Virus record (IMG/VR): IMGVR_UViG_3300037524_000424
Coordinates: 13,609-77,608 of that record
DNA: 64,000 nucleotides
Strand: one strand, 5' to 3'
Source of the DNA: a virus
Lineage: Duplodnaviria > Caudoviricetes
Shown here: positions 1-64,000 of the stretch, piece by piece
How positions within the stretch are numbered: position 1 is the first letter of the stretch
Layout of the letters: the number at the start of each line of letters is the position of its first letter
Made by a program: the position numbers and the translations under genes
Notes under the pieces: generated by a model
Seen by the model: the letters and a program-made list of their open reading frames with translations, nothing else
What the model was told of the DNA's origin: nothing
The model's database searches: none

Positions 1-9
1 AACATTCAA

Positions 10-324
10 ATGACTACCCCGCTACACTTTGACATCTATGCATATAATCCATACGACTATCCTAATAAAGTTTTAGTTGAGAGGGTTGTTTATAAGAATG
101 TTAAAGATATTGTTAATATTGCGAATTTGGGACAAGGATTTATCCCGGCTTTTGGTACTATATTAAATGATGTACTAGTTTTTCCTTTTCAATATGCTCG
201 AACTATTGACTTGAAGTCCAGTCAAGGAATCGAAATTGAAGTTTGTTTAAAAAACCACATTCCGTATACAGGTGAGTTTGCTACCGTAACTTTTTACTGC
301 GTTGAAGAAGATGAGACTACTTAG
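10..324 (+). CDS. hypothetical phage protein
   Basis: 104-aa ORF coupled to the next gene; no recognised motif. Confidence 0.6.
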   Translation: MTTPLHFDIYAYNPYDYPNKVLVERVVYKNVKDIVNIANLGQGFIPAFGTILNDVLVFPFQYARTIDLKSSQGIEIEVCLKNHIPYTGEFATVTFYCVEEDETT

Positions 325-661
325 TGTCCTACTTTTTGTAGTATTCATAGTCCAAATGCTGCCTATATTACTGGTTTTAGCAGCATTACACTATATCCCA
401 GCTTTACGAATTTGGGCATATAATCTCCTCATTGGGATCGACCAATTCAGCAATACAATAATGCTGGGGTCTTATGAGGAAACTATTAGTAGTCGATTAG
501 GTAGGGCGCAGTTGTCAGGCAAACCGACTTGGTATGCTAGATGGGCACAGATTTCGGTAGATTATGTATGTGCATTGTATGGAGATTATAATCATTGCGT
601 AAATGCTATTAAACCGGGCGAGGACTATAGCAGCGAAATTTGGTCTTGGATACGGGAGTAG
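302..661 (+). CDS. phage membrane protein (IDQxxNT...ETISSR family)
   Basis: N-terminal TM segment; LIGIDQFSNTIMLGSYEETISSRLGR matches a widespread small phage family. Confidence 0.6.
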   Translation: MKKMRLLSVLLFVVFIVQMLPILLVLAALHYIPALRIWAYNLLIGIDQFSNTIMLGSYEETISSRLGRAQLSGKPTWYARWAQISVDYVCALYGDYNHCVNAIKPGEDYSSEIWSWIRE

Positions 662-960
662 ATATGGAACTTTATGAAAAATTATTGAATAAAATTAAAG
701 AGTTGCAGGAAAGTGGAGTGCCATTACTATTTTTTCGAGATCCTAGAACCAAGTTACCATCAGTTAGTTTGACTATGATGCTAATATCATTTCTATTGGT
801 ATTGATAGGATTGATTAATAAATGGGCACAAATCGTGCAAGGAATCGAGATAGATGGGGCGATGGAGTTGCTTTATGTGACCTCTGGCTTGTACTTCGGG
901 CGCGCAATTTCGAAGCGCACCTATAATGCAGCCGATCAAGGCAAGGGCGAAGATAAATAG
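640..960 (+). CDS. holin-like membrane protein
   Basis: Two hydrophobic segments, charged C-terminus; true start probably ATG 664. Confidence 0.45.
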   Translation: MVLDTGVDMELYEKLLNKIKELQESGVPLLFFRDPRTKLPSVSLTMMLISFLLVLIGLINKWAQIVQGIEIDGAMELLYVTSGLYFGRAISKRTYNAADQGKGEDK

Positions 961-966
961 TCCTAG

Positions 967-976
967 CATCAAGTAT
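967..976 (+). promoter_or_regulatory. CATCAAGTAT motif upstream of portal (putative late promoter)
   Basis: Identical 10-mer also at 5032, 6527, 10947, 13711, 15743, 21310, 62069; all intergenic. Confidence 0.7.
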
Positions 977-1001
977 TAGTATAATCAAAAAAGGGACTTA
1001 C

Positions 1002-3071
1002 ATGGCAAGAAAGAATAATGGATATTTTGCTGCTAGGGAATCGGAAGAGGCAGTTTCGGCTATCCAGTCCAAAATTGACGGTTGGGCGACCACACTAAGA
1101 AGCAACGGTTATATTGACAAACTACGTAATATGTATAATGCATATCACGGAGCATACTTCGACACTACCGGAGACTCCCATCAAATCAGTTTTGGTGGAG
1201 ATGACGGAGAAATAGTTCAAATCGCAGTAAATCATATCCGAAACATTGGCGAACACATGGTCACGATGATGACCAGTTCTCGTCCTGCTATGGAATGTCG
1301 TGCCGCTAATACCGACTATCAATCACTTATCCAAACTCAACTAGGTAATGGTCTTTTGGACTATTATATGCGAGAAAAACGTCTTGAAGAATACTTCGTT
1401 GACGCTTGTAGGTTGGCAGTATGTCTAGGTTCGGGCTGGATTAAGTTAAACTGGAACGCCACCTTAGGTAACGTAGTCAACCAGGAAGAAATAGACCAGG
1501 CACTAGAGGCTGGTGAAGAAGCTCCGATTAAGGACTACGAAGGCGACCTAGAGTATGATGTGGTTTCTCCTTTGGATATTATCCTAGATTTAAGTCAAGA
1601 AAATCGAGAACATGACTGGATTATTTGCCGCAGCTATAAAAACCGCTATGACCTTATTGCCAAGTATCCCGACTTAGAAAGTGAGATTGAGGGAATCGAG
1701 AGCAAGTCCAGACTAGATGGTATTAACGTATCCTCTTCAATCATGGACGAAACCGATTTAATTCCAGTATTTGAGTTCTATCATAAGAGAACTGCTGCTA
1801 TGCCCAATGGCAGATATATCTTTTTCTCCTCAAGCAATACAATTTACTATGATGGTGACTTGCCATACCGCAAAATTCCAGTTTATCCCATCTACTTTTC
1901 AAGAATTTTAGGAAGTCCATTAGGATATACAGCATTGTTTGATGTTCTGCCCATTCAGGACGCTATGAACACTCTTTATAGCAGCGCACTAAGTAATAAC
2001 GTAGCGTTCGGGACTCAGAACATCCTAGTTCCTAATGGTAGTAACGTAGACATGAACCAACTCGGTGGGTCACTAAACGTTATTACCTACAATCAACAAG
2101 CAGGACCTCCTACACCTTTGAACTTGACCAACACAAGTCCTGAACTATATAATTTTGTTAATATGTTGAATGGACTAGCTGAAACTATTTCAGGGATTAA
2201 CTCTGTAGTTCGGGGCAATCCAGAAGCATCCTTACGTTCTGCATCTGCTATTGCTATGATTCAGTCAAATGCTATTCAGTTTATGTCTAGTTTGCAGGCA
2301 TCCTATACCTACTTAATAGAAAACGTCGGAATGGGAACCTTAGAGATACTTCAGGACTTTGCTACCAGCCCAAGGATTGCTAATATCGTTGGAGAAAGCG
2401 GAAAATCCTACATGAAGACTTTTAAGGGAACTGACATTATTAAGATTAATCGGGTTATTATTGATAGTGCTAATCCTTTGACCCGAACCATCTCTGGTAG
2501 ACTTCAGATGGCGGATAATCTTCTCCAGTACCAACTTCTCAAAGACCCACAACAATATATAAATATAATCAATAACGGGAAACTAGAGGTTGGAACCGAA
2601 GGGACTATGAAATCCTTCAACCTAATTCGGGGTGAGAACGAAGCGATGATGCAAGGGATTCCTCAGAGGGCATTAGTCTTAGATGACCACGCTCGACATA
2701 TTTCAGAACACGCCAGTCTATTAGCTGATCCTATTTTCCGTGATCCAAGTGCTGAACAACTACAAGAAATCGTGCTATCTCATATCCAAGAACATAAAGA
2801 TTTGTGGGTAAATGCTGACCCTGCTATATTAATGGCAACAGGGCAACAACCAGCACCACAACCAGAACCTCAGCAACCTCCACCAGGACAACCACCCCAA
2901 GCAGGAGAACCTCCGCAAGCCGAAACTGTACCCCAGGATGTAAATCAACAACCACCTCAAGAACAAGCTGGAGCAGAAGTAAATCAAACTAGATTTCCCG
3001 ACGGATTCGATGAAACAAACACGCCACTGACTCCTGAGCAGAACGCTCAGAATTTAGGCTTACGAGGATAA
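1002..3071 (+). CDS. portal (head-tail connector) protein
   Basis: 689 aa, first large gene of head module, P22-like portal features, Pro/Gln-rich C-terminal tail. Confidence 0.85.
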   Translation: MARKNNGYFAARESEEAVSAIQSKIDGWATTLRSNGYIDKLRNMYNAYHGAYFDTTGDSHQISFGGDDGEIVQIAVNHIRNIGEHMVTMMTSSRPAMECRAANTDYQSLIQTQLGNGLLDYYMREKRLEEYFVDACRLAVCLGSGWIKLNWNATLGNVVNQEEIDQALEAGEEAPIKDYEGDLEYDVVSPLDIILDLSQENREHDWIICRSYKNRYDLIAKYPDLESEIEGIESKSRLDGINVSSSIMDETDLIPVFEFYHKRTAAMPNGRYIFFSSSNTIYYDGDLPYRKIPVYPIYFSRILGSPLGYTALFDVLPIQDAMNTLYSSALSNNVAFGTQNILVPNGSNVDMNQLGGSLNVITYNQQAGPPTPLNLTNTSPELYNFVNMLNGLAETISGINSVVRGNPEASLRSASAIAMIQSNAIQFMSSLQASYTYLIENVGMGTLEILQDFATSPRIANIVGESGKSYMKTFKGTDIIKINRVIIDSANPLTRTISGRLQMADNLLQYQLLKDPQQYINIINNGKLEVGTEGTMKSFNLIRGENEAMMQGIPQRALVLDDHARHISEHASLLADPIFRDPSAEQLQEIVLSHIQEHKDLWVNADPAILMATGQQPAPQPEPQQPPPGQPPQAGEPPQAETVPQDVNQQPPQEQAGAEVNQTRFPDGFDETNTPLTPEQNAQNLGLRG

Positions 3072-3072
3072 T

Positions 3073-3690
3073 ATGGCGAAATTTGAAGAACTTAAAAACA
3101 AACTTTTAGTCGGCAAACTAACCCCAGACGAAGAGGCAGAATATCTGGCAGCTTTGAAAGAAAAACAGCTAGAAACAGGTAAATACGACACTAATAAAGC
3201 GAGAATGTTAGATCAAGAGAGAACCGACAGAATGTTGAGGGAGAGAGGGGAGAGACTATTAAATCCTGCATCTCCAAAAGATCTTCCTGAAAAAGTATGG
3301 GATGCTAAAGCTGCTCGTGGGGCTAAAGATGTAGCCGAAGAAGTGCCAACTCTTTACGACTTAGATGAGGAAAAGTTGCGCTATAAAGAACTTATGAAAG
3401 AACAGAAACGGGCGGATATGCTGTCCGGGAAGGGCACTAAAAGATTCGGCAAGATAGCCGGAAAGTTGGGGAAAAAAGTTGCCATGGGGATACCTCTTAT
3501 TGGTCCAGCAATAGCTGGCATTTCTGCTTTAGCGACCAACGATGCGGCAGCCGCAGTTCCCTTTCTAAATGAAGCAGAGGATACCGGAGCTGCTCCAGGA
3601 TCATTGTCGGCTAAACTAGAGTCTGGACAACGACTTACTCCCGAGGAAATGGAAGAATTTAAACGGCAAATGGAAAAAGAACTGGAGTAA
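3073..3690 (+). CDS. hypothetical head-module protein
   Basis: Charged ORF 1 nt after portal stop, with a Gly/Ala hydrophobic segment. Confidence 0.65.
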   Translation: MAKFEELKNKLLVGKLTPDEEAEYLAALKEKQLETGKYDTNKARMLDQERTDRMLRERGERLLNPASPKDLPEKVWDAKAARGAKDVAEEVPTLYDLDEEKLRYKELMKEQKRADMLSGKGTKRFGKIAGKLGKKVAMGIPLIGPAIAGISALATNDAAAAVPFLNEAEDTGAAPGSLSAKLESGQRLTPEEMEEFKRQMEKELE

Positions 3691-3692
3691 CT

Positions 3693-4007
3693 ATGAAGGA
3701 AAAACTTAAAGCATTTTTGGATAAATTAAACAAACAGTCCGATCCTTTAAGCGAAGAAGTTAATCCTCGTAGCCGAGAAGTTATGAATAAAATGCTGGAT
3801 GACTCTCCGCTCCAAGACGACGAGTATTACTACGAACCGGGAGAGAGCGAAGAAGATAATATCCCGAGAGAAGTCCATGCTGAGAGAAAAGCAAAAATCC
3901 AAGAACGCAGAATGGCGGACTGGAGAAAGATGGACAAAGAATATAAGAATAAACCTAGTTTCAAGAAGTTAATGCAGAAAATGGGAATAAGTAAAGAAGA
4001 AGAATAG
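3693..4007 (+). CDS. hypothetical protein
   Basis: Highly charged 104-aa ORF in the operon. Confidence 0.65.
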   Translation: MKEKLKAFLDKLNKQSDPLSEEVNPRSREVMNKMLDDSPLQDDEYYYEPGESEEDNIPREVHAERKAKIQERRMADWRKMDKEYKNKPSFKKLMQKMGISKEEE

Positions 4008-4070
4008 TCCTATCCAATATCGGACGGACATATCCTTGCCTACCTAAGGGCGGCAACATAAGGAGTATTT

Positions 4071-5030
4071 ATGAGTAACGAGGCAATCGCCGAAAGTGTC
4101 GACGCATCTAGCGAGTCCGCGGAAACCCCCGTAGAGAGCATTTCAGAGGCATCTGACGCATCCGAAGAGGCAACCCCTAGTCAGGGTGAGGCTGAACTTC
4201 AAAAAGCGTTAGAAACCAAGATTAAGAGTTTAAAACTCAAAATTGACGGGCAGGAAATTTCCGAGGACCTCCCCTTTGAAGTAACCCCCGAACAAGCAGA
4301 GTGGCTGAAAAAAGAACTTCAATTAGCCCGAGTCTCCAGTAAACGTATGCAAGAAGCTGCCGAACTGAGAAAGAAAACTATCCAGTCAGAAGAAGAAGTC
4401 CAGAATTTCATTAACTATTTGAAAGCTAACCCCATGGAAGTATTAGAGAAAATGGGATTGGACACCAAAGAAATCAGCGAGAAACGACTTCAAGCTGAAA
4501 TTGAAAAGATGCAGATGTCTGACGAGGAAAGAAAAATCCAAGAACTTCAGGAAAAAGTTCGTGCTTATGAGGAAGAGCAAAAACGGATTAAGGAACAATC
4601 CAAGTTGGAAAGAGAAGAAGCACTTCGGAATCAATATGCTGCCGAGTATGAAAAGGATTTGATGGCAACTTTGGAAGAGTCAGGTTTGGGCTATAATCCA
4701 GAAATCATTCAACGTCTTAACCAGTACATGCATACAGCATTAAAGTTGGGAATTAATCTGTCTTATAAAGACTTAATGCCGATGGTAACTGAAAGTATTA
4801 ATGCTGATATTGCTAAGTTAGTGTCCAGTTTTTCAGTTGAGCAGATTGAGAAGTTGTTGGGCGAAGATAAGATTAAAGGACTCGTAAGTAAGCGAAAAGT
4901 CGTGAAAAAGGAAGTTCCTCCAACGGCTAAGAGTATTACTGATACAACTGTAGCAAAGACCAAGGAAGATCCGTTTAAAAGGGTTTTTAAAAGTGGTCCA
5001 AATGCTAGAGACTTCTTTAATGGTATCTAG
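4071..5030 (+). CDS. capsid scaffolding protein
   Basis: Acidic N-terminus, long coiled coil, directly upstream of capsid gene; SD AAGGAG. Confidence 0.75.
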   Translation: MSNEAIAESVDASSESAETPVESISEASDASEEATPSQGEAELQKALETKIKSLKLKIDGQEISEDLPFEVTPEQAEWLKKELQLARVSSKRMQEAAELRKKTIQSEEEVQNFINYLKANPMEVLEKMGLDTKEISEKRLQAEIEKMQMSDEERKIQELQEKVRAYEEEQKRIKEQSKLEREEALRNQYAAEYEKDLMATLEESGLGYNPEIIQRLNQYMHTALKLGINLSYKDLMPMVTESINADIAKLVSSFSVEQIEKLLGEDKIKGLVSKRKVVKKEVPPTAKSITDTTVAKTKEDPFKRVFKSGPNARDFFNGI

Positions 5031-5031
5031 T

Positions 5032-5041
5032 CATCAAGTAT
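5032..5041 (+). promoter_or_regulatory. CATCAAGTAT motif upstream of major capsid gene
   Basis: Exact motif copy 1 nt after scaffold stop. Confidence 0.7.
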
Positions 5042-5050
5042 AAATAGATA

Positions 5051-5150
5051 GGGTTTATTTATCGCAGTTACCGTATTCTATGCGATTGCCTAATACCCGC
5101 AAGGATTTAGGACATACCAATTGGTTGAAGTAATGATGATAAATAGCTTT
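5051..5150 (+). ncRNA. structured 5' leader of major capsid gene
   Basis: ATCGCA 5061-66/TGCGAT 5081-86; CCTAA 5089-93/TTAGG 5107-11 enclosing CC-GCAA-GG; TATTTATC 5056-63/GATAAATA 5138-45. Confidence 0.45.
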
Positions 5151-5197
5151 GAGTGTAGAGTTGTTTATTATTATTTAATTTTAACTAGGAGTTTAAA

Positions 5198-6475
5198 ATG
5201 TCTGAATTTAACGATATGGCTACCTTAACTGGTTTCCATAAAATTGTCTATGGTGATAAACTCACCGATTTAGTTCCAGAAGGTGTAAAACTTGCAAAAA
5301 TGGTAGCTTTCTCAAAAGCTGACAAACGTCAAGGGTTGGAGTATCGTACTCCTGTAAACCTAAGATTAGAGCACGGGGTAAGTTACTTGGGACCAAACGG
5401 AAATCAAACTTCTTTACAAACAGCAATTGCTGGTGCTACTGCTGAAGCCTCTGTAAAGGGTTGTGAAATGATTCTTCGAGGACGTATTGGTATTGCTGCT
5501 ATTTCTCGTTCTGTAAACGATAAAGCATCTTACGGTCGCGCTACTAAACACGTTATTAAGAATCTATTGATTTCTTCTTACAAGAAACATGAACAAATGT
5601 TGTTCTACGGTCAGTCAGGTTTAGCCGTTGTTGAAAGTATCAGTGGTCAAATAGTAAAATTGACTGTTGATAGTTTTGCTCCTGGTATTTGGGCTGGCGC
5701 AGAAGGTATGAAAATTGACTTCTATGATAGTTTAGACCCTCTTGTTGGTACTCAACAAGGTGCAGTAACTAGTGGTTATTCTATTTCTAGTGTTAATATT
5801 CGTACTCGTGAATTGACTGTAGTTGGTTCATTGGCTGGTGTTGCTGCTGGTGACTTCGTACTTGAATTTGGAGCTTTTAGCAACGAATTTCTTGGTTTAG
5901 AAGCCATGTTAAAAGAATCTGCCGGTAATGTTTTCGGAATCTCTACTGCTAACTACTCTCTTTGGAGAGGAAACGTATACGATTTAGTAGCCGATGGCGG
6001 AGAAACTGCTCCTGCTCCTTTGTCCTTCAAACACATCTCTATGGCAATTGCCGATGCAGTTTCTAAGGGGTTAGAAGGTAAACTAGATTGTTTCGTAAAC
6101 CCCAAAACTTGGGCAGATTTGTTGAATGAGCAAACCGCTCTTCGTTCTTTTGACTCTTCTTACAGCGTTAAAAAATACGAAAACGGTAGCCAAGCCATTC
6201 AATTCTACTCACAAAACGGTTTGATTGAAATTCACTCTTCAACTTATGTAAAACAAAGTCTTGCTTTCTTACTAGACCTTTCTTGTTTTACTCGGGTTGG
6301 TTCAAGTGACATTACTTTCAATCTTCCTGGAACAAACGAAGAATTTATGGTTAAATTGCAAGAACACAATGCAATCGAGTACCGCACTTATTGTGACGTT
6401 GCTCTTTTCTGTGATGCAATTGGTCATAACATTCTGATTTCTTCTATCAAAAACAGTCCTGACTATAATCCGTAG
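5198..6475 (+). CDS. major capsid protein
   Basis: 425 aa after scaffold, strong SD AGGAG, followed by terminator, HK97-fold-like composition. Confidence 0.85.
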   Translation: MSEFNDMATLTGFHKIVYGDKLTDLVPEGVKLAKMVAFSKADKRQGLEYRTPVNLRLEHGVSYLGPNGNQTSLQTAIAGATAEASVKGCEMILRGRIGIAAISRSVNDKASYGRATKHVIKNLLISSYKKHEQMLFYGQSGLAVVESISGQIVKLTVDSFAPGIWAGAEGMKIDFYDSLDPLVGTQQGAVTSGYSISSVNIRTRELTVVGSLAGVAAGDFVLEFGAFSNEFLGLEAMLKESAGNVFGISTANYSLWRGNVYDLVADGGETAPAPLSFKHISMAIADAVSKGLEGKLDCFVNPKTWADLLNEQTALRSFDSSYSVKKYENGSQAIQFYSQNGLIEIHSSTYVKQSLAFLLDLSCFTRVGSSDITFNLPGTNEEFMVKLQEHNAIEYRTYCDVALFCDAIGHNILISSIKNSPDYNP

Positions 6476-6484
6476 TCATTTTCA

Positions 6485-6512
6485 GCCGGGGAGTTCTTCC
6501 CCGGTTTTCTCT
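6485..6512 (+). terminator. Rho-independent terminator after capsid gene
   Basis: CCGGGGA-gttct-TCCCCGG followed by TTTTCTCT. Confidence 0.8.
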
Positions 6513-6526
6513 CTCCTCTCCCTAGT

Positions 6527-6536
6527 CATCAAGTAT
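6527..6536 (+). promoter_or_regulatory. CATCAAGTAT motif
   Basis: Exact copy downstream of the terminator, positioned to re-start transcription. Confidence 0.7.
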
Positions 6537-6562
6537 ACTATATACCCCCTGGGAGTTTAATC

Positions 6563-7132
6563 ATGTCTAAGAAAATCAATCTCGGTTCTAGCCAATATAC
6601 TCTTTCAACCCAAGGAGACCCTGCTGGTTGGGGAGAGGAACAGTCTGACCTTATCGAAGCCATCGTAGACTCAATTAACGGTTTCTTTGGTCCAGGAGAC
6701 ATCCTTCCGGTTTCGTCCTTAATCGAAAACGATACACCAGACTTTAAACCAGTTCCATCGCTACAGTTTAATAGTGCCCTAGTCCGTTTTGCAGAAATTA
6801 ACTATACAATAATCCGTACTAGCAGAATCCAACTCCTTCCTGTAATTAACAATGTTATTTATGAGGTAGGTAAAATTTTCACATTAAATGATCCAAATAC
6901 AGGAACTTGGGCACTAAACGTCCAAAATGTAAGCGGTAATGGGGACGAACTTCCTGGAGTTTTTGTAGATGCCCCAACTTCTGGTGAGGTAGGAAGTGCC
7001 GGAGTAGAGTTTAGGATTAATAGTTTTGGTCAGGTTGAATATAAATCAAGAGAAATGTCTGGAGACTATCAAAACAACGAATCCTATATCAACTTTAGTG
7101 CTAAAGCAATCGTAAAACAAAGGATCGTATAA
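6563..7132 (+). CDS. virion structural protein
   Basis: Shares a YxI.R...W.L...AGV.F.I...GQV.Y.S domain with 10560..10946 and the C-terminus of 7232..10543. Confidence 0.65.
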   Translation: MSKKINLGSSQYTLSTQGDPAGWGEEQSDLIEAIVDSINGFFGPGDILPVSSLIENDTPDFKPVPSLQFNSALVRFAEINYTIIRTSRIQLLPVINNVIYEVGKIFTLNDPNTGTWALNVQNVSGNGDELPGVFVDAPTSGEVGSAGVEFRINSFGQVEYKSREMSGDYQNNESYINFSAKAIVKQRIV

Positions 7133-7173
7133 TGGGCTGCGGTAAGAAAAAAGGTAAGAAAACTAAGAAGTAA
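7132..7173 (+). CDS. 13-aa basic micropeptide MGCGKKKGKKTKK
   Basis: TAATG stop/start overlap with upstream gene; AGGA 7 nt upstream; below the ORF-track size cut-off. Confidence 0.5.
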   Translation: MGCGKKKGKKTKK

Positions 7174-7231
7174 TCCAATCGTTCTAGTTGGTTAGAAGCC
7201 GCTGGAAACAGTGTGACACTAGGAGACATCA

Positions 7232-10200
7232 ATGGCAACTCGTCGTTTTTATTCATTCACCAAGGGCATCATTCTTAAACCCGAAAACAGCGACCCCACA
7301 GATAACATCGAAGGGTCAGTCTGGGTTAGAGCGTCAGAACTCAAGGCGTTTCTAGATGGAAACGTACGCACTTTAGTCAGCACTAACCAAATACAGACAA
7401 TATCCATGAAATTCTTAGACGCTACAAACGTCGTAGAATATGAACCGACTGGGGCACCTTCAGGATTAATCGCTGATAATGTCCAGGGTGCTATAGTTGA
7501 AATTGAAGGACGGATTATAGCCGACGAACAGGCATTAGCAGACCACATAGGAGAAGATGAGGGTGCCCACGCTGCTTCAGCTATTAGCGTAGTTCCGACT
7601 GGCAATTTAGCCGCCATTGAAGTCCAGGCAGCACTAGAAGAACTCCAAGGTGACATTGATAACATTAATGCTGAAACTTATGTAAACAGTTTTAATACAC
7701 GGACAGGAGATGTAGTAGCCGAAACTAGCGACTATGACGCCGACCAAGTCGACTATGATAACACTACCTCATTATTGACTGCTACTGACGTTCAAGCCGC
7801 GATTGATGAAGTAGACTTTGACTTGGATACTCATAAGGGTAATGCCGCAATTCACTTCACTGAGGGCAGTATTGACCATGATAATATCCAAAATGTAGGC
7901 ACTAACACCCACTCTCAGATTGACTCACATATAGCCGACACCAGCATACACTTTACTTCTGGAAGTATCAGTCACTTAGACATTCAGGATATTGGACTTA
8001 ACACTCACGATGATATTGATGATCACATAGCCGCGACTTCAGCACACGGAGTTACCGGGGATGTAGTTGGCACTTCAGATACACAAGTTTTAAGCAATAA
8101 AAGGTTTAGTGATGCTATTACGTTGACCGAGATTGCCACTCCAGCAAATCCTGCCGCTACTCAGTATAAGATATATCCAAAAAATGACGGAAAGATTTAT
8201 AAACTGGATAGTTTGGGTAATGAGGTAGAGATTGGAGGAGGCGGAGGCTACGACTTACAAGGGAGTATGACTGTTGCTAATGATGAAGCCGGGGAAGATA
8301 TTTCAGGATTTATGCTTAATCCTATAGCGGGAGAACACGTTAAGGTTGATTATAGTGTGACTAGGAAGCATGACGGTTCTGATGTGACTGCTAGTTTTGA
8401 TGCTCCAGTTGCTGGAGTAACTGGAAATGTAGAACTAGAAGCCGATATTGCAGGAGTTGGCGGTAACTCTATCCTTTTAGTTAACGATTATGTTCCACCA
8501 GTTGCTGCGTCTTTTGATGCCCCTATAACCGGACTTACTGGGAACGCAGAACTAGTAGCAGATGTTGCTGGTAGTGCTGGTAATAGTATATTACTGTCTC
8601 ATAATTATTTAGCTGCTACCCAAGCTAGTTTTAATGCACCAGTAGCAGGAGTTACTGGAAACGTAAATTTACAAGCAAATAATGCAGGTACTGTTGGTAA
8701 TAGTATATTATTGACTGGAGCATTTTTACCGCCATCATTAGACCTCTTTTATACTAATGCTGTAGATGGTGCTAAATTTAATGGGGCAATATATTCTATT
8801 TCAAGACAATCTAATGGACAAATACTAGTTGCAGGAAATTTTACTAATTATGATGGAGTATCTGGTCGCTCTTATTTAGTTAGATTAAATTCTAATGGAA
8901 GTACAGATACTGCATTTTGTAATGCAGCCGTAGATGGGGGCAAATTTAATGCGGTAGTACTGATCGTATTGGCTCAACAAAATGGGCAAATTTTAGTCGG
9001 AGGGTCATTCACTAGTTATAATTCCACTTTTGGAAGAAATGCCTTGGTTAGACTAAACTCTGATGGAAGTACAGATACTGCATTTTGTACCAATGCCATA
9101 GATATTTCTAAATTTGCTTCAGGAACTAGTGCTGTTTTAAGTTTAACCGAACAAGCAAATAATCAAATTTTGGTAGGAGGGCAGTTTACTAGTTATGGGG
9201 GGTTTACTGGGAGAAATATGCTAATTCGTCTCAATTCTGACGGAAATCTCGATACTTTATTTTGTAATAATGCAGTAGACGGGGCAAAATTTGGGAATCC
9301 TTGTAGATCTATGGTCGAGCAATTAGATGGAAAAATAATAGTTGGAGGAACTATACCTAACTATGGAGGAACAACTGGAAGAAATAACCTAATACGACTT
9401 AATTCTAATGGGACTTTAGATACTGCCTTTTGTAATAATGCTACTGATAGTAATAAATTTGCTTCTACTGTGAATAAATGCTCACTCCAGACCGATGGGT
9501 CAATAATAGTAGCAGGGGTCTTTTCAGATTATGCAGGAACTTCAGGAAGAAGTAGGTTAGTTAGGTTGGATTCTAATGGTAATTTAGATACTATCTTTTG
9601 TAATAATGCTACCGACGGTAATAAATTTAACAATATACTATATGGAAATGTCATACAATCCGATGGTAAAATTCTAATCGGCGGGTATTTTACCGATTAT
9701 GCGGGAACTACTGGAAGAAGTAGATTAATACGCCTTAATACTGATGGTACTCTCGATACTGCCTTTTGTAATAATGCATCTGACGGTACAAAAATATCTG
9801 ACTTCATTTTAGATATAATAGTACAACCTGACAATAAAATTCTAGTTGGTGGAGACTTTTTAAACTATAATGGAACTACTGGCAGAAACCGACTACTCAG
9901 ACTCAGCCCTACCGGCACAGTAAACGAAAATATACTCAAAACACTAACTACCTTAGTTTCCGAATGGAACGCCGCAAATCCAGGCAACCAAGTTACCCTA
10001 TTGAGTGGAAATGGAGCAAATCAACCTAATGATGGTGCCCCTATGCAATTAGCAGGAGGAACAAACTCCAGTGGTTCTACGCTAAATACCTTAGCAACCA
10101 ACTGGAACTCTGCAAATCCAGGTAATACTGTAACTATACTATCAGCTAATGGAGGTCAAGTACCACAGCAAAATATACAGTTAACCGGCGGATTGGACGC

Positions 10201-10543
10201 TACTGGGACAATTTTAAGCAACTTAGTAAGCACTTGGAACTCAGCAAACCCAGGTAATACCGTAACACTCCTTTCAGCTAATGGTGGGGATATTCCCCAA
10301 CAAGACATACAGTTATCTGGGGGATTAGATAATACCGGAGCTACCTACCTTCGAGAGTCCGGTTCCTACTATATACAGTTTGACGAAGACCTCTCAATTT
10401 GGGACATCAAAGGTGAAACTTTTACTGGTGACTATGCTGGAGTTGACTTTTCCGTAGCAGGCAATCAAGTGCAGTATTCCTCCAGCAACATAGCTGGCAC
10501 TATCGTCAAATCTGTACTGAATTGGTTTGCAAAGTATTTATAA
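7232..10543 (+). CDS. tail fibre/spike with 7 delta-60-type beta-propeller repeats
   Basis: Seven Q.DGKI.VGG.F..Y.G..GR..L.RLN.DG.LD..F repeats; His-rich trimer repeats in the N-terminal part. Confidence 0.8.
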   Translation: MATRRFYSFTKGIILKPENSDPTDNIEGSVWVRASELKAFLDGNVRTLVSTNQIQTISMKFLDATNVVEYEPTGAPSGLIADNVQGAIVEIEGRIIADEQALADHIGEDEGAHAASAISVVPTGNLAAIEVQAALEELQGDIDNINAETYVNSFNTRTGDVVAETSDYDADQVDYDNTTSLLTATDVQAAIDEVDFDLDTHKGNAAIHFTEGSIDHDNIQNVGTNTHSQIDSHIADTSIHFTSGSISHLDIQDIGLNTHDDIDDHIAATSAHGVTGDVVGTSDTQVLSNKRFSDAITLTEIATPANPAATQYKIYPKNDGKIYKLDSLGNEVEIGGGGGYDLQGSMTVANDEAGEDISGFMLNPIAGEHVKVDYSVTRKHDGSDVTASFDAPVAGVTGNVELEADIAGVGGNSILLVNDYVPPVAASFDAPITGLTGNAELVADVAGSAGNSILLSHNYLAATQASFNAPVAGVTGNVNLQANNAGTVGNSILLTGAFLPPSLDLFYTNAVDGAKFNGAIYSISRQSNGQILVAGNFTNYDGVSGRSYLVRLNSNGSTDTAFCNAAVDGGKFNAVVLIVLAQQNGQILVGGSFTSYNSTFGRNALVRLNSDGSTDTAFCTNAIDISKFASGTSAVLSLTEQANNQILVGGQFTSYGGFTGRNMLIRLNSDGNLDTLFCNNAVDGAKFGNPCRSMVEQLDGKIIVGGTIPNYGGTTGRNNLIRLNSNGTLDTAFCNNATDSNKFASTVNKCSLQTDGSIIVAGVFSDYAGTSGRSRLVRLDSNGNLDTIFCNNATDGNKFNNILYGNVIQSDGKILIGGYFTDYAGTTGRSRLIRLNTDGTLDTAFCNNASDGTKISDFILDIIVQPDNKILVGGDFLNYNGTTGRNRLLRLSPTGTVNENILKTLTTLVSEWNAANPGNQVTLLSGNGANQPNDGAPMQLAGGTNSSGSTLNTLATNWNSANPGNTVTILSANGGQVPQQNIQLTGGLDATGTILSNLVSTWNSANPGNTVTLLSANGGDIPQQDIQLSGGLDNTGATYLRESGSYYIQFDEDLSIWDIKGETFTGDYAGVDFSVAGNQVQYSSSNIAGTIVKSVLNWFAKYL

Positions 10544-10559
10544 TTAAAAGGAATTTATT

Positions 10560-10946
10560 ATGGCACTTATAAAAGAGAAATGGCTTGACCCAACAGTAAG
10601 AGCAAAGTTGTCGTCGGATATAGCGGGTACCTTTACTATCGCTAACAATCAGACTTCAGCTGCCAACGTAACTGGACTTTTAGTCGACGAAGTGACTGGA
10701 CGTAGCGTTAAAATTGAGTATTCCATTATCCGACATCATACGGACTATAAGCACGAGATTGGGACTTTCTTTTTGTATTATAATCCTGTTTCTTCGTCTT
10801 GGAATCTAGTAGCCGAGACTTTTGGTGGGCTAGAAGCAGGAGTGACGTTTAGCATCACAGCCGGAGGACAAGTTCAGTATATTAGCAGCAATTTAGCAGG
10901 AACTTTAGTGACATCGACTTTAAAATATCTAGGGAAGTATCTCTAG
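10560..10946 (+). CDS. virion structural protein (paralogous tail domain)
   Basis: Same domain as the C-terminus of the preceding fibre. Confidence 0.65.
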   Translation: MALIKEKWLDPTVRAKLSSDIAGTFTIANNQTSAANVTGLLVDEVTGRSVKIEYSIIRHHTDYKHEIGTFFLYYNPVSSSWNLVAETFGGLEAGVTFSITAGGQVQYISSNLAGTLVTSTLKYLGKYL

Positions 10947-10956
10947 CATCAAGTAT
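10947..10956 (+). promoter_or_regulatory. CATCAAGTAT motif
   Basis: Exact copy immediately after TAG stop. Confidence 0.7.
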
Positions 10957-10990
10957 AATTATAATATCCTGGAAGTGAAAGGAGAGAAAA

Positions 10991-13123
10991 ATGAGTAGTG
11001 AAAAAGGCTTTAACATCAAGAAATCGTTGGGGTTTAATGCATTAGCAACTCCCCCAGCAAATCCATCAACAGGTGAAATCTACCTTTCAACAGATGGAAA
11101 TTTATACCAATTTTCCAGCGGAGCCTGGCGTAAACTAGCCGGAGGTGCTACTGCTTTCGACGTAGCCCAAACTGCTCACGCTTTCCCAGTCCTCACTGCC
11201 ATCTACCACAACGGAACGACTTGGGTAGCCGCCAGAGCAGACGACCAAGATACGCTATCCACTCATATCGTAGTCGAAGTCATTGACGCTAATAATTTCG
11301 TAGCCGCAAACTTTGGGAAATATACCGTACCACTCCACGGCAAAACAGTAGGACAATACTACTTTTTAAGTGCTGTAACTGCCGGAGCATCATCTACCGC
11401 CGAACCAGCATCTCCTGACTTCAGTTGTCCTTTATATTACGTCCAGGATGCTGACACTATTCATGCTTTGGTTTATCGTCCGAGTAAGGTGGATGCAGAT
11501 GGATATTTGGGAGCGAATAAGTATGATACAGTTACTACTGCTGGACAAATATATTTTGACTTAGGATTTTGGGTAAACTTAGATGCTAAAAACAGCTTTG
11601 ACTTTTATTATGACGGTGTGCTGTTGAAAGAAGGCGTTGGTTTCGACTATACGTTGACGAATGTAGTGAATAACCACAGCAACCAAGTGACGTTGGCAGT
11701 AGCGGCGACAGTAGGCAAGAACGTGCAGGCGGTATATCGTGGGATTTATGAACAGATAGATTCTATGCCGAATCCAATGACGAGTGTAGGCGATTTAATC
11801 CGCGGCGGCACATCCGGCACTCCGACTCGGTTGGGCATTGGCGCACTCGGCAGTTTGCTTAGAAGTAATGGTACAAATCCAGCTTGGGACAGTTCAATTT
11901 ATGTAGCGGCGGATGGGAAAGTTGGGATTGGGACGAGTAGTCCATTATCAAAAACCAATATTGCGGATAACAGCTCTAATTTACCTCTTATGATTAAAGG
12001 CGGTAGTGCTGGAATAGCTAATGATGGTGGAGGGATTGCTTTTTCAACAAACAATGGCAGCACCATTACATCAGCTTCACAAGCAGCTAGTGCAATTAGA
12101 AGCCTAAACTCTTACGGTAGCGAGACTAATGGAGAAGAGGCTTCGTTGGCATTTTATACAAATAAACGTACTGGAACAAATACTTATACTGGATTAGTAG
12201 AACGTATGCGCATAGATTCGAGCGGGAATGTGGGGATAAGTGCAACAAGTCCTAGTACATTTAATCCAAATTCGACTCTAAACAGAACCCTGACAATGCA
12301 ATATTCCGATCAAGCCATTACATTGAGATCTTATTATGAGCCAGCTGTAAATCAATTTTCATTAATTAGATCTTCCAATGGAGCAAATACTGGAATTTCA
12401 GAACTCCAGTATGAAGCATTTATTCATAAATTTCTTTCTGGAACAGGAACATCTGGAACTGAACGTATGCGCATAGATTCGAGCGGGAATGTGTTGGTGG
12501 GACAAGCAAACCTATCTCCTATTACAGTAAGAGTCAATGGTTGGGCGATTAAACCCGGAGGGTCTACGGAAATAAGGGGAGCTGGCGATGTTCTATCTTT
12601 AGGATGTGCAACAACATCAGCAACAAACATACGATTTTACACTGACAACGGAAGTGCCTATGTAACAGGTGGGAACATTTCTACCAACGGTATAACTACG
12701 TCATATAACGCCACTTCAGATTATCGTGCAAAAGAAAATATATCACCGTTAAATAGCGTGTTATCCGACATTATGCAATTAAACCCAGTAGAATTTGACT
12801 GGAAGGTAGAATTTGCCGGAACTATTCCGCATACTACAGGATTTATTGCCCATGAATTACAAGCAATATATCCAAAATGTGTTACTGGAGAAAAAGACGC
12901 AGTTAAGGATGATGGTACGCCATTGTATCAGTCCATCGACGTTGGGAAGCTAATGCCAGAAGTAGTGAAAGCAATCCAAGAACTGAACGCAAAGCTAGAC
13001 GCTAAATCCGCACTGGTCGAATCGCTGCAAACTGAGTTGAGTGACAAATCATCGCAAATTGAATCGCTGCAAACTGACATGGCTACTTTGGTAATGAGAT
13101 TGGAAGCGTTGGAGCAAGCGTAA
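10991..13123 (+). CDS. tail fibre with C-terminal intramolecular chaperone (peptidase S74-like)
   Basis: TSDYRAKENI...LNPVEFDWK...GFIAHEL plus terminal coiled coil; ERMRIDSSGNV fibre repeats. Confidence 0.85.
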   Translation: MSSEKGFNIKKSLGFNALATPPANPSTGEIYLSTDGNLYQFSSGAWRKLAGGATAFDVAQTAHAFPVLTAIYHNGTTWVAARADDQDTLSTHIVVEVIDANNFVAANFGKYTVPLHGKTVGQYYFLSAVTAGASSTAEPASPDFSCPLYYVQDADTIHALVYRPSKVDADGYLGANKYDTVTTAGQIYFDLGFWVNLDAKNSFDFYYDGVLLKEGVGFDYTLTNVVNNHSNQVTLAVAATVGKNVQAVYRGIYEQIDSMPNPMTSVGDLIRGGTSGTPTRLGIGALGSLLRSNGTNPAWDSSIYVAADGKVGIGTSSPLSKTNIADNSSNLPLMIKGGSAGIANDGGGIAFSTNNGSTITSASQAASAIRSLNSYGSETNGEEASLAFYTNKRTGTNTYTGLVERMRIDSSGNVGISATSPSTFNPNSTLNRTLTMQYSDQAITLRSYYEPAVNQFSLIRSSNGANTGISELQYEAFIHKFLSGTGTSGTERMRIDSSGNVLVGQANLSPITVRVNGWAIKPGGSTEIRGAGDVLSLGCATTSATNIRFYTDNGSAYVTGGNISTNGITTSYNATSDYRAKENISPLNSVLSDIMQLNPVEFDWKVEFAGTIPHTTGFIAHELQAIYPKCVTGEKDAVKDDGTPLYQSIDVGKLMPEVVKAIQELNAKLDAKSALVESLQTELSDKSSQIESLQTDMATLVMRLEALEQA
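12200..12493 (+). repeat. 33-bp perfect direct repeat inside tail fibre gene
   Basis: GAACGTATGCGCATAGATTCGAGCGGGAATGTG at 12200-12232 and 12461-12493. Confidence 0.9.
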
Positions 13124-13311
13124 AATATGCTGTAAACCGAGTCAATGCCCAGCGGTGAATGTCCTGTTGAGGAATATGCCGACGGAATCTGGGCTTTCAG
13201 TACCTCATGGGGTATAAAAGCGGTAGGTTTGAGGCAGATTATACCTTAGGGGGTATAGTATGATTAACTGGTGAAAAACGTGCAGTTTGTGTTAAATAAT
13301 AGGAGGTCACG

Positions 13312-13710
13312 ATGAAACTAACAGTCCAGGACATCCTCACTTCAGGAGGCAAATATCCAGACCGTGCCAAGTCTCCCGAACTCACTGCCGAGCTAGAGTT
13401 TAACGCCCAAATGCTATGCGACCGCCTCAATATGCTGTTTGAAGAACTAGGGATAACATCCTGGAAGATTTCTTCAGGATTTCGTCCTCTAGCCGTCAAT
13501 AAGAAAATCGGTGGAGCAACTAAGTCCGCTCATACCCAATGTCAAGCAGTCGATTTCGTAGGTCAAGACATCGGCAAAAAAGTGGCAGCACGACCTGAAT
13601 TGCTGAAAAAATATGGATTGTGGCTGGAAGATTTGAGTGCTAGTCCGACATGGACCCATTTGGATATAAAGCCTAGAAGACCTAGAGAAATACAGATATT
13701 TAAGCCGTAA
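13312..13710 (+). CDS. peptidase M15A-like (candidate endolysin)
   Basis: SGFR...VNKKIGGATKSAH...AVDF...WTHLD zinc-peptidase motifs. Confidence 0.8.
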   Translation: MKLTVQDILTSGGKYPDRAKSPELTAELEFNAQMLCDRLNMLFEELGITSWKISSGFRPLAVNKKIGGATKSAHTQCQAVDFVGQDIGKKVAARPELLKKYGLWLEDLSASPTWTHLDIKPRRPREIQIFKP

Positions 13711-13720
13711 CATCAAGTAT
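13711..13720 (+). promoter_or_regulatory. CATCAAGTAT motif
   Basis: Exact copy immediately after TAA stop. Confidence 0.7.
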
Positions 13721-13747
13721 TAATATACCATTTATCCTGGGGGTAGT

Positions 13748-14458
13748 GTGGAAAATACAAACAAATTTTATTTGAATCGGTATGTCAGCCAAGGTGGCAT
13801 ATTGATTCGGGAATTTAGAGGAGTCGACTATGACTTCTTCACATCGAGAGATGACGACAAACTGCGCCTAACTGCTGAAGAATGTGGAGTTGCTAACTCT
13901 ATAGTCGTCAGAGGTCGGGTACAAGGCGGAGTTAATTGGTCGAATTTAAAGACTTTAACTGGAGCCGGTTCCATTCTCGTCAACGTCAGCACTTATGATG
14001 AAGTCCAAATCGAAGTGACTAACTTAGACGCACCAAGCGGGAGGTTTAAGCTCATAGCTTCGGGTTTTAGTATAGCTGGGGGGGACCTTCAAGTTTCCGC
14101 ACCCTTCGGCGTTACCTCAGAGGGAACTACTGAATTAACCTTCACCTCAAACGACAGCACCGTAGTCATTACGACCGACGAGGATGGAGGAGTCGACTTT
14201 AGCGTAACCGCGACTAGCGGGGCAAACTTCAAGCCTGAACAAGTCAGGACTTTAGACGCAGGAGACATTAGCACAAAAGCTATAATCCTGAATAGCATCC
14301 CAGCAAATGCCGCTATAACCCAGTTGTTTGTGGCTGGTGCCCCTATGCAAGTCTATGGTCAGGATTTTACTGTAACAGACGATGTATTAAGTTGGGATAG
14401 TTTAGGACTCGATGGTGAGTTACAAGTAGGCGATAAATTAGTAATAATGTATAATTAA
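13748..14458 (+). CDS. virion structural protein
   Basis: GTG start; C-terminal domain (GAP.Q...D...GD.L...Y) shared with the next gene. Confidence 0.65.
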   Translation: MENTNKFYLNRYVSQGGILIREFRGVDYDFFTSRDDDKLRLTAEECGVANSIVVRGRVQGGVNWSNLKTLTGAGSILVNVSTYDEVQIEVTNLDAPSGRFKLIASGFSIAGGDLQVSAPFGVTSEGTTELTFTSNDSTVVITTDEDGGVDFSVTATSGANFKPEQVRTLDAGDISTKAIILNSIPANAAITQLFVAGAPMQVYGQDFTVTDDVLSWDSLGLDGELQVGDKLVIMYN

Positions 14459-14475
14459 CAAAACAGGAGAAAGTC

Positions 14476-15711
14476 ATGTCAAAGCAAAATGGTAAGTGGT
14501 TGGTCGATGGGTCGGTTGTACTCGACAAATTAAGCGCACTAGTACAAGCTGAAATTAACGATGTAGTGAATAAACTCGATGCGTCAGAAGTAGGCGTTAG
14601 TGTGGCTTCGTTAGTAGCCGGTAAAGTTCCAGTAGCACAACTTCCTAATGCTATTATGGAATACCAAGGTACTTGGAATGCTTCTACTAATAGTCCAACT
14701 TTAGCTAATGGTGCCGGTAACGCTGACGAAGCAATCGGTAACGTATACCGTGTAAGCGCAGCTGGCAGCGTAGACTTTGGTGCTGGTGCTATCAGTTTTG
14801 AAGTAGGAGACTATGTTATCCTAAACTCTTCTAAAGTATTTGAAAAAGCTGATATGTCTGATGGAGTAGTTAGTGTTAATAGTCAAACTGGGGTAGTGGT
14901 TTTAGATGCTGATGATATTGACGATTCTGCTACCACCAATAAATTTGCTACCCAAGCACAATTAGATAAAGTTGACTTTTTGACTGTAACGGGTGCAGTA
15001 GACTTAGATCAGTTAGCCGCAGATTCTCACACTCACTCAAACAAAGCAATCTTAGATGCTACCACAGCATCATTTCTTGAATCACATGAAGATAAGTTGG
15101 ATTTCATTACTGTTACCCAAGCAGTAGATTTGGACGACATGGAGTCAGACATTGCAGATAATGCTTCTGCTATCTCTAATCACTTATCAGATGCTTCCGA
15201 TGCTCACGATGCTTCTGCTATCTCTTATGTTAATACAACTTCAGGACTAACTGCTACTGACGCTCAAGCCGCTATTGACGAAGTTGAAGGTCGTTTGGAT
15301 ACTGCTGAATCCAGTCTTTCTGGACACTTAAACGGTGGAGCCAATAAACACGACGCTTCTGAAATTGACGTAGAAGGAGCCAGCTATAACTACGTTTCTG
15401 CTGGAGACTTAGAGTCTGCTATCGAAGACTTGGATGCTCAAGTTAAGGTAAATGCTGATGCCATTGCTGCCATCACTGACCCGACTTGGGTAGTTCAAGA
15501 GTTTGTATTGGTGTCTCAGGATATTACAAATGAATATGTCACACTATCTAATGCTCCAATTGCCGCTTCTGTTTTAGTATATCCAGATGGCGCACCACTC
15601 CAACGAGCTTCTGTGGATTATAGTATTGTTGGAACACAGCTTAATTTTCTCGGAGATTTACTAGCCCTACTAGAAGCTGGTGACGTACTTATTGTTAAAT
15701 ATCAGTATTAA
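14476..15711 (+). CDS. virion fibre/decoration-like structural protein
   Basis: HDASAISY and LTATDAQAAIDEV repeats resemble those of 7232..10543. Confidence 0.7.
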   Translation: MSKQNGKWLVDGSVVLDKLSALVQAEINDVVNKLDASEVGVSVASLVAGKVPVAQLPNAIMEYQGTWNASTNSPTLANGAGNADEAIGNVYRVSAAGSVDFGAGAISFEVGDYVILNSSKVFEKADMSDGVVSVNSQTGVVVLDADDIDDSATTNKFATQAQLDKVDFLTVTGAVDLDQLAADSHTHSNKAILDATTASFLESHEDKLDFITVTQAVDLDDMESDIADNASAISNHLSDASDAHDASAISYVNTTSGLTATDAQAAIDEVEGRLDTAESSLSGHLNGGANKHDASEIDVEGASYNYVSAGDLESAIEDLDAQVKVNADAIAAITDPTWVVQEFVLVSQDITNEYVTLSNAPIAASVLVYPDGAPLQRASVDYSIVGTQLNFLGDLLALLEAGDVLIVKYQY

Positions 15712-15742
15712 TGCTAATGCCCCAGCTTAAACTCTGGGGCAC

Positions 15743-15752
15743 CATCAAGTAT
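15743..15752 (+). promoter_or_regulatory. CATCAAGTAT motif
   Basis: Exact copy after the GCCCCAG/CTGGGGC hairpin (15719-15740). Confidence 0.7.
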
Positions 15753-15780
15753 ACTATATAATCCAAATTGGAGAAATCAC

Positions 15781-16104
15781 ATGAAAGAAAAGTTTAAAGA
15801 GTTACTCCTGAAGAAAAAAGCTGAAGGAAAGACTTTAAATCCTGAGCAAGCCGAAATGAAGATGAAACTCCTGGAAGAGTTGATGGGTATTGCTGAAGAA
15901 GGTATGGGAGAAAAACTGAAAGGGATGCAGAAAGTAACTGTAGCCGCCCCCAATAAAGAAGGTCTTGAAAAAGGACTTGAAAAAGCTCAGGAAGTAATCG
16001 AAGGTTCTGAGGAAATGGAAGAAGAGAGCGAAGACGAAGAGTCTCCTGAAGCTAAAATCGCTGCTCTTGAAGCTAAGTTGGCGGAATTAAAAGCTAATAA
16101 ATAA
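15781..16104 (+). CDS. hypothetical charged protein
   Basis: E/K-rich ORF with SD GGAG. Confidence 0.65.
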   Translation: MKEKFKELLLKKKAEGKTLNPEQAEMKMKLLEELMGIAEEGMGEKLKGMQKVTVAAPNKEGLEKGLEKAQEVIEGSEEMEEESEDEESPEAKIAALEAKLAELKANK

Positions 16105-16115
16105 TCGAGGCGGTC

Positions 16116-17084
16116 ATGGCTAACAAGACCTATATGACCTCATCGGACTTGCTGTCTAGCGTCAAAAGAAGAGGAAACATCCCAGATACTCAGGATATGA
16201 TCACCGATGATGAAATCCTGGAGTTTGCCAACGAAGAGATGTTACTTAACCTCATCCCACTTATCTATAGCAAGCATGAGGGATACTATCTAAGAAGCAC
16301 GGAGATACCCCTAGAAAGCGGCGTAACCCGCTACCCTATACCTTATCGAGGGATTGGGGCTAAAGTGCGTGAAATCCACTATAAAAGCGTTGCAGGAGAG
16401 GTCTCTGAGATGTTCGGCATTTCAGTAGATGACCTTGGTTCTGGTGTATCATCTGGTAATGAATCCGATTCAGTATTCAACTATCACTTTGAAGGCGAAG
16501 AGATAGTCCTATTTACCAATAAAAATGCAAACTTAACCGGCTATTTAGTCGTTTTCTACTTCTTACGACCCAATGCGTTAGTTAAGTCAGAAAGAGTAGG
16601 GATAATCCAGAACATAATTAACGACGTTACTCCTGGCTATAAACAAATCTACTTGACTTCATTCCCTGATGCTTTCTTAAACGGTGGCGAAATTGACTTT
16701 ATTAAGACTAAGTCGCCTCACCGGGTAGTCGACTATGACATTCCCCTATTTAGCATAAATTCCAACAATAAGTATATAGTAGTTGCAGAATCAAATATCC
16801 CCTCGTCTATCGGTATAGGAGATAGAGTAGCACTAGCCGGAGAAACCGACATAGTGAACGCTCCTAGTGATATGCACGTTCTTTTAGCCCAATATACAGT
16901 AGAAAGAGTATTAGAGGCGATTGGAGATAGCGAGGGGCTTAGAAATGCTTCTGCCAAGTCTGCTAAGATGGAACAAAACGCTAACACTATACTTGCCAAT
17001 CGTAACATTGGTAGTCCAACAAAAGTCAGAGTTCGTAACGGAACCATAGGAAATGCTTCAAGACGTAATCGCTGGAGGAGTTAA
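16116..17084 (+). CDS. head-tail adaptor / tail tubular protein A-like
   Basis: SDLLSSVKRRGNIP...EILEFANEEM N-terminus typical of adaptors; precedes the tail-tube gene. Confidence 0.65.
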   Translation: MANKTYMTSSDLLSSVKRRGNIPDTQDMITDDEILEFANEEMLLNLIPLIYSKHEGYYLRSTEIPLESGVTRYPIPYRGIGAKVREIHYKSVAGEVSEMFGISVDDLGSGVSSGNESDSVFNYHFEGEEIVLFTNKNANLTGYLVVFYFLRPNALVKSERVGIIQNIINDVTPGYKQIYLTSFPDAFLNGGEIDFIKTKSPHRVVDYDIPLFSINSNNKYIVVAESNIPSSIGIGDRVALAGETDIVNAPSDMHVLLAQYTVERVLEAIGDSEGLRNASAKSAKMEQNANTILANRNIGSPTKVRVRNGTIGNASRRNRWRS

Positions 17085-20000
17085 TGGCACAGAAATATGT
17101 AAACCGTGCTGCGGGACTCCACACCTTCAAGAATGAGCTGACCTCTCCTGACGGCGCACAAATCATAGCCGACAACGTAGTCATTGACCGAGATAACACC
17201 ATTGAATCCAGAAGAGGATTTAAGCAGTTTTTACCTTTTGGACTGCAAGATGATCGGGCTAAACAACTTCTTCAGTATAAAGACCGTCTTATTACCCACT
17301 ATGACGACCGATTGATATTTGAAAATCCTGGATTTGGTTTTGATGCTTTTAGTGGCAGCTATACCGAAACCGAGGCAGGACTTAGAATTAAGTCTGTCGA
17401 GGCGAACGGTAACTTATATGTTACAACTAGCGACGGAATTAAGAAGATAGCGGCTAGGACGGGTAACGACCTTAGCAGCCTTCCTGGATTTATTATCGAC
17501 GCTGGTGCCTATCGAGGCATCGACTTTACTGCTTTACCCAACTATAGCGAAAACGGTTTCTTTACACCAAATTCTAACGTCGCTTATCGTATCGTTTGGG
17601 GCTATAACGACATCAATGACAACTTGGTATTGGGGTATCCTAGCGAGATAGTTTCTACCCAGAATGTTGATTTGAAAGAATCTTGCGTGGTAGATTTGAA
17701 GATAAGTATTCCGTCGCAGATCATAAGCAGTGGCAATGCTCAGAACTACTTCTATCAAGTTTACAGGTCTAACATAAAAACTCCTTATGATGCCGGAATT
17801 GATGTCGAGTTTAGATTAGTAGACGAAAACTTTCTAACTCAGGATAACTTAGATGATGGATTTGTCGACTATACAGACAACACCCCTGGAACATTCAGAG
17901 ATGCTGGTCCTAACCTCTATACCAACGAAATCTCTGGTGAAGGAAACGCCCAAGCAAACGCACAACCTCCGTTCGCTAAGGATGTTTGTTTATTTCGGGG
18001 GTCAGTCTTTTATGCCAACACTAAGACTCGACATACTCAAACTACTAATTTAATTGCTCCAGATAATTTTATAAGCGGACAAACTAAGTTTTATATAGCA
18101 TCAGAAAATCAAGTTGAGGAATATACTTTTCGTGGGGTACAACAAGTTTCTACCATAAACTTTACTGGATATAGTCCTTTACCTAATCCAGACTATGTTA
18201 ATAATTTAGACGGAAAATACTTCCTCTTAAATGTCGCTAATAATATCCGAAAATACTTCGTATGGTTTGATAACGTCGGCTCTAATGAAAAGCACGAACT
18301 AGACTTTGGGGTATCAGTTCCTACCGAAGGGTCGTTTACACTAACTATATTAGGTAATACTACCAGAGCAATCCCGTATACTGTTACTGCTTCTGAATTA
18401 AAAGACTTTATTGAAGAACTTCCTAACGTCGACTATGTTGATGTTACAGGGTCGATAGATCCAGATTTAAGTTTCACAATCGAGTATGGTGGGTCACTAG
18501 CGCAAACCTCGGTTCCATTGGTTTATCCTGTTAGTAATTTATTAGTCGGTGCTGCACCATTAACTATTACTGCATCTGTTGCTACTGCGGCAAGTGACGT
18601 TACACCCTCAACATCGGAAACCGTAGGAAGACTTCCAATTAGAATAGATATAAAAGGATTTACTACTAAAACAGAAGTCATTAATAAGATTAATTCGGTA
18701 TTTTTGGAACCCCAATATGCAATCGATTTTAATCTAGGAGTTGCTGGGGATATTATTACAATTACCAATGAAGAAGCGGGTTCTGCCGATGTAATAAAAA
18801 ACTCAGGACCTATATCTATTACAATACCAGATGCTCAACCTTTACCTAACACTATAGTTTTTGCTACTCCGACACCAGGACTTGGTGAAGATACTTCTGG
18901 ATTTTTTCTTTTATCAAAAGACCCATCATCTGGCGTTCGGCTAGAACAAACCACTAAAAGTATGGTTAGGATTATTAACTCCAATCTAACCAGTAAGGTA
19001 AACGCTTTTTATACATCAATCGGAACTGATCTTCCTGGACAAATATCTTTACAAGCAAAAACTACCGAAGATAGTCCATTCTATCTAGCAGCCAATGAAT
19101 TTGGGGACGACTATAATCCTTCCTTAGTTACGACTGTAACTCCTCTCGCCAGCACTACTGACTTTGACGACAAAACTCTAACTGTTACCTGGACAGGACA
19201 CGGAATGACTGTTGGTACAAAGGTAGTATTATTTAATCCAGCAGGAGGACTAGTAGCTGAACCAATCAACGGAGTATATAGTATAAGTGCTGTAAATAGT
19301 GCAAATGAATTTGTAGTGGCATTTCCTGCCGTTATAGCCGACGCTACAGGGACTTTAACTGGATTTAAAACTACCAAAGCATCTTCTAACGAAGAAAAAC
19401 CAAACCGAGTCTATTTCAGCAAGACCGACATTCCTGAGGCAGTCCCTCTATTGAACTTCTTTGACGTAGGGTCTAAGGACTCTGAGATTAAACGAATCAT
19501 CCCGCTCAGAGACTCGCTATTCGTCCTAAAAACCGAAGGGATTTATCGTCTGTCAGGAAGCAATCCTGCAAACTTTAGCGTTTCTTTATTTGACTCCTCC
19601 AGCCCGATATTGGCACCAGATAGTGCTGCCGTTTTGAACAACCAGATTTACATCCTATCCACTCAAGGGATAGTTGCCATTGGTGATGGTGGTGTAGATA
19701 TTATGTCCAGAAATATTGAAAGTGACATCATTCAACCAACCTCGAACAACTTTCCCGACTTTTCCACTCAATCGTTTGGGATAGCGTCTGAAACCGACCG
19801 AGCGTATATCATCTTTTTACCCACCAAGACAGACGATGAAGTGGCTACCCAGGCATTTCGGTTTAACATCTTTACCCGAGCGTGGACTCGATGGGTAATG
19901 TCCAAAACTTGCGGCATAGTCAAGAAGTCAGACGACCGAATCTACTTTGGGGCAGCAGACATAAATTATATCGAGCAAGAAAGAAAAGAGTTTTTAAGGA

Positions 20001-20902
20001 CTGACTATGCAGACCGTCAGTATGATAAGTATATAGCTGGATCAGTGAACGGACTTAATTTGTTAGTAAATAGTGTTACCAATATCCAAGAATTTGATGT
20101 CATTTATCAGGAACAATATATAACAATCTCTCGTTTTAATCGTATGTTACAAGCGTTAGATTTGGATTATTTCTTAGACGATGAAGATTATTATTCTACT
20201 CTAGGAGCCACCTCAGGGTCAAATCTCGGGAATCTTTTAAGTGAACTAATATCCAAGGTTAATGCTGACGATGACGGGAAAGTGTCACCATATACACCAT
20301 ATTTGGGTAGTGTTGATAAAGATGACATTCGTGATGGATTTAACCTTTTCGTAAACGAACTTAATAGTTCCGCCGGGATATTTAATAAATCCTATGTGCA
20401 GTATGATACTTTAGTGCGTTATGAAGGTGCCATAACTAAAGTAAATAAGTTTACATCAACCATCATGATTCAGGATGAAATTCCTTTCGTAGTGGGTGAC
20501 TGTATAGTTTTCAGCTATATTGATGCCTTCATAGAGTATAGTCCTGACACTATTGGAGATGCGTCTTTAGGTAAGCATTTCAGTCAAGCGAGTTTATTGT
20601 TCGACCAGTTCAACTTCACCTTCGGAACTTTCGGATTCAGAAGTGACCTTTATGCTAGTCGACAAGAAGTCCTGTTTCCTGGTGACGGAAATGGCGACTA
20701 TGGAGTTCAAGTTTACGGTGAGGAGATATACGGCGGGCTATCCAACGAACGATCTTTCAGGACTTATGTGCCTCGGAACTATCAACGAGGCAAGTATTTG
20801 ACCTTGTCATTTAGGCATTTACTCGCCAGGGAGAACTTTCAGCTGGTAGGGTATTCAATTACGCATGAAGGAAGTCCAGAGAAACGATTTTACAAGAGGT
20901 AG
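17084..20902 (+). CDS. tail tube / packaged-DNA stabilisation protein (P22 gp10 / T7 gp12-like) with insertions
   Basis: 1272 aa; NRVYFSKTDIPEAVP...DSLFVLKTEGIY propeller motifs; TAATG coupling. Confidence 0.7.
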   Translation: MAQKYVNRAAGLHTFKNELTSPDGAQIIADNVVIDRDNTIESRRGFKQFLPFGLQDDRAKQLLQYKDRLITHYDDRLIFENPGFGFDAFSGSYTETEAGLRIKSVEANGNLYVTTSDGIKKIAARTGNDLSSLPGFIIDAGAYRGIDFTALPNYSENGFFTPNSNVAYRIVWGYNDINDNLVLGYPSEIVSTQNVDLKESCVVDLKISIPSQIISSGNAQNYFYQVYRSNIKTPYDAGIDVEFRLVDENFLTQDNLDDGFVDYTDNTPGTFRDAGPNLYTNEISGEGNAQANAQPPFAKDVCLFRGSVFYANTKTRHTQTTNLIAPDNFISGQTKFYIASENQVEEYTFRGVQQVSTINFTGYSPLPNPDYVNNLDGKYFLLNVANNIRKYFVWFDNVGSNEKHELDFGVSVPTEGSFTLTILGNTTRAIPYTVTASELKDFIEELPNVDYVDVTGSIDPDLSFTIEYGGSLAQTSVPLVYPVSNLLVGAAPLTITASVATAASDVTPSTSETVGRLPIRIDIKGFTTKTEVINKINSVFLEPQYAIDFNLGVAGDIITITNEEAGSADVIKNSGPISITIPDAQPLPNTIVFATPTPGLGEDTSGFFLLSKDPSSGVRLEQTTKSMVRIINSNLTSKVNAFYTSIGTDLPGQISLQAKTTEDSPFYLAANEFGDDYNPSLVTTVTPLASTTDFDDKTLTVTWTGHGMTVGTKVVLFNPAGGLVAEPINGVYSISAVNSANEFVVAFPAVIADATGTLTGFKTTKASSNEEKPNRVYFSKTDIPEAVPLLNFFDVGSKDSEIKRIIPLRDSLFVLKTEGIYRLSGSNPANFSVSLFDSSSPILAPDSAAVLNNQIYILSTQGIVAIGDGGVDIMSRNIESDIIQPTSNNFPDFSTQSFGIASETDRAYIIFLPTKTDDEVATQAFRFNIFTRAWTRWVMSKTCGIVKKSDDRIYFGAADINYIEQERKEFLRTDYADRQYDKYIAGSVNGLNLLVNSVTNIQEFDVIYQEQYITISRFNRMLQALDLDYFLDDEDYYSTLGATSGSNLGNLLSELISKVNADDDGKVSPYTPYLGSVDKDDIRDGFNLFVNELNSSAGIFNKSYVQYDTLVRYEGAITKVNKFTSTIMIQDEIPFVVGDCIVFSYIDAFIEYSPDTIGDASLGKHFSQASLLFDQFNFTFGTFGFRSDLYASRQEVLFPGDGNGDYGVQVYGEEIYGGLSNERSFRTYVPRNYQRGKYLTLSFRHLLARENFQLVGYSITHEGSPEKRFYKR

Positions 20903-20907
20903 TCTAA

Positions 20908-21309
20908 ATGATAGTTGAAACTCCTAAACGTATCCTAACTGGCGATTTTGAGGAAGAAGATAAGGCATTAGCTGACCGTCTGGGGGGTATATTAAACTCC
21001 TTTTTGGAGCAAATGCACCACCTTACACAGAAAAGTATAAATATCCAGGATAATCTTAATCAGTTTGTTAGGTCTGTAACTGTAACCGTTGACGCTGCCG
21101 GAGTGCCCACGACTACGATAGGATTTCAGAATACTCTCAAGAGTCGGGTAAGCGGAACTCAAGTAATCCGAGCATTTGGAGATTCTGGAGTGGTTTCTCA
21201 GCCGTTTATAAGTTATACCGAAAGCAATGGGAATATTACTATAACGCAGATAGTCGGGCTAAGACCTAATGTTTCTTATAATTTAGTAGTCCTGGTTATA
21301 GGCGACTAG
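20908..21309 (+). CDS. hypothetical tail-associated protein
   Basis: Position after tail-tube gene. Confidence 0.6.
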   Translation: MIVETPKRILTGDFEEEDKALADRLGGILNSFLEQMHHLTQKSINIQDNLNQFVRSVTVTVDAAGVPTTTIGFQNTLKSRVSGTQVIRAFGDSGVVSQPFISYTESNGNITITQIVGLRPNVSYNLVVLVIGD

Positions 21310-21319
21310 CATCAAGTAT
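21310..21319 (+). promoter_or_regulatory. CATCAAGTAT motif
   Basis: Exact copy after TAG, upstream of the ejection-protein block. Confidence 0.7.
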
Positions 21320-21336
21320 AAGTATAGGAGATAGAT

Positions 21337-23049
21337 ATGGGAATGAGGGTGAGCGACCAAAAGGGTTCAAAACTGTCTGGTGGCGATACTAATTTAACTA
21401 CTGATCGTGCCGAAGACAAGGATAATAAAGACAATCTTACTCTAAGTACGACCTCAACTATGAAGGATGCCGCCCCCAATTATAACGCATCCCAAGCGAA
21501 AGCACCAGCACAACAAGGGTCAGCAGCAGGAGAAAGATTTCGTTCGCTAAGGTCTTATATTGATAAGAGTAAGGCGAATATGGCAGGACGGATCGGGCAA
21601 GGACTTCAACAAAGAGAACAAGCTGCTGTGGGAGAAATTAAACAAGCAGAAGGCACAGTAAATCGTCAGATTAAAAAGGTAGAGGACGCCCAAGCGGGCG
21701 CAACTGACTTTGGTTTTCAGGGACCTACTCCAGCAGCTCCAGTAGCCGCTCCAGCATCTACTGAAACTCCTCCTACACCAGTCAAACCAGAAACCCCAGT
21801 ATCCGCGGCAATTCAAGCAAAAGATACCTTTACTCCCGAAGAAATAGAAAAGTTCCAAGGATTAATCACATCCAAGGCACCAGAATTTACCATTCCAGGA
21901 GTATCTAACATAGGTAATACCGTTGCTGAGTTAGGCAAGTCTGCTGCCGGTTTAGGGACTGAACAAGGAAGGTTTGAGGAGTTAAGACGCAACTTGGGAG
22001 CAGGAAGAGGATATAGTGCTGGGGCACAACAACTTGACCAACTTCTACTTCAGACCCAGAAAGGTGAAGCATCCAAGTTGAAAGAATTGCAGAAAACTGT
22101 AGGAAAGGATAGTAGAGAGCAGTTACAAGGATTAGCAGCAAACGTAGATAATCAAACTCAAAAATTGGGACAAGCAGGAATTGATATAAAAAAGGCATTG
22201 ACTGAAGGATTAAAAGCAGCACAGGAAGATGTAGTAGAAAGATCCAAAAAGGCAATGGAAGCATTTAAAGGAAGTGATGATTATAAAAAGCTAATTGCTG
22301 GCGGTTATAGTGAAGAAGAAATACTTCAATATTTACAAAATACGTTGACTCCTGGTTATGAAAATAAAATGAAGGGGGGCGGTAGAATAGGAAATAAAGC
22401 TATAACTTCAGGAGAGGCATCGGGAGATTTGTTATCCAACTTTTATGGATTAACTCCAGAACAGGTTTCAAATCTAATGACCGATGCTAAAAATCAAGCA
22501 ACCAATGTAGGTAGTTATAGTGGAATATTGAGCGAAAAAGACAGGAACGTATTAAAGAATTTAGGATTATTAGGCGGGTCTGTTATTCCTATTGATTCAG
22601 CAGAAGATTTAGGTTATGCTGACGATACTTCAATTGATAAGATTAGACAATCAGCTTTAGACAGCGTTATGAAAGGAGTTACGGAAAGAAAGGACGAATA
22701 TAAAAAAGTAGAAGATACATATAATACCGAAGTTAATAATTTAGTCACTGCCCAACAAATTTTAGAGAAAAGGGTAGATGATATTTATAAACTAATGAAA
22801 TTGGCTTTCCCCCCTAGGGATAGACCTTATACTCAAGAAAACGTCGATGCTTATAATGCTTATAATGCTGCTACCGCAGCTATGGCAAGGGATTATGGTG
22901 CTGGATATGATTCTTCTTGGTTTGGAAAATTATGGAATAATCCACAATACTTTAAAGATTTACATAAAAATACTGCAATCTCTCCAGCTTTAAAGAAGTT
23001 AGAAGATAAATTCAAAACAGATACAGCACAATTTAGAAGACCTAAATAG
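21337..23049 (+). CDS. putative internal virion (ejection) protein
   Basis: Ala/Gln/Lys-rich helical protein after tail genes. Confidence 0.55.
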   Translation: MGMRVSDQKGSKLSGGDTNLTTDRAEDKDNKDNLTLSTTSTMKDAAPNYNASQAKAPAQQGSAAGERFRSLRSYIDKSKANMAGRIGQGLQQREQAAVGEIKQAEGTVNRQIKKVEDAQAGATDFGFQGPTPAAPVAAPASTETPPTPVKPETPVSAAIQAKDTFTPEEIEKFQGLITSKAPEFTIPGVSNIGNTVAELGKSAAGLGTEQGRFEELRRNLGAGRGYSAGAQQLDQLLLQTQKGEASKLKELQKTVGKDSREQLQGLAANVDNQTQKLGQAGIDIKKALTEGLKAAQEDVVERSKKAMEAFKGSDDYKKLIAGGYSEEEILQYLQNTLTPGYENKMKGGGRIGNKAITSGEASGDLLSNFYGLTPEQVSNLMTDAKNQATNVGSYSGILSEKDRNVLKNLGLLGGSVIPIDSAEDLGYADDTSIDKIRQSALDSVMKGVTERKDEYKKVEDTYNTEVNNLVTAQQILEKRVDDIYKLMKLAFPPRDRPYTQENVDAYNAYNAATAAMARDYGAGYDSSWFGKLWNNPQYFKDLHKNTAISPALKKLEDKFKTDTAQFRRPK

Positions 23050-23058
23050 GAGAATATA

Positions 23059-24129
23059 ATGGCTGACACTAAAAGCGATACAATTTCTGGAGCAGGACAG
23101 GGTGCCGCTACAGGTGCAACAGTGGGTTCGGTGGTTCCCGGAGTAGGAACTGCCATTGGTGCCGGGGTTGGTGCCGTTGTTGGGGGATTATCTTCCTATT
23201 TTGGATCAAAATCTGCCAGTAAGAAAGCAAAGGCAGCAGAAGCTGAAGCACGACGACTTTACGAAGAACAGCGACAAATGTGGATGAGTTTGGGTCTTCC
23301 TGATAAAGAAGCGTCAATGTATGCTTTGGAAAATTTGACTTCAGCAGGAGTATTAGTTCCAGAATCAGAAAAAGACTTAGGTCAAATACAATCCCAAATG
23401 GAGGACATCCAAGGCGATCCGCGATTAAAGCAAGCACAGATGGATGCCTTAGCCGCAATGCAAGCTCGTAGCCAGGGACTTACCCCAGAAGACTTAATTC
23501 AAATTCGCAAGACTCGTCAAGATATTTCTGGACAACTAGCTAATCAAGATGCTAATATAGTCCAAAATCTTCAACAAAGAGGTATGGGCGGTTCCGGTGT
23601 AGAACTAGCAATGCGTCAAGCTGGAGGACAACGTGCATTAGCTCAAGCAAGTGATGATGCTGACTCTTTGGCAGCAATGCAATATAACGCTAAAATGCAG
23701 GCATTACAACAAGCCGGCACAATGGCAGGCAGCATGGGACAACAAGAGTTTGCTCAGGAAGCCCAAAAGGCTGGAGCTATGGACGCTATGTCTCGCTTTA
23801 ATATGGATAATCAAATGGGTCGCCAACAAAGAAATGTTGCAGGAAGAAATATGGCACAAGCAGCCAATCAAGCTAACGAACAAAGAATAAGGGATGCTAA
23901 TATTGGATTTCGTCATGATGAGGCAAAAAATAAAGCAAATTGGGGGCAACAAAATTTTCTAAACCAAGTTATGAAATTACAAGGAGCAACAGGACAAACT
24001 GGTAATTTTGCAAAGTTAATCAGTGATAGTGGAGCAAATAAGGCAGCAAACGAAACAGCAATGTATAATGCATTCGGTGATGCATTTAAAGGGCTAACTA
24101 CTGCAGCGGGTAAATACTACGACTCTTAA
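23059..24129 (+). CDS. putative DNA ejection/pilot protein
   Basis: N-terminal glycine-zipper (GAATGATVGSVVPGVGTAIGAGVG); Q/A/M-rich helices. Confidence 0.6.
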   Translation: MADTKSDTISGAGQGAATGATVGSVVPGVGTAIGAGVGAVVGGLSSYFGSKSASKKAKAAEAEARRLYEEQRQMWMSLGLPDKEASMYALENLTSAGVLVPESEKDLGQIQSQMEDIQGDPRLKQAQMDALAAMQARSQGLTPEDLIQIRKTRQDISGQLANQDANIVQNLQQRGMGGSGVELAMRQAGGQRALAQASDDADSLAAMQYNAKMQALQQAGTMAGSMGQQEFAQEAQKAGAMDAMSRFNMDNQMGRQQRNVAGRNMAQAANQANEQRIRDANIGFRHDEAKNKANWGQQNFLNQVMKLQGATGQTGNFAKLISDSGANKAANETAMYNAFGDAFKGLTTAAGKYYDS

Positions 24130-24141
24130 TAGGAAATAAAT

Positions 24142-24471
24142 ATGTCTGAGAGATTTGATAAAATTAAAGAAAAACTGAACAATAAAGAAGTCGATAGCAA
24201 AACAGATCACTATGAAGATATGTTGCGTACACTACAAGAACGAAAAGCAAGAAAAATGAGGAACTATCTTCAAGGAAGACCCGAATTAGATAAAACAAGA
24301 ATTGATGCACTGGATATTATACCTGGTAATAGAATAAAAGAAGTAGAAGATAGTGATGCAATTAGAATAGAGAAAGGACAGGATATAAATGAATTGCCTG
24401 ATATGAAAGAAGTTAGTGACGACATTAGACATTATAGGAAACTACTAGAAGAAGCCAAAAAGAAAAAGTAG
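24142..24471 (+). CDS. hypothetical protein
   Basis: Charged ORF in the operon. Confidence 0.6.
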   Translation: MSERFDKIKEKLNNKEVDSKTDHYEDMLRTLQERKARKMRNYLQGRPELDKTRIDALDIIPGNRIKEVEDSDAIRIEKGQDINELPDMKEVSDDIRHYRKLLEEAKKKK

Positions 24472-24479
24472 GTAATACA

Positions 24480-25805
24480 ATGCAAGATAATCAATTTAAA
24501 GCACCAACGATTGAAGAACTTTTAAAAAGTTATTATGACCAAACTCCGGTCATGATGAGGGACGTTCCTCAGACTCCTATAGTCGAAAATGAACCCCCTC
24601 AAGAACCAGTAGAACAAATCCCACAACCAGTAGTGGCACCTCAACCCATAATTCCTCCAAAACAAGCAGTAAGTCCAGAAGAAATCCAGGGGATATTAGC
24701 TAGTCCAAGTCAACCGGTTCCTGCTGAATCTCCTAGTGAAGCAGAAAGACTTCAGGATTTATTAGCTCAATCAAGGAAATCTCGGGCACTAACTGAAGGT
24801 CTTGCCAACGTAAGTGAAGGAATTAAACGTGCTGCTTCTGCCTATGCCGGACGAGGACTTACTCAGATTAAACCCGACGTTAGCATGGAAGAAAAGATGC
24901 GCGCTAGTGCTGAACGAGACTTTAAAGAAGGTATCGACGAGTTTCAAGCGAGCAGGAAACTTCAGCAAGAAAAAGATGCTGAGGATGCTAGAAAGAGGAT
25001 GGAAAGTCCAGAAAGCGAAGAAAGTCAGAGGTATAGAGAGTTTTATGCTAAGACTTTGAAGATGGATATTCCTGAAAATGTGACTGCTGCTATGTTACAC
25101 GATAAGTTTGGAGCTTTATCTAATTTAGCAGCAAGAGGTGGAGACAACAAGGACAATAATTTAGCCGAAAGAAAGTTTTTACTAGATCAAGCAAAGTTTG
25201 CATTTGCCCAAACTGCCCCAAAAAGAAAAGAGGCAGAAATGGACAAAAAAGAAGAACAGAAGATTAAGACTGAAAACCGTTCCATGAGAAAGGATTTAGA
25301 TAAAGCAGAAACCGCATTACAAGCGCAGATTAAGCAACTAGAAGAAGCAAACAAATCATTCGATAAATTTAGTAAGGGAGTTGGTCCTGGAACTGGTCCT
25401 TTGGCTACTTTAGGCGGAATTAGAAAATATACTAATCAAGAACTAGAGGGACTTGATTCTAAGTTTAAGAAAATTGGACTAGATGAAATGGTTAAGATGT
25501 TTCAAGGTATGTCAAAAGCGGTTGATAGTGACGCAGAAAGACGAGCATTTGAAGCAACACAACCGTCTATTACATTAGATGATCCAACAAATAAAGAATT
25601 ACTTAGTAAAAAACTAGAAGCAGCTAAGTCATTACTTGCTAAAACTAAGGCAGCAAAAAATCAGTTTGATAAAACCGGGGACTTCGTTCAACAAGAATCT
25701 CCTTCCTCTATGTTGTCACCTAAAGACCAACAAGCATTGGATTGGGCTAATAAAAATCCTGAAGACCCTAGATCTGCCGCTATTAAACAAAAACTAGGAA
25801 TGTAA
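24480..25805 (+). CDS. putative internal virion protein
   Basis: Coiled-coil, Pro-rich N-terminus, ejection-module position. Confidence 0.55.
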   Translation: MQDNQFKAPTIEELLKSYYDQTPVMMRDVPQTPIVENEPPQEPVEQIPQPVVAPQPIIPPKQAVSPEEIQGILASPSQPVPAESPSEAERLQDLLAQSRKSRALTEGLANVSEGIKRAASAYAGRGLTQIKPDVSMEEKMRASAERDFKEGIDEFQASRKLQQEKDAEDARKRMESPESEESQRYREFYAKTLKMDIPENVTAAMLHDKFGALSNLAARGGDNKDNNLAERKFLLDQAKFAFAQTAPKRKEAEMDKKEEQKIKTENRSMRKDLDKAETALQAQIKQLEEANKSFDKFSKGVGPGTGPLATLGGIRKYTNQELEGLDSKFKKIGLDEMVKMFQGMSKAVDSDAERRAFEATQPSITLDDPTNKELLSKKLEAAKSLLAKTKAAKNQFDKTGDFVQQESPSSMLSPKDQQALDWANKNPEDPRSAAIKQKLGM

Positions 25806-25807
25806 TC

Positions 25808-27646
25808 ATGGAAGACAATTTCGATCCTGACAAATATTTAGCAGAAGAGGAATTTAATCCTGATGCTTATTTAGGTGAAGAACCTATCGTTCAATCTCCA
25901 ACAGAACCAACGCAGTTAGAATCAGGACTTCGTGGAGCAGTCCAAGGTACATCAGTTGGAATGGGTGACGAATTAGGAGCAAGTGCACTAGCTATTCCTG
26001 AAACGATCAGGCAAAGACTTGCCCAGTATCTCCCGGGCAGCCCAGAAAATGTCGATAAACAACTTAGAGAACAAGGATTTACCGGAGATATACAACAACC
26101 CAGCGTTTTAGAAAACTATCGTCAACTAAGAGACACATCCAGAGAAGCAGATAAAGCAGCCAAAGAAGCTAATCCTTGGACTTACGGTCTTAGCGAAGTC
26201 GCCGGAGCAGCACTACCTGCTTCATTAGTTGGAGTTCCTGCTTCTTTAGGTGGAGCAGCAGCCTTAGGTGCCGGCTATGGAGCAGTTCAAGGACTTGGAA
26301 CTAGTGAAGCCGATTTGACTAAAGGAGAGGTAGGACAAGCAGCTATTGATACTGCCATTGGTGCAGGTCTTGGTGGTGCTATACCAGTAGCCGGAAAGTA
26401 TGCGAAAGAAGGTGCTATACTTGCCGCTAAAGGAATAGGTAAAGTCGGAGAAAAACTAGCAGATGTAGCAGGGGAAAACTTAAAGCAACTTGGTACTATA
26501 TATAAAAACGCCAGAGATGGGATTGCCACTTTAGGAAAGAAAGCAGGAGATGCTAGCGACCAACAAATGATGCAAATAGCGAAAGGTATTTCTAATAAAG
26601 TAAACTCCTTTAAAAAAGAATCCAATAAGATTATAAGTGACGGTCTAAAAGGGGATAAGCTCGACTTTACAGATAGCGTTGTTCAACAGAATAAAGTTTT
26701 AGATGATCTTATTGAGAAATCCAAATTGAACGAAGATGCTATGAAACTGCTAAAGAGCGTTAAGGGATCTTTCAATAATCTGATGGAAGGGTCTAACGTA
26801 AATAAGTCAACTGTATCAAAAGAAGTAAAGTCTCTTATATTACCTCCCGGGGTTGCACCAAAACCGGCTAAACCCAGCTATCAGACAGAACCTCAGGATT
26901 TCTTTGACTTCCAAGAAAAGATTAATTCCTATGCTAATATGGCACAAAAGAACGACTTTACAAAAGAATTTGCCCCGGTTATTCGTCAAATGTCTGATGC
27001 TTTAGAAAATGACGTTCTTTCCAAACTTGGGACAGGGAAGAGAGAATTGGTAGAACAAGGATTTAATCAGTGGAAAGACATTCGTACTGTGCAACAAACT
27101 TTAGGTGAAGGGATAGGAGATTCCTTGGAGTCTAAAGCATTACCAGCCCAAGAAGATTTAAAGAAGCAATTGTTAAGACTGAGTGGTCTTACTACTAAAA
27201 AGACCCTAGGAACACAACAAGAAGTTGAAAGGGGTATGAAGGCGTTAGAAAGGATTGACCCAGTATCTACCCCCAGTTTGATAAAAGAAATACAAAAAGC
27301 TGCAAGAATATCAGACATTTCAGCTAAAGCACAAGGAACGTCGGAATCCGCCACAAAAGCAGGAGTCCTGTTAAAAGGTGGAATGATAACAGCTTCTGGA
27401 GTAGGACAAGTAGCCGGAGCACTAAAATACGTCACTAAGCTACCTAGTGCAGCTTACGGTCGTCTTAAAGAAAGCACAACCAACCCTAAATTAAAGTCAT
27501 TCTTTGGTAATATGGAAAATAAATCTGATAACGAAAGATCTGCATTGATGTTTGCCGCTATGCAGAATCCTGCTATGAAAGAAGCATTATTAGAGGCATT
27601 GGGAGTTGACTCATCAAGTAATAATGAAGACATAACTCAAGACTAG
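25808..27646 (+). CDS. putative internal virion protein
   Basis: FNPDAYL N-terminal repeats and Gly/Ala-rich membrane-type segments. Confidence 0.55.
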   Translation: MEDNFDPDKYLAEEEFNPDAYLGEEPIVQSPTEPTQLESGLRGAVQGTSVGMGDELGASALAIPETIRQRLAQYLPGSPENVDKQLREQGFTGDIQQPSVLENYRQLRDTSREADKAAKEANPWTYGLSEVAGAALPASLVGVPASLGGAAALGAGYGAVQGLGTSEADLTKGEVGQAAIDTAIGAGLGGAIPVAGKYAKEGAILAAKGIGKVGEKLADVAGENLKQLGTIYKNARDGIATLGKKAGDASDQQMMQIAKGISNKVNSFKKESNKIISDGLKGDKLDFTDSVVQQNKVLDDLIEKSKLNEDAMKLLKSVKGSFNNLMEGSNVNKSTVSKEVKSLILPPGVAPKPAKPSYQTEPQDFFDFQEKINSYANMAQKNDFTKEFAPVIRQMSDALENDVLSKLGTGKRELVEQGFNQWKDIRTVQQTLGEGIGDSLESKALPAQEDLKKQLLRLSGLTTKKTLGTQQEVERGMKALERIDPVSTPSLIKEIQKAARISDISAKAQGTSESATKAGVLLKGGMITASGVGQVAGALKYVTKLPSAAYGRLKESTTNPKLKSFFGNMENKSDNERSALMFAAMQNPAMKEALLEALGVDSSSNNEDITQD

Positions 27647-27655
27647 GATACTATC

Positions 27656-28003
27656 ATGGGAAATGACGACAAATTTGACGTAATTATAGCTCGCATTGAC
27701 CGTATGGAAGATAAGCTGGACAAAAGTCAAGAGGACATTAATGAAATAAAGAATAATACCAATTTAATGAGGTTAGATTTGGACTATTTATCGAGGAAGG
27801 TTTCAGTCTTAGAACTAACCGTTGATAAACATGAAGCAATTAATAGTTTAAAGTTTAAAGAAGTATCAACATCTAGTCATTTACTTAAAGAAAGAGTCAA
27901 CGAGTTAGAACTTCCTAGAAAATCCTTAAATCTTTTCATGAGAATAATAACCGCTTTGGGTGCAATAGTTGCCTTAATATTTGGTGTTTTAAAACTTAGA
28001 TAA
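27656..28003 (+). CDS. coiled-coil protein with C-terminal TM helix
   Basis: Heptads followed by IITALGAIVALIFGVLKLR. Confidence 0.6.
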   Translation: MGNDDKFDVIIARIDRMEDKLDKSQEDINEIKNNTNLMRLDLDYLSRKVSVLELTVDKHEAINSLKFKEVSTSSHLLKERVNELELPRKSLNLFMRIITALGAIVALIFGVLKLR

Positions 28004-28022
28004 TCTTAACAATCATACTTTT

Positions 28023-28718
28023 TTGGAAATATGCAAAATGAACTTTTATGTTTATGCCCACTACCATTCTGAAGATCAAATATTCTATATAGGAAAGGGT
28101 AGGGGCAACAGAGCGTGGAGAGATAATAGTAGAACTGATTTTTGGAAAAATATAGTTAATAAGTATGGTTACCAAGTGATTATTATTGCTAATAATTTAG
28201 ATGAATCTACTGCATTTGAGTTAGAAAAATATCTAATTAAAGAATATGGCAGAAGAGACCTAGGAAAGGGACCTTTAGTTAATCAAACTGATGGGGGTGA
28301 CGGAACCTCAGGTAGTATAAACAATCTAAGAGGCGATGAGCATCACGCTTCTAAACCGGTCATTTGTATAGAAACTGGAGAGATTTTTGAAACAGGTAGA
28401 GCAGCTAGCTTAAAATATAATATAGATCCTACTAATTTATCTAGTGCTTGTAGAAAGGGCAAGGGTTCGGTTGCCGGACTGCATTTTCAATTCTTAGATG
28501 ACAAAAGAATTATGTGTCTCGATGTTGGTACGCATAAAAATGGGGATCACCCAATGGCAAAATCCATAATATGCAACGAAACAGGAGTAGTATTCGAAAC
28601 TGCAAGGGAGGCAGGGAGAACTCTACAAATATCATATAAGGATATATCATATTATTTAACTACAGGCAAAGCACGGACAAAGTTAAATGGGTACACTTTT
28701 AAGTATTATTTAAAATGA
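28023..28718 (+). CDS. GIY-YIG homing endonuclease with NUMOD1-like repeats
   Basis: FYVYAH...FYIGKGRGNRA; two KPVICIETGEIFETGRAAS-type repeats; probable start ATG 28038. Confidence 0.75.
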   Translation: MEICKMNFYVYAHYHSEDQIFYIGKGRGNRAWRDNSRTDFWKNIVNKYGYQVIIIANNLDESTAFELEKYLIKEYGRRDLGKGPLVNQTDGGDGTSGSINNLRGDEHHASKPVICIETGEIFETGRAASLKYNIDPTNLSSACRKGKGSVAGLHFQFLDDKRIMCLDVGTHKNGDHPMAKSIICNETGVVFETAREAGRTLQISYKDISYYLTTGKARTKLNGYTFKYYLK

Positions 28719-28723
28719 ATTCT

Positions 28724-29341
28724 TTACGACTCTTCGTCATCATTCAAAAGTTGTTGTAGGACAATATCAACTTCCATAATCATCTGATCTTCTGGCGAGT
28801 TATAAGATTGCAACTTATCCATGTGTTCTTCTAAACTCTTTTCGTTTACATACATCAAATCTTGCTTTCTTTTAGACATTAAGTCATTTCTATTAGCTCG
28901 AACATTCTCCACACAACTCAACCGATGCTCATCATTCAACGGATTATGTACGTTCTTCTTGGAGTATTTGTTGGTAATAGACGTACTTAGCGTGTCTTTT
29001 TTGGCTTCAAAGAATACTTCCAAATGACGTATTTTTCTGAAGTCTAAGTTAATTTGTCCGGGAATAGTATTGCCGTAGACTTGAACCATAGTCCCGTAGT
29101 CGGTGTTATATCTGATGTTGTTGCTAACTAAGTCCCTAAGACCTTCTTCATTCGGGATATTCTTTAGCACCATATAGACAGGGTTAATGTCCCAGGTAGC
29201 ACCGTAGAACTCGTCTGTAAACTTAGCTAAATAGTCCCTCTCTTCTTTGGATAGTTTCTTTACATAGTCGTAGTCGACATATTCTTGGCGTGATTGGATG
29301 TGTCGGTTAGCACCTAAAGCATCTCTTCGTCTCTTAGTCAT
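28724..29341 (-). CDS. hypothetical protein
   Basis: 205-aa ORF, last gene of the leftward block. Confidence 0.65.
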   Translation of the reverse strand: MTKRRRDALGANRHIQSRQEYVDYDYVKKLSKEERDYLAKFTDEFYGATWDINPVYMVLKNIPNEEGLRDLVSNNIRYNTDYGTMVQVYGNTIPGQINLDFRKIRHLEVFFEAKKDTLSTSITNKYSKKNVHNPLNDEHRLSCVENVRANRNDLMSKRKQDLMYVNEKSLEEHMDKLQSYNSPEDQMIMEVDIVLQQLLNDDEES

Positions 29342-29682
29342 TTTAGACTCCCTGCCGCTTTAACGGCATAATACATGGTTAGTCCCCCTAAGAAAAATCC
29401 AGCATAGACCCAATATTGATTGTATTCGTTCTTTTTAATCTCAGATTCAAGTCCTTTCCGTAAGTTGTCAATTCTCTCAGTTTGGATTTCATTCAATGCG
29501 TCATACTTAATCTGAAGTTGCTCCAGTTTCAGCAGTTTCTCATCGTTAGCCCGAAGCTGTAGTTCTTCGTCCTCACTAAATAAATATCCTTTATAAGGAG
29601 CCGGACTTCCCTTATCTAAGAAAGTCACGGCTAAAGACATCTGCGGTATCAATAAAAACAGCAGGATAACTAAAGGTTTCAA
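29338..29682 (-). CDS. secreted coiled-coil protein with C-terminal TM (spanin-like candidate)
   Basis: Signal peptide, coiled coil, C-terminal hydrophobic segment. Confidence 0.5.
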   Translation of the reverse strand: MKPLVILLFLLIPQMSLAVTFLDKGSPAPYKGYLFSEDEELQLRANDEKLLKLEQLQIKYDALNEIQTERIDNLRKGLESEIKKNEYNQYWVYAGFFLGGLTMYYAVKAAGSLK

Positions 29683-29924
29683 TGTAGCCTCTTTTTCCAG
29701 TATTCAGTAATTTCTTCTGGAGACAAATCTTGGGGTTTAATGACCTCTATTTCGTCTTTTAAGGCACTAATTTCGTCTTGTAGAGTCGAAGCCTGGGTAG
29801 CAGCAGCATTGTCGTTCTGGATGACCTCATTTGCCTTCTTATTGCGTCTGGTGACGAATAGGAAGGTGACTATAGCCGACACTAGCGCACCTATAGTCAA
29901 CAATATTTGTTTGATAGTCTGCAT
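29679..29924 (-). CDS. N-terminally anchored coiled-coil protein (i-spanin-like candidate)
   Basis: N-terminal TM then coiled coil; 4-bp overlap with the next gene. Confidence 0.45.
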   Translation of the reverse strand: MQTIKQILLTIGALVSAIVTFLFVTRRNKKANEVIQNDNAAATQASTLQDEISALKDEIEVIKPQDLSPEEITEYWKKRLH

Positions 29925-29926
29925 GA

Positions 29927-30727
29927 TTACTTCCTTACGTTACGAGTATCGTTTAAGGTTTTAACGTATTCGGTAATGAAGTGGTCAACTCTAGGGTCTA
30001 CATTGGCATTATAAGCAACACCATCAACTTTAGAGTTTACTATCTTATAGCCCTCGATTACAGGACAATTGCTTCTGGATACACTCAAGTCAATATTTTT
30101 TCCTAAAAAGTTGATGCTAACATCTTTTACGGTAGTTCCCAATAATGACTTACCGCATTTTACTAGCACTACCTCGTCGGCAAATCCCAAATCAACGCAA
30201 TTCTGACCTTCACACCACATTTCGTTGGAGTACATATCAGAATACTGTTTGAATGTTAGTTTGCCTTCGGTGCGGGCTACTGTTAGATTATCCAAACTAT
30301 TGATGCGTTTAAGCCAGAAGTTAAGGCGACTTTCTAGTTCGCCGTTAGGAAATTGACCTCTAATACCTCCGTTGGCACGATGTGACATTAAAACGCCGTG
30401 GGGAGTGATATAGCGTTTTTTCATACCTTGGACAGTTACAAATCCCATAGAGGCAGAGAAGATGGTGATAGTATTGATTTTGTCAGAGATTCCGTTTAAG
30501 CTGTCGATCATAGAAAGTCCGGCACTAATTTCTCCACCCGGACTGATTAGGACTAGGTACTTATCCCCTAAAGCGGTAAGTTTCTGGAACTTTTCCACTA
30601 CTTCGCTGGTGGTTTCAGAACTAAACTCGGCATCTAACAGCACGGTATTTCTGTCGGTCAGAAGGATAGTCCGTTGCGCTAAGGCAAGCGACGGCACTAA
30701 TAGTAGAAAAAGAATAAGATTTCGCAT
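29927..30727 (-). CDS. ClpP-family protease with N-terminal signal peptide
   Basis: SPGG, SASMG, LMSHR motifs; MRNLILFLLLVPSLALA leader. Confidence 0.75.
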   Translation of the reverse strand: MRNLILFLLLVPSLALAQRTILLTDRNTVLLDAEFSSETTSEVVEKFQKLTALGDKYLVLISPGGEISAGLSMIDSLNGISDKINTITIFSASMGFVTVQGMKKRYITPHGVLMSHRANGGIRGQFPNGELESRLNFWLKRINSLDNLTVARTEGKLTFKQYSDMYSNEMWCEGQNCVDLGFADEVVLVKCGKSLLGTTVKDVSINFLGKNIDLSVSRSNCPVIEGYKIVNSKVDGVAYNANVDPRVDHFITEYVKTLNDTRNVRK

Positions 30728-30776
30728 GATGTCTCCTAGAAAAGGTTTCTGTTCCCTCTAGGATAACATGAGGATT

Positions 30777-31352
30777 TTACTTTGTCAACAATTTTTGTAT
30801 GTAGAGGTAGGCAAGTGCGATGGCGATAGCTTCGGCGGTGTCGTTTTCATCATAGCCGAGGGAAATGCCGTAGCGGTCGTTAATGAAGTCGATTATGGGT
30901 TGTTTATGATCTTTGACTTTAGTACGACTTTTGACTTGGACGTTAATGCCGTTTTTGCCCCTCCATTCACCAGGACCTAGCATAGTTAAAACGTCCAGAT
31001 GTTCTATACAGTCCATAAAGATGAAGGCATGAACAAACGTCAACGCTTTAGCCGTCACTATACTGCGGTGTAAGGATATTTCCTCGACTACTAGTTGGAC
31101 TACTTCATAGCGGGAGAAAGCGTCCAGGACTATAGGGGAGATTTGGTCGGCTATAGATCTCGCCTTTAATAACGTACTCTTAGGATATTTATCCTTGGTA
31201 TGACCGCTGTATTTGATCGGGACTATGTTACCAGCTTCGACGATGTTGCCTTGTAGGTCAAGAATAGAATATCCTGAAGATGTTGTGCTTAAATCGAGTC
31301 CGATGATTACTTTTTTAGTCATTTTCGACTTTACCGCTTTTAAACTGCTCAC
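30777..31352 (-). CDS. ruvC: RuvC-like Holliday junction resolvase
   Basis: IIGLDLSTTSSG, LVVEE, NDTAEAIAIA motifs. Confidence 0.75.
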   Translation of the reverse strand: MSSLKAVKSKMTKKVIIGLDLSTTSSGYSILDLQGNIVEAGNIVPIKYSGHTKDKYPKSTLLKARSIADQISPIVLDAFSRYEVVQLVVEEISLHRSIVTAKALTFVHAFIFMDCIEHLDVLTMLGPGEWRGKNGINVQVKSRTKVKDHKQPIIDFINDRYGISLGYDENDTAEAIAIALAYLYIQKLLTK

Positions 31353-31692
31353 GAAGTTTTCGTTTTAGTTCTTCTTTAGCTTGAGCGTCCTGTTGTTGTT
31401 TATCTATTTTAGTCTTTTCTTTTTTGGGAGGTCTTTGCTCGGCAGTACCTACTACTATACCTTTTTCGTATTTTTCTAGTTTGTGCTCCAAAACCCGCAG
31501 GGTGCGTTTTAGGCGCGTTATCTGCTGCTTACGATCGTTAAGTTTGTTTTTTAACTTAGTAAGTTTGGAGTCTTCTCCCTTAGGTTCTTTCTTAATTGTT
31601 TTAGACATACTACCTCCATTACTTCTTATCCTTAAAATGTAGATCGTCCATTTCAGGAAAGTTTCGTCTATAGTAATCGAAGAACATAGCAT
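31315..31692 (-). CDS. basic coiled-coil hypothetical protein
   Basis: Likely start at internal MSKTIKK after SD GGAGG. Confidence 0.55.
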   Translation of the reverse strand: MLCSSITIDETFLKWTIYILRIRSNGGSMSKTIKKEPKGEDSKLTKLKNKLNDRKQQITRLKRTLRVLEHKLEKYEKGIVVGTAEQRPPKKEKTKIDKQQQDAQAKEELKRKLREQFKSGKVEND

Positions 31693-31963
31693 TAATGGCT
31701 ATATGCACAGCATGGGGGAGCAAACTTTCGTTGTCAATATGATTCCCCTTCTTGATTTCGGACAGATGTCGCTCCAATGAATCCAGAGGAACACTAAAGT
31801 AGTTACCCTTAGCCCAGTTGAACTTACTGTATTTTCCAGCCTTTTCAACATCAGTTAGCAGCTTCGCCATCATTTCAATGAAACGGGGGTCGAGGTTGGA
31901 GGATTCTGGTTTGCCAGCATTTTTGCGAACAGAACCAGTTGGAGAAACTTGGTCAGACATCAT
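31619..31963 (-). CDS. dATP/dGTP diphosphohydrolase-domain protein (DUF5664-like)
   Basis: RKNAGKP...GKYSKFNWAKG...DSLERHL...DNESLLPHAVHIAINAMF. Confidence 0.75.
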   Translation of the reverse strand: MMSDQVSPTGSVRKNAGKPESSNLDPRFIEMMAKLLTDVEKAGKYSKFNWAKGNYFSVPLDSLERHLSEIKKGNHIDNESLLPHAVHIAINAMFFDYYRRNFPEMDDLHFKDKK

Positions 31964-32210
31964 TACTCCTTGGATATAATTTATAGTAGCCGATTATAGT
32001 TAGTATTATGAAGTTAAACCCGTAGTTCATTATTAGGGGTAAATTGAGCAGCCAGGAAACGTATATTAGTCCTAAAACATCGCCTGCGTACCAAATGGTG
32101 AACAATCCGACATCTATGTGATGAGAGTTACCATTTTTAATGGATAAATATGCAGTTGGTGCCCCGCAGACTGCTAGAAAGAATGAGGAGAGATAGCCGA
32201 CTATTTCCAC
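31953..32210 (-). CDS. PQ-loop/SemiSWEET-like 3-TM protein
   Basis: Three TM helices; GAPTAY...PLIMNY pattern. Confidence 0.65.
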   Translation of the reverse strand: MEIVGYLSSFFLAVCGAPTAYLSIKNGNSHHIDVGLFTIWYAGDVLGLIYVSWLLNLPLIMNYGFNFIILTIIGYYKLYPRSNDV

Positions 32211-32821
32211 ATATCCTCCTTGGACGTTATGATCTTGTCCACTAATCCTAACTCTAGTGCTGCCTTAGCCGTCAGAAAGCGGTCAAAGGTTATGAGCTTC
32301 TGGAGTTTCTTGCGGGTAAACGACGGATGCTTTTGTTTAATTCGTTCTAAGTAGATGCTTTCCATATCGACGTTGATGCGACTATTTTCATTAGCCCAGG
32401 ATTCAAAGTCTTTAGAGTGCCCACCAAAGCCGTTAGTGCCATAGTGAAGCATCATACAAGCATTTTCCGAGATAGCACGATTGTCAGCCGCTTGCATAAT
32501 GACTGACCCCATGGACATAACATATCCATAGCCGACGATGTTGACTTCGTTCTTGCATTGACGTATAGCGTCGTAAATGCCTATTCCATGATAAAAATCT
32601 CCTCCAGGAGTATTTAATATAATGTTTATAGGCTGGTCTGCTTCTTTTGTGTTGTCTAGGATATATAAGTTTTTAATGACTTGGGCGGCAGTAAAGTTAT
32701 CAATGCCCGCTTCTCCGTTTTCATCAGCTTGGATGCTGCCAATATAGAGAGTCCTGGTAGCAAAATGAATGTTATAGATGTGGAAGTTGTCAATGTCATC
32801 CTTGCCGCTTTTCTTTGCCAT
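32201..32821 (-). CDS. clpP: ATP-dependent Clp protease proteolytic subunit-like
   Basis: NTPGGD, MSMGSVI, MMLHY, DRFLTAKAALELGLVDKI. Confidence 0.85.
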   Translation of the reverse strand: MAKKSGKDDIDNFHIYNIHFATRTLYIGSIQADENGEAGIDNFTAAQVIKNLYILDNTKEADQPINIILNTPGGDFYHGIGIYDAIRQCKNEVNIVGYGYVMSMGSVIMQAADNRAISENACMMLHYGTNGFGGHSKDFESWANENSRINVDMESIYLERIKQKHPSFTRKKLQKLITFDRFLTAKAALELGLVDKIITSKEDMWK

Positions 32822-32830
32822 GACTAACTC

Positions 32831-33832
32831 CTAGAGTTTTACCATTAATGATTTCTTCTTTGCATCGCTATGTAAGTCTTTGGTGCCCCGAAGTTCGCAG
32901 CCACATTTAGTGCATTGAAACTTTTGGAACTTACCCTTTTGAGTATAATGAAATCCTGATTTCTTAAAGACACTATTGCCGCACTTACAGACGTTTACGT
33001 CAGCTTCATGATATATGTTGAAGTCAATGCCGTTGTCCCAAGGACTCAGGATTTTAAATAGTTCTTCTAATGAGAGTACGTCATATTTGTTGTACTTTTC
33101 CATAGACTCGAACGCAGCTTTATTACCTTTAAGACATTCTGCCCACAACTTAAATCCAGAAAACTCAGCATGATCTTGTTTCTTAAACTCGACGTTTAGC
33201 TTTGATGATAAGTATGCCAGTTTGTTTGAAGTGAAGCCGAACTTGGATTTAGCGATTTGCAACGTGTCGATATGCTTATAGCTGCGAGGAGGTTTAAATC
33301 CATTTAAGATAAAGCGAGCGTTCAACTTCTTAACGTCGAACTTCTTGCCGTTTTGAGTTACCACCACATCTGCCTCGTCTAAGAGCTTCCAGATGCCTTT
33401 TAACAGTCGTTTGTCGTTGCTTATGTCCTTTTCGTTACGTTGATCGTCGTACATGATTTCAGGATTGTTTAGCCATTTAGCCGACCAACTCAGAACGTGC
33501 CAGTCTTCTTTGATCTGTTCTAGGGCTACGTTTTGGTCAAACAGTTGCCATACATAGCCGAGGATAGGGGAAGTCTCAATGTCGAAGATTAGGACTTTAG
33601 GTTGGACTATTTCAGTGTTAGGGAAGCAGTCTTTTTTGAGTTTGGTAAAGCCGCCTAGGGCATGTAAATCTTCTTTGTTTAGACGGTCGGCTATATCAGT
33701 GTCAACGGAGATACGGATGTATTCGTCACGGCTAATAGCATACTCGGGTTTGCTGACTAAGTGGGCGACTTCAGACATAGTCGAGATAAAACGGTCTTTC
33801 TTCGCTTGGAGTTCTTTTTTTAGTTTTGACAT
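32831..33832 (-). CDS. RNase H-like 3'-5' exonuclease with C-terminal Zn ribbon
   Basis: LIFDIETSP, QNGKKFD, YNKYDV, CKCG/CTKCG. Confidence 0.75.
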   Translation of the reverse strand: MSKLKKELQAKKDRFISTMSEVAHLVSKPEYAISRDEYIRISVDTDIADRLNKEDLHALGGFTKLKKDCFPNTEIVQPKVLIFDIETSPILGYVWQLFDQNVALEQIKEDWHVLSWSAKWLNNPEIMYDDQRNEKDISNDKRLLKGIWKLLDEADVVVTQNGKKFDVKKLNARFILNGFKPPRSYKHIDTLQIAKSKFGFTSNKLAYLSSKLNVEFKKQDHAEFSGFKLWAECLKGNKAAFESMEKYNKYDVLSLEELFKILSPWDNGIDFNIYHEADVNVCKCGNSVFKKSGFHYTQKGKFQKFQCTKCGCELRGTKDLHSDAKKKSLMVKL

Positions 33833-34008
33833 TACTGTTCTCCAAATCCGGTATGACGTATAGTGTTGAGCTTCTCATACGTTAGCAGGATTTTGTAAAT
33901 AAGGTTGCGAAATTGCAGGAGTTCGTCTGGAGTTTCGGCTTCAAAACCGATGTCCTGGATGATGGTTTCAACTGTTGTCTCGTACTGTTTTTGATTTAGA
34001 AGTCCCAT
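33832..34008 (-). CDS. 58-aa hypothetical protein
   Basis: ATG 34008 after SD AAGGT, TAATG overlap with the next gene; not in ORF track. Confidence 0.55.
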   Translation of the reverse strand: MGLLNQKQYETTVETIIQDIGFEAETPDELLQFRNLIYKILLTYEKLNTIRHTGFGEQ

Positions 34009-34014
34009 ATACCT

Positions 34015-34066
34015 TACTTGATGCGAGTTTATATTTTATTATAGCACGAAAAGTTCGCCCAGACAA
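34015..34066 (-). promoter_or_regulatory. sigma70-like promoter TTGTCT-17-TATAAT followed by CATCAAGTA
   Basis: -35 at 34061-66, -10 at 34038-43, motif at 34015-23. Confidence 0.65.
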
Positions 34067-34084
34067 TATGCTAGACATTAGTTG

Positions 34085-34306
34085 TTATAAAAAATAAACA
34101 TGACCTTTAGTTCTGGTTATAGATGGGTAGATTATAGACGTTAGTATATAATCTTCGTCTTTAAGAGAACCAGCAATAGTAACTTCCTCAAAAGAACGAC
34201 CTCTTAAAAGTTCTACGTCTTTTTCTCGGACAATTAAAGTTTCATCTTTAGGAAGGTCATTAACTCGAACGGTTTTCGCATTTTTTGTAATTAATAATAA
34301 GTTCAT
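34085..34306 (-). CDS. hypothetical protein
   Basis: SD AAGGAG. Confidence 0.55.
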   Translation of the reverse strand: MNLLLITKNAKTVRVNDLPKDETLIVREKDVELLRGRSFEEVTIAGSLKDEDYILTSIIYPSITRTKGHVYFL

Positions 34307-34317
34307 CTTTTGCTCCT

Positions 34318-34369
34318 TACTTGATGCAGGGTTAGATTACATTATAACACAAAAATGTCGCCCAGACAA
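34318..34369 (-). promoter_or_regulatory. duplicate promoter TTGTCT-17-TATAAT followed by CATCAAGTA
   Basis: -35 at 34364-69, -10 at 34341-46, motif at 34318-26; shares ATTGTCTGGGCG with the previous promoter. Confidence 0.65.
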
Positions 34370-34370
34370 T

Positions 34371-34562
34371 TTATTTATACTCAAACTTGGGATGTCCTCC
34401 CTCCTCAAATTCTTCTTGTCCTTGGGGTAGATGTACCTGTAAGTGTAAATGTACTAAAGCTAAAACGTCTCCCCACTGTAATTCATGAGTCACGACCATT
34501 TCGTCGAGGAGTATTTCAAGCTCCAAGAGAGTGTGCCCTAAAGGTCGAATTTTGGATTTCAT
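34371..34562 (-). CDS. hypothetical protein
   Basis: Coupled small ORF. Confidence 0.55.
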   Translation of the reverse strand: MKSKIRPLGHTLLELEILLDEMVVTHELQWGDVLALVHLHLQVHLPQGQEEFEEGGHPKFEYK

Positions 34563-34795
34563 TCTAACTCCTCATCCCACATTAAAACACATTTATTTCC
34601 CTCTATCTCAGGAAGTCCTGGATAATACGTTTCTGGAGGTAGCATACCTAAATCCTCAACGTGCTTGAGGAATGATCCTGACAGCTTCGATGCCATTTTA
34701 TCGTAGGTCATATCCCCATTTGCCCATCGTATCAGCAAGTCTTCGTTAGAATGGATGATCGCGTTAATTTCTTTTAGCATTTTTTTTCGTTTCAT
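34559..34795 (-). CDS. hypothetical protein
   Basis: ATGA-coupled small ORF. Confidence 0.55.
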   Translation of the reverse strand: MKRKKMLKEINAIIHSNEDLLIRWANGDMTYDKMASKLSGSFLKHVEDLGMLPPETYYPGLPEIEGNKCVLMWDEELE

Positions 34796-35202
34796 TTTAC
34801 TTTCTCCAATGCTTTATATAACTTGGTATCGACCGGTATTGTGTCTACTACTCCAATTCCAGCGGCTAAAGACATACAACTAAGGCAATATCCGTGAGTG
34901 CCATCAAGTCGGGTTGTCCAAACGTCTTTTTTGCCGCAAGATTGACAGAAGTAATTAGTACGGTGTAACGTGTGTGTTTTTCCTTCGTATATAAATTCTT
35001 TCTGCATTTCGACTTCTAGCCCACCGTTCGACTCTACATAGTCAACTATAAATTCCATAGCAGTCGTAACGTCTCTATCGTGGGTCAAATCTACGTCAGC
35101 TAACTTTGGACGATCTACCAGTTCATTTGCTACCCGTAGAGCGTCTGCTTCGCTGCATAGGTAGTAACTTTTGATAAGTTCGGCTAATTGGTTGGTGTTC
35201 AT
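34792..35202 (-). CDS. Zn-finger hypothetical protein
   Basis: CQSCG and CLSC pairs. Confidence 0.6.
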   Translation of the reverse strand: MNTNQLAELIKSYYLCSEADALRVANELVDRPKLADVDLTHDRDVTTAMEFIVDYVESNGGLEVEMQKEFIYEGKTHTLHRTNYFCQSCGKKDVWTTRLDGTHGYCLSCMSLAAGIGVVDTIPVDTKLYKALEKVK

Positions 35203-35302
35203 TTTATCTCCTTTAATGTTCGATAGAGCGATACTATTATTTGTAGAATTATTATAATAAAACCTAATGCTAATAAAATCAATAAAAAAATTGCAGCTAT
35301 TT

Positions 35303-35578
35303 TCATTTTAACTCCTCTATGTTAAACGTAATTCCATTTTTATACTTTTTAAAATCCTCATCATTTTGAGCTAGAAAAATTCGACAAACCTCACCGTTTT
35401 TTTCTTTGTATTCGGAAATACATCCAGATCGTTCATCTACAAAATAGAAAATATCACCTCTAAGGCGAGGGTATGATATATATAATCTTTCTCTTGGAAC
35501 AATAATCTCTTTTATTACACCAGGCGATTCACATACTTTTATTTTTATAGAAAATGGCGGATGTTTTATTGCACTCAT
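35303..35578 (-). CDS. hypothetical protein
   Basis: Coupled small ORF. Confidence 0.5.
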   Translation of the reverse strand: MSAIKHPPFSIKIKVCESPGVIKEIIVPRERLYISYPRLRGDIFYFVDERSGCISEYKEKNGEVCRIFLAQNDEDFKKYKNGITFNIEELK

Positions 35579-35835
35579 TTTAACCCCTCTGAATCATTAT
35601 AAATTTTATCTATTGCCTTAAAAAACACGTTCAAACTCTCACCGTCATGAGCAAGCATTTTATGTAAACTTTCGACGGTAGTGCCTATAGCCGCAGCAAA
35701 GTCCTCACGATCGGTAATATATGCCGAGATTAAGTCAGTGCTTGCAGATATGTCGCCTTCTCGGATGTAGGTGGCGATTGTGTCTAGGATGAATTTAGGA
35801 TTTTTGAGTTGGTTGGTCATTTTAAACCATCGCAA
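35575..35835 (-). CDS. addiction-module antidote (antitoxin)-like HTH protein
   Basis: LKNPKFI...IREGD...REDFAAAIGTTVESLHKML..SLNVFFK resembles TIGR02684-type antidotes; probable start MTNQLK at 35820. Confidence 0.5.
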   Translation of the reverse strand: MRWFKMTNQLKNPKFILDTIATYIREGDISASTDLISAYITDREDFAAAIGTTVESLHKMLAHDGESLNVFFKAIDKIYNDSEGLK

Positions 35836-36047
35836 GAAATTTTCTCAGAATTAAAATCCATTACAATTTGGTAATCAAATTCTTTAGGATAACAATACGG
35901 AAATTCACAATAATGGTATCTAGACTCTGTTACTTTTAAGATTTTAACAGCCGTATTAGAACTCAAAACAACACAGTCTCCTTCTTGGTATTTTGGTTCA
36001 TTTGAACAGGATACAAACATTAATAATACTAATAAATACTTAATCAT
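35817..36047 (-). CDS. small lipoprotein
   Basis: Lipobox FVSC; KYQEGDC...C-terminal Cys. Confidence 0.6.
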   Translation of the reverse strand: MIKYLLVLLMFVSCSNEPKYQEGDCVVLSSNTAVKILKVTESRYHYCEFPYCYPKEFDYQIVMDFNSEKISCDGLK

Positions 36048-36068
36048 AAAAACCCCTTTGTTGTATTC

Positions 36069-36097
36069 ATTTTACCACAAAATTAATCCGTAGTCAA
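36069..36097 (-). promoter_or_regulatory. sigma70 promoter TTGACT-17-TAAAAT
   Basis: Near-consensus with extended -10 TG. Confidence 0.65.
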
Positions 36098-36101
36098 CTT
36101 A

Positions 36102-36302
36102 CTATATCGATGTTTTTTTCAAGAAATCTTTTAAAGTCTCTACCTCTTCTTTGGTTAATGTTAGAGAAACACAATCTAGTTCACATTCAAGTCCGATATG
36201 TAGTTCGCCATTCTCCTCTAAAGCGACATACAAGCTAGAATTATTCCATTGATCCTCTGCCTCAAATTCAACTGAATCATCCTTTATTATCGTTTTTCTC
36301 AT
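36102..36302 (-). CDS. hypothetical protein
   Basis: Coupled small ORF. Confidence 0.5.
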   Translation of the reverse strand: MRKTIIKDDSVEFEAEDQWNNSSLYVALEENGELHIGLECELDCVSLTLTKEEVETLKDFLKKTSI

Positions 36303-36496
36303 TATTTTATCTCCTTTTTGTTATATCTCTCCAACTTAAATGCCACGCTCGGCACTAAAGTCTCCACTAACTCGTCGAAACTGATTTTACCTGACTTATA
36401 CAACTCGAACCAAATTTCGTCTTCTTCGAGGATGTGTTTTAGTTCGGATTCGAGATTAGGTTTCATTTTCGGACTCCGTGTTTGTCTTTTATTCAT
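36302..36496 (-). CDS. hypothetical protein
   Basis: Small ORF; internal SD GGAGT before MKPNL. Confidence 0.5.
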   Translation of the reverse strand: MNKRQTRSPKMKPNLESELKHILEEDEIWFELYKSGKISFDELVETLVPSVAFKLERYNKKEIK

Positions 36497-36499
36497 ATA

Positions 36500-36694
36500 T
36501 TATTTCTTTTCCACATCTACAACCGCTTCAGAGTTCCTTTCAAATGAGTTACTTACTTCCTCTCTTTCATAGTCTCCCTCATACTCCCCATTCCGCCATT
36601 TTTGTAATGCCTCTTCTTCTGATTCAGCCTCAATCCAGATTGATGAATCAAATTTGACTATTTCTCTCCATGTTATACAAAATCTTTTATTCAT
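36500..36694 (-). CDS. small acidic protein (EAESEEEA family)
   Basis: Resembles 57783..57980. Confidence 0.55.
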   Translation of the reverse strand: MNKRFCITWREIVKFDSSIWIEAESEEEALQKWRNGEYEGDYEREEVSNSFERNSEAVVDVEKK

Positions 36695-36697
36695 ACC

Positions 36698-36994
36698 CTA
36701 CTCCAATTTCTCGCTCTCTTTATAACACTCATTGTTGAGCTCTTTCTTTTTTGTTTTTAATTCTATTAATTCCTTATTAGCTCTCTCAATTCTGGAAGTT
36801 ATTGTCTTTACTATTTTCTCTTCCATAGTGTCTTGTCTATGTTTAAGCACTCTTTCCCAATTACCTATGTAGCTTTCTTGTAAGGATATGGCATCATTTA
36901 TAGATACTATAGTAAACCAACAATCGGGGACAGGATTTTCGTGTTTTTCATAGCAACAACCAATCAAAAGTAGAAGTATTAAATAAGACTTCAT
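36698..36994 (-). CDS. lipoprotein-like coiled-coil protein
   Basis: LLLLIGC lipobox-like leader. Confidence 0.55.
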   Translation of the reverse strand: MKSYLILLLLIGCCYEKHENPVPDCWFTIVSINDAISLQESYIGNWERVLKHRQDTMEEKIVKTITSRIERANKELIELKTKKKELNNECYKESEKLE

Positions 36995-37200
36995 TATCTT
37001 TTCTCCAGTTTATCCAAAGCAAGTTGTAAACTTTCCTCCAAAGACAGACCGTCTTTTTCAACGAAAACTAGTTTTTCGCAATTATAGTTGTTGCCTCTAA
37101 TTTCAACCGACCATATATCTCCTAGGATGTCCAGATTCATTATAAGACAACAGGTGTCGTGTTTTCGTATTTTGTTGACTAATTCTTTAATAGTGTTCAT
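36994..37200 (-). CDS. hypothetical protein
   Basis: Coupled small ORF. Confidence 0.5.
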   Translation of the reverse strand: MNTIKELVNKIRKHDTCCLIMNLDILGDIWSVEIRGNNYNCEKLVFVEKDGLSLEESLQLALDKLEKR

Positions 37201-37685
37201 TTTAATCCTCCATCAATTAGCTGAAGACTCGATTTCTTAATTCTAGACAGTTTGTAGTAATTGTCAACCCCAAAATCTGGGTATTCGATTGACCTTGGGA
37301 ATAGATATTCATAGGGTAACATTCTAGCTTCTCTTAGATCTCTATATATAACACCAGCCAATTTATTTGACATCTTTTTGTATGGAAAATTGTTGCGCTC
37401 CCACTCTAAAATAATGGAATAATGTTCATCTATAGTGTTTAAAACCATTCTATATAGTCGTTTTTTGTCTGTAGTCATTTTTATTAGGTCTTGGTGTTTT
37501 CTGCGCCAAATATCTAGTGGCAATAATCCAGAATTTAGTAAGTTTTCTACTATAATAGTAGACAGGGTTTTGTTCATAATTCTGAAGTTTATAGCATTTT
37601 GTTTATATTTTAAAAGTAAAATGTGTTTGTCATCTATAGATTCACTAATCACATTGACTAGCTGTATTTCTTCACAATCGTTCAT
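37197..37685 (-). CDS. hypothetical protein
   Basis: 162-aa coupled ORF. Confidence 0.55.
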   Translation of the reverse strand: MNDCEEIQLVNVISESIDDKHILLLKYKQNAINFRIMNKTLSTIIVENLLNSGLLPLDIWRRKHQDLIKMTTDKKRLYRMVLNTIDEHYSIILEWERNNFPYKKMSNKLAGVIYRDLREARMLPYEYLFPRSIEYPDFGVDNYYKLSRIKKSSLQLIDGGLK

Positions 37686-37688
37686 TTT

Positions 37689-38039
37689 CTACTCCCACCA
37701 GTAATACATATCATAATCCCTAAACTTCTCGCAATCTGCTCCGTCCTTAATCCATTGCTCCAGTCTCTTACTATTATAACCGAATTTTGAACAATAGTCA
37801 ATTACAAACTGCTTACCAAATCGCATTTCCGGCATATACATTGTCCAAACTTCGTAGTCTGGATATAGTACTTTTAATGCTTCTTTGCATAACTCAGACC
37901 CAGCCATTTGGTTTCCGTGCAGTCTATCGCTTTCAGGATACATTATTTCGGCTAATGCTCTGTAAGTGCAGGTCTTTTTGAGTTCTCTGATGTTTAGTGC
38001 TTCTTCAGGTGTCATTTTCGGACTCCAACCAAAATCCAA
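37689..38039 (-). CDS. hypothetical protein
   Basis: Probable start MTPEEAL after SD GGAGT. Confidence 0.55.
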   Translation of the reverse strand: MDFGWSPKMTPEEALNIRELKKTCTYRALAEIMYPESDRLHGNQMAGSELCKEALKVLYPDYEVWTMYMPEMRFGKQFVIDYCSKFGYNSKRLEQWIKDGADCEKFRDYDMYYWWE

Positions 38040-38241
38040 TTACTGGTTCATAAGGCTCTGATAGATCTACATAAGTAATTCCAGACTCTTCTAGGCTATC
38101 CAAAATATCCTTAGCGATGAGGGAAAGATCTTTCTCATTAGCATTAATAACTGCATTATATTCGTCGTGATACTTAAGTAACTCTTTTTTAATTATGTTT
38201 ATTGCGTCAATTTTTTTCATTCTATATCCTCCCATGTCCAA
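38005..38241 (-). CDS. hypothetical protein
   Basis: Small ORF in packed block. Confidence 0.5.
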   Translation of the reverse strand: MDMGGYRMKKIDAINIIKKELLKYHDEYNAVINANEKDLSLIAKDILDSLEESGITYVDLSEPYEPVIGFWLESENDT

Positions 38242-38489
38242 TCGTCACCAAATTCACCACAGTCTTCTTCCCATTCAGCAATTGACTGGTTATACGTGAA
38301 TGTTCCGTCAACTTCTCCAGTTTTACTGTCTCTAGTATCTAAAGTCACTTCTCTAACAACCGTTGGCGGACTCATTCCCATTTTCTCTGCTCTACGAATC
38401 AGCATATCGCAGATGTGGTAGTTGGAGCATCCTTCGGGGAAGGTGTCGAGGAAGTCAGCAAGTTGTTGGATGAAAATTGAACGAATCAT
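38217..38489 (-). CDS. hypothetical protein
   Basis: Small acidic ORF. Confidence 0.5.
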   Translation of the reverse strand: MIRSIFIQQLADFLDTFPEGCSNYHICDMLIRRAEKMGMSPPTVVREVTLDTRDSKTGEVDGTFTYNQSIAEWEEDCGEFGDDWTWEDIE

Positions 38490-38650
38490 GGTTTACTCCC
38501 CGTTTCCAAACCGGATTATTAGATATACACAAAAATAATAAAACAATAACAGACTTATAGCACGAATAATGGATATTGTATCTATGTTTGTGTGTAATCC
38601 TACGACAAGACCTACCAAAACATGATGTTTTATTTCAATTCTAGTCATTT

Positions 38651-38833
38651 TTACTCCTTCGGCAATTCCGGCAAATCTGCTTTTTCTGCTGCTACAACTT
38701 CTGCGAACTCACGCTGTAGTTCGTCGATTTTAGCGAGTAGGGGGTGTTTAGCTAATTGGTAGTTGTATTCAACTTCTCCTAGCTGTGAAATCAAGGTCAT
38801 GTACTGTTGTTGTAGTTCCTCTTTCCTTTGCAT
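38651..38833 (-). CDS. small coiled-coil protein
   Basis: Heptad pattern. Confidence 0.55.
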   Translation of the reverse strand: MQRKEELQQQYMTLISQLGEVEYNYQLAKHPLLAKIDELQREFAEVVAAEKADLPELPKE

Positions 38834-38975
38834 CTGGATTCTCCTTGTGTATTAATTTAAAGCACCGATCACATAAATATCTGTTATCCATATTCCCGCT
38901 ATAGCAGCATTTAGACGTTAATTCTTCCTGAACTCTATTACAGTTCTCGCATCTCAACTTCTTCGACTTTCTCAA
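38769..38975 (-). CDS. Cys-rich hypothetical protein
   Basis: CENC, CC, CDRC. Confidence 0.45.
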   Translation of the reverse strand: MRKSKKLRCENCNRVQEELTSKCCYSGNMDNRYLCDRCFKLIHKENPDAKERGTTTTVHDLDFTARRS

Positions 38976-39316
38976 AATATTTCCTTTTTACATTTCCGAC
39001 ATACCTTAAACCACTTACCGTCTGCAACATTAGGAATAACTTCATGTTCGCAGTCACTAGGAGACTTATAAACCAATTCATCTAGTCCCCAGATTTTAGC
39101 ATCAGGATTAAACATCCCAAAGTCCAGTTGGTCGTCTATCAACTCTATCTCAGACTCCTCAGCTTCAACTAGTCTAATTCCGTACTCTAAAGCATACCTT
39201 TTTCTATTATATCCTGAAATATAAAAATCGTAAACCTTTAATATTTTAAAGTCCATTTTTGTCCAAGCGTGCCCATGCCTAGTGAACTTTACCCAATCTC
39301 CCACTTTAAAAGACAT
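38972..39316 (-). CDS. KOW/SH3-like protein with Zn ribbon
   Basis: FKVGDWVK start; CEHE...CRKC end. Confidence 0.55.
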   Translation of the reverse strand: MSFKVGDWVKFTRHGHAWTKMDFKILKVYDFYISGYNRKRYALEYGIRLVEAEESEIELIDDQLDFGMFNPDAKIWGLDELVYKSPSDCEHEVIPNVADGKWFKVCRKCKKEIF

Positions 39317-39567
39317 TATTCCTCCCCGCAGTCAATAGGGACGGTTCCCCTATCAAAAGACTGCTTTCTCTGGACGTATAGCCGAGATTCTGGCAGTATG
39401 CGGTATACATAAACCGAACTTCGCACTTCGACTATTTGCCGCAAACTATCGTCTATCTTAGAGACTGCACAGTCGCCGACTTTATAGCGAGAAGAAGCAG
39501 AACATCCTATTAGCAGCAATAAAAGCAGTAGTCTCATATTAATCCCAATCTGTAAAGTTGCGCTCAA
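39316..39567 (-). CDS. small lipoprotein (paralogue of 35817..36047)
   Basis: LLIGC lipobox; RYKVGDC...IDC. Confidence 0.6.
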   Translation of the reverse strand: MSATLQIGINMRLLLLLLLIGCSASSRYKVGDCAVSKIDDSLRQIVEVRSSVYVYRILPESRLYVQRKQSFDRGTVPIDCGEE

Positions 39568-39751
39568 AGCTGATGCTATGAACGTCAGTTAATACTTCCT
39601 TGCCTTCTTTTATGACTTTCTCTACCAGCAACCACTCTAGGTTAGAACCATAGCGGGCATACTTTTGGGAGTACAGAATAAAATGCTCCGGGAGTCTATC
39701 GGCTAGGTAGCGCATGGCAGCAAGTTGCGACTGTTTATTTGTCCTCATCAC
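39539..39751 (-). CDS. hypothetical protein
   Basis: Small ORF. Confidence 0.5.
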   Translation of the reverse strand: MMRTNKQSQLAAMRYLADRLPEHFILYSQKYARYGSNLEWLLVEKVIKEGKEVLTDVHSISFERNFTDWD

Positions 39752-39920
39752 CCCTCCCTAAATATTCGTTAATTTTCTCTTGCATTTCCATCATTTTAAC
39801 ATACTGATTTAATATTCCTTGGATTGTGAATAGCGCGTAAGCAAATCCAAGATATTCGTTAAACTTGTAGATAAGGTATGACATAATAATGTGATACAGG
39901 ATATTCGCCGCTATATACAC
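39735..39920 (-). CDS. small membrane protein
   Basis: Two hydrophobic segments. Confidence 0.5.
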   Translation of the reverse strand: MYIAANILYHIIMSYLIYKFNEYLGFAYALFTIQGILNQYVKMMEMQEKINEYLGRGDEDK

Positions 39921-39922
39921 GT

Positions 39923-40360
39923 TTATCTCCTAATGTTGCTCGCCACTACTCGTTGATAGTAGCGATCTTTGTGTAGGTCTATTCTACCACGTTTTTTAAC
40001 CAAACGCAATAGTCCAGTTGTTCCTCGATTGTATGCGATGATATATTTCTTTTTGTACTTAGGGTGAAGCCGAGACTTCAGCTTTGAAAGATAGGAAAGT
40101 CCATAATGAATGTTTATTTCTGGATCATATAAGTCCAGGGGATATGCCAGGTATTCTTTCCGTACTTGGAATAGACCTCTCTCTCCAATGGAACCTCTAG
40201 CATTTGGTTTATAGCGGGACTCGGTGTATACAATTCCGTGAGCGATTTTTCTATCTATTCCGTAAAAAAACGAGTTGACACTGATTAGCGCACTTATCAT
40301 GTAGAAACCCATAATAACCCCCTTTGTGCATTTAAACGTCAATTGGTGCAAATAGGGCAT
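39923..40360 (-). CDS. soluble lytic transglycosylase (SLT) domain protein
   Basis: VYTESRY...GERGLFQV...DPEINIHYG...AYNRG. Confidence 0.8.
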   Translation of the reverse strand: MPYLHQLTFKCTKGVIMGFYMISALISVNSFFYGIDRKIAHGIVYTESRYKPNARGSIGERGLFQVRKEYLAYPLDLYDPEINIHYGLSYLSKLKSRLHPKYKKKYIIAYNRGTTGLLRLVKKRGRIDLHKDRYYQRVVASNIRR

Positions 40361-40586
40361 TTCCTCCTATCATCATTTGAATATAAACCCCTAACGCTCT
40401 TTTGCCGCAAACTCCGTAGTTGACCCCATAGGACTTCCCCATGTCCTCAACCCGAGATTCTACGCATCCTCTGAAATAGCCGACGCTACAAAGTGCAGCT
40501 ATATCATGTTTCAGGATTATATCCATCTCTAAGAACTTTACGGCTACAAAGAATCCTAAAGCAAAGTATATCAACCGCTTACTCAA
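40332..40586 (-). CDS. membrane-anchored hypothetical protein
   Basis: N-terminal TM, three Cys. Confidence 0.5.
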   Translation of the reverse strand: MSKRLIYFALGFFVAVKFLEMDIILKHDIAALCSVGYFRGCVESRVEDMGKSYGVNYGVCGKRALGVYIQMMIGGNALFAPIDV

Positions 40587-41034
40587 AGGAAGTCTCAGTC
40601 TTTACTGGAAGAAGGACTTCTTCTGGTACTTCCTGATTAATAATTTCCATGACCTTTTTGCTTTCAACGAAGTCGGTATTTTCACACAACTTTTCAAAGT
40701 CGGAAGTAATTTTGTTAGCAAGTAAGTCAAACGTCCTAAGTTCTTTTTCAAGATGTTTAGCATACTCGGTAATTTCATATAAAGAAGTAGCTCGGTCGTT
40801 ATGTTCCATGTTAGCTTTCTTCAATTCATTAATTAGGACAAAGCAGAAGTTAGTCTTAGCAGTCAGTTCTTTCTGTAGTTCCGTCAGCTTTTCTTTGGAT
40901 ATATTAAATTCCTCTGACTTAATGATTTCAGTCAGTTCGTTTACCAGTTTGTTCTTTTCGGTATTATATTCCAGAACTTCTATTACTGAATCCAGCCCGT
41001 CAGTTAAAATTCGTCGCAATTCGTTGTTGTCCAT
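40579..41034 (-). CDS. coiled-coil hypothetical protein
   Basis: First gene after the promoter at 41054-41082; SD GGAGG. Confidence 0.6.
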   Translation of the reverse strand: MDNNELRRILTDGLDSVIEVLEYNTEKNKLVNELTEIIKSEEFNISKEKLTELQKELTAKTNFCFVLINELKKANMEHNDRATSLYEITEYAKHLEKELRTFDLLANKITSDFEKLCENTDFVESKKVMEIINQEVPEEVLLPVKTETSFE

Positions 41035-41053
41035 ATAACCTCCGATTTTCTTT

Positions 41054-41082
41054 ATTATAAACGATTTTTTATTTTAAGTCAA
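41054..41082 (-). promoter_or_regulatory. sigma70 promoter TTGACT-17-TATAAT
   Basis: Near-consensus; an opposite-strand TATAAT lies at 41093-98. Confidence 0.7.
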
Positions 41083-41134
41083 CAGTTAATCGTATAATTT
41101 TAGATCTAAAAACACCTAAAATCAAAGATTAATC

Positions 41135-41217
41135 CAGAAGTGGTCTCGTTTATGAGTCGCTTCGGCGTTAGTGCGTGAGACAAGGAAGTCGAATAGAATT
41201 TAAGAATTTGATTGACT
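41135..41217 (+). ncRNA. candidate structured RNA upstream of tnpB
   Basis: GTCTC 41143-47/GAGAC 41177-81 enclosing CGC-TTCG-GCG; second hairpin AGTC 41187-90/GACT 41214-17. Confidence 0.45.
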
Positions 41218-42333
41218 ATGATAATAAAGATATGGTATATTAATAGTATGGAAAAGAAAGATAAATCAAAAATTACAGTAACCCGTAGCTATAAATTACA
41301 AATTATAGCAAATAAAGCTAAAACAGATACAGCTAAGTATTTGATAAATCGTTATAACTTATATGTTGTTCAGTTTTTAGGGAATATGTATTATTATAAT
41401 AAATCAGAGTCAACTTCCGGATTAGGAGAATTAGCCAATCAAGCGCAGCATTGTGCTAAAGGTAAATCTAAGGCAATTAGAGAATCAGCAAAAGCTACAG
41501 GAAATAAAGTTAATTTACCGTTAAAAACGAACGAAGGGGTTCCTGTTAAAGTAGAAGAAAATAAAGAAACAACATTTGACTATGTGGTAAAAGTCCCTAA
41601 CCATTGGGTAAAAAATAACAAGTTAAACTTAATGGTAAAATCTACTAAAGTTTTAAATAAAGCATTGAAAAATGGATGGACTCGAACTACCTTTGGGGAG
41701 TTAAAACTAGATAAATCTGGTAATCTTTACATCATAATAACCGTTCAAAAAGAAGTTAAACGAGCAGAAAAGAATAAAAACTGTATCGGGGTTGACGTAG
41801 GAATTAGAAATGGAATAGCTAGAAGCGATGGTTACTTAGGAGAAGAACTATCACAAGTAATTAAGTCACAAAAATTAAAGCAATCAGCACGTCAAAAACA
41901 AGGGCATAAAAGTAAAATAAATAAAACTACCGTTAAACAAATATTAGATAAAGAAGCCAAGAAAACTGTTGCACGTTGCTCAGAATCGAAGTTGTCTTTA
42001 GCGGTTGAATCGAGAAAAGTATTGAATAACCTAAGAAGCGGGAAGTTACAGGGTTGGGCAAGAAACTATTTTGCCAATCGTTGTGAAATCTTATGTAAGG
42101 AAAATTCAGTATTCTTCGTAGAAGTAAATCCATACCAAACATCGCAGTTGTGTGGTCATTGCGGTTCCGAAGGAATTCGTGATGGAAAACAGTTTAACTG
42201 CCTTTCTTGCCAGAAAACCTTTGATGCTGACTTAAATGCCAGCATCAATATAGCAAAGAAAGGACGGCAAGTGATTGAACAAATCGCGATCAGGTTGTCG
42301 GAAAAAGCGAGGCGTGATGCGAGCGTTTCGTAA
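41212..42333 (+). mobile_element. tnpB: solo TnpB (IS200/IS605-family RNA-guided nuclease)
   Basis: RuvC-I IGVDVG, RuvC-II AVES, CGHC/CLSC Zn finger, RuvC-III DADLNASINI; real start probably ATG 41248 behind TTGACT-18-TATATT; no tnpA. Confidence 0.85.
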
Positions 42334-43330
42334 ATGTACCTGAACAAGCGTCGTAGAAAGGACATTTCTTTCCAAACATCCGTAAACACTGTGTTTCGTC
42401 CTTGGGGAAGTTCTCGGATTTAATTTCGTGGAGTATAGCGTCAATTTCGGCTATAATCGACTCCTGAGTTTCCGGGACTACCGGCATAAACATTTCCTGG
42501 AACTCTGCCACTACCTCACCTTTCTTAGCCCCTCTCTGAGGCGTTTTAATGCCCTTTAAAGCGATGATATAGCCGATGGCACCCACTTCCCTGTCATAGT
42601 CGTATAAATTGAGCTGTTGGGACTTTAATAGCTTCTCAGGGGTATACTTGGCTGAGGCGGTCTTAAAGTCGGCTATAACTCGTTGGATATTGCCAGGTTC
42701 TACCTCATAGTCGCAGATTAAGTCCAGGAATCCCCGGATTTCATCTCCTGCCGAGTTTTTGATAGAGATAGCACCCTCGATTTCGTAGACAGTCTTGATT
42801 TTAGGATTAATATCCAATAAAAAATGTTTAATTAGGATGTGTCCTTTACGTCGCAAGGATAACCAGTTGTAGAGATTATATAGCGCAGTCTCGGACTCAG
42901 TGAGGTTGTATTGGTTGAACTCTGCTCTTAGGTAGTCGAAGTCTACATAGTCCTCAAAGCCACAGGATGCTTTATAGTCGGCAATAACCGAGTAATCCTC
43001 GGGAGTCAGTATTTTAGGATCGAAGTCGTTCTTAAAATAAGAGACTTCTGTACTATTAGATAGGTCGATTGACCTACCATTAAAGTCGATGGTTCGCAGC
43101 TTATCGTCGAAAAAGTCGTAGGGATTGCTGCCTAGGATTTTCTTTTCGTCGTCTGTTAAGTTAGTTTTGCGGTCAAGGATAAGCATCTGGAAGGTGGAAC
43201 CTAGGGCAGAGCCGAAGAATAGGGCACTAGAAACAGTGGTTTCGGAGTATTTCTCGACGTACTTGAACTTGTAAGCAGCAGGGCAAGTCCGGTAAAGTTC
43301 GAGAGCTGAGTGACTAAGTTTCACTGTCAT
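42290..43330 (-). CDS. PD-(D/E)XK nuclease (Cas4/RecB-like)
   Basis: LSHSAL..Y..CP N-terminus, RGFLDL...IADFKT, C..C..CPFYDAC. Confidence 0.8.
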   Translation of the reverse strand: MTVKLSHSALELYRTCPAAYKFKYVEKYSETTVSSALFFGSALGSTFQMLILDRKTNLTDDEKKILGSNPYDFFDDKLRTIDFNGRSIDLSNSTEVSYFKNDFDPKILTPEDYSVIADYKASCGFEDYVDFDYLRAEFNQYNLTESETALYNLYNWLSLRRKGHILIKHFLLDINPKIKTVYEIEGAISIKNSAGDEIRGFLDLICDYEVEPGNIQRVIADFKTASAKYTPEKLLKSQQLNLYDYDREVGAIGYIIALKGIKTPQRGAKKGEVVAEFQEMFMPVVPETQESIIAEIDAILHEIKSENFPKDETQCLRMFGKKCPFYDACSGTFTKRSHHASLFPTT

Positions 43331-43604
43331 ATTTTTCCTTTACGACCTTCTCTAGGTACTTGCATATTAATAGCGTATGCTCACAATGTTTGTCCCAAGG
43401 TACGCTTGAGTATTTTAACACGTATTACTTCTCGACGCTACATATATCCGGACGAGTTTCGTAGATAGCACAGGATTTGTCTGGATTCAGATGTTTACAG
43501 TGTGGTTTATCAGGATGTTTATAGTCCTCATAGCCGGGAACGTGGTGGATTAGGTAGCAGCAAGCACCACATCCATAGCAAGGGAATGGGGTATTAGATG
43601 ACAT
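43314..43604 (-). pseudogene. YkgJ-family Cys-cluster gene with in-frame TAA
   Basis: MSSNTPFPCYGCGACC...CKHLNPDKSCAIYETRPDICSVEK*YVLKY...; TAA at 43425-27, frame stays open to TAG 43314-16; SD GAGGT. Confidence 0.6.
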
Positions 43605-45282
43605 TTAGTACCTCGTTTAGGGGCAACAGTACCCTATTTAGTCGTTTAATATATTTTGCTTGACCCGCGTCGTATAGTTTATACAACTTTAGTTCTTTGG
43701 CGTGTTCTCTCTCAGTTAAATGTCTATCATCCATGTTTGCTCGGCAATGTAGTCTATTAAAGACATTGATGTTATTCGTCCACCACCATCCTAGCGTAAT
43801 ATTTTCTAAGGTGTATCCTATTTGACTAATAGCATCACCATTACCATAGCGTAAATCAATATAGTATTGGATGAACTGAGGATTATTGTTGATTTCTATA
43901 TATTTTAAGAGTTTTGATAACCCTCCATATACTTGAGTATTTAGTTCGCAACTAAACCTAGAAATGTCTATACCCTCTTTATATTTTTTATAAGATGCCA
44001 TACAAACCAGTCTACCATTAAAAAAAAGACCGATATGCTTTGCCGTTTTATATTTCCCCATTAAATGAGTTCTATTTAAAAAAACTTCAGCTTCATTACT
44101 TAATACTGATCTAATTTCACAATTCCTAGCATAAACTCTAGTCTGGTATATACCGAGTTTGCTTAGGATTATTGATTGCACTATTTCTTTTTTCTGCAAC
44201 CACTCCGATTCCCAAAATTGTAACAGTCTAATGTTGTGTTTTTCTACCTCTACTCTTTTTTGAAAATGGTAGTGCTTATTCCGCTTATTTTCATTATGCC
44301 AGTAAAGTCCGTGGTATTCAATCCCTATGTTATATTTTTGTAAATATATGTCTATTTCTTTTGGTGCAATTAGTCTGCGCTGCCTTCTTTTGTATTCGAT
44401 GTTATGTTCATCTAGAAACTTGCAGATTTCTATTTCTCCAATAGATGCTTTTTTTGAACAAGTAGGACAGTTAGTTCCTTTTTCTCGGTACAGATTAAAT
44501 ACCAAAGCAGACCAATTAGGATGGTTTTTGTTTTTTAAACATTTATATTCTAATATAGAAGTCAAATTTTTGTGTTCACCTCCAACTATTTCTATTCCTT
44601 TATCTAACAGGACATTTTTTATGTCATCTAGCGGAGTTGTCATATTTTCACGTCTTCTATCTGTTGAACACTCCCAACACCCAGTTCCTTTACTTTTAAC
44701 TTCATTAGGTGCAGTCCACCATAATGGGTGTTCTTTATTAATAAGACACCCAAACTGTGCCCTTTTTTGGGTATTAGTGAATGTTTCTTCTACTATATAT
44801 ATGTTTTTTTCTGCACATACTGTTTTAATTTCATCCAAAGTAATTCTTTTAGGACCCATGGTTTTTCTAGAGCAATGGGGACATCCTCCCCCTGTTTTCA
44901 AGTCCCCAGGTTTACACCACCATTTCGGGTGGGTTAGATCTTGCATACACTCTGCCAAAATCCTACCTTTACTATCATAATTTGTAACGTCAATTTTAAC
45001 ATTTCTTTTACCACATTCTTTAATTAAATTCTCATATAAGTCTAATTTTCTACAAAATGCACAGTGAGGATTGCTATATCGTATAGTGTGAACGGATGCA
45101 TATATTTTCGGATGTAACTCGTTTCGTAGACAATGGATTTCCAATTTATTTTTTATAATAAACGACGGACTTTTCACAATTAAGTTCTTAGGGTTTAGGA
45201 TCGAATTTACTTCTTTAAATAAAGCTTCATTAATCCCAACTGTTGTTCTTTTTCCATTCATTCTTTTTTTGTTCCTTTTCAT
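43594..45282 (-). CDS. Hef-like homing endonuclease with Zn-ribbon repeats
   Basis: Repeated C..HPxW...GxGCPxCS; EIDIY...IGIEYHGLYWH nuclease motif. Confidence 0.7.
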   Translation of the reverse strand: MKRNKKRMNGKRTTVGINEALFKEVNSILNPKNLIVKSPSFIIKNKLEIHCLRNELHPKIYASVHTIRYSNPHCAFCRKLDLYENLIKECGKRNVKIDVTNYDSKGRILAECMQDLTHPKWWCKPGDLKTGGGCPHCSRKTMGPKRITLDEIKTVCAEKNIYIVEETFTNTQKRAQFGCLINKEHPLWWTAPNEVKSKGTGCWECSTDRRRENMTTPLDDIKNVLLDKGIEIVGGEHKNLTSILEYKCLKNKNHPNWSALVFNLYREKGTNCPTCSKKASIGEIEICKFLDEHNIEYKRRQRRLIAPKEIDIYLQKYNIGIEYHGLYWHNENKRNKHYHFQKRVEVEKHNIRLLQFWESEWLQKKEIVQSIILSKLGIYQTRVYARNCEIRSVLSNEAEVFLNRTHLMGKYKTAKHIGLFFNGRLVCMASYKKYKEGIDISRFSCELNTQVYGGLSKLLKYIEINNNPQFIQYYIDLRYGNGDAISQIGYTLENITLGWWWTNNINVFNRLHCRANMDDRHLTEREHAKELKLYKLYDAGQAKYIKRLNRVLLPLNEVLNVI

Positions 45283-47335
45283 CTAACTTGTCTGATTCTA
45301 TCATATCCAGCAAGTCTTGGAAACCCAATTTTTCTGTAGATGTTAAATCTCTTACTCTCGCCTTCTCTCCATCAAAATACATCGGGATGCTCCCCATTGG
45401 ACCGAAACGATTTTTCAGTATGTTAGCTACCATATAATTGTCGTAGTCTTTGTACTTCAAGGACTGCCCGGGTCTATGAATACCTATACCTACACTGATG
45501 CCTTGTTCGATCAAGCTCGCTCCTTTTATCGACCTCATATTCTCAATCGGCTCCCCAGGCTTAACAGTCTTCTGCGTTTGCATTAACGTAATCCCCAGGA
45601 CGTTCTCATCAGCACAAATGTTGGCAATATGCTGCGCTACCACACCGGATGCCATAGAGGGGTCCATGCTGACCGGCGGTGTTACGTTTTCGAGATAGTC
45701 GATAAGGATTAGTCTAACCTTCTTATCGTGCAGTCTTTCATATTCGTGAATAGCATCCCGAATATCAGCAGGAGTTACCCCAAACTTAAAGGAATATCCA
45801 ACATTCTTATAAACCTCTAAAGCTCGCTTTCTGATTTCCTCGAACTCTTTAGGATTTTCTTTTGCCAACAAAAAGACTTTATCAATATTATATCCAGTAA
45901 TGTCCTTAATCATATTTGTAGCGATTAGCGAGGCGTTCATATCTAAGCTAAAGAATAAAGCAGTTTCTCCATTCAACGAAGTGTTTCTTAGGATGTTCAT
46001 TGACAGGGTCGTTTTTCCGCTCCCGGGCGAACCAAGTATGGAGACTGAGGTTCCCGTAATCAACTTAATTTGTTTATCAAATTCTTTAATGCCAGTCTTA
46101 ATAGTATTCTTTTCGATGTCAACCGAAAACTTTTTAAACTCATTGAAGATAAACCCATTATCGACTATAATCTCTTTCTCTTGCAATAGCGACGTTGGTA
46201 GCTGCGCCCTAATCCTTGCTAATATAGGATGTCCTGGACCATAAGTCCCTCCCTGCCAATTAGGACTGAAAACCGTAGCTATGATATTATTCCAAAGTTC
46301 TTCCTTGGAGAATCTCTCACGATTAAAGATAGAGGAATGTCTGCGGTCAGCATCTTTGATTGCGCTGTAGGACTTTTCTGCATCATGTCCACTAGCCCGA
46401 TATGAAGCCGCTAAAATCATGTACGCATCGTGTCTATCACCAATACCATACCCTAAACCTTGAGACAGTACCCACTTCTCGGGAGTTAAATACTTCACTC
46501 TAGTAGTAAAATCCAAGTTAGATATACTGGAAACCAGTTCTGAAGATAATTCCCTCATCGGAGCTGCTATCTTGACATTCTGGACTTTCTTTAGAGTTGC
46601 TGGCAATTCCGCCGGACTATATACGTCCTTAATGTCTTCAATATTTATCCTATTCTTGCATACATCACGTATATCGTCTATCTTATTGTCTAATGCTTCT
46701 ATAGGTAGTGGGGTTTTATAGAGTCCCGAACTGTGCCTAGTCAACGGCACTCGAAATATCCTAGTTGGGTTATATATCCTAACGTCAAAGGTTTTCAGTC
46801 CTTCAGCAAGCTTATAACAGACATTTTTCAGTTGGTCTGGGGTTATGAAGTCAGTCAACTCGACGACTATAGAGAATCCCTTACCGCCACTGAAAGCAAC
46901 TTGGATGTTTTTTTCTTTGAACTTTTCGGCTTTAAGTCGGGTGATAAGTTCTTTAGCGTCAGCTTGAGACTCGGCTATAACTTCAGAGTCGAAGTCCCAA
47001 ACGAGTTTGTTGGTTACGATGTCAGTCATGGTTTCATATCGAGTGCCAGTTCTAACGTCCACCACGTTCCCAGTACCCCTAATGCGTTCGGTAGTCTTGC
47101 CGTAGCTATTGGCGACGACTATCTCCTTTAACGCCTCCTCTTTTTGGATTTCATTATAGAGGTAGATAGACTGGTAGTAGTCCTGGTCAAAGTCTTTAAT
47201 GTGGTAGTATGGCAGTTCGGTATGCTCGATAAACCTATAACGGAGGTCATATAACCCTGAATGGAGGCGATAATAGAGTTTAGACATAGTGAAATTCCTT
47301 CTTAAAGTTATCGATGTCCCAGACGATTTTAACAC
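45230..47335 (-). CDS. primase-helicase (prim-pol plus DnaB-like SF4 helicase)
   Basis: WDFDS, FSGGKGF, RIFRVP; GSPGSGKT Walker A, ILIDYL, KNRFGP; probable start MSKLYY at 47287. Confidence 0.85.
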   Translation of the reverse strand: MLKSSGTSITLRRNFTMSKLYYRLHSGLYDLRYRFIEHTELPYYHIKDFDQDYYQSIYLYNEIQKEEALKEIVVANSYGKTTERIRGTGNVVDVRTGTRYETMTDIVTNKLVWDFDSEVIAESQADAKELITRLKAEKFKEKNIQVAFSGGKGFSIVVELTDFITPDQLKNVCYKLAEGLKTFDVRIYNPTRIFRVPLTRHSSGLYKTPLPIEALDNKIDDIRDVCKNRINIEDIKDVYSPAELPATLKKVQNVKIAAPMRELSSELVSSISNLDFTTRVKYLTPEKWVLSQGLGYGIGDRHDAYMILAASYRASGHDAEKSYSAIKDADRRHSSIFNRERFSKEELWNNIIATVFSPNWQGGTYGPGHPILARIRAQLPTSLLQEKEIIVDNGFIFNEFKKFSVDIEKNTIKTGIKEFDKQIKLITGTSVSILGSPGSGKTTLSMNILRNTSLNGETALFFSLDMNASLIATNMIKDITGYNIDKVFLLAKENPKEFEEIRKRALEVYKNVGYSFKFGVTPADIRDAIHEYERLHDKKVRLILIDYLENVTPPVSMDPSMASGVVAQHIANICADENVLGITLMQTQKTVKPGEPIENMRSIKGASLIEQGISVGIGIHRPGQSLKYKDYDNYMVANILKNRFGPMGSIPMYFDGEKARVRDLTSTEKLGFQDLLDMIESDKLDEKEQKKNEWKKNNSWD

Positions 47336-47480
47336 AATTCCAAGAAGAAGTCAAAGCATCTACGACGTTTTCTAGTTCGACTAGAGTGAAGCACTGTTGA
47401 TTGGGAAAGGGAGATAGTCCGTTGGGGGCGACTATGGTAAACTGGAAGTTGCCGATATAGCGAACAGTAAAGACTGTCAT
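47280..47480 (-). CDS. hypothetical protein
   Basis: Small ORF with GGGG SD. Confidence 0.5.
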   Translation of the reverse strand: MTVFTVRYIGNFQFTIVAPNGLSPFPNQQCFTLVELENVVDALTSSWNCVKIVWDIDNFKKEFHYV

Positions 47481-47539
47481 CTTTCCCCCTTATTTAGGCG
47501 GCAGCCACCTCACCACTAACCAGGTGACGGTTGGGGGTC

Positions 47540-47794
47540 TTATTCCTCGATCTTTAATACTAAGTCGTTTAAGATAAAGTCTGGAGCTTTTTCATTTGGG
47601 GAGTACATACTGATACGAACTTTAGGAAGTTTCTTGTCAGTTAAGTCCTTACCCTTGAGATTTTCCGCACCGAAAGCAGACAAGTATTCAATGAACGCTT
47701 TCAGATTGAAGTTGTTCAATTGGATGTACTGGTAGTCGTTGCCGTCTTTACCTTTCGCTTGACAAATAGATCCTACGTTTACAAATTTAGCCAT
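47540..47794 (-). CDS. small SSB-like protein
   Basis: Follows ERF gene; beta-rich; APDF motif. Confidence 0.4.
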   Translation of the reverse strand: MAKFVNVGSICQAKGKDGNDYQYIQLNNFNLKAFIEYLSAFGAENLKGKDLTDKKLPKVRISMYSPNEKAPDFILNDLVLKIEE

Positions 47795-47805
47795 AAATCC
47801 TCCTA

Positions 47806-48267
47806 TTAAAAGTCGCTATTCTTTTTAAAACTGGGAACCGTCCCAACTTTTTTTGTATCTTCTTTCTTTTCTTTTTTCTCTGAGTCATAAGAATCTTTAG
47901 CACGATTAGCGTCGTCATCTTCTGGGGCAATCCCACAAGCCGCCATTAATGAATAGCGTCTGCCATACGTCAAAGCAGAGCCAAACCCTTGCGGATCTTT
48001 CTTAGAAGCAGGAACAAACAACGTCCCACATCGCAACGATTCCCCAGATTCATGCATTAACACAGTTTCGATAATAATGCCGTCGACATGGTCTTTAGTT
48101 TCTTGGTACATGACTATTCCACACTCAAGAAAAGCGTCGTCAACTGCCTCAATACAAGCAGCTAAATCAGCATACTTACTTTTGAAGTGAGGATTAGTTG
48201 ATGCTTTCATCGCTGGTGCAAACTTCTTCTTTGCGTCTATAAATGCCTTTGCTAGTAAACTTCCCAT
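47806..48267 (-). CDS. erf: ERF-family single-strand annealing protein
   Basis: NPHFKSKYADL...LMHESGE...DPQGFGSALTYGRRYSL...EDDD. Confidence 0.9.
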   Translation of the reverse strand: MGSLLAKAFIDAKKKFAPAMKASTNPHFKSKYADLAACIEAVDDAFLECGIVMYQETKDHVDGIIIETVLMHESGESLRCGTLFVPASKKDPQGFGSALTYGRRYSLMAACGIAPEDDDANRAKDSYDSEKKEKKEDTKKVGTVPSFKKNSDF

Positions 48268-48290
48268 AATTAACTCCTTTCAGTTACCTA

Positions 48291-48319
48291 ATTTTATCAC
48301 GTCAGCTAACGGATGTCAA
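48291..48319 (-). promoter_or_regulatory. sigma70 promoter TTGACA-17-TAAAAT
   Basis: Near-consensus with extended -10. Confidence 0.7.
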
Positions 48320-48406
48320 CAATTTTCTTGCAACATTGAGGAGTGTCGTTAAATCCTATTTTAAAGGAAACTGCGGCTATAAGCACCGCCAGCAATATTA
48401 AATTTT

Positions 48407-48646
48407 TCATCGTTTACACTCCACGACGTTATAGATTTCAGCATCCCTTACCTTCAGCATAACTCGGTAATAGTCATTCCCATCGACTGGGATAAATCCA
48501 GTCTCATGAATTAGGACAGTCACGCTATCCAGTTTAACGCAAGTGCCGACTGGTATCTCCCTGAGTTGTTGAGGAGATAGGGCGAAGGCATTGAGAGGTA
48601 GTAGCAATAGGATTAGTTTTATCATTTGTAACATCCTTTTCGTCAT
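48407..48646 (-). CDS. small secreted protein (GxC...C family)
   Basis: Signal peptide ending AFA; PVGTCV...VVEC. Confidence 0.55.
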   Translation of the reverse strand: MTKRMLQMIKLILLLLPLNAFALSPQQLREIPVGTCVKLDSVTVLIHETGFIPVDGNDYYRVMLKVRDAEIYNVVECKR

Positions 48647-48803
48647 TATAGCATAATTCTGTTACGATGACAACTCCAACATTGACCACTTTTCGGCAAA
48701 AACGGTTATTATTTGAATCTCCCACTAGGGAGAAAAACACAGTCTATTCCACAAAACTATGACATAATCTCCCGTTGGGGAGACTTAGTGCCTACTTAGT
48801 GCC

Positions 48804-49355
48804 TTATATCCTAACGAGTCCTAACTCCTCCAGCATATCAAAATACAACGCTACCTTCGTGTCCCGGTATTTCGGACTGTTAGGAATACCCCAGGCATCT
48901 TTCTCCTTAATATCTACAGCACTAGCAAATCCTAGGAAGTTCACTTGATGTCTCCCCATATCGACTATACAGAATACTAACCAATCTCTAGGAGTAGGTC
49001 TGCGGTATAGAGGGTCTGACTTCTGGAATAACCAGCTTATGCCATGCCGTTGTGAGGACTCTAAAGACTGCGACTTAACGTGAAAGTCGAAGGAGTCGGA
49101 CTTTAGGTCGGCAGAGAAGGATTTACGTTCTTTGGTGTATAGGGTAAAGTCGGGAGAGGATAACGAAGGGTCGATGTTGGAGTAGACTCGGTGAAAACAG
49201 ATTTCTCCTAAAGCTCCGACGATAGTATCTTCGTTTATTTTGGAAGGACGGGATTCTCCTCGGCTGGAGTAGATGCCGAAGGACGTTGCCGTTCTTCGGA
49301 CTGCGAAGGTTTCAGCTAGGGAGAGGTCGGAGGGAGTGAAGGAAGTTGAGGTCAT
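48804..49355 (-). CDS. restriction-endonuclease-like PD-(D/E)XK protein
   Basis: GALGEICF, PD, ADL, HVKSQ pattern. Confidence 0.5.
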   Translation of the reverse strand: MTSTSFTPSDLSLAETFAVRRTATSFGIYSSRGESRPSKINEDTIVGALGEICFHRVYSNIDPSLSSPDFTLYTKERKSFSADLKSDSFDFHVKSQSLESSQRHGISWLFQKSDPLYRRPTPRDWLVFCIVDMGRHQVNFLGFASAVDIKEKDAWGIPNSPKYRDTKVALYFDMLEELGLVRI

Positions 49356-50041
49356 TCGTTACCGTCAATTAATTCTTTCAGGACGTTTCTTTTCGATTTC
49401 AGATAGTATTTCTCAAACTGAGATAAGTCAAGCAAATTCTCGAATATCTCCAGCGTATTCCAGACTCTTTTCAACAGTCGTTCCTTATTCTCGTCATTCT
49501 GCCATTTATCCGCCAGTTTCAAGCTATCGTTTACATCGAAGTAAACGTAAATCTTATCTCCTTCTCGAAAGTCTTCTCCCTCTAAAGCATCCAGGACTTT
49601 CTGTTCGTTAGTCCGTTCTGGATTCATTACTGACTTAGTGATGGTACGTTTGGTAGACCAACGGGATATGTCGGTAACGGTTTGGGATTCGACGATATAG
49701 GATTTGTATATCTCCTGGATTTTGAATAGAGAGTTGTCGTCCAGCATTACTTTGATAATACGTTCTATCATTTCTCGTAGTGCAGTTTCTCTCTTTGAAT
49801 CTGTAAAACCGGACCCCTTGATTTTAATCTTTCCATCCTTTTCTAGGATATAATTTTTTGCTTTATTAACTATAACGGTTTGATAATATCCATCATCTTC
49901 CATTTTAATTAAATCAGGAAGAAAATCGTTTATCTCTTTTAACAGTTTTTCTCTTTCTTCTTTAGTTATTTCGGACATATCTTTTTTACAAAAAGAGATA
50001 CTATCGGTGTCTACAACATTTATTATAAAATCATGTACCAT
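49352..50041 (-). CDS. polB: family B DNA polymerase, C-terminal fragment
   Basis: NVVDTDS motif C, KNYIL, IKGSG; own SD AAGGA and ATG. Confidence 0.85.
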   Translation of the reverse strand: MVHDFIINVVDTDSISFCKKDMSEITKEEREKLLKEINDFLPDLIKMEDDGYYQTVIVNKAKNYILEKDGKIKIKGSGFTDSKRETALREMIERIIKVMLDDNSLFKIQEIYKSYIVESQTVTDISRWSTKRTITKSVMNPERTNEQKVLDALEGEDFREGDKIYVYFDVNDSLKLADKWQNDENKERLLKRVWNTLEIFENLLDLSQFEKYYLKSKRNVLKELIDGNE

Positions 50042-50946
50042 TTTTTATCCTTTTTCTTAACATAGAAATTATATTTTGTATGATTGTTTCTTTTTCCTAA
50101 TATTACCTGGTTAATATGAGAAAGACAGTTAAAGTTTAATTTTTTAAACAATTGTTTTAGGCTAAAAAATCTACCAACTAGATTATTATCATTTTTAAGA
50201 TAAACGTCAATATGGTCGTATTTTTGTGAATAGTGGTACCTTTCTTTGGTAAAAAAGTCCTCTGGTACATTATTAAGATAACATATAGATAGATTGTGTT
50301 TTTTAATTGTCTTAGACCTTCCCATTAAAACGTCACATATTGTTGATGGTGCGATTCCTAATTTTATAGAGGCATCAGTTAGTGATTCATAATAAAACCC
50401 ATTTGTATCAATTAATGATTTTTTGCTTTCCTCTATTGATGTCTTTAAACTAGAGTGACGATTGAGTCTTAATGCAGTTTCTCTCATTCTTTTTTTAGTT
50501 TCTTCATTGCGCTTTGATCCGATCCTCTTGCGAAGTATTTTTTCACGTTGTTCTTCTTTCCATGTCCCTCCGTAGTTATAGTGATTCTCTCCTTTTGGTC
50601 TATCCCACTCTGCCATTTTTTTCTTAGAAGCAGCAGAATGTTTTCTTCCTTCCATCGGAGCTTTGGCATCCTTTGCTATATTATATTCGGGCTTATACTT
50701 CTTTAGGTATACATTTTCAATTCGCAATCTATTCTCCCTGGTACATTCTTGTATTATACCATAAATAAAAGAAGATTCCCCATATTTATTATAAGCATAA
50801 TTTAGGTGTTCGTTATGATGTTTATTCTTTCTGAGGAAGTTAAAATGTGTATTCATTCTTTTCTTAAAGTCAACAGTACTTCCTATATAAATATTACCAT
50901 TCACTACATTCTTAATCATATATACAGCACAAATCTTAAAAGACAT
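50023..50946 (-). CDS. GIY-YIG homing endonuclease with NUMOD3-like repeats
   Basis: AVYMIKN...IYIGST..FKKR...H; GRKHSAASKKKM. Confidence 0.85.
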   Translation of the reverse strand: MSFKICAVYMIKNVVNGNIYIGSTVDFKKRMNTHFNFLRKNKHHNEHLNYAYNKYGESSFIYGIIQECTRENRLRIENVYLKKYKPEYNIAKDAKAPMEGRKHSAASKKKMAEWDRPKGENHYNYGGTWKEEQREKILRKRIGSKRNEETKKRMRETALRLNRHSSLKTSIEESKKSLIDTNGFYYESLTDASIKLGIAPSTICDVLMGRSKTIKKHNLSICYLNNVPEDFFTKERYHYSQKYDHIDVYLKNDNNLVGRFFSLKQLFKKLNFNCLSHINQVILGKRNNHTKYNFYVKKKDKKWYMIL

Positions 50947-52693
50947 CCTTATACCTTTCGTCCTTTTCTATATCATAATCTTTCATATACTCTTGCACGT
51001 CCTTTCCTGAAGCCCACAATAAACACATTCTGATGATCTGCCTCCCGATACCGGTGATTCTATCTCCTGCTCTAAAATCATTAAAATTTAGTCCACTACA
51101 GGAGAGCATCCCAAAACTTGAATTAGCAACCACTTTTGATGCAGCTTGTAAATCGTCATAGTATTTATCCCCGGTCTTTTTAAACATATTCTTTTCCTCA
51201 ATTCTCTTGAGTGTAAAATGTTCCACTATTTTCGGATAATACTTCTTTACGTCCTTTCCTTCTGGATATATCTGAAATGCTCGCATAATACTCGGATACA
51301 TAGACTGTACGTCAACTTTAAAAACATTCTTGTAAATCCCGGGAACTCCAAATGATATGCCGCCATGGACATATTCTCGTTCACTAGCCAACGGTATTGA
51401 ATGATTATCCTGCAAGTATGCCCTAACCATCATGCTGTTCAACCAAGCCCCACTAGCCGATTGAGTTACCGTTTGTAAAGGTTTCGGAATATATGAAGTC
51501 AAGTAAAAAAAGCTCGGGATCATTAACTCGAATAGCCGCAGCGAATCGTCAGAATCCCCTGAGCAATACTGTTTGAACCTATCCCAGTCGGCTTTCTCTT
51601 TAGGTAAATTCTTATACAAGTCCATCGGACTGATTTTCTCAAAGTCCCAAAGAACTCTATCTTCCTTCTGCCAACCCAAATGTTGAATGATGCCCTTCAG
51701 TTTGTAGTTCGGAAAGTTGCGGCTAACGTCATACTTTAAAGCTAACATCCAAGTGTCGATTATTTCTCTACCGTGAACGAAACATTTCGTATAGTCGTAG
51801 GACTGGGAACCGTCATAACGAATCTTGCTCGGCTTCTTATCAAAAGTAATCCTACTTCCATCTCTGCCCAACTCTAGTCCCAATAATCCATTTAGTTCCG
51901 CCCTGGTATTCAAATATGGTATGTCAAACGAAACGACGTTATGTCCTATTAACAGACTTGGATTCTTCTCGTTTACCCAACGAATCCAGGACTTTAGCAT
52001 AGCCCCTTCATTTCCCTTAAAGTCGTCAATAGCGAACAACTTCCTCTCTACCTTATCCCCGCATTTGTAGGTATTGCTTATCATAAAGACTAAAGCATCG
52101 TGGTCGGTCGGGTTAAGTCCGCTAGTCTCAATATCGAAACTTAGGGCACTAACCTCGTCTATCTTCATTCCCTTAAACAACGTATAACCATCCTTAATCA
52201 TGGCAGACTCGACATCGTTATGGACTACATAGAAGGTTTCCCGGTCACGGAAAGTAGTCATTCTGCTCTTATTGAAACTCTCGAAGTCAGGATATTCCTT
52301 CATAAATCGATAATGAAGACTTCCCTCTAGCTCCCGATAGGAAGTCCTGGGTCTATCGGATGATAAAATCCAGCGTTTAAGGGGTCTAACAACCGTTTTA
52401 ATGAGTCCTGGGGACTCCTCTATGTAAAGGTACAGCTCCGAGTCTCCAGCGGCTATAGAAACGATTTTCTCGGTCTGGTCTTTGCCGTAGATAAGAGTGT
52501 CGTATTTAGGGATAATCTCGGACAATAAATCCAGAAATTCTGGGGGTATAATCGCCTCGTCTCCGTCGCTAAAAGATAAAGTTCCGGAATTATTGGATCT
52601 AATGTAATAGCAACCGTCCTTAACGTGGGTTTTCAGTTTATCTATTTCTTCGGTATTGTTAACTTTGAATAGCACAATTCCCCCTATAGTCAA
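50936..52693 (-). CDS. polB: family B DNA polymerase, N-terminal fragment (exonuclease, motifs A and B)
   Basis: FDIETSG, HNVVSFDIPYL; VDVQSMYPS; KVVANSSFG; stops before motif C. Confidence 0.9.
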   Translation of the reverse strand: MTIGGIVLFKVNNTEEIDKLKTHVKDGCYYIRSNNSGTLSFSDGDEAIIPPEFLDLLSEIIPKYDTLIYGKDQTEKIVSIAAGDSELYLYIEESPGLIKTVVRPLKRWILSSDRPRTSYRELEGSLHYRFMKEYPDFESFNKSRMTTFRDRETFYVVHNDVESAMIKDGYTLFKGMKIDEVSALSFDIETSGLNPTDHDALVFMISNTYKCGDKVERKLFAIDDFKGNEGAMLKSWIRWVNEKNPSLLIGHNVVSFDIPYLNTRAELNGLLGLELGRDGSRITFDKKPSKIRYDGSQSYDYTKCFVHGREIIDTWMLALKYDVSRNFPNYKLKGIIQHLGWQKEDRVLWDFEKISPMDLYKNLPKEKADWDRFKQYCSGDSDDSLRLFELMIPSFFYLTSYIPKPLQTVTQSASGAWLNSMMVRAYLQDNHSIPLASEREYVHGGISFGVPGIYKNVFKVDVQSMYPSIMRAFQIYPEGKDVKKYYPKIVEHFTLKRIEEKNMFKKTGDKYYDDLQAASKVVANSSFGMLSCSGLNFNDFRAGDRITGIGRQIIRMCLLWASGKDVQEYMKDYDIEKDERYKDVF

Positions 52694-53146
52694 TTACTCC
52701 TTAATCTTTCCGCCTGGTGTACGCTTGAAATGTGTTGGTTTCTCAAACTTCTTCTTAGTAGAAACGTAATTCTTAGTAACACCGCTAGTATTTTCCACTA
52801 GCCGGTAGTCATTCATTGCGTTGTAAACTGTAGCGTGACCTAGCCCAGTCTTTCCTCCCATCATATCAAACTGCTTTTTAGTCAACCGCACTTTAACAGG
52901 ATGATACTTCCGCTTTTCAACGTCGAAGTACATCCCGATTAGGTTGACACTAAGTTCTTGGTCGCTCAAGTCTTTAGTGTCCTGGATTATATTTAGCAGT
53001 TCATCCTCATTCTCGTTTACAGTAGCATTAAATCCTTTGTACGGTAGTCCTGCCTGAGTTAGGATGTCAATCATTTCTTGTGGGCTAAGTCCGTACTCTC
53101 TTGCTAGTTCGTAGACCTTTGGTTTTTCTGCTATATACTTACCCAT
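52694..53146 (-). CDS. IF2_N-domain protein
   Basis: KVYELAREYGLSPQEMIDILTQAGL...ATVNENEDELL matches the translation initiation factor IF2 N-terminal repeat. Confidence 0.7.
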   Translation of the reverse strand: MGKYIAEKPKVYELAREYGLSPQEMIDILTQAGLPYKGFNATVNENEDELLNIIQDTKDLSDQELSVNLIGMYFDVEKRKYHPVKVRLTKKQFDMMGGKTGLGHATVYNAMNDYRLVENTSGVTKNYVSTKKKFEKPTHFKRTPGGKIKE

Positions 53147-53154
53147 AAATGCTC

Positions 53155-53565
53155 CTAGAAGTCTAAGCCTACGTTTAGTAAAAAGGACTCGTTGCTGATA
53201 ACGGTAACTCCAGCACTAAAGTCATCTGATAACAGTCTAGTGTAGTTTGCTCCAAAAAGCAACTCTTTTTTGACCGCAAACTTCTTATAGGTGTCTCCGT
53301 TAGTGATGTGTAGTTTATGTGATGGACCAATTCCTGTTAGTAAACTAAAACGGTTTAACTTCTTAGAAGGCTTGACTGCCCCTCTAGTGACTACCTTATG
53401 CTTGTTAGCACTAAAAGCGTAAGTTTTTCCATCCCGAGTTTTGACTGTTATTTTAGCATTACGCAACTCTTCTGGTGTTGGGTATGCGTATAATGTTGTC
53501 GAAAGTAAAAATAAGAATATCGCTAATTTCATATAACCTCCGAAAGTAAATTTATAAGTTAACAA
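53155..53565 (-). CDS. secreted outer-membrane beta-strand protein
   Basis: Signal peptide; amphipathic strands; ends LNVGLDF. Confidence 0.55.
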   Translation of the reverse strand: MLTYKFTFGGYMKLAIFLFLLSTTLYAYPTPEELRNAKITVKTRDGKTYAFSANKHKVVTRGAVKPSKKLNRFSLLTGIGPSHKLHITNGDTYKKFAVKKELLFGANYTRLLSDDFSAGVTVISNESFLLNVGLDF

Positions 53566-54253
53566 CTAAACCACCAACAATCTTAAAGTTACAATTCGTT
53601 CCTGCTGTTGTAGAATAGGTCACCCCTTCCTTCAAAACCGTCAACCGACCTTGCAATCCACTTAATACACTAACTTGACCTCCTGGGGCATTTACTATTA
53701 GTGAGTTGGTTTGCTGAAAGAAAGCCACAACCGTATTACCAATCTTTAATCCTACTTCTTTGTGGTCGGCATTATTTGGGCAGAATGGGATTACTTCTAC
53801 TGATGTCCCCGGAATCCCCTGAGGACCCACAATACCAAGACCTTGCTCTCCTTGTGCCCCATCGGCTATAACAACCGAATTAGTCCCACAAGTAATTGTC
53901 GCTTGAGTTCCAACTTTGTTAACTTGACAGTTTACCGCATCTAGCCCATCGTTGCCATCCTGACCGTTGCAGCTTAAGAATTGAGTCTGGACTAAATCTC
54001 CTTCGCTTAACAATCCATCTCTGTCAATGTCTTGAGCTAAAGTTACAGTAGTTCCTCCAGCGTTTAAACAAGCGGTATCCTCATATAGTGAACCCGCTAC
54101 GATAGAGTAGCCATTTTGACCTGCTGTCCCGGTATCTCCCTTGTCACCTTTGATCGACTCTCCATCCTTTCCATTTACAGGGTAATAGATGTATGCAGTA
54201 TGTTCTCCACAAGCACTAACAACTAATAATAATCCTAGCAAAACTATTTTCAT
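53552..54253 (-). CDS. collagen-like repeat lipoprotein
   Basis: Lipobox VSAC; GKDGE/GDKGD/GEQGL/GPQGIPG triplets. Confidence 0.75.
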   Translation of the reverse strand: MKIVLLGLLLVVSACGEHTAYIYYPVNGKDGESIKGDKGDTGTAGQNGYSIVAGSLYEDTACLNAGGTTVTLAQDIDRDGLLSEGDLVQTQFLSCNGQDGNDGLDAVNCQVNKVGTQATITCGTNSVVIADGAQGEQGLGIVGPQGIPGTSVEVIPFCPNNADHKEVGLKIGNTVVAFFQQTNSLIVNAPGGQVSVLSGLQGRLTVLKEGVTYSTTAGTNCNFKIVGGLVVNL

Positions 54254-54287
54254 AAATCATTCCTCCAGATTAATTACTATTAATACC

Positions 54288-54316
54288 ATTATACCACAAA
54301 TTACTAAAGCTGTCAA
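54288..54316 (-). promoter_or_regulatory. perfect sigma70 promoter TTGACA-17-TATAAT
   Basis: Full consensus plus extended -10 TG. Confidence 0.85.
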
Positions 54317-54329
54317 CATGATCGCAACG

Positions 54330-55007
54330 CTAATAGATAGATAGTCCATGTTTCGTCTCCCGTTTAAAGTATTTATTCGTTATTGAATATTGTAAAGCAT
54401 TAGCGGTAGCTTGAGAACTTCCCGACATTTCAGGATTTCCTAGTTTACTTCCTTCTACCTTCAGCATAAAGTCTGCAGTATTAGAACCCTTTAAGTCGCT
54501 AGCCGCCACTACATAAAAGAAGTTTTGTCCTACTCCGAACTTATAACAAGCCGGGTAAACATTACAAAAAACATCCAAGTTCTTGCCGTCATTACCAGCG
54601 GCTACATAGACGTTTATCCCTTTTCCTATTGCTTGTCTTATAGCCGACTTTTCAACCGGACTACTATCCGATCCCGAAAAGCTCATGTTTATGTATTTCG
54701 CTCCTGCGGCTATGGCATCTAAAACCGAAGCAGCTACCCGAGTATCTTGGATATTTTCTTTATGATATACATTATAGGATATAATACAATACTTTTTAAA
54801 GTCTAAATGCTGGGCTATAATCGACGCTATATTAGTCCCGTGTCCTCTGCGATCTAGTCCGTCATCGGCTACCATAGTCCGAAGTCCTTCCTCACAAAGG
54901 TATTCGGTTTGATAGCCCGCGATTCCAGTGTCAATGATAGCGATTTTAATGCGCTTTTCGACGGCTATAAGATTGAAACTGAATAGTAATGCTAGTATTA
55001 CTCCCAT
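54330..55007 (-). CDS. secreted subtilisin-like serine protease (S8)
   Basis: IAIIDTG, GHGTNIAS, AAGN, MSGSSQAT; signal peptide. Confidence 0.85.
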   Translation of the reverse strand: MGVILALLFSFNLIAVEKRIKIAIIDTGIAGYQTEYLCEEGLRTMVADDGLDRRGHGTNIASIIAQHLDFKKYCIISYNVYHKENIQDTRVAASVLDAIAAGAKYINMSFSGSDSSPVEKSAIRQAIGKGINVYVAAGNDGKNLDVFCNVYPACYKFGVGQNFFYVVAASDLKGSNTADFMLKVEGSKLGNPEMSGSSQATANALQYSITNKYFKRETKHGLSIY

Positions 55008-55459
55008 GTTGGCATCCGTTTATCTGTATCCCAGCGATGATTAATGTAAAGTTGATATGCAAGGATAACATCTTCTATATGTTTGTAAGATATTCCTAAC
55101 TTTTCATTAGCCGCACAGTTAGCGAAAGGAGACAATCCCAGACTTGGTAAATGTTTAGCTTGGGACTTTAGCCAAAACTTAAACTCACCGGACTTATGAA
55201 TAGTGCCACGACGTTCGTACATGACGTTTAACAGTGCGTTATAGTGTTCCCAAAGCCAAAGGTAATTTTCTCGGCTATAACGACACCAAATTCCCGCAGG
55301 ATGATTTTTGTGAGTGGATTTATAGGGAGCATCAACACCTACACTATGTAATGCCGTACACATCAACTGAGCAGATTCGAGTATCATTTTATTTGCTCGA
55401 ACCGTGTCAAGGTATTGAGCGGACTCGACAGGACATTTACTGGTAACAAATATGTTCAT
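54998..55459 (-). CDS. pyrimidine-dimer glycosylase / endonuclease V-like protein
   Basis: MNIF..SKCP.ESAQ.L...KMILESAQL.CTAL...YKSTHKNHP..W.R. Confidence 0.8.
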   Translation of the reverse strand: MNIFVTSKCPVESAQYLDTVRANKMILESAQLMCTALHSVGVDAPYKSTHKNHPAGIWCRYSRENYLWLWEHYNALLNVMYERRGTIHKSGEFKFWLKSQAKHLPSLGLSPFANCAANEKLGISYKHIEDVILAYQLYINHRWDTDKRMPTWE

Positions 55460-55482
55460 AACTCCCCCTTGCTAAGACTATT

Positions 55483-55989
55483 CTACCACAAATCAAATCC
55501 CAAAGTCAAGGCGTGAGTGCTTAAAATAGGTGTTAGATTGTTGTTAAGCTGGACTCTAAAGTTCTTATGAGTATATACATTAAAGTTGACTTCTACCCCG
55601 AATATTGGAGTTAGTCCTCCTAGAGTGAATACTGGAACCAGTCCGCTTTTCTCAGTAAAGGCATAAGGATCTTGCCAGTAACTACCTAAGAAAAATCCTA
55701 CATCCGTCAGTTTTCCTTGATATACGAAAGAGGTGTACTTATAACCGTACATAGGTAAAGCAACGCTGTTGTTACCGTAAAAAAACGTATGTTTTTCGGT
55801 TGTTTCTGGACTATAGCTGAAAGAAAGTAGATAGTGGGCAATAAGTCCTCTTTCGTTTAGTTTGCCGGAGTATCTAGGACCCGATTCAGTGTTATTCACA
55901 TAGTGTTGGGAGATAGCACCTTGACCGACCTCTACCGATTCTCCCGCTAATAGCTGACCAAAGAACAACAATCCAAATAGTAACGTCAT
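55483..55989 (-). CDS. outer-membrane beta-barrel-like protein
   Basis: Signal peptide, alternating strands, ends LTLGFDLW. Confidence 0.55.
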   Translation of the reverse strand: MTLLFGLLFFGQLLAGESVEVGQGAISQHYVNNTESGPRYSGKLNERGLIAHYLLSFSYSPETTEKHTFFYGNNSVALPMYGYKYTSFVYQGKLTDVGFFLGSYWQDPYAFTEKSGLVPVFTLGGLTPIFGVEVNFNVYTHKNFRVQLNNNLTPILSTHALTLGFDLW

Positions 55990-56447
55990 CTTTTCCCCCT
56001 GTTTATTCCTAGTTCTTTCAGTTTGTTCCTAACCCACTTTTCGCTAACGTCTAATTCTGCCGCTATTTCGTAGTTAGTTTCATTCCTTTTCAACATATCC
56101 ATAAAAATATCCATATTTACCGATTTCTTAGTTGGAAAATGTGGCTTCGTCCAATAGACCGTTTTTATAGAAGGTCTTAGTCCAGACTTGACCTTTACCG
56201 CGTTACATCCTGGCGGCTTAGGAATCCAAAGCTCGGCTATCAACCTTTCCAGGATATAATACTTTACTGGTCCATCACATCCTAGCGTTATCTTCCTTGG
56301 AGCATACAAAGCTTTCTTATACCACCGTTTAATTCTGCCAAAGGAACTAATTAAAGTCCTTTGGTGACCTGGTATAAGCTTCCATTCCTCCCCACGAAGT
56401 TTGACTAGCGGGACTTCTTTTCTGCGGCTATTAATGTCCAACTTCAT
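55986..56447 (-). CDS. NUMOD4-domain protein with degenerate HNH and C-terminal HTH
   Basis: EEWKLIPG...ISSFGRIK; RLIAELWIPKP; EIAAELDVSEKWV. Confidence 0.6.
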   Translation of the reverse strand: MKLDINSRRKEVPLVKLRGEEWKLIPGHQRTLISSFGRIKRWYKKALYAPRKITLGCDGPVKYYILERLIAELWIPKPPGCNAVKVKSGLRPSIKTVYWTKPHFPTKKSVNMDIFMDMLKRNETNYEIAAELDVSEKWVRNKLKELGINRGKR

Positions 56448-56452
56448 AAAAT

Positions 56453-56623
56453 TTATTTATCCAATGTCTTATCGCAAAATCGTTCAATCAATTCTTGTTT
56501 TAAGCCATTTTCGTTTAACGATTTTATGCAATCCAAATAAGCATTTTGCCTTCTAGTCATGTTTCCGGTAAAGGTAGCACAACTTGTGAACAGTAACAAA
56601 CTTAACAATAGTCCTGCTTTCAT
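56453..56623 (-). CDS. 56-aa lipoprotein
   Basis: MKAGLLLSLLLFTSC lipobox; SD GGAGG; not in ORF track. Confidence 0.6.
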   Translation of the reverse strand: MKAGLLLSLLLFTSCATFTGNMTRRQNAYLDCIKSLNENGLKQELIERFCDKTLDK

Positions 56624-56798
56624 AGTTCCTCCATTAGTTCTTTCATGTAGTCGTTAATATCCATTAGCTCGTCTCTAGTCAAAGGTAGTCCGTTATCCTC
56701 CCATCTAGCAGCTTGGATGTTATAAGTGTCACCGAAGTTCTGGGCTACGATGTCCTTAATCCCAAACTTAAATAGCAACTTCTCTAAAACGTGCATAA

Positions 56799-57047
56799 CT
56801 ACTCCTCTGTAATATTAATGTCCATTTTATAAGCAAAGTCCAGAATGTCCTCATAGGTAAATAAATGACTAAATTGTACTAAGGAACTAAATACTGTATG
56901 TTTAGTAATGTCCTCACCTGTTTTATTATCCAACACAACAAAGGGTGTCTTTGACTTAGCAAGATTCAGGATATCCACTAAAGTAATATAGTGACTAAGG
57001 TGAGTGTCGTACAGTTTACGGTTAAGATAGCGTTTAATCGTTCGCAT
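56799..57047 (-). CDS. phaR: PhaR-like PHA regulator DNA-binding domain protein
   Basis: IKRYLNRKLYDT..SHYITL.DI......FVVLDNKTGEDIT is the PHB_acc_N signature. Confidence 0.85.
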   Translation of the reverse strand: MRTIKRYLNRKLYDTHLSHYITLVDILNLAKSKTPFVVLDNKTGEDITKHTVFSSLVQFSHLFTYEDILDFAYKMDINITEE

Positions 57048-57358
57048 AAAAACTCCTGGTTATAGTGATTGTATCATTTCTCAATCGGTTATACAAGTCA
57101 AATAGTTCTCTTGCTTTCTTAATTTGATGCCCATAGTCCAAGCCGTCAGCTTTACGCCACTTAGCCCAAACTATATAACCGCGGACTATTTCTAAGATCA
57201 TTGCATTAACCCCAGTTTGCCGTCTATTAGTGTTACTTTCTCATTACCCTTTAGCGTTGCCATTGCTATTAACACCTCAATGCTATTAAAGTCCTCTCTG
57301 GATAGTTCCCCGTCTTTAATTCGGCTATTTAGGATGTTTAGTGCCTGTTCCGTAGTCA

Positions 57359-57625
57359 TTATCTTCCTCCTTCGTTAATTAATGCCAATGTTATATCCTT
57401 ATCACAAGTGATAGTTACTTCGTGATTGGGAAAGTTGTCGCTAATGTTTAGGGCTTTCTCATAGCCCGCATTAATGGCATCTAGGAAGTCATTAGAGCGG
57501 ATTCTAGCGGCTATTTCCACAACTTCCTTATCCGTACTAGGGTCAACATAAGAAACTGTTAGAATGGGCGGATTTTCGTTAAAACCGCTAAATCGGGCTA
57601 AAGTGATCGTTAAAGTTGGTTTCAT
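57359..57625 (-). CDS. hypothetical protein
   Basis: 88-aa ORF. Confidence 0.55.
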   Translation of the reverse strand: MKPTLTITLARFSGFNENPPILTVSYVDPSTDKEVVEIAARIRSNDFLDAINAGYEKALNISDNFPNHEVTITCDKDITLALINEGGR

Positions 57626-57782
57626 TGTAAATCTCCTTCCATTAGTTTACGTTCGATAACGAATAGCTCGAAGCGCAGAATTTCGACTTCACGTTCTAAT
57701 TCTTTCTGCTTAGGACCTTCAGGAAACATTAATATAGTTTGATCCAATATGTCAATTAATTGTCGAATTGGTTTAGTTTGTA

Positions 57783-57980
57783 CTAGCATAAATCCCCCTC
57801 TTCTAATAATTCAACTTCATAACTACCTATATCTTCTACTTCTTCACCTATATTTTCTTCTATATCCAAATAATTACCCTCTTCAATTTTCTCTATAGCC
57901 TCTTTTTTTGAATCTGCTTCCACTGTTGCTATTGATGTACTTTTTATTAATACCCAAAACTTGACTTCATACTTTGCCAT
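57783..57980 (-). CDS. small acidic protein (EADSKKEA family)
   Basis: Resembles 36500..36694; G6 SD. Confidence 0.55.
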   Translation of the reverse strand: MAKYEVKFWVLIKSTSIATVEADSKKEAIEKIEEGNYLDIEENIGEEVEDIGSYEVELLEEGDLC

Positions 57981-57992
57981 AAATCCCCCCTT

Positions 57993-58014
57993 ATCTTCAC
58001 TTCGTTCAGAAGTT
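57993..58014 (-). repeat. conserved leader hairpin, copy 1
   Basis: AACTTC-TGAACGAAGTGAAGAT then SD; also at 61911-33 and 63680-703. Confidence 0.75.
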
Positions 58015-58107
58015 AACTCCGTTGAGCGGAGCGAAACTAGTCTATATAGTCAGCAATAAATATTAAATAAGTACACCAAAGAAAGAATCCAAGAATTAAG
58101 AAAATCA

Positions 58108-58359
58108 TTAGTTCTCCTCCTTAAAATAAAGTTTCATTATGTTAGCAAGTCTTTCCTCAATGAACATAATATCATCCCCGACTTGACTACTCCCGCCATT
58201 TCCGTGTTCGTAAAATTCGCCGTTACGGTTTAGGTCTTTAATAGTTTGTTCAACGGCAGCTAGGGATTTACAAGCCGAGTCTAGTTGATCTTCAAGAAAA
58301 GCGATATACTCTTTCCTTCTCATATTAAGTCTCCTTTCTTTTAAAGTATTCTTGTGCAA
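58108..58359 (-). CDS. hypothetical protein
   Basis: Small ORF; probable start MRRKEY. Confidence 0.5.
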   Translation of the reverse strand: MHKNTLKERRLNMRRKEYIAFLEDQLDSACKSLAAVEQTIKDLNRNGEFYEHGNGGSSQVGDDIMFIEERLANIMKLYFKEEN

Positions 58360-59101
58360 ATTGAATGAAACTCCTATATTCTTTTCTCATTTCAAAGTTT
58401 TTAACTAATTCATGATCATCACTTAAAGATAGCCAGTCTTGATAAGTCTTAAACTGACATCCTATTTGAACTCCTTCTTTGATTGCGGTAGCTAGATAAG
58501 AATTAAGTCGAAATTCGATAAAGTCTTTACTACTTTCTATTTTTCCGGTTGTAAATTTAGCATCACCAAAAACCCGAGCATTATCATAAACCCGAGCATT
58601 ACCAAAAACCCGAGCATCACCAGAAACCTGAGCATCACCAAAAACCTCAGCATTACCAAAAACCCGAGCATTACCAGAAACCCGAGCATCACCAAAAACC
58701 CGAGCATCACCATAAACCTCAGCATCACCATAAACCTGAGCATCACCATAAACCTGAGCATTATCATAAACCCGAGCATTACCATAAACCCGAGCATCAC
58801 CAGAAACCTGAGCATCACCAAAAACCCGAGCATTATCATAAACCCGAGCATTACCAAAAACCCGAGCATCACCAGAAACCTGAGCATCACCAGAAACCTG
58901 AGCATTACCAAAAACCCGAGCATTACCAGAAACCCGAGCATTATCATAAACCCAAGAATAACCCTCATGACTTAAGTTAGACTCCGTCTGTATATAACCA
59001 CCCAATTCACCCGATCTTACTCCATACCTAGGAATATCAATCAAAGCTCGGATTTGAAATAGTCCACCTTTTGTATTAGTAGTTAATTCGTATTTTTTCA
59101 T
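58325..59101 (-). CDS. hexapeptide-repeat (left-handed beta-helix) protein
   Basis: About 22 tandem [GD][ND]A[RQE]V[YFS] units after ELGGYIQTESNLSHEG. Confidence 0.8.
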   Translation of the reverse strand: MKKYELTTNTKGGLFQIRALIDIPRYGVRSGELGGYIQTESNLSHEGYSWVYDNARVSGNARVFGNAQVSGDAQVSGDARVFGNARVYDNARVFGDAQVSGDARVYGNARVYDNAQVYGDAQVYGDAEVYGDARVFGDARVSGNARVFGNAEVFGDAQVSGDARVFGNARVYDNARVFGDAKFTTGKIESSKDFIEFRLNSYLATAIKEGVQIGCQFKTYQDWLSLSDDHELVKNFEMRKEYRSFIQFAQEYFKRKET

Positions 59102-59860
59102 TTACGCCGCCTTGTTATAGGTTAAAGTTTCATTCAATGCTAAGTTCCTAACTTTGTCCATTAAGTCAATGTTCTTTCCGACAAAAGCTAGTTCTGATCT
59201 GCTTGAACGATTCATTGTCTCATTTATGACATTATAAGTCAACCAGGCATTCTCCCCTCTATCCTCTTCTCTGATCATATCAGGATTATCAAAAGTATAA
59301 GTTAGTCGATCGGTTAACCGCTTGGAGAATCCCAACCGTTGACTAATTGACTTTTGTAGTTCTCGGCTAGTAGGAACGTTCATATAGCCCGCTACTTGTT
59401 CATCCATCTTTGACATAAACTTAATGGCGTTGGAAATGTTTTCACTTAAGGCAGCTATCTTATGTTCAAAAGTTTCACCTTGGATGTGTCTAATTTTCTC
59501 TTTAAAGAGCTCTTGCCCGACTACTAAACCGTTAGAACAAACTAGCCGCATCATTCCCGCCATGACTTGAAGTTGCTTTTCTCCATTGAATGAGTTTAGA
59601 ACGTACAACCTAGGGGCTATGTTATCTCCCATAACTGACATAGTGGTGTTTAGTGTTATTTCTAAACCGTGGGCGGTAGTTTTTTTAGCCCGATGGGTTG
59701 GAGCTATCAGTTTCAAGCTAAAGTCATGCCCATGATCGTTAATAGTCTTTCCGATAGACTCCACTAATTGCCGAGTAGGAACTAATTGATAACGATCTGA
59801 AGTTTGTTTGTTTGCGATAGCCCGGTTTTCTAGTTCGTTAATTTGTGTTAGTAGTTCCAT
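59102..59860 (-). CDS. DUF932/DUF945-family phage/plasmid protein
   Basis: LNSFNG...AGMMRLVCSNGLV...RH; NAWLTYNVINE. Confidence 0.75.
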   Translation of the reverse strand: MELLTQINELENRAIANKQTSDRYQLVPTRQLVESIGKTINDHGHDFSLKLIAPTHRAKKTTAHGLEITLNTTMSVMGDNIAPRLYVLNSFNGEKQLQVMAGMMRLVCSNGLVVGQELFKEKIRHIQGETFEHKIAALSENISNAIKFMSKMDEQVAGYMNVPTSRELQKSISQRLGFSKRLTDRLTYTFDNPDMIREEDRGENAWLTYNVINETMNRSSRSELAFVGKNIDLMDKVRNLALNETLTYNKAA

Positions 59861-59876
59861 AAATTCTCCCCTTTAA

Positions 59877-60380
59877 TTAAGAAACAATTGTTAATTTTCC
59901 AGAAAATTCAATATTCTTTGGGATGCTAAACTTCTTTACCCGTTTTAGAACCTTCTTAACTAGTTCTAATCCGCTTTGCCAGTCTTCTTGATAACCATCG
60001 GAACTAACTTTGATATTATCCCCAAGATAATGACTTAGGATTATAAGACAAGCTGTAACAACTTCGTCATAGGGCTTTTGGGCAGTCTTGCAAAAGTTGA
60101 AGCTATAATTTTCTTTAAATTGTTCTCTTAACACAAAGTTTTCGTGCCCTTCTTCTCTTGCTCCATTGAAATCAATTCCCCCGTATTGCCCAAGTTTAGT
60201 ATGAGCGCTGTAACCGGCTAACCCGCCAAACTCTTTCTTATATGCCAGAATTATCCTTTGGCAGTCTTTCACTGCTTTCTGGTATAACTCTTCTGTTTCC
60301 TTTGTTTTTCCTTTGACTTTAGTGAATGTCCAGTAATGAGTATATCCCATAAATCCCCCTTTATTTAGTAAATCTATCAT
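59877..60380 (-). CDS. MGYTHYW-family mobile-element protein
   Basis: GYTHYW...FNG..EEGHENF...FCKTAQKPYD..VTACL...SSDG; probable start at MGYTHY. Confidence 0.65.
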   Translation of the reverse strand: MIDLLNKGGFMGYTHYWTFTKVKGKTKETEELYQKAVKDCQRIILAYKKEFGGLAGYSAHTKLGQYGGIDFNGAREEGHENFVLREQFKENYSFNFCKTAQKPYDEVVTACLIILSHYLGDNIKVSSDGYQEDWQSGLELVKKVLKRVKKFSIPKNIEFSGKLTIVS

Positions 60381-60615
60381 ATTTTCTTATTGGCGAATAA
60401 TTATAGAACTTAGTTTTTTTAATAAAATATTCTTCTGGTTTTAATAAATCCAGTAATTTTCCAACATCACTATCTTCTTCTAAATAAACCGTATTACCTT
60501 TTTGGTATGAGCATTCTGTAATATTATCAATAATTCCTAACTTAACCAGTAAAGATCTTTTAACGGCTAACCAACTATGCCCGCCGTCTCGATGGTGATA
60601 AAAATTATATACCAT
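60361..60615 (-). CDS. DxGHxWL-family protein
   Basis: DGGHSWLAV...SYQKGNTVYLEEDSD. Confidence 0.6.
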   Translation of the reverse strand: MVYNFYHHRDGGHSWLAVKRSLLVKLGIIDNITECSYQKGNTVYLEEDSDVGKLLDLLKPEEYFIKKTKFYNYSPIRKYDRFTK

Positions 60616-60630
60616 ATTATCCCCCCTTAG

Positions 60631-61350
60631 TTATGCTGCTTCACTTAATAACATGTTAATACGTTGCACAAATCCAGTCAAGTCTTTTTTTGCTTGACCT
60701 TTGGCAGTCAATCCAACTATAACACCATTATTCCCATCAAGAAAGCGCAAGTCATGATTATCGCCACTAATGACCTTATAGCCCATGAACTCGGCTGGAA
60801 CTTCTGCAAATACTGCCGCTACATTAATTCCCAACTTAATTATCTTCAAAGCATGACCTAAGTTAGATTCCGACAAAGAAAAGGTCAAGTGATAGTTAGC
60901 GGGCATCTTGTTAGCAAACCGTCTGAAGTCTTTGGTGTAGTCATAGAATTGAACGCTAGGGAAAATTTGAAAGATATTCTTTCCGTTATTTTGGATTTTC
61001 TCCCAAACAATGTCTGAAGTACCGTTAAGCCGGATAGCCAACTTTAACCCCAACTTTTGTGCTTTACGTTGTGCCTTGGAAATATCTACCGCCAAAGCCG
61101 CCATAAACCCGTTAAGATCGTCTCGAAAGAACTCGGTTTTTGAAACTCGGGCTTTCTGGACATTGTTAAATCTACCTCTACCGGCGCTGTATAAACATGA
61201 TTTACGGCAACCCTTAGATGCCAACGGACATAAATTAAGACCTTTGACCGTATTAGATGGGGCAAGGTATAGGATACCCGTTAAGTAGCCCAAAGACTCG
61301 CCTTTAACCGTCTTAGCGTTTGAATATCCTAGTAGTGGTCTTGATTTCAT
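60631..61350 (-). CDS. phage Gp88-like Cys-cluster protein
   Basis: GILYLAP...CPLASKGCRKSC...IRLNGTSD..W...QFYDYTK...DLRFLD...GLTAKG. Confidence 0.75.
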   Translation of the reverse strand: MKSRPLLGYSNAKTVKGESLGYLTGILYLAPSNTVKGLNLCPLASKGCRKSCLYSAGRGRFNNVQKARVSKTEFFRDDLNGFMAALAVDISKAQRKAQKLGLKLAIRLNGTSDIVWEKIQNNGKNIFQIFPSVQFYDYTKDFRRFANKMPANYHLTFSLSESNLGHALKIIKLGINVAAVFAEVPAEFMGYKVISGDNHDLRFLDGNNGVIVGLTAKGQAKKDLTGFVQRINMLLSEAA

Positions 61351-61375
61351 TTTGCTATCCTTGTTAAGTCTTAAT

Positions 61376-61558
61376 TTAGTAAATAGCTCGAATTATCGCG
61401 TCATACCGAACACTATCGTCAATTGCTTCTAGTTCTTCATCGGTTAACGGAGTACCATCGGTAAATTCTGCATAACTAATAAACGCGTCACAAAAGTCAG
61501 GATAGTCTTTAAAGTCGATGTTTTCAATCTCGATGCTGTTAAAGTTTAGGATTTTCAT
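61376..61558 (-). CDS. small acidic phage protein
   Basis: DYPDFCDAFISYAEF.DG.PLTDEEL motif. Confidence 0.65.
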   Translation of the reverse strand: MKILNFNSIEIENIDFKDYPDFCDAFISYAEFTDGTPLTDEELEAIDDSVRYDAIIRAIY

Positions 61559-61899
61559 ACTATCCCCCCTATTTCGGTTAGTAGTCGGTTTAATTTAGTA
61601 TACACTAAATGACTATCATCGGTTGCATCTTGAAGATCCATAAGACTAATAATATTAAGAATCCCTTCTTTCAATGATTCTAATTCTTTCTTGGAGGATA
61701 AGTCAGTAACATCGAAACTAACATCCTCAACGCGGGCTGACCTATAAGTTGCCATCCCTTTGACTTTATCTCCTATCTTATAGTGTCTAACATCCATTCC
61801 CCCAGTTTCTAGAATGTCCCCGCTTTTCGTTCTGATATACATAAAACAATCATCTTTCCTAACTACTTTACCACTAACACCAATTCTAATCGTTTTCAT
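61555..61899 (-). CDS. hypothetical protein
   Basis: First gene after the 61951-79 promoter. Confidence 0.6.
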   Translation of the reverse strand: MKTIRIGVSGKVVRKDDCFMYIRTKSGDILETGGMDVRHYKIGDKVKGMATYRSARVEDVSFDVTDLSSKKELESLKEGILNIISLMDLQDATDDSHLVYTKLNRLLTEIGGIV

Positions 61900-61910
61900 G
61901 TTTTCCCCCT

Positions 61911-61933
61911 ATCTTCACTTCGTTAAGCGAAGT
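61911..61933 (-). repeat. conserved leader hairpin, copy 2
   Basis: ACTTCG-CTTAA-CGAAGT-GAAGAT then GGGGG SD. Confidence 0.75.
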
Positions 61934-61950
61934 TTTTTCGTTCCTAGGTC

Positions 61951-61979
61951 ATTATCTCACGTTTGACGGTTTGCGTCAA
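61951..61979 (-). promoter_or_regulatory. sigma70 promoter TTGACG-17-GATAAT
   Basis: Drives leftward early genes; divergent from the 62010 promoter. Confidence 0.7.
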
Positions 61980-62009
61980 GAGAAAAGATTAATTAATTTA
62001 ATATTTTAA

Positions 62010-62038
62010 TTGACAACTATTTGTGGCAGTGATAGAAT
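62010..62038 (+). promoter_or_regulatory. sigma70 promoter TTGACA-17-TAGAAT
   Basis: Near-perfect with extended -10; no credible downstream + strand ORF. Confidence 0.8.
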
Positions 62039-62068
62039 TAAGCTGAGGGACTGAAAAAATAATAAGTC

Positions 62069-62078
62069 CATCAAGTAT
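62069..62078 (+). promoter_or_regulatory. CATCAAGTAT motif upstream of ncRNA candidate
   Basis: Exact copy 13 nt before the first helix strand. Confidence 0.7.
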
Positions 62079-62088
62079 AATTAGACAA

Positions 62089-62475
62089 CCAGTTTTTGAG
62101 GAACGTGAAAAAATTCACAAAAAACTAGGTCAATTGGAAGTTTCGAACTCCACGAAATTGTCCTGAAAAAGGCAATTGACGGTGTCGGTATGAGCCCCCT
62201 AACACTCCAGCTCAACTAGGTAACGTGGGAATATGTGCCTAGCGTAACGCCTCAAAAACAAAGAACTATTCTGATTTCCTAAGTTTGGGACTAGTTCATT
62301 GGTGAAGTATTCAGGGATAGCATCCCACAACTAGTCGGCGAAAGTCAAAGATACCCGACTAAGTTTGATTTGACCGCCTTAACTTTTCGGCTAAGACGGT
62401 ATAAGTCGAACTATGCCAAGAAATGCTACTTTAAAAGTCGTGAGGTTGGAATTATGCCACTAACTGCTTGTTTTT
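62089..62475 (+). ncRNA. large multi-branched structured RNA candidate (~390 nt)
   Basis: No ORF of 60 aa or more; nested perfect helices 62092-101/62250-59, 62129-36/62173-80, 62216-20/62238-42, 62289-96/62329-36, 62314-18/62322-26; terminal U-tract. Confidence 0.7.
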
Positions 62476-62496
62476 AGGATAGTGTTGAATTTATGG

Positions 62497-62685
62497 TTAT
62501 GATGGTTTGGAGTAAAGGAAAAGTTTGAGGGAAAAGTCAACGAACAAAATTCTCGAATCTTTACAGTCACTTAGAATCTCCTTCGTCCTCTTAAACTTGA
62601 CCTTAAGCCTTTCCATCCTCACTACTTCATCCTGATCGTTCTGCAACTGCTTCGCTACTTCTGCTCTTTTCTGTTCAATGTCCAT
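62497..62685 (-). CDS. hypothetical coiled-coil protein
   Basis: G6 SD; converges on the ncRNA candidate. Confidence 0.55.
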   Translation of the reverse strand: MDIEQKRAEVAKQLQNDQDEVVRMERLKVKFKRTKEILSDCKDSRILFVDFSLKLFLYSKPS

Positions 62686-62739
62686 AACTGCCCCCCAATT
62701 GTTGTAATACAGTCTAGTACCCCAGTTTACTCTTATATG

Positions 62740-63042
62740 CTAGTCTTCATCCCAATACAACTCTGACTTATCAACCGGATAGTCCTCTAATAGCTGCCCA
62801 ACCTCACCAATGTCGTACATCCTACCGTCAATCATAATATAGTCGTTTTCAAGCTCTACCAAATGTCTTTCAAACTCTTCTGACCTAGTCAACCCCATTA
62901 AGAATCCTTCAACTTCAAAGTCAGTCAGTCCACTATCGTCAATAAATCCTGAAATGAACTCGTCAGGATAATAGCCACGAAGTTGCTGCTTAATCATCTC
63001 TACTTCGTCACTATTAAGATCATCCTTAGTCAATCGTCTCAT
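62740..63042 (-). CDS. highly acidic early protein
   Basis: 28 D+E versus 9 K+R in 100 aa (hand count). Confidence 0.65.
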   Translation of the reverse strand: MRRLTKDDLNSDEVEMIKQQLRGYYPDEFISGFIDDSGLTDFEVEGFLMGLTRSEEFERHLVELENDYIMIDGRMYDIGEVGQLLEDYPVDKSELYWDED

Positions 63043-63064
63043 GTCCTACCCCCGATATAATGCT

Positions 63065-63093
63065 ATTATAGCCGAAATCTGCCACTAAGTCAA
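63065..63093 (-). promoter_or_regulatory. sigma70 promoter TTGACT-17-TATAAT
   Basis: Near-consensus. Confidence 0.75.
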
Positions 63094-63096
63094 GCA

Positions 63097-63363
63097 CTAA
63101 AGACCTCTAACGCCAATCATTTCCCGTTCACATACGTCAATTTTAAAGTCCCCATCCGTCAGCTCTAAGTCGTCCCTCCAATAGTCGTCAATATGCTCTG
63201 CGTCAATGCCAACTAAATGATCGTGTCCACATATTGGACATGCATCCTTAGCCGCGGCAGTCAGAGGAAGATAGTCCCGCTGGCATCCATCGCAATGAAC
63301 TAATTGAGCTCGGTCCTTCAGGATTTGTTTAATGATCTTAAGTTGTTCTTTGTTAGTTGCCAT
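63097..63363 (-). CDS. Zn-ribbon hypothetical protein
   Basis: HCDGC, CPICG. Confidence 0.6.
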   Translation of the reverse strand: MATNKEQLKIIKQILKDRAQLVHCDGCQRDYLPLTAAAKDACPICGHDHLVGIDAEHIDDYWRDDLELTDGDFKIDVCEREMIGVRGL

Positions 63364-63364
63364 C

Positions 63365-63448
63365 TTATCCCCCGAATATTAAAGTTAGTAGACACATTAT
63401 AGTTAGCATAGCATATACAGTGACCATAATCCTGATTCTATCCATCAT
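63365..63448 (-). CDS. 27-aa membrane micropeptide
   Basis: MMDRIRIMVTVYAMLTIMCLLTLIFGG; ATGA coupling. Confidence 0.45.
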   Translation of the reverse strand: MMDRIRIMVTVYAMLTIMCLLTLIFGG

Positions 63449-63573
63449 TCCCCCATTAGCATCTTGACAATGCCTTTAGTTGCCAGTGCAAATTTGCCGC
63501 TATTAAGCAGCATGAAGACTGGTAGTGCTGCCACTAGTGCCGCGAATACGATCATTTCAAGTATTGACTTCAT
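63445..63573 (-). CDS. 42-aa membrane micropeptide
   Basis: MKSILEMIVFAALVAALPVFMLLNSGKFALATKGIVKMLMGE; SD GGAG. Confidence 0.5.
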   Translation of the reverse strand: MKSILEMIVFAALVAALPVFMLLNSGKFALATKGIVKMLMGE

Positions 63574-63574
63574 C

Positions 63575-63667
63575 TTAAACTCCCATCGCCCTAGATACCA
63601 GGCATAATACAGTTAATATTAAACTGAAGTAGGCGGTCAACTTTATGTTCCTTAGTTCGATTTTCAT
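63575..63667 (-). CDS. 30-aa membrane micropeptide
   Basis: MKIELRNIKLTAYFSLILTVLCLVSRAMGV; SD AAGGAG after leader hairpin. Confidence 0.5.
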   Translation of the reverse strand: MKIELRNIKLTAYFSLILTVLCLVSRAMGV

Positions 63668-63679
63668 GTTGAACTCCTT

Positions 63680-63703
63680 ATCTTCACTTCGTTCAGCGAA
63701 GTT
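63680..63703 (-). repeat. conserved leader hairpin, copy 3
   Basis: ACTTCG-CTGAA-CGAAGT-GAAGAT at the predicted transcript start. Confidence 0.75.
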
Positions 63704-63708
63704 AATTC

Positions 63709-63737
63709 ATTCTAGCACGTTTACCGCATTGTGTCAA
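63709..63737 (-). promoter_or_regulatory. sigma70 promoter TTGACA-17-TAGAAT
   Basis: Near-perfect with extended -10. Confidence 0.8.
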
Positions 63738-63791
63738 GCGGTTATTTGCTGCCCTCTTGAATTATTATGTTGCAACGATCGTGCCAAAATG

Positions 63792-63820
63792 TTGACGTGG
63801 CTGCTATGGTATGCTATAAT
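63792..63820 (+). promoter_or_regulatory. sigma70 promoter TTGACG-17-TATAAT
   Basis: Near-consensus, points rightward toward the window end. Confidence 0.7.
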
Positions 63821-63852
63821 AGGATATCCAATAGTTAGGGGATTGGTATACT

Positions 63853-63905
63853 GGTGTCATTATGGGACTGCTGGTGTCATTCTGATACTGGTAGGCGGTG
63901 TCATT
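63853..63905 (+). repeat. three GGTGTCATT direct repeats
   Basis: At 63853, 63873 and 63897. Confidence 0.7.
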
Positions 63906-64000
63906 ATGCACCTTAAATAAAAGTCGGCTATAGTACGGGCATCGTTCTTGCAACTGCAAAGTTGATGCCAGAAAAGTTGGTATGAGAATTGCTTATGCAA

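Follow-up and report, generated by a model that had tools for sequence, protein, structure and literature searches.

A family B DNA polymerase gene in two parts around a GIY-YIG homing endonuclease gene in an uncultivated phage, and recurrence of the break among its relatives

Introduction

The uncultivated phage IMGVR_UViG_3300037524_000424 (Duplodnaviria; Caudoviricetes) encodes its family B DNA polymerase (PolB) in two pieces, with a homing endonuclease gene between them. This raises two questions: how a polymerase could be made from the locus, and whether the endonuclease gene caused the break. A stretch of 64,000 nt was analysed, corresponding to record positions 13,609 to 77,608 and referred to here as the window. 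The best reading of the locus is that polB would work as a non-covalent two-subunit enzyme. The full explanation, in which one PolB is made as two polypeptides and a selfish endonuclease occupies a loop that is broken recurrently, is considered quite likely. The layout is already known from other systems. The break point is unusual and is shared by roughly four in ten related phages.

Results

Layout of the locus

Three ORFs lie on the minus strand in the order polB-N, an intact GIY-YIG homing endonuclease gene and polB-C. The features of the locus are as follows.

52693..50936, minus strand: polB-N, 585 aa from TTG 52693 (ORF call, Pfam, motif script, alignments)
51313..51290, minus strand: motif A DVQSMYPS with the first catalytic aspartate, N subunit (motif script, alignment A1)
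51136..51110, minus strand: motif B KVVANSSFG, N subunit (motif script)
50946..50023, minus strand: free-standing GIY-YIG homing endonuclease gene, 307 aa (Pfam, PHROGs, family alignment)
50936..50946, minus strand: 11-nt overlap of polB-N and the endonuclease gene, the endonuclease ATG (50946-50944) lying upstream of the polB-N TAA (50938-50936)
50052..50048, minus strand: Shine-Dalgarno sequence AAGGA for polB-C, 6 nt before the ATG and inside the endonuclease gene
50041..49352, minus strand: polB-C, 229 aa, start MVHDFIINVVDTDS (ORF call, alignment to contiguous relatives, phmmer)
50023..50041, minus strand: 19-nt overlap of the endonuclease gene and polB-C, the polB-C ATG (50041-50039) lying within the last codons of the endonuclease
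50011..50000, minus strand: motif C DTDS with the second catalytic aspartate pair, C subunit, 10 residues past the start codon
50041..49772, minus strand: AT-rich first 90 codons of polB-C, probable co-conversion tract (GC3 and nearest relatives)

The preliminary description of this DNA had given polB-N a stop at 50936, an endonuclease ORF overlapping both halves and a Shine-Dalgarno sequence of its own for polB-C. All of these coordinates were borne out. Zero non-coding bases are left across the locus because of the two overlaps. The endonuclease is read in the +1 frame relative to polB. Folding around the polB-C Shine-Dalgarno sequence was not above that of shuffled sequence (z +1.27), and no regulatory hairpins beyond shuffled controls were found at the endonuclease start or the polB-C start. 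In the promoter and terminator scan, promoter-like sites were fewer than in shuffles and one, at 50210..50182 in the 3' end of the endonuclease gene, was indistinguishable from chance. The locus is proposed to form a three-cistron unit in which translation of polB-N, the endonuclease gene and polB-C would be coupled.

The two polymerase halves

polB-N matched Pfam DNA_pol_B_exo1 (1e-15) and part of DNA_pol_B (4e-8), and aligned to Pfu PolB residues 183-523. From its N-terminal domain it runs through the 3'-5' exonuclease, motif A in the palm and motif B in the fingers to a tail of 25 residues past 'WASGK'. The exonuclease motifs ExoI (DxE), ExoII (NxxxFD) and ExoIII (YxxxD) were all present, found by motif script as FDIE (aa 186), NVVSFD (aa 252) and YCSGDSDD (aa 376). 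Residues D461, Y466 and P467 of the motif A region were invariant in alignment A1. The true start is probably GTG 52675 and not TTG 52693; polB-N was aligned to Met1 of its relative P0002.

polB-C holds the remaining palm, with motif C (DTDS) and KxY (as KAKNY), and the thumb. It aligned to the C-terminal parts of contiguous relatives at 40-59% identity. As the break falls 10 residues before DTDS, the two catalytic aspartate motifs are on different chains, and the set of motifs A, B, C and KxY is complete only with both. From the position of the break, the N subunit would bring the exonuclease, motif A and fingers, and the C subunit motif C, KxY and thumb. A tblastn search with polB-C against cultured phages gave no match at 1e-5, so the clade is without a cultured model. 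Salinibacter phages come nearest among cultured relatives (29%), and the clade is not T4-like.

For the relative L006, whose polB is contiguous, an AlphaFold2 model (pLDDT 90.3) placed a linker at residues 550-582 between a palm helix (527-549) and the strand of motif C (583-588); local confidence was lowest at 571-580. The break falls in this loop, which lies at the surface and joins the last palm helix ('..GRQIIR..WASGK') to the motif C beta-strand.

The endonuclease

The middle ORF matched Pfam GIY-YIG (6e-11), NUMOD3 (5.9e-6) and an I-HmuI NUMOD-like domain (2.4e-6), and carried the PHROGs label 'homing endonuclease'. Its catalytic domain is accompanied by NUMOD3 and by two DNA-binding modules of helix-turn-helix-like type. 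The catalytic residues Y9, Y20, G22, R30, H34, H43, E77 and N89, invariant across 13 family members, are all kept. The endonuclease is single copy in the genome. Its family is small, with 42 database homologues and the closest at 39-48%.

Homologous GIY-YIG genes were found at the same polB site in five related loci (L011, L039, L041, L043 and L056) and were absent from more than 70 others. The endonuclease stop lies within the first codons of polB-C in all five. The junctions between polB-N and the endonuclease start in relatives were ATGA or overlaps of 11-23 nt, as in the window. The family seems to be tied to the polB break site. The endonuclease would most likely cut polB alleles that lack the endonuclease gene, near the motif C coding region.

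Splicing and read-through

The preliminary description noted that removal of 50039..50944 (906 nt) joins the polB halves in frame through K-D-V-H-D-F. The arithmetic is right and the halves do share a frame. The evidential weight of this is nil, since each of the three possible frame relations occurs among related split loci. Nor does KDVHDF, described there as seamless, represent an ancestral allele. When the suggested comparison with uninterrupted alleles was made, the junction of contiguous relatives was not KDVHDF; the ancestral form is the short 'WAxxKGF-xIVNADTDS'.

A group I or other intron carrying the endonuclease ORF could in principle restore a single polB message by RNA splicing. 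Such introns are known in phage polymerase genes, for example 43B of phage 25, and the shared frame would suit one, as would a proposed exon ending in U and insert ending in G. This group I rule holds by chance at any ATG. The group I intron model RF00028 had no match at E<=10 in an Rfam search of window positions 48500-53500, and Rfam gave no intron of any kind at this threshold, although the same search found the 43B intron of phage 25 as positive control with 64.2 bits. The C-terminal extension of the endonuclease, with the second helix-turn-helix-like module, is a protein module common to the homologues P0122, P0125 and P0129. This and the zero non-coding bases argue against an intron, as do two unstructured junctions. 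Relatives are split with overlapping cistrons, differing frames and no insert, and none bears an intron (12 insert-bearing relatives searched). The earlier observation that the insert lacks a ribozyme core was upheld; the insert is a free-standing gene, and an intron is regarded as extremely improbable. Trans-assisted splicing, offered before as an alternative, was set aside.

Protein splicing was considered because a free-standing GIY-YIG gene between halves is the hallmark of fractured genes (PMC2677866), in which split-intein halves on the two pieces trans-splice one chain. An N-intein of about 100 aa would be expected to close the first half, and a C-intein of at least about 35 aa to open the second. 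The room is lacking: polB-N has 25 residues past 'WASGK' and polB-C has 4 before 'HDF..DTDS', and these tail and head residues align to the linker of contiguous relatives. No Hint or intein domain was found by Pfam in the ORFs of the locus and the junction does not have a Cys/Ser/Thr nucleophile arrangement. A split intein is therefore very hard to credit. The endonuclease is a selfish free-standing element, neither intron nor intein.

Read-through, frameshifting or bypass over the insert was also considered as a route to one chain and was ruled out by 41 stops in the polB frame within 894 nt.

The break among relatives

Of 78 related IMG/VR contigs that were classified, 31 were split in the loop that is broken in the window, some 10 residues ahead of DTDS. 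Nineteen of these had adjacent or overlapping cistrons, five a homologous GIY-YIG gene, three an HNH gene and four other ORFs. polB was contiguous in the remaining 47 relatives and in two outgroups. Among the closest 120 N-half clusters 64 were split, ending 48-83 aa past motif B. phmmer with polB-C gave 356 matches; 65 of the best 149 representatives were stand-alone halves, starting 5-26 aa before DTDS. Most C halves of split relatives have their own ATG and Shine-Dalgarno sequence. Throughout the clade this loop is a hot spot, occupied by endonucleases of at least two unrelated classes.

A motif B-to-C spacing of 52 is found in the contiguous genes of the outgroups, Salinibacter phage M8CRM-1 and Nostoc phage YongM, and of 29 relatives; long-linker contiguous forms have a spacing of 71-144. 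The contiguous short form is read as the ancestral state. Split genes are dispersed over the tree and need at least 11 changes on well-supported branches; the tree was a quick search on N halves, which may themselves be recombinant. The split state recurs, and it persists without endonuclease genes.

A single metagenome scan with a profile of P0001 and P0002 gave three distant loci only, two contiguous (L083 and L084) and one short fragment (L085). A series of decay from L056 (GIY-YIG) through L054 (113-aa ORF) to L062 (no insert) was considered and rejected: the L054 ORF is unlike the L056 endonuclease in both DNA and protein. By that comparison the sister phages L056 and L054 carry unrelated inserts.

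Origin of the break and of the endonuclease gene

The drop in G+C over the insert was borne out. The first 90 polB-C codons had a GC3 of 0.21, against 0.26 for the endonuclease gene (p=0.41) and 0.46 for the remaining polB (Fisher p=3e-6). The drop in the upstream flank was not significant (p=0.11), and AT-rich flanks are partly seen in several relatives. The first 90 codons of polB-C have their nearest relatives in the GIY-YIG-bearing L056 and L041, and the gene body is nearest L003. The endonuclease gene appears to have been imported recently, and some 270 nt of AT-rich polB-C with it, as read from base composition and from the similarity of short segments (55-59% identity). This composition and mosaic similarity suggest that repair of the cut would copy the endonuclease gene in with flanking polB.

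The preliminary description held that this insertion split polB. On that account a contiguous gene was broken in the direct ancestor, and the N tail and the new start arose then. In favour of it, the endonuclease gene fits the gap without remainder, and both the Shine-Dalgarno sequence and the start context of polB-C come from it. The family was ancestrally contiguous, and new breaks do occur, since the split state is scattered on the tree. Against this, the closest relatives, P0002 (57%, 578 aa, same end point) and L003 (46-49%), are already split without an endonuclease gene, so the present copy is probably not the source of the break. The N tail 'DY..KD..KY' is common to the endonuclease-free split relatives P0007-P0009 and to contiguous L006, and was therefore not created by this insertion. 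The endonuclease gene is also recent by composition. The title claim of the preliminary description was not sustained, and breakage by this insertion is considered rather unlikely. The break probably predates the present endonuclease copy in this lineage or came ready-made with it.

A further possibility, considered less likely than not, is that the junction is a self-contained mobile gene-splitting cassette consisting of the endonuclease gene, the N tail 'WA[TS]GK..YW..', the stop, ribosome binding site and start, and the C head 'M..[HY][ND]F'. If so, homing into a contiguous short-linker polB would make a two-subunit enzyme in one step and the imported peptides would act as docking elements. 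Loss of the endonuclease gene would then leave adjacent cistrons, and re-fusion would give the long-linker contiguous forms (71-144).

Two polypeptides or a pseudogene

In eight split sister pairs dN/dS or pN/pS was 0.1-0.44 in both halves. Neither PolA nor a second PolB was found in the record, which has one PolB locus and is 91% complete. A two-polypeptide polymerase is favoured because the halves are intact and under purifying selection across dozens of split relatives and form the sole polymerase of the genome. It had earlier been proposed that motifs A and C are on separate chains of such an enzyme. This agrees with the retention of the same break in dozens of relatives, with or without an endonuclease. 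The active site would form only upon non-covalent association of both subunits.

Alternatively, polB could be a pseudogene inactivated by the insertion, with replication left to a host or other polymerase. The interruption itself, and nothing more specific, speaks for this, and a second polymerase could fall in the missing part of the record. The halves are full-length with all catalytic motifs, purifying selection acts on both in split lineages that number in the dozens, and the record has neither a PolA nor a second PolB. A pseudogene is accordingly thought very unlikely.

Discussion

Known systems compared

The nearest precedent is Aeromonas phage 25, which likewise has a two-cistron PolB with a GIY-YIG homing endonuclease gene between the cistrons. 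Gene 43 is described as 43A, the free-standing GIY-YIG gene seg43(25) and 43B in work by Petrov, Ratnayaka & Karam 2010 (as given in PMC2988022 and PMC2677866; NC_008208), and according to PMC2988022 the split 43A and 43B co-purify and are active. The phage 25 relative 44RR is split without an endonuclease gene, as are relatives of the window phage, so the endonuclease need not have caused the break in either. The gp43A/gp43B precedent named in the preliminary description is broken elsewhere, between motifs A and B, whereas the break in the window is between motifs B and C, 10 aa before DTDS. In phage 25, 43A has 498 aa and ends about 95 aa past DLTSLYPS, and the start of 43B is 46 aa ahead of KILINSLYG. 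An untranslated spacer is present there too, as is a group I intron within 43B; the window has neither. The two endonucleases have only the catalytic domain in common (24% identity, E 0.016).

The Aeh1 nrdA gene, split by mobE, is a case of 'genes in pieces' (Friedrich et al. 2007; Crona et al. 2011, PMC3045599). Its two chains come together again without splicing, perhaps helped by short peptides at the break (PMC3045599). The features of genes in pieces are present in the window: contiguous relatives, two intact cistrons that keep their order and orientation, and an endonuclease ORF between them in its own frame. Aeh1 differs in its enzyme, ribonucleotide reductase, and its endonuclease class, HNH. 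It is also a single known lineage, whereas the present case is a clade-wide polymorphism.

The fractured genes with split inteins (Dassa et al. 2009, PMC2677866) share with the window the order of half, free-standing GIY-YIG gene and half, overlapping frames and an origin in environmental phage-like DNA. Protein splicing is not expected in the window, as split-intein halves are absent, unlike in the fractured genes.

The two halves found here resemble in size the PolB subunits of the Methanobacteriales, which are about 586 and 223 aa. That catalytic domain is encoded by two genes, both of them required for activity, and erratic intein loss has been proposed as its origin (Kelman, Pietrokovski & Hurwitz 1999; PMC4104785, PMC2677866). 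Unlike the window, that system is archaeal and cellular and has no endonuclease gene between the halves.

The free-standing seg and mob endonucleases of T4 home without introns and co-convert their flanks (PMC2988022, PMC2330249). The window resembles them in having GIY-YIG, NUMOD and helix-turn-helix domains encoded between conserved genes, and flanking markers would be expected to be co-inherited.

Implications

On the favoured reading of two polypeptides, a break as close as 10 residues ahead of the catalytic DTDS hairpin is tolerated by a replicative family B polymerase, and such breaks arose, or spread, many times within one phage clade. The clade offers a comparative set of dozens of natural contiguous, long-linker and split versions, with the loop holding GIY-YIG, HNH or nothing. 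Three questions could be put to it: by what route homing endonucleases can break up essential genes and leave them functional, whether imported junction peptides serve for docking, as has been suggested for Aeh1 NrdA, and which positions in polymerases would suit engineered splits. In annotating such phages, 'truncated' PolB proteins of 500-600 aa and unannotated ORFs of about 230 aa (no Pfam or PHROG match) should be taken as the two subunits of a single enzyme.

Organization of the polymerase locus

The source IMG/VR record is 77,608 bp in length with a completeness of approximately 91% (CheckV estimate). The family B DNA polymerase (PolB) is encoded in the window as two separate genes with an endonuclease gene between them. 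The ORFs and motifs were re-located, and every coordinate of this three-ORF layout in the preliminary description was correct.

52693..50936, minus strand: polB-N, ORF of 585 aa
50946..50023, minus strand: GIY-YIG ORF of 307 aa, between polB-N and polB-C
50041..49352, minus strand: polB-C, ORF of 229 aa

In Pfam polB-N matched the exonuclease domain of PolB and, in part, its polymerase domain. A motif-placing script put ExoI-III, motif A (DVQSMYPS) and motif B (KVVANSSFG) in polB-N, and DTDS (residues 11-14) and KAKNY in polB-C. No match to polB-C was found in Pfam or in PHROGs, though it clearly corresponds to the palm and thumb of PolB. Similar stand-alone halves are probably labelled hypothetical proteins throughout public data. 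The middle ORF matched GIY-YIG, NUMOD3 and an I-HmuI-type NUMOD-like domain in Pfam. Its overlaps with the polymerase ORFs, 11 nt with polB-N and 19 nt with polB-C, leave the insert without non-coding bases, and 41 stops are present in the polB frame across it. The Shine-Dalgarno sequence previously ascribed to polB-C is real (AAGGA, 6 nt 5' of the ATG).

The listed TTG start of polB-N (52693) abuts the stop of the upstream ORF, 3 nt past an AAGGAG (window 52675-52696). GTG 52675, with GGGGGA ahead of it, aligns to Met1 of P0002, the closest polB-N homologue, and is the likely start. The database gene call P0121 begins the endonuclease at Met10 (298 aa), dropping the first 'GIY' strand (window 50919-50946); alignment of the family supports a start at the ATG at 50946. 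A sigma-70-like match (TTGACG-17-AATAAT, 10/12) lies at 50182-50210 on the minus strand, within the endonuclease gene near its 3' end and approximately 140 nt upstream of polB-C. Such matches are less frequent in this region than in shuffled sequence, so this one may be due to chance.

Distribution of split polymerase genes

Searching with polB-N returned 1,952 homologues. Among the 120 best homologue clusters, 56 are contiguous and 64 stop 48-83 residues past motif B without a motif C; many of the latter come from contigs of 40-124 kb. A profile scan of IMG/VR yielded 80 loci (L-numbers), and 78 contigs were classifiable by script. Comparison with uninterrupted alleles had been suggested in the preliminary description, and such alleles were plentiful: 29 of the 78 contigs were contiguous with a motif B-to-C spacing of 52 residues, and 18 were contiguous with a longer linker (75-142). 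The remaining 31 were split, with an identical break position in all, their C halves beginning a few residues ahead of the '[HY][ND]F-x-[IL]..DTDS' strand. Nineteen of the split contigs have no insert, the cistrons being adjacent or overlapping. A homologue of the window's GIY-YIG endonuclease (37-47% identity) was present in five (L011, L039, L041, L043, and L056), HNH endonuclease genes in three, and other ORFs in four. With polB-C as query, phmmer returned 356 matches among 1.84 billion representatives. Among the best 149, which were classified, 65 are stand-alone halves starting 5-26 residues ahead of DTDS, 53 are contiguous and the remainder are fragments. The break is a widespread polymorphism in this phage clade; no published account of it was found in the literature.

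A probable two-chain polymerase

The preliminary description read the locus as encoding a two-subunit polymerase, and comparative evidence supports this heterodimer reading well. DTD[SAG] is kept in every split C half, and most C halves have their own ATG and Shine-Dalgarno sequence. In eight sister pairs with both members split, dN/dS was 0.10-0.44 in both halves, with pN/pS used in its place for pairs with saturated synonymous sites. No family A polymerase was found in the window's genome (91% complete record), and this PolB locus is the only one.

Residues 225-555 of polB-N align with residues 183-523 of Pfu PolB, which puts the break into a short segment that connects the last palm helix to the strand bearing motif C. 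For L006, a contiguous relative (829 aa), an AlphaFold2 model with a mean pLDDT of 90.3 has a helix at 527-549, a linker at 550-582 and strands at 583-588 and 592-597 around DTD. The lowest local confidence of the linker (80) is at residues 571-580. Established PolB structures have a single palm sheet containing both the strand of motif A and the hairpin of motif C. The polB-N and polB-C chains would therefore have to interlock to build the active site. The data set could serve studies on essential genes surviving fracture.

Comparison with known split polymerases

In Aeromonas phage 25 the two parts of the B-type polymerase gene are separated by a free-standing GIY-YIG gene. The polymerase halves of phage 25 co-purify and are active, and phage 44RR has a split polymerase without an endonuclease gene (PMC2988022; PMC2677866). 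The phage 25 record has a 43A of 498 aa with motif A only and a 43B that begins 46 residues before motif B and contains a group I intron. Phage 25 is thus broken in the fingers (between motifs A and B) and the window's polymerase in the palm (between B and C), at a point that differs from the published one. The two endonucleases have the catalytic domain alone in common. Neighbouring cases are Aeh1 nrdA/mobE (PMC3045599), fractured genes with split inteins (PMC2677866) and the split PolB of Methanobacteriales (PMC4104785). Polymerases of OM43 phages have been reported as split, with small unknown ORFs between the halves (PMC10580990).

Intron and intein readings

Splicing had been considered a remote alternative in the preliminary description, which noted no ribozyme core in the insert. 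This absence was upheld: an Rfam scan of 48500-53500 (E<=10) gave no group I or other intron model and only three matches, snoRNA-like and by chance. The same scan detected the known group I intron of Aeromonas phage 25 43B (64.2 bits, E 3.6e-15). No intron was found in any of 12 related loci with inserts at the same polB site. The sole place where a hidden ribozyme could fit is the 85-residue C-terminal extension of the endonuclease, and this is a second helix-turn-helix-like module common to the homologues P0122, P0125, and P0129. Neither junction folded better than shuffled sequence. The 906-nt deletion put forward as recovering a seamless gene does restore a frame, but the halves in relatives are offset by 0, 1 and 2. 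KDVHDF is not the ancestral junction, and the U/G 'rule' for group I junctions is trivially satisfied.

A split intein was also rejected. There is no room for one, with approximately 25 residues after 'WASGK' and four before 'HDF..DTDS', and both this tail and this head align to linker residues of contiguous relatives. No Hint domain was found by Pfam in the three ORFs.

Origin of the break and of the endonuclease gene

The polymerase had been described as split by the present insertion, which is doubtful. The closest relative, P0002 (57% identity, 578 aa), terminates at the same place as polB-N, and at L003 (46-49%), the closest relative represented by DNA, a 32-nt spacer without an endonuclease gene separates the two halves. 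The N tail of the window, 'DY..KD..KY', is common to the endonuclease-free split homologues P0007-P0009 and to contiguous L006. The present endonuclease gene probably did not make the break in the window's lineage.

The endonuclease gene is compositionally foreign, with a GC3 of 0.26 compared to 0.21 for the first 90 codons of polB-C and 0.46 for the remaining polB. The 90-codon piece differs from the remaining polB (Fisher p=3e-6) and not from the endonuclease gene (p=0.41). Its closest matches are the GIY-YIG-bearing L056 and L041; for the gene body the closest is L003. Similar AT-rich flanks occur at several, not all, related endonuclease-bearing loci. The likeliest history is that homing or recombination brought the endonuclease gene and approximately 270 nt of downstream polB into an already split gene or, alternatively, that a ready-made split junction was imported. 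All invariant catalytic residues are kept and the gene is single-copy, so the endonuclease may still be active.

Ancestral state and recurrence

Salinibacter phage M8CRM-1 and Nostoc phage YongM, the nearest two cultured outgroups, both have a contiguous gene with a spacing of 52, so the short contiguous form is ancestral. In a quick maximum-likelihood tree built from the N halves, split genes are scattered and require 14 changes, at least 11 of them forced by well-supported branches. A 'WA[TS]GK..YW..' tail and an 'HNF' head are common to the split and long-linker contiguous forms and absent from the short contiguous forms. This pattern fits either a junction that spread horizontally or genes that were repeatedly split and re-fused.

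Cargo and variants at the split site

The HNH class is unrelated to GIY-YIG, yet in three relatives it sits at precisely the same split site in polB. The L047 and L057 proteins are 58% identical to each other.

HNH endonuclease ORFs at the polB split site (PHROGs)
L026:7469-8011
L047:3579-4163
L057:7643-8245

The sister phages L054 and L056 (N halves dN 0.18) bear unrelated inserts, a 113-aa ORF without family match (L054:7511-7852) and a GIY-YIG endonuclease (L056:2548-3201). No match between their junction-side polB flanks was found by blastn (word size 7, E 1e-3). Between the polB halves of L035 (7427-8562) are three ORFs of 78, 120 and 183 aa, the last a DUF6939 protein, so that the cargo is not a recognisable endonuclease. 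Contiguous L016, L017, and L044 have a motif B-to-C spacing of 142, i.e., an insert of approximately 90 residues in the split-site loop, which may have arisen by re-fusion of a split junction or by in-frame insertion of a domain. In the split relative L064 two tRNA genes lie directly downstream of polB-C (7205-7355).

What the first reader, a model, noticed from the sequence alone, without database searches (positions are those of the whole stretch)
62045..62475. Large ornate non-coding RNA candidate under dual early and late control
Seen: a near-perfect sigma70 promoter and a CATCAAGTAT motif both point into ~430 nt with no credible ORF, opposite to the surrounding genes. Domain 1 is closed by GTTTTTGAGG/CCTCAAAAAC (62092-101/62250-59) and holds four arms, including GTGAA/TTCAC, GTCAATTG/CAATTGAC with a T-loop-like TTCGA, GGTGT/ACACT and CTAGG/CCTAG. 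Domain 2 has GACTAGTT/AACTAGTC enclosing TGAA/TTCA and GGGAT/ATCCC, then GGC-GAAA-GTC, with competing AGTCGG/CCGACT and GTCAAA/TTTGAC pairings (pseudoknot or switch), further hairpins and a U-tract. The late-type start would fall at the 5' end of the closing helix. It lacks tRNA, tmRNA, RNase P and SRP signatures; the GACUA/UAGUC-then-GAAA arrangement faintly recalls group I P7/P9, but the other core elements are missing. Inference: a possibly undescribed phage RNA class expressed throughout infection (decoy, scaffold, packaging RNA or ribozyme). This is the best candidate for a new system in the window.
Basis: partly seen in the sequence, partly recalled or inferred. Interest (0 to 1): 0.85.

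Follow-up and report, generated by a model that had tools for sequence, protein, structure and literature searches.

The report
Structured phage RNA beside homing nucleases
The flagged stretch is a real, conserved, folded non-coding RNA gene of an uncultivated freshwater phage. It belongs to an RNA family I found in no catalogue, and in related phages a selfish DNA-cutting-enzyme gene sits directly in front of the same RNA.

Summary
Window 62084-62476 (+) has no credible ORF. It lies behind a near-consensus sigma70-type promoter and an exact copy of the phage's own late motif, and it points against the surrounding early genes.

Rfam (4227 families) and ARAGORN give nothing. Relatives could still be recovered. 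Contigs L083/L139 are related phages at the same site. L125 and L127 are otherwise unrelated phages. All carry the same about 130-170-nt multi-helix core.

Its closing helix and its last hairpin are paired in every sequence, and 13 of 17 pairs show changes on both sides (0/500 shuffles reach this). The G-U pairs fit only the + strand.

In all these relatives a DUF559/Vsr-like homing-endonuclease gene lies between the promoter and the RNA, and its 3' end abuts or overlaps the RNA. This phage has no such gene.

The RNA evolves far more slowly than the adjacent nuclease ORF: 0/213 against 73/612 differences.

Best reading: an independent structured RNA gene of unknown molecular role that also serves as landing site and promoter donor for these nucleases.

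Only 4-5 distinct members are known and there is no expression data. Other notes of this scan describe nuclease-then-RNA arrangements on other phage DNA.

The parts
61951..61979 (-). Divergent sigma70-type promoter of the next early gene (61555-61899)
   Evidence: Promoter scan, 10/12 with TG. 92% identical to L083 over 61949-62038.
62010..62038 (+). Sigma70-type promoter pointing into the RNA (TTGACA-17-TGnTAGAAT)
   Evidence: 11/12, extended -10. Retained in L083, where it precedes the nuclease ORF. The -10 is unchanged in the lake variant.
62069..62085 (+). Phage late-type motif CATCAAGTAT plus a TA-rich box
   Evidence: 9 exact copies in the genome, all + strand and intergenic. Unchanged in the lake variant although 9 of the 47 surrounding leader positions differ. 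Present before the nuclease ORF in L083.
62084..62476 (+). The RNA unit or cassette (393 nt)
   Evidence: Contigs of runs X5 and X7 join 62083 to 62477, so some relatives lack or replace exactly this piece (table 5). Homology to L083 resumes at 62084 after the nuclease ORF.
62092..62259 (+). Domain 1, the conserved core. It comprises the closing helix P1 62092-62101/62250-62259, the 5' junction AACGUGAA 62102-62109, a lineage-specific arm 62129-62180, hairpin Pa 62191-62214, hairpin Pb 62216-62242 and the 3' junction CGUAACG 62243-62249.
   Evidence: Model R1 finds L127 (not in the seed) at E about 0.001. P1 and Pb are 100% paired, with 13/17 pairs changed on both sides. The MAFFT-only alignment gives 8/17. 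Fold z is -2.8.
62260..62476 (+). Domain 2, shared only with L083/L139. It comprises hairpin 62314-62326, helix 62333-62338/62355-62360, long hairpin 62362-62412, and a tail with a 25-nt direct repeat and a U-tract at 62470-62476.
   Evidence: Conserved anchors with stems of different sequence in L083. The long hairpin has z -4.6 here and -5.2 in L083. The lake variant's A62358>G turns a U-A pair into U-G.
62497..62685 (-). Convergent 62-aa early gene whose stop lies 20 nt from the RNA's 3' boundary
   Evidence: ORF with a strong SD. Homologues at 82-87% identity were used as the anchor to find L083 and L084.

Best explanation
This is an independent gene for a roughly 390-nt structured non-coding RNA on the + strand. 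It belongs to an undescribed RNA family of freshwater phages.

Shown:
- The conserved core is a multi-helix junction closed by a 6-10-bp helix. It has two conserved junction strands (AMCGUGAA and YGKAASG) and a conserved terminal hairpin.
- A second domain is lineage-specific.

Inferred:
- In this phage the RNA is made directly from a host-type promoter (early) and from the phage's own late-type promoter, whose start would fall at the foot of the closing helix.
- The RNA acts as a folded RNA in trans, most likely as a protein-binding or scaffold RNA.

Its molecular target is unknown.

Because the gene is highly conserved, a lineage of free-standing Vsr-like (DUF559) homing endonucleases uses its 5' edge as insertion site. 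In relatives the nuclease ORF sits between the promoter and the RNA, borrows the promoter, and reads into the RNA. This phage carries the nuclease-free allele.
For: Structure, shown:
- P1 and Pb pair in 67/67 cells across window, L083, L125 and L127.
- 13/17 pairs are changed on both sides, 0/500 shuffles reach this, and slid controls pair in only 27-51% of cells. The result holds on the MAFFT-only alignment.
- L127 was found by the model without being in its seed. The best hit in 712 kb of unrelated phage DNA scored 19.8 bits, E 0.54.
- Fold z-scores are -2.8, -2.3, -4.6 and -2.0.

Strand:
- The three helix G-U cells, the G-U in L139 next to P1 and the lake variant's U-G would all be C-A mismatches on the other strand. 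No A-C cell is seen.

Constraint:
- L083 against L139: 73/612 differences before P1, mostly at third codon positions, and 0/213 from P1 on.
- Window against the lake variant: 12/391 in the RNA, 9/47 in its leader (p 1e-4) and 46/338 in the right-hand genes (p 1.5e-7).

Independence from the nuclease:
- The 91%-complete genome has no PF04480 match, yet the RNA is conserved in two nuclease-free populations, wetland and lake.

Insertion-site behaviour:
- The nucleases linked to the RNA are diverged: P0005 and P0006 are 39% identical, P0006 and P0008 about 46%.
- Each ends 0-60 nt into the RNA's 5' edge.
- Precedent from the literature: T4 SegB recognises a conserved tRNA motif and sits among tRNA genes (PMC2330249). 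Vsr-like homing endonucleases exist as free-standing genes (PMC3239194).
Against: - Only 4-5 distinct members are known.
- All members outside this phage lineage were found through the nuclease gene, so the strength of the association is biased by how they were found.
- No transcript data exist: no RNA run holds the stretch.
- In the X7 lake contigs the left-hand gene differs by only 4%, so part of the low divergence of the RNA could reflect recent shared ancestry or recombination rather than selection.
- The nuclease-free allele could have arisen by deletion of the ORF. A degenerate copy of the late motif lies near the ORF's 3' end in L083. The RNA may therefore have begun as part of the nuclease cassette.
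- No canonical terminator defines the 3' end.
- The molecular function is a guess.
Confidence: 0.5

Rival explanations
1. The RNA is a part of the nuclease cassette: a structured 3' untranslated region. It would stabilise or terminate the nuclease mRNA and shield it from the convergent early transcription. The copy in this phage is what remained after the ORF was deleted, kept perhaps as an insulator or as an antisense source against the convergent early genes.
For: - In L083, L139, L125 and L127 the RNA directly follows or overlaps the nuclease ORF on the same strand.
- Other DUF559 genes (L128, L140, L141) are also followed by conserved non-coding sequence, though of another type.
- The RNA always faces convergent genes.
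- A degenerate late-motif copy near the ORF end in L083 could have mediated ORF loss.
Against: - A relic should drift. Instead the RNA body is 3% diverged where its own leader is 19% diverged.
- The RNA is much more constrained than the ORF it would serve.
- There is no hairpin-plus-U terminator.
- A multi-helix junction with conserved junction strands is more than a stabiliser needs.
Confidence: 0.22
2. The RNA is a functional partner of the Vsr-like nuclease: a guide, activator, inhibitor or antitoxin. It would be encoded like a TnpB omega-RNA across the 3' end of the nuclease ORF.
For: - Same-strand overlap of the RNA with the ORF's 3' end in lineages of diverged nucleases.
- A lysine/arginine-rich N-terminus in P0006.
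- The RNA is more conserved than the protein.
Against: - This phage keeps the RNA under constraint with no DUF559 gene anywhere in a 91%-complete genome.
- The position of the stop codon relative to the RNA varies from just before the closing helix to about 60 nt inside it.
- Other DUF559 subfamilies have different downstream elements.
- Characterised Vsr-like homing endonucleases recognise DNA by protein alone (PMC3239194).
- No variable guide-like segment was identified.
Confidence: 0.07
3. The palindromes act as DNA: a replication origin, a packaging site or a recombination hot spot near the genome end.
For: - The stretch lies 1.5 kb from the contig end.
- The site is a mosaic hot spot with at least three alternative fillings.
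- Arrays of -24/-12-like boxes lie downstream here and in L125/L127.
Against: - Compensatory changes keep the pairs, including G-U pairs that are mismatches on the other strand.
- The + strand folds clearly better than the - strand.
- No iterons were found.
- Promoters are conserved exactly in front of it.
Confidence: 0.05
4. It is a degenerate or unusual self-splicing intron or other ribozyme that once carried the nuclease ORF.
For: - Homing endonuclease ORFs are typical intron passengers.
- ORF-containing and ORF-less forms coexist.
- The same phage has a GIY-YIG gene splitting its polB.
Against: - No intron or ribozyme family of Rfam matches the window or the relatives, even at permissive thresholds.
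- There is no interrupted gene on the + strand. The element starts at a promoter and ends against the 3' end of a convergent gene.
Confidence: 0.03

Closest known systems
Large orphan structured RNAs of phages and bacteria (GOLLD, ROOL, OLE; cryo-EM in bioRxiv 10.1101/2024.12.08.627333)
   Same: A several-hundred-nt multi-helix non-coding RNA that is phage-borne, recognised by covariation, and of unknown biochemical role.
   Different: The Rfam models of these families do not match. It is smaller, is not near tRNA genes, is linked to a nuclease gene, and nothing is known about multimerisation.
T4 SegB, a free-standing homing endonuclease in the tRNA gene cluster (PMC2330249)
   Same: A selfish nuclease gene sits beside conserved structured-RNA genes. 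Nuclease-plus and nuclease-minus alleles occur in related phages. A conserved RNA-gene motif is the likely recognition site.
   Different: SegB is GIY-YIG and its targets are tRNA genes. Here the nuclease is DUF559/Vsr-like, the RNA is an unknown family, and cleavage was not tested.
EDxHD/Vsr-like homing endonucleases, prototype I-Bth0305I (PMC3239194)
   Same: The nuclease in the relatives has a Vsr-type catalytic domain, and this family also occurs as free-standing genes in phage and metagenome data.
   Different: A sequence profile of the relatives' proteins reaches the DUF559 structure 3HRL but not I-Bth0305I. They are only 150-170 aa and no NUMOD domain was detected. The window itself has no nuclease.
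TnpB/IscB omega-RNAs
   Same: A structured RNA encoded on the same strand across the 3' end of a nuclease ORF.
   Different: There is no TnpB or IscB next to it; the nearest tnpB is about 20 kb away. No Rfam omega-RNA family matches. The RNA persists without the nuclease, and no guide segment was found.
Early/late promoter control of T-even homing endonuclease genes
   Same: A host-type promoter and a phage late promoter sit in tandem in front of a homing endonuclease ORF (L083).
   Different: In those systems the structure is a 5' hairpin that hides the ribosome-binding site. Here the conserved structure lies 3' of the ORF and stands alone in this phage.

Membership tests
Any Rfam 15 family (4227 models, including group I/II introns, RNase P, SRP, 6S, tmRNA, GOLLD, ROOL, HEARO, IS605-orfB motifs and small ribozymes) | Covariance-model score at or near the gathering threshold | tested here: not met
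   The whole window at gathering threshold gives 0 hits. Region 61700-62800 at E<=10 gives only two chance hits outside or below threshold. Relatives L083, L125, L127, L137 and L130 at E<=1 give 0 hits.
Group I intron | Lies inside a gene whose exons flank it, with the P3-P8/P7 core | tested here: not met
   There is no + strand ORF on either side. A promoter lies upstream and the 3' end of a convergent gene lies downstream. No RF00028 match.
tRNA / tmRNA | Cloverleaf or tmRNA detected by ARAGORN | tested here: not met
   0 genes in the window.
TnpB/IscB omega-RNA | Directly adjoins the 3' end (TnpB) or 5' end (IscB) of the nuclease gene and carries a guide | tested here: not met
   The neighbours are small early genes. 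The only tnpB-like ORF of the window is at 41212-42333 (note e1-5873572). No guide was identified.
Intrinsic terminator at the 3' end | G+C-rich hairpin followed by a T run | tested here: not met
   The scan finds none on the + strand in 62400-62500. The T run at 62470-62476 has no qualifying stem.
Proposed new family (nuclease-linked phage RNA core) | Closing helix directly flanked inside by AMCGUGAA (5') and YGKAASG (3') | tested here: met
   Window, L083, L139, L125 and L127. 10 pairs, 7 of them with changes on both sides.
Proposed new family (nuclease-linked phage RNA core) | 7-8-bp hairpin with a G-rich loop immediately before the 3' junction strand | tested here: met
   7 pairs, 6 with changes on both sides, 100% paired.
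Proposed new family (nuclease-linked phage RNA core) | Adjacent upstream DUF559 ORF | tested here: not met
   The window and the whole genome lack PF04480. The feature is present in L083, L139, L125 and L127. It is therefore not a universal feature of the family.
Transcribed RNA gene | A discrete transcript with defined ends | not testable with these tools
   No RNA run holds the stretch. All holders are DNA contigs.

The most novel reading that the evidence does not exclude
The RNA and the small Vsr-like (DUF559) nuclease form a functional pair. This would be an RNA-dependent or RNA-regulated homing endonuclease whose RNA is encoded across the 3' end of its ORF, as in TnpB/omega-RNA. The solo copy in this phage would act as a decoy or immunity RNA against nucleases brought in by co-infecting relatives.
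Probability: 0.07. Interest if true: 0.9.

Novelty: new variant of a known kind. Interest (0 to 1): 0.62.

Why it matters
Phage genomes are dense, so about 400 nt kept free of ORFs behind two promoters and more conserved than the neighbouring genes points to an RNA with a job.

The family has no Rfam match, and covariation supports its core. It shows a recurrent link to one lineage of homing endonucleases. Other notes of this scan report the same nuclease-then-structured-RNA order in unrelated phages.

If the landing-site reading is right, such nucleases can be used as signposts to find unknown conserved RNA genes in viral dark matter. If the partner reading is right, it would be a new RNA-dependent nuclease type.

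Both readings can be tested with simple biochemistry.

Tried and rejected
- **Annotated phages:** a BLAST of the stretch found no match.
- **Flanking 114-aa gene as anchor:** it has no relatives.
- **GP88-family neighbour as anchor:** it gave 80 unrelated loci without the RNA.
- **Capsid gene as anchor:** one distant contig, without the RNA.
- **Exact-pattern scans with conserved RNA stretches:**
  - Genome contigs: two scans, empty.
  - Metagenome contigs: 40 hits, all chance, none sharing more than the pattern.
- **RNA holders:** no RNA holder is listed for the stretch.
- **A second copy in the rest of the genome**, including the other ncRNA candidate near genome position 5.7-6.2 kb: none; best E 0.38.
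- **Remnant of the nuclease ORF in the window:** only the shared RNA 5' edge aligns.
- **RNAalifold on a sequence-only alignment of domain 2:** uninformative because the stems are misaligned.
- **L137:** it shows the terminal hairpin and 3' junction by eye, but the model does not find it and it does not fold better than shuffles. I count it as tentative only.
- **L130 and L131:** these DUF559 loci lack the motif.
- **A dinucleotide-shuffle script of my own** timed out. I used strand folding instead.
- **Rejected idea:** the similarity between the 5' junction region and the start of the early-mRNA leader could indicate a decoy. It is too short to distinguish from chance.

Full report
**Setting**

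The window is the right-hand 64 kb of a 77.6-kb IMG/VR phage record that CheckV estimates as 91% complete. It came from a wetland, and near relatives occur in lake water. The phage has a P22-type portal, a B-family polymerase split by a GIY-YIG gene, and a DnaB-like helicase. No annotated phage is close to it.

Virion genes run on the + strand to about 28.7 kb. From there to the end almost everything is on the - strand. The finding lies 1.5 kb from the contig's right end.

**The observation**

Between the - strand genes 61555-61899 and 62497-62685 there is a 597-nt gap that holds only 35-44-aa frames.

- The promoter scan finds a divergent pair: a - strand site at 61979-61951 for the next early gene, and a + strand TTGACA-17-TGnTAGAAT site at 62010-62038.
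- CATCAAGTAT at 62069 is one of nine exact copies in the genome. All lie on the + strand in intergenic DNA, and the others precede virion genes, usually followed by a TA-rich box. It is therefore a credible phage-specific late promoter motif, and the copy in front of the flagged stretch is real.
- The + strand folds better than shuffles (z -2.8; domain 1 alone -2.8). The - strand does so less (z -1.3).
- Rfam gives nothing at gathering thresholds for the whole window, nor at E<=10 for the region. ARAGORN finds no tRNA or tmRNA.

**Natural variants**

Contigs of lake-water runs laid on 61400-63100 gave three results.

- One variant is collinear over 62001-62490. It has 12 substitutions in the 391-nt RNA body and 9 in the 47-nt leader between the -10 box and the closing helix. 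Both promoter elements are untouched.
- The genes to the right differ by about 14% (46/338). The contrasts are significant. The gene to the left differs by only 4% in one run, so I treat this as moderate evidence.
- No substitution falls in the closing helix, in the stems of the two hairpins before its 3' arm, or in the long hairpin at 62362-62412. A62358>G converts a U-A pair into U-G, which is tolerated only on the + strand.
- Other contigs join 62083 directly to 62477, with or without foreign sequence between. The 393-nt piece therefore behaves as a cassette with sharp ends.

**Relatives and the nuclease**

The 62-aa neighbour has two homologues in the protein collection. Their contigs, L083 and L084, are the same genome region of related phages.

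- In L083 both promoter elements are kept, but they are followed by a 168-aa ORF that passes the Pfam cut-off for DUF559, the Vsr-like endonuclease domain.
- Homology to the window resumes inside the last 20 codons of that ORF. It continues to the same right-hand junction.
- The window is thus the same locus without the ORF. Neither tblastn nor the Pfam model finds any DUF559 gene in the whole genome.
- A 39%-identical DUF559 protein on an otherwise unrelated Logan contig (L125) is followed, immediately after its stop codon, by the same RNA core.
- A third contig (L127) carries a nuclease about 46% identical to the L125 protein. There the ORF ends inside the 5' junction strand of the RNA.
- In all cases the nuclease-RNA unit lies on the strand opposite to the flanking small genes, as here.

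**Structure**

In each of the four sequences the minimum-energy fold pairs the two ends and forms a hairpin just before the 3' end.

- On a plain MAFFT alignment of window, L083 and L125, the 10-bp closing helix and the 7-bp hairpin are paired in all 50 cells. Eight of the 17 pairs are changed on both sides.
- A covariance model built from these three finds L127 at E about 0.001. It finds nothing better than 19.8 bits in 712 kb of unrelated phage DNA.
- With L127 added, 67/67 cells pair and 13/17 pairs carry double changes. No shuffle of 500 reaches any of the five measures, and sliding the partner by 1-3 columns drops pairing to 27-51%. That alignment is fitted to the model, which leans towards the structure. 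The MAFFT-only count shows the signal does not depend on the fitting.
- Inside the closing helix the strands AMCGUGAA (5') and YGKAASG (3') are conserved.
- A further hairpin precedes the terminal one in every member, with different stem letters. I established this by eye only.
- The middle of the domain is variable.
- The three G-U cells in the helices have no A-C counterpart, which fits an RNA of the + strand.

Domain 2 is shared with L083/L139 only. Conserved single-stranded anchors bracket a small hairpin, a short helix with one double change, and a roughly 50-nt hairpin. That hairpin has conserved base pairs at its foot but unrelated sequence above, and it is very stable in both phages (z -4.6 and -5.2). 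L125 and L127 share a different 3' extension with each other.

**Constraint relative to the nuclease**

L139 is a second contig of the L083 type. Over an ungapped 825 nt it differs from L083 at 73 of the 612 positions before the closing helix. Within the ORF 28 of 44 differences are at third codon positions, so the nuclease gene is itself under selection.

From the closing helix onward it differs at 0 of 213 positions, including the 53 nt where ORF and RNA overlap. The last difference, one base before the helix, exchanges A-U for G-U.

In two independent comparisons, therefore, the boundary between fast and slow evolution coincides with the RNA's 5' end.

**Interpretation**

What is shown:
- A discrete, conserved, + strand RNA structure.
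- It stands alone in this phage behind two conserved promoter-like elements.
- In relatives it is joined to the 3' end of a DUF559 ORF.

What is inferred:
- Because the RNA is kept, and kept well, in phages without the nuclease, and because it is more constrained than the nuclease, I take it to be the primary, independently useful gene.
- The nuclease is then a selfish guest that inserts at the RNA's 5' edge and borrows its promoter. This parallels T4 SegB, which sits among tRNA genes and recognises a conserved tRNA motif (PMC2330249). Vsr-like homing endonucleases are an established family that includes free-standing genes (PMC3239194).
- An earlier follow-up in this scan (e1-5351168) reached the same landing-site reading for Vsr-fold nucleases upstream of small RNA genes in jumbo phages. 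A first-reader note (e1-5876480) describes a promoter-DUF559-RNA cassette elsewhere. These are unchecked leads, not support, but they suggest the arrangement is general.
- What the RNA does is unknown. A trans-acting protein-binding or scaffold RNA is my best guess.

Rivals:
- A 3' element of the nuclease cassette that survived ORF loss. A degenerate late-motif copy near the ORF end in L083 could have mediated such a deletion.
- A cofactor or regulator of the nuclease.
- A DNA-level site.
- An intron relic.

The first of these remains a serious rival. The others are disfavoured for the reasons given under each.

**Limits**

- Only four to five distinct members are known.
- All members outside this lineage were found through the nuclease, so the linkage is subject to ascertainment bias.
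- The pattern scans of the public collections were empty, so the family's true spread is unknown.
- There are no transcript data.
- The 3' end is defined only by the cassette boundary and a U-tract without a canonical terminator stem.

**Verdict**

This is a genuine, previously uncatalogued structured RNA family with good though small-sample covariation support, found in an informative genomic arrangement. Its function is open.

Noticed in passing
L128:1953-1993, L140:731-790, L141:1608-1660: Three other DUF559 genes are followed, just past the stop codon, by a different shared motif (GCCNGUAAUAGUU ... AUCAAGGC). Distinct nuclease subfamilies thus seem to pair with distinct downstream conserved elements.
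   Followed up: partly
window 63771-64000; L125:1100-1160 and its minus strand; L127:2270-2400; L141:2120-2230: Clusters of -24/-12-like boxes (TGGYA-N6-8-TTGCW), often with a G-run nearby, lie a few hundred nt downstream of the nuclease-RNA unit in L125, L127 and L141. In the window they lie at the contig end. Their role is unknown.
   Followed up: partly
window 61555-61899: The 114-aa early gene left of the divergent promoter has no homologue in 5.8 billion proteins other than itself. In L083 an unrelated 109-aa ORF replaces it, and it is absent from L139 and from one X5 contig (joint 61558 to 61943). The whole neighbourhood is a mosaic hot spot.
   Followed up: partly
window 61907-61943 and 63676-63712: A 37-nt hairpin-plus-SD leader recurs at 86% identity in front of two - strand early genes, directly downstream of sigma70-type promoters.
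   Followed up: no
window 62408-62432 and 62449-62473: A 25-nt direct repeat (76% identity, 41 nt apart) lies in the 3' tail of the RNA. The first copy is conserved in L083, and part of the second recurs in L084.
   Followed up: no
window 62196-62200 and 62226-62230: A C-run in the loop of the penultimate hairpin could pair with the G-run in the loop of the last hairpin. In L083 the two loops read CCG and CGG instead, which is compatible with a loop-loop contact. There are too few sequences to test this.
   Followed up: no
L084:1774-1851: A further allele of the locus shares the right-hand junction and a short piece of the RNA tail, but has about 55 nt of different sequence between them. The contig ends before the core.
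   Followed up: no
window 49352-52693: The B-family DNA polymerase gene is split by a GIY-YIG/NUMOD homing-endonuclease ORF.
   Followed up: no
window 60631-61350: The GP88-family (PF17338) gene has more than 330 relatives of about 50-56% identity in very diverse IMG/VR contigs. It looks like a widely exchanged accessory gene.
   Followed up: no
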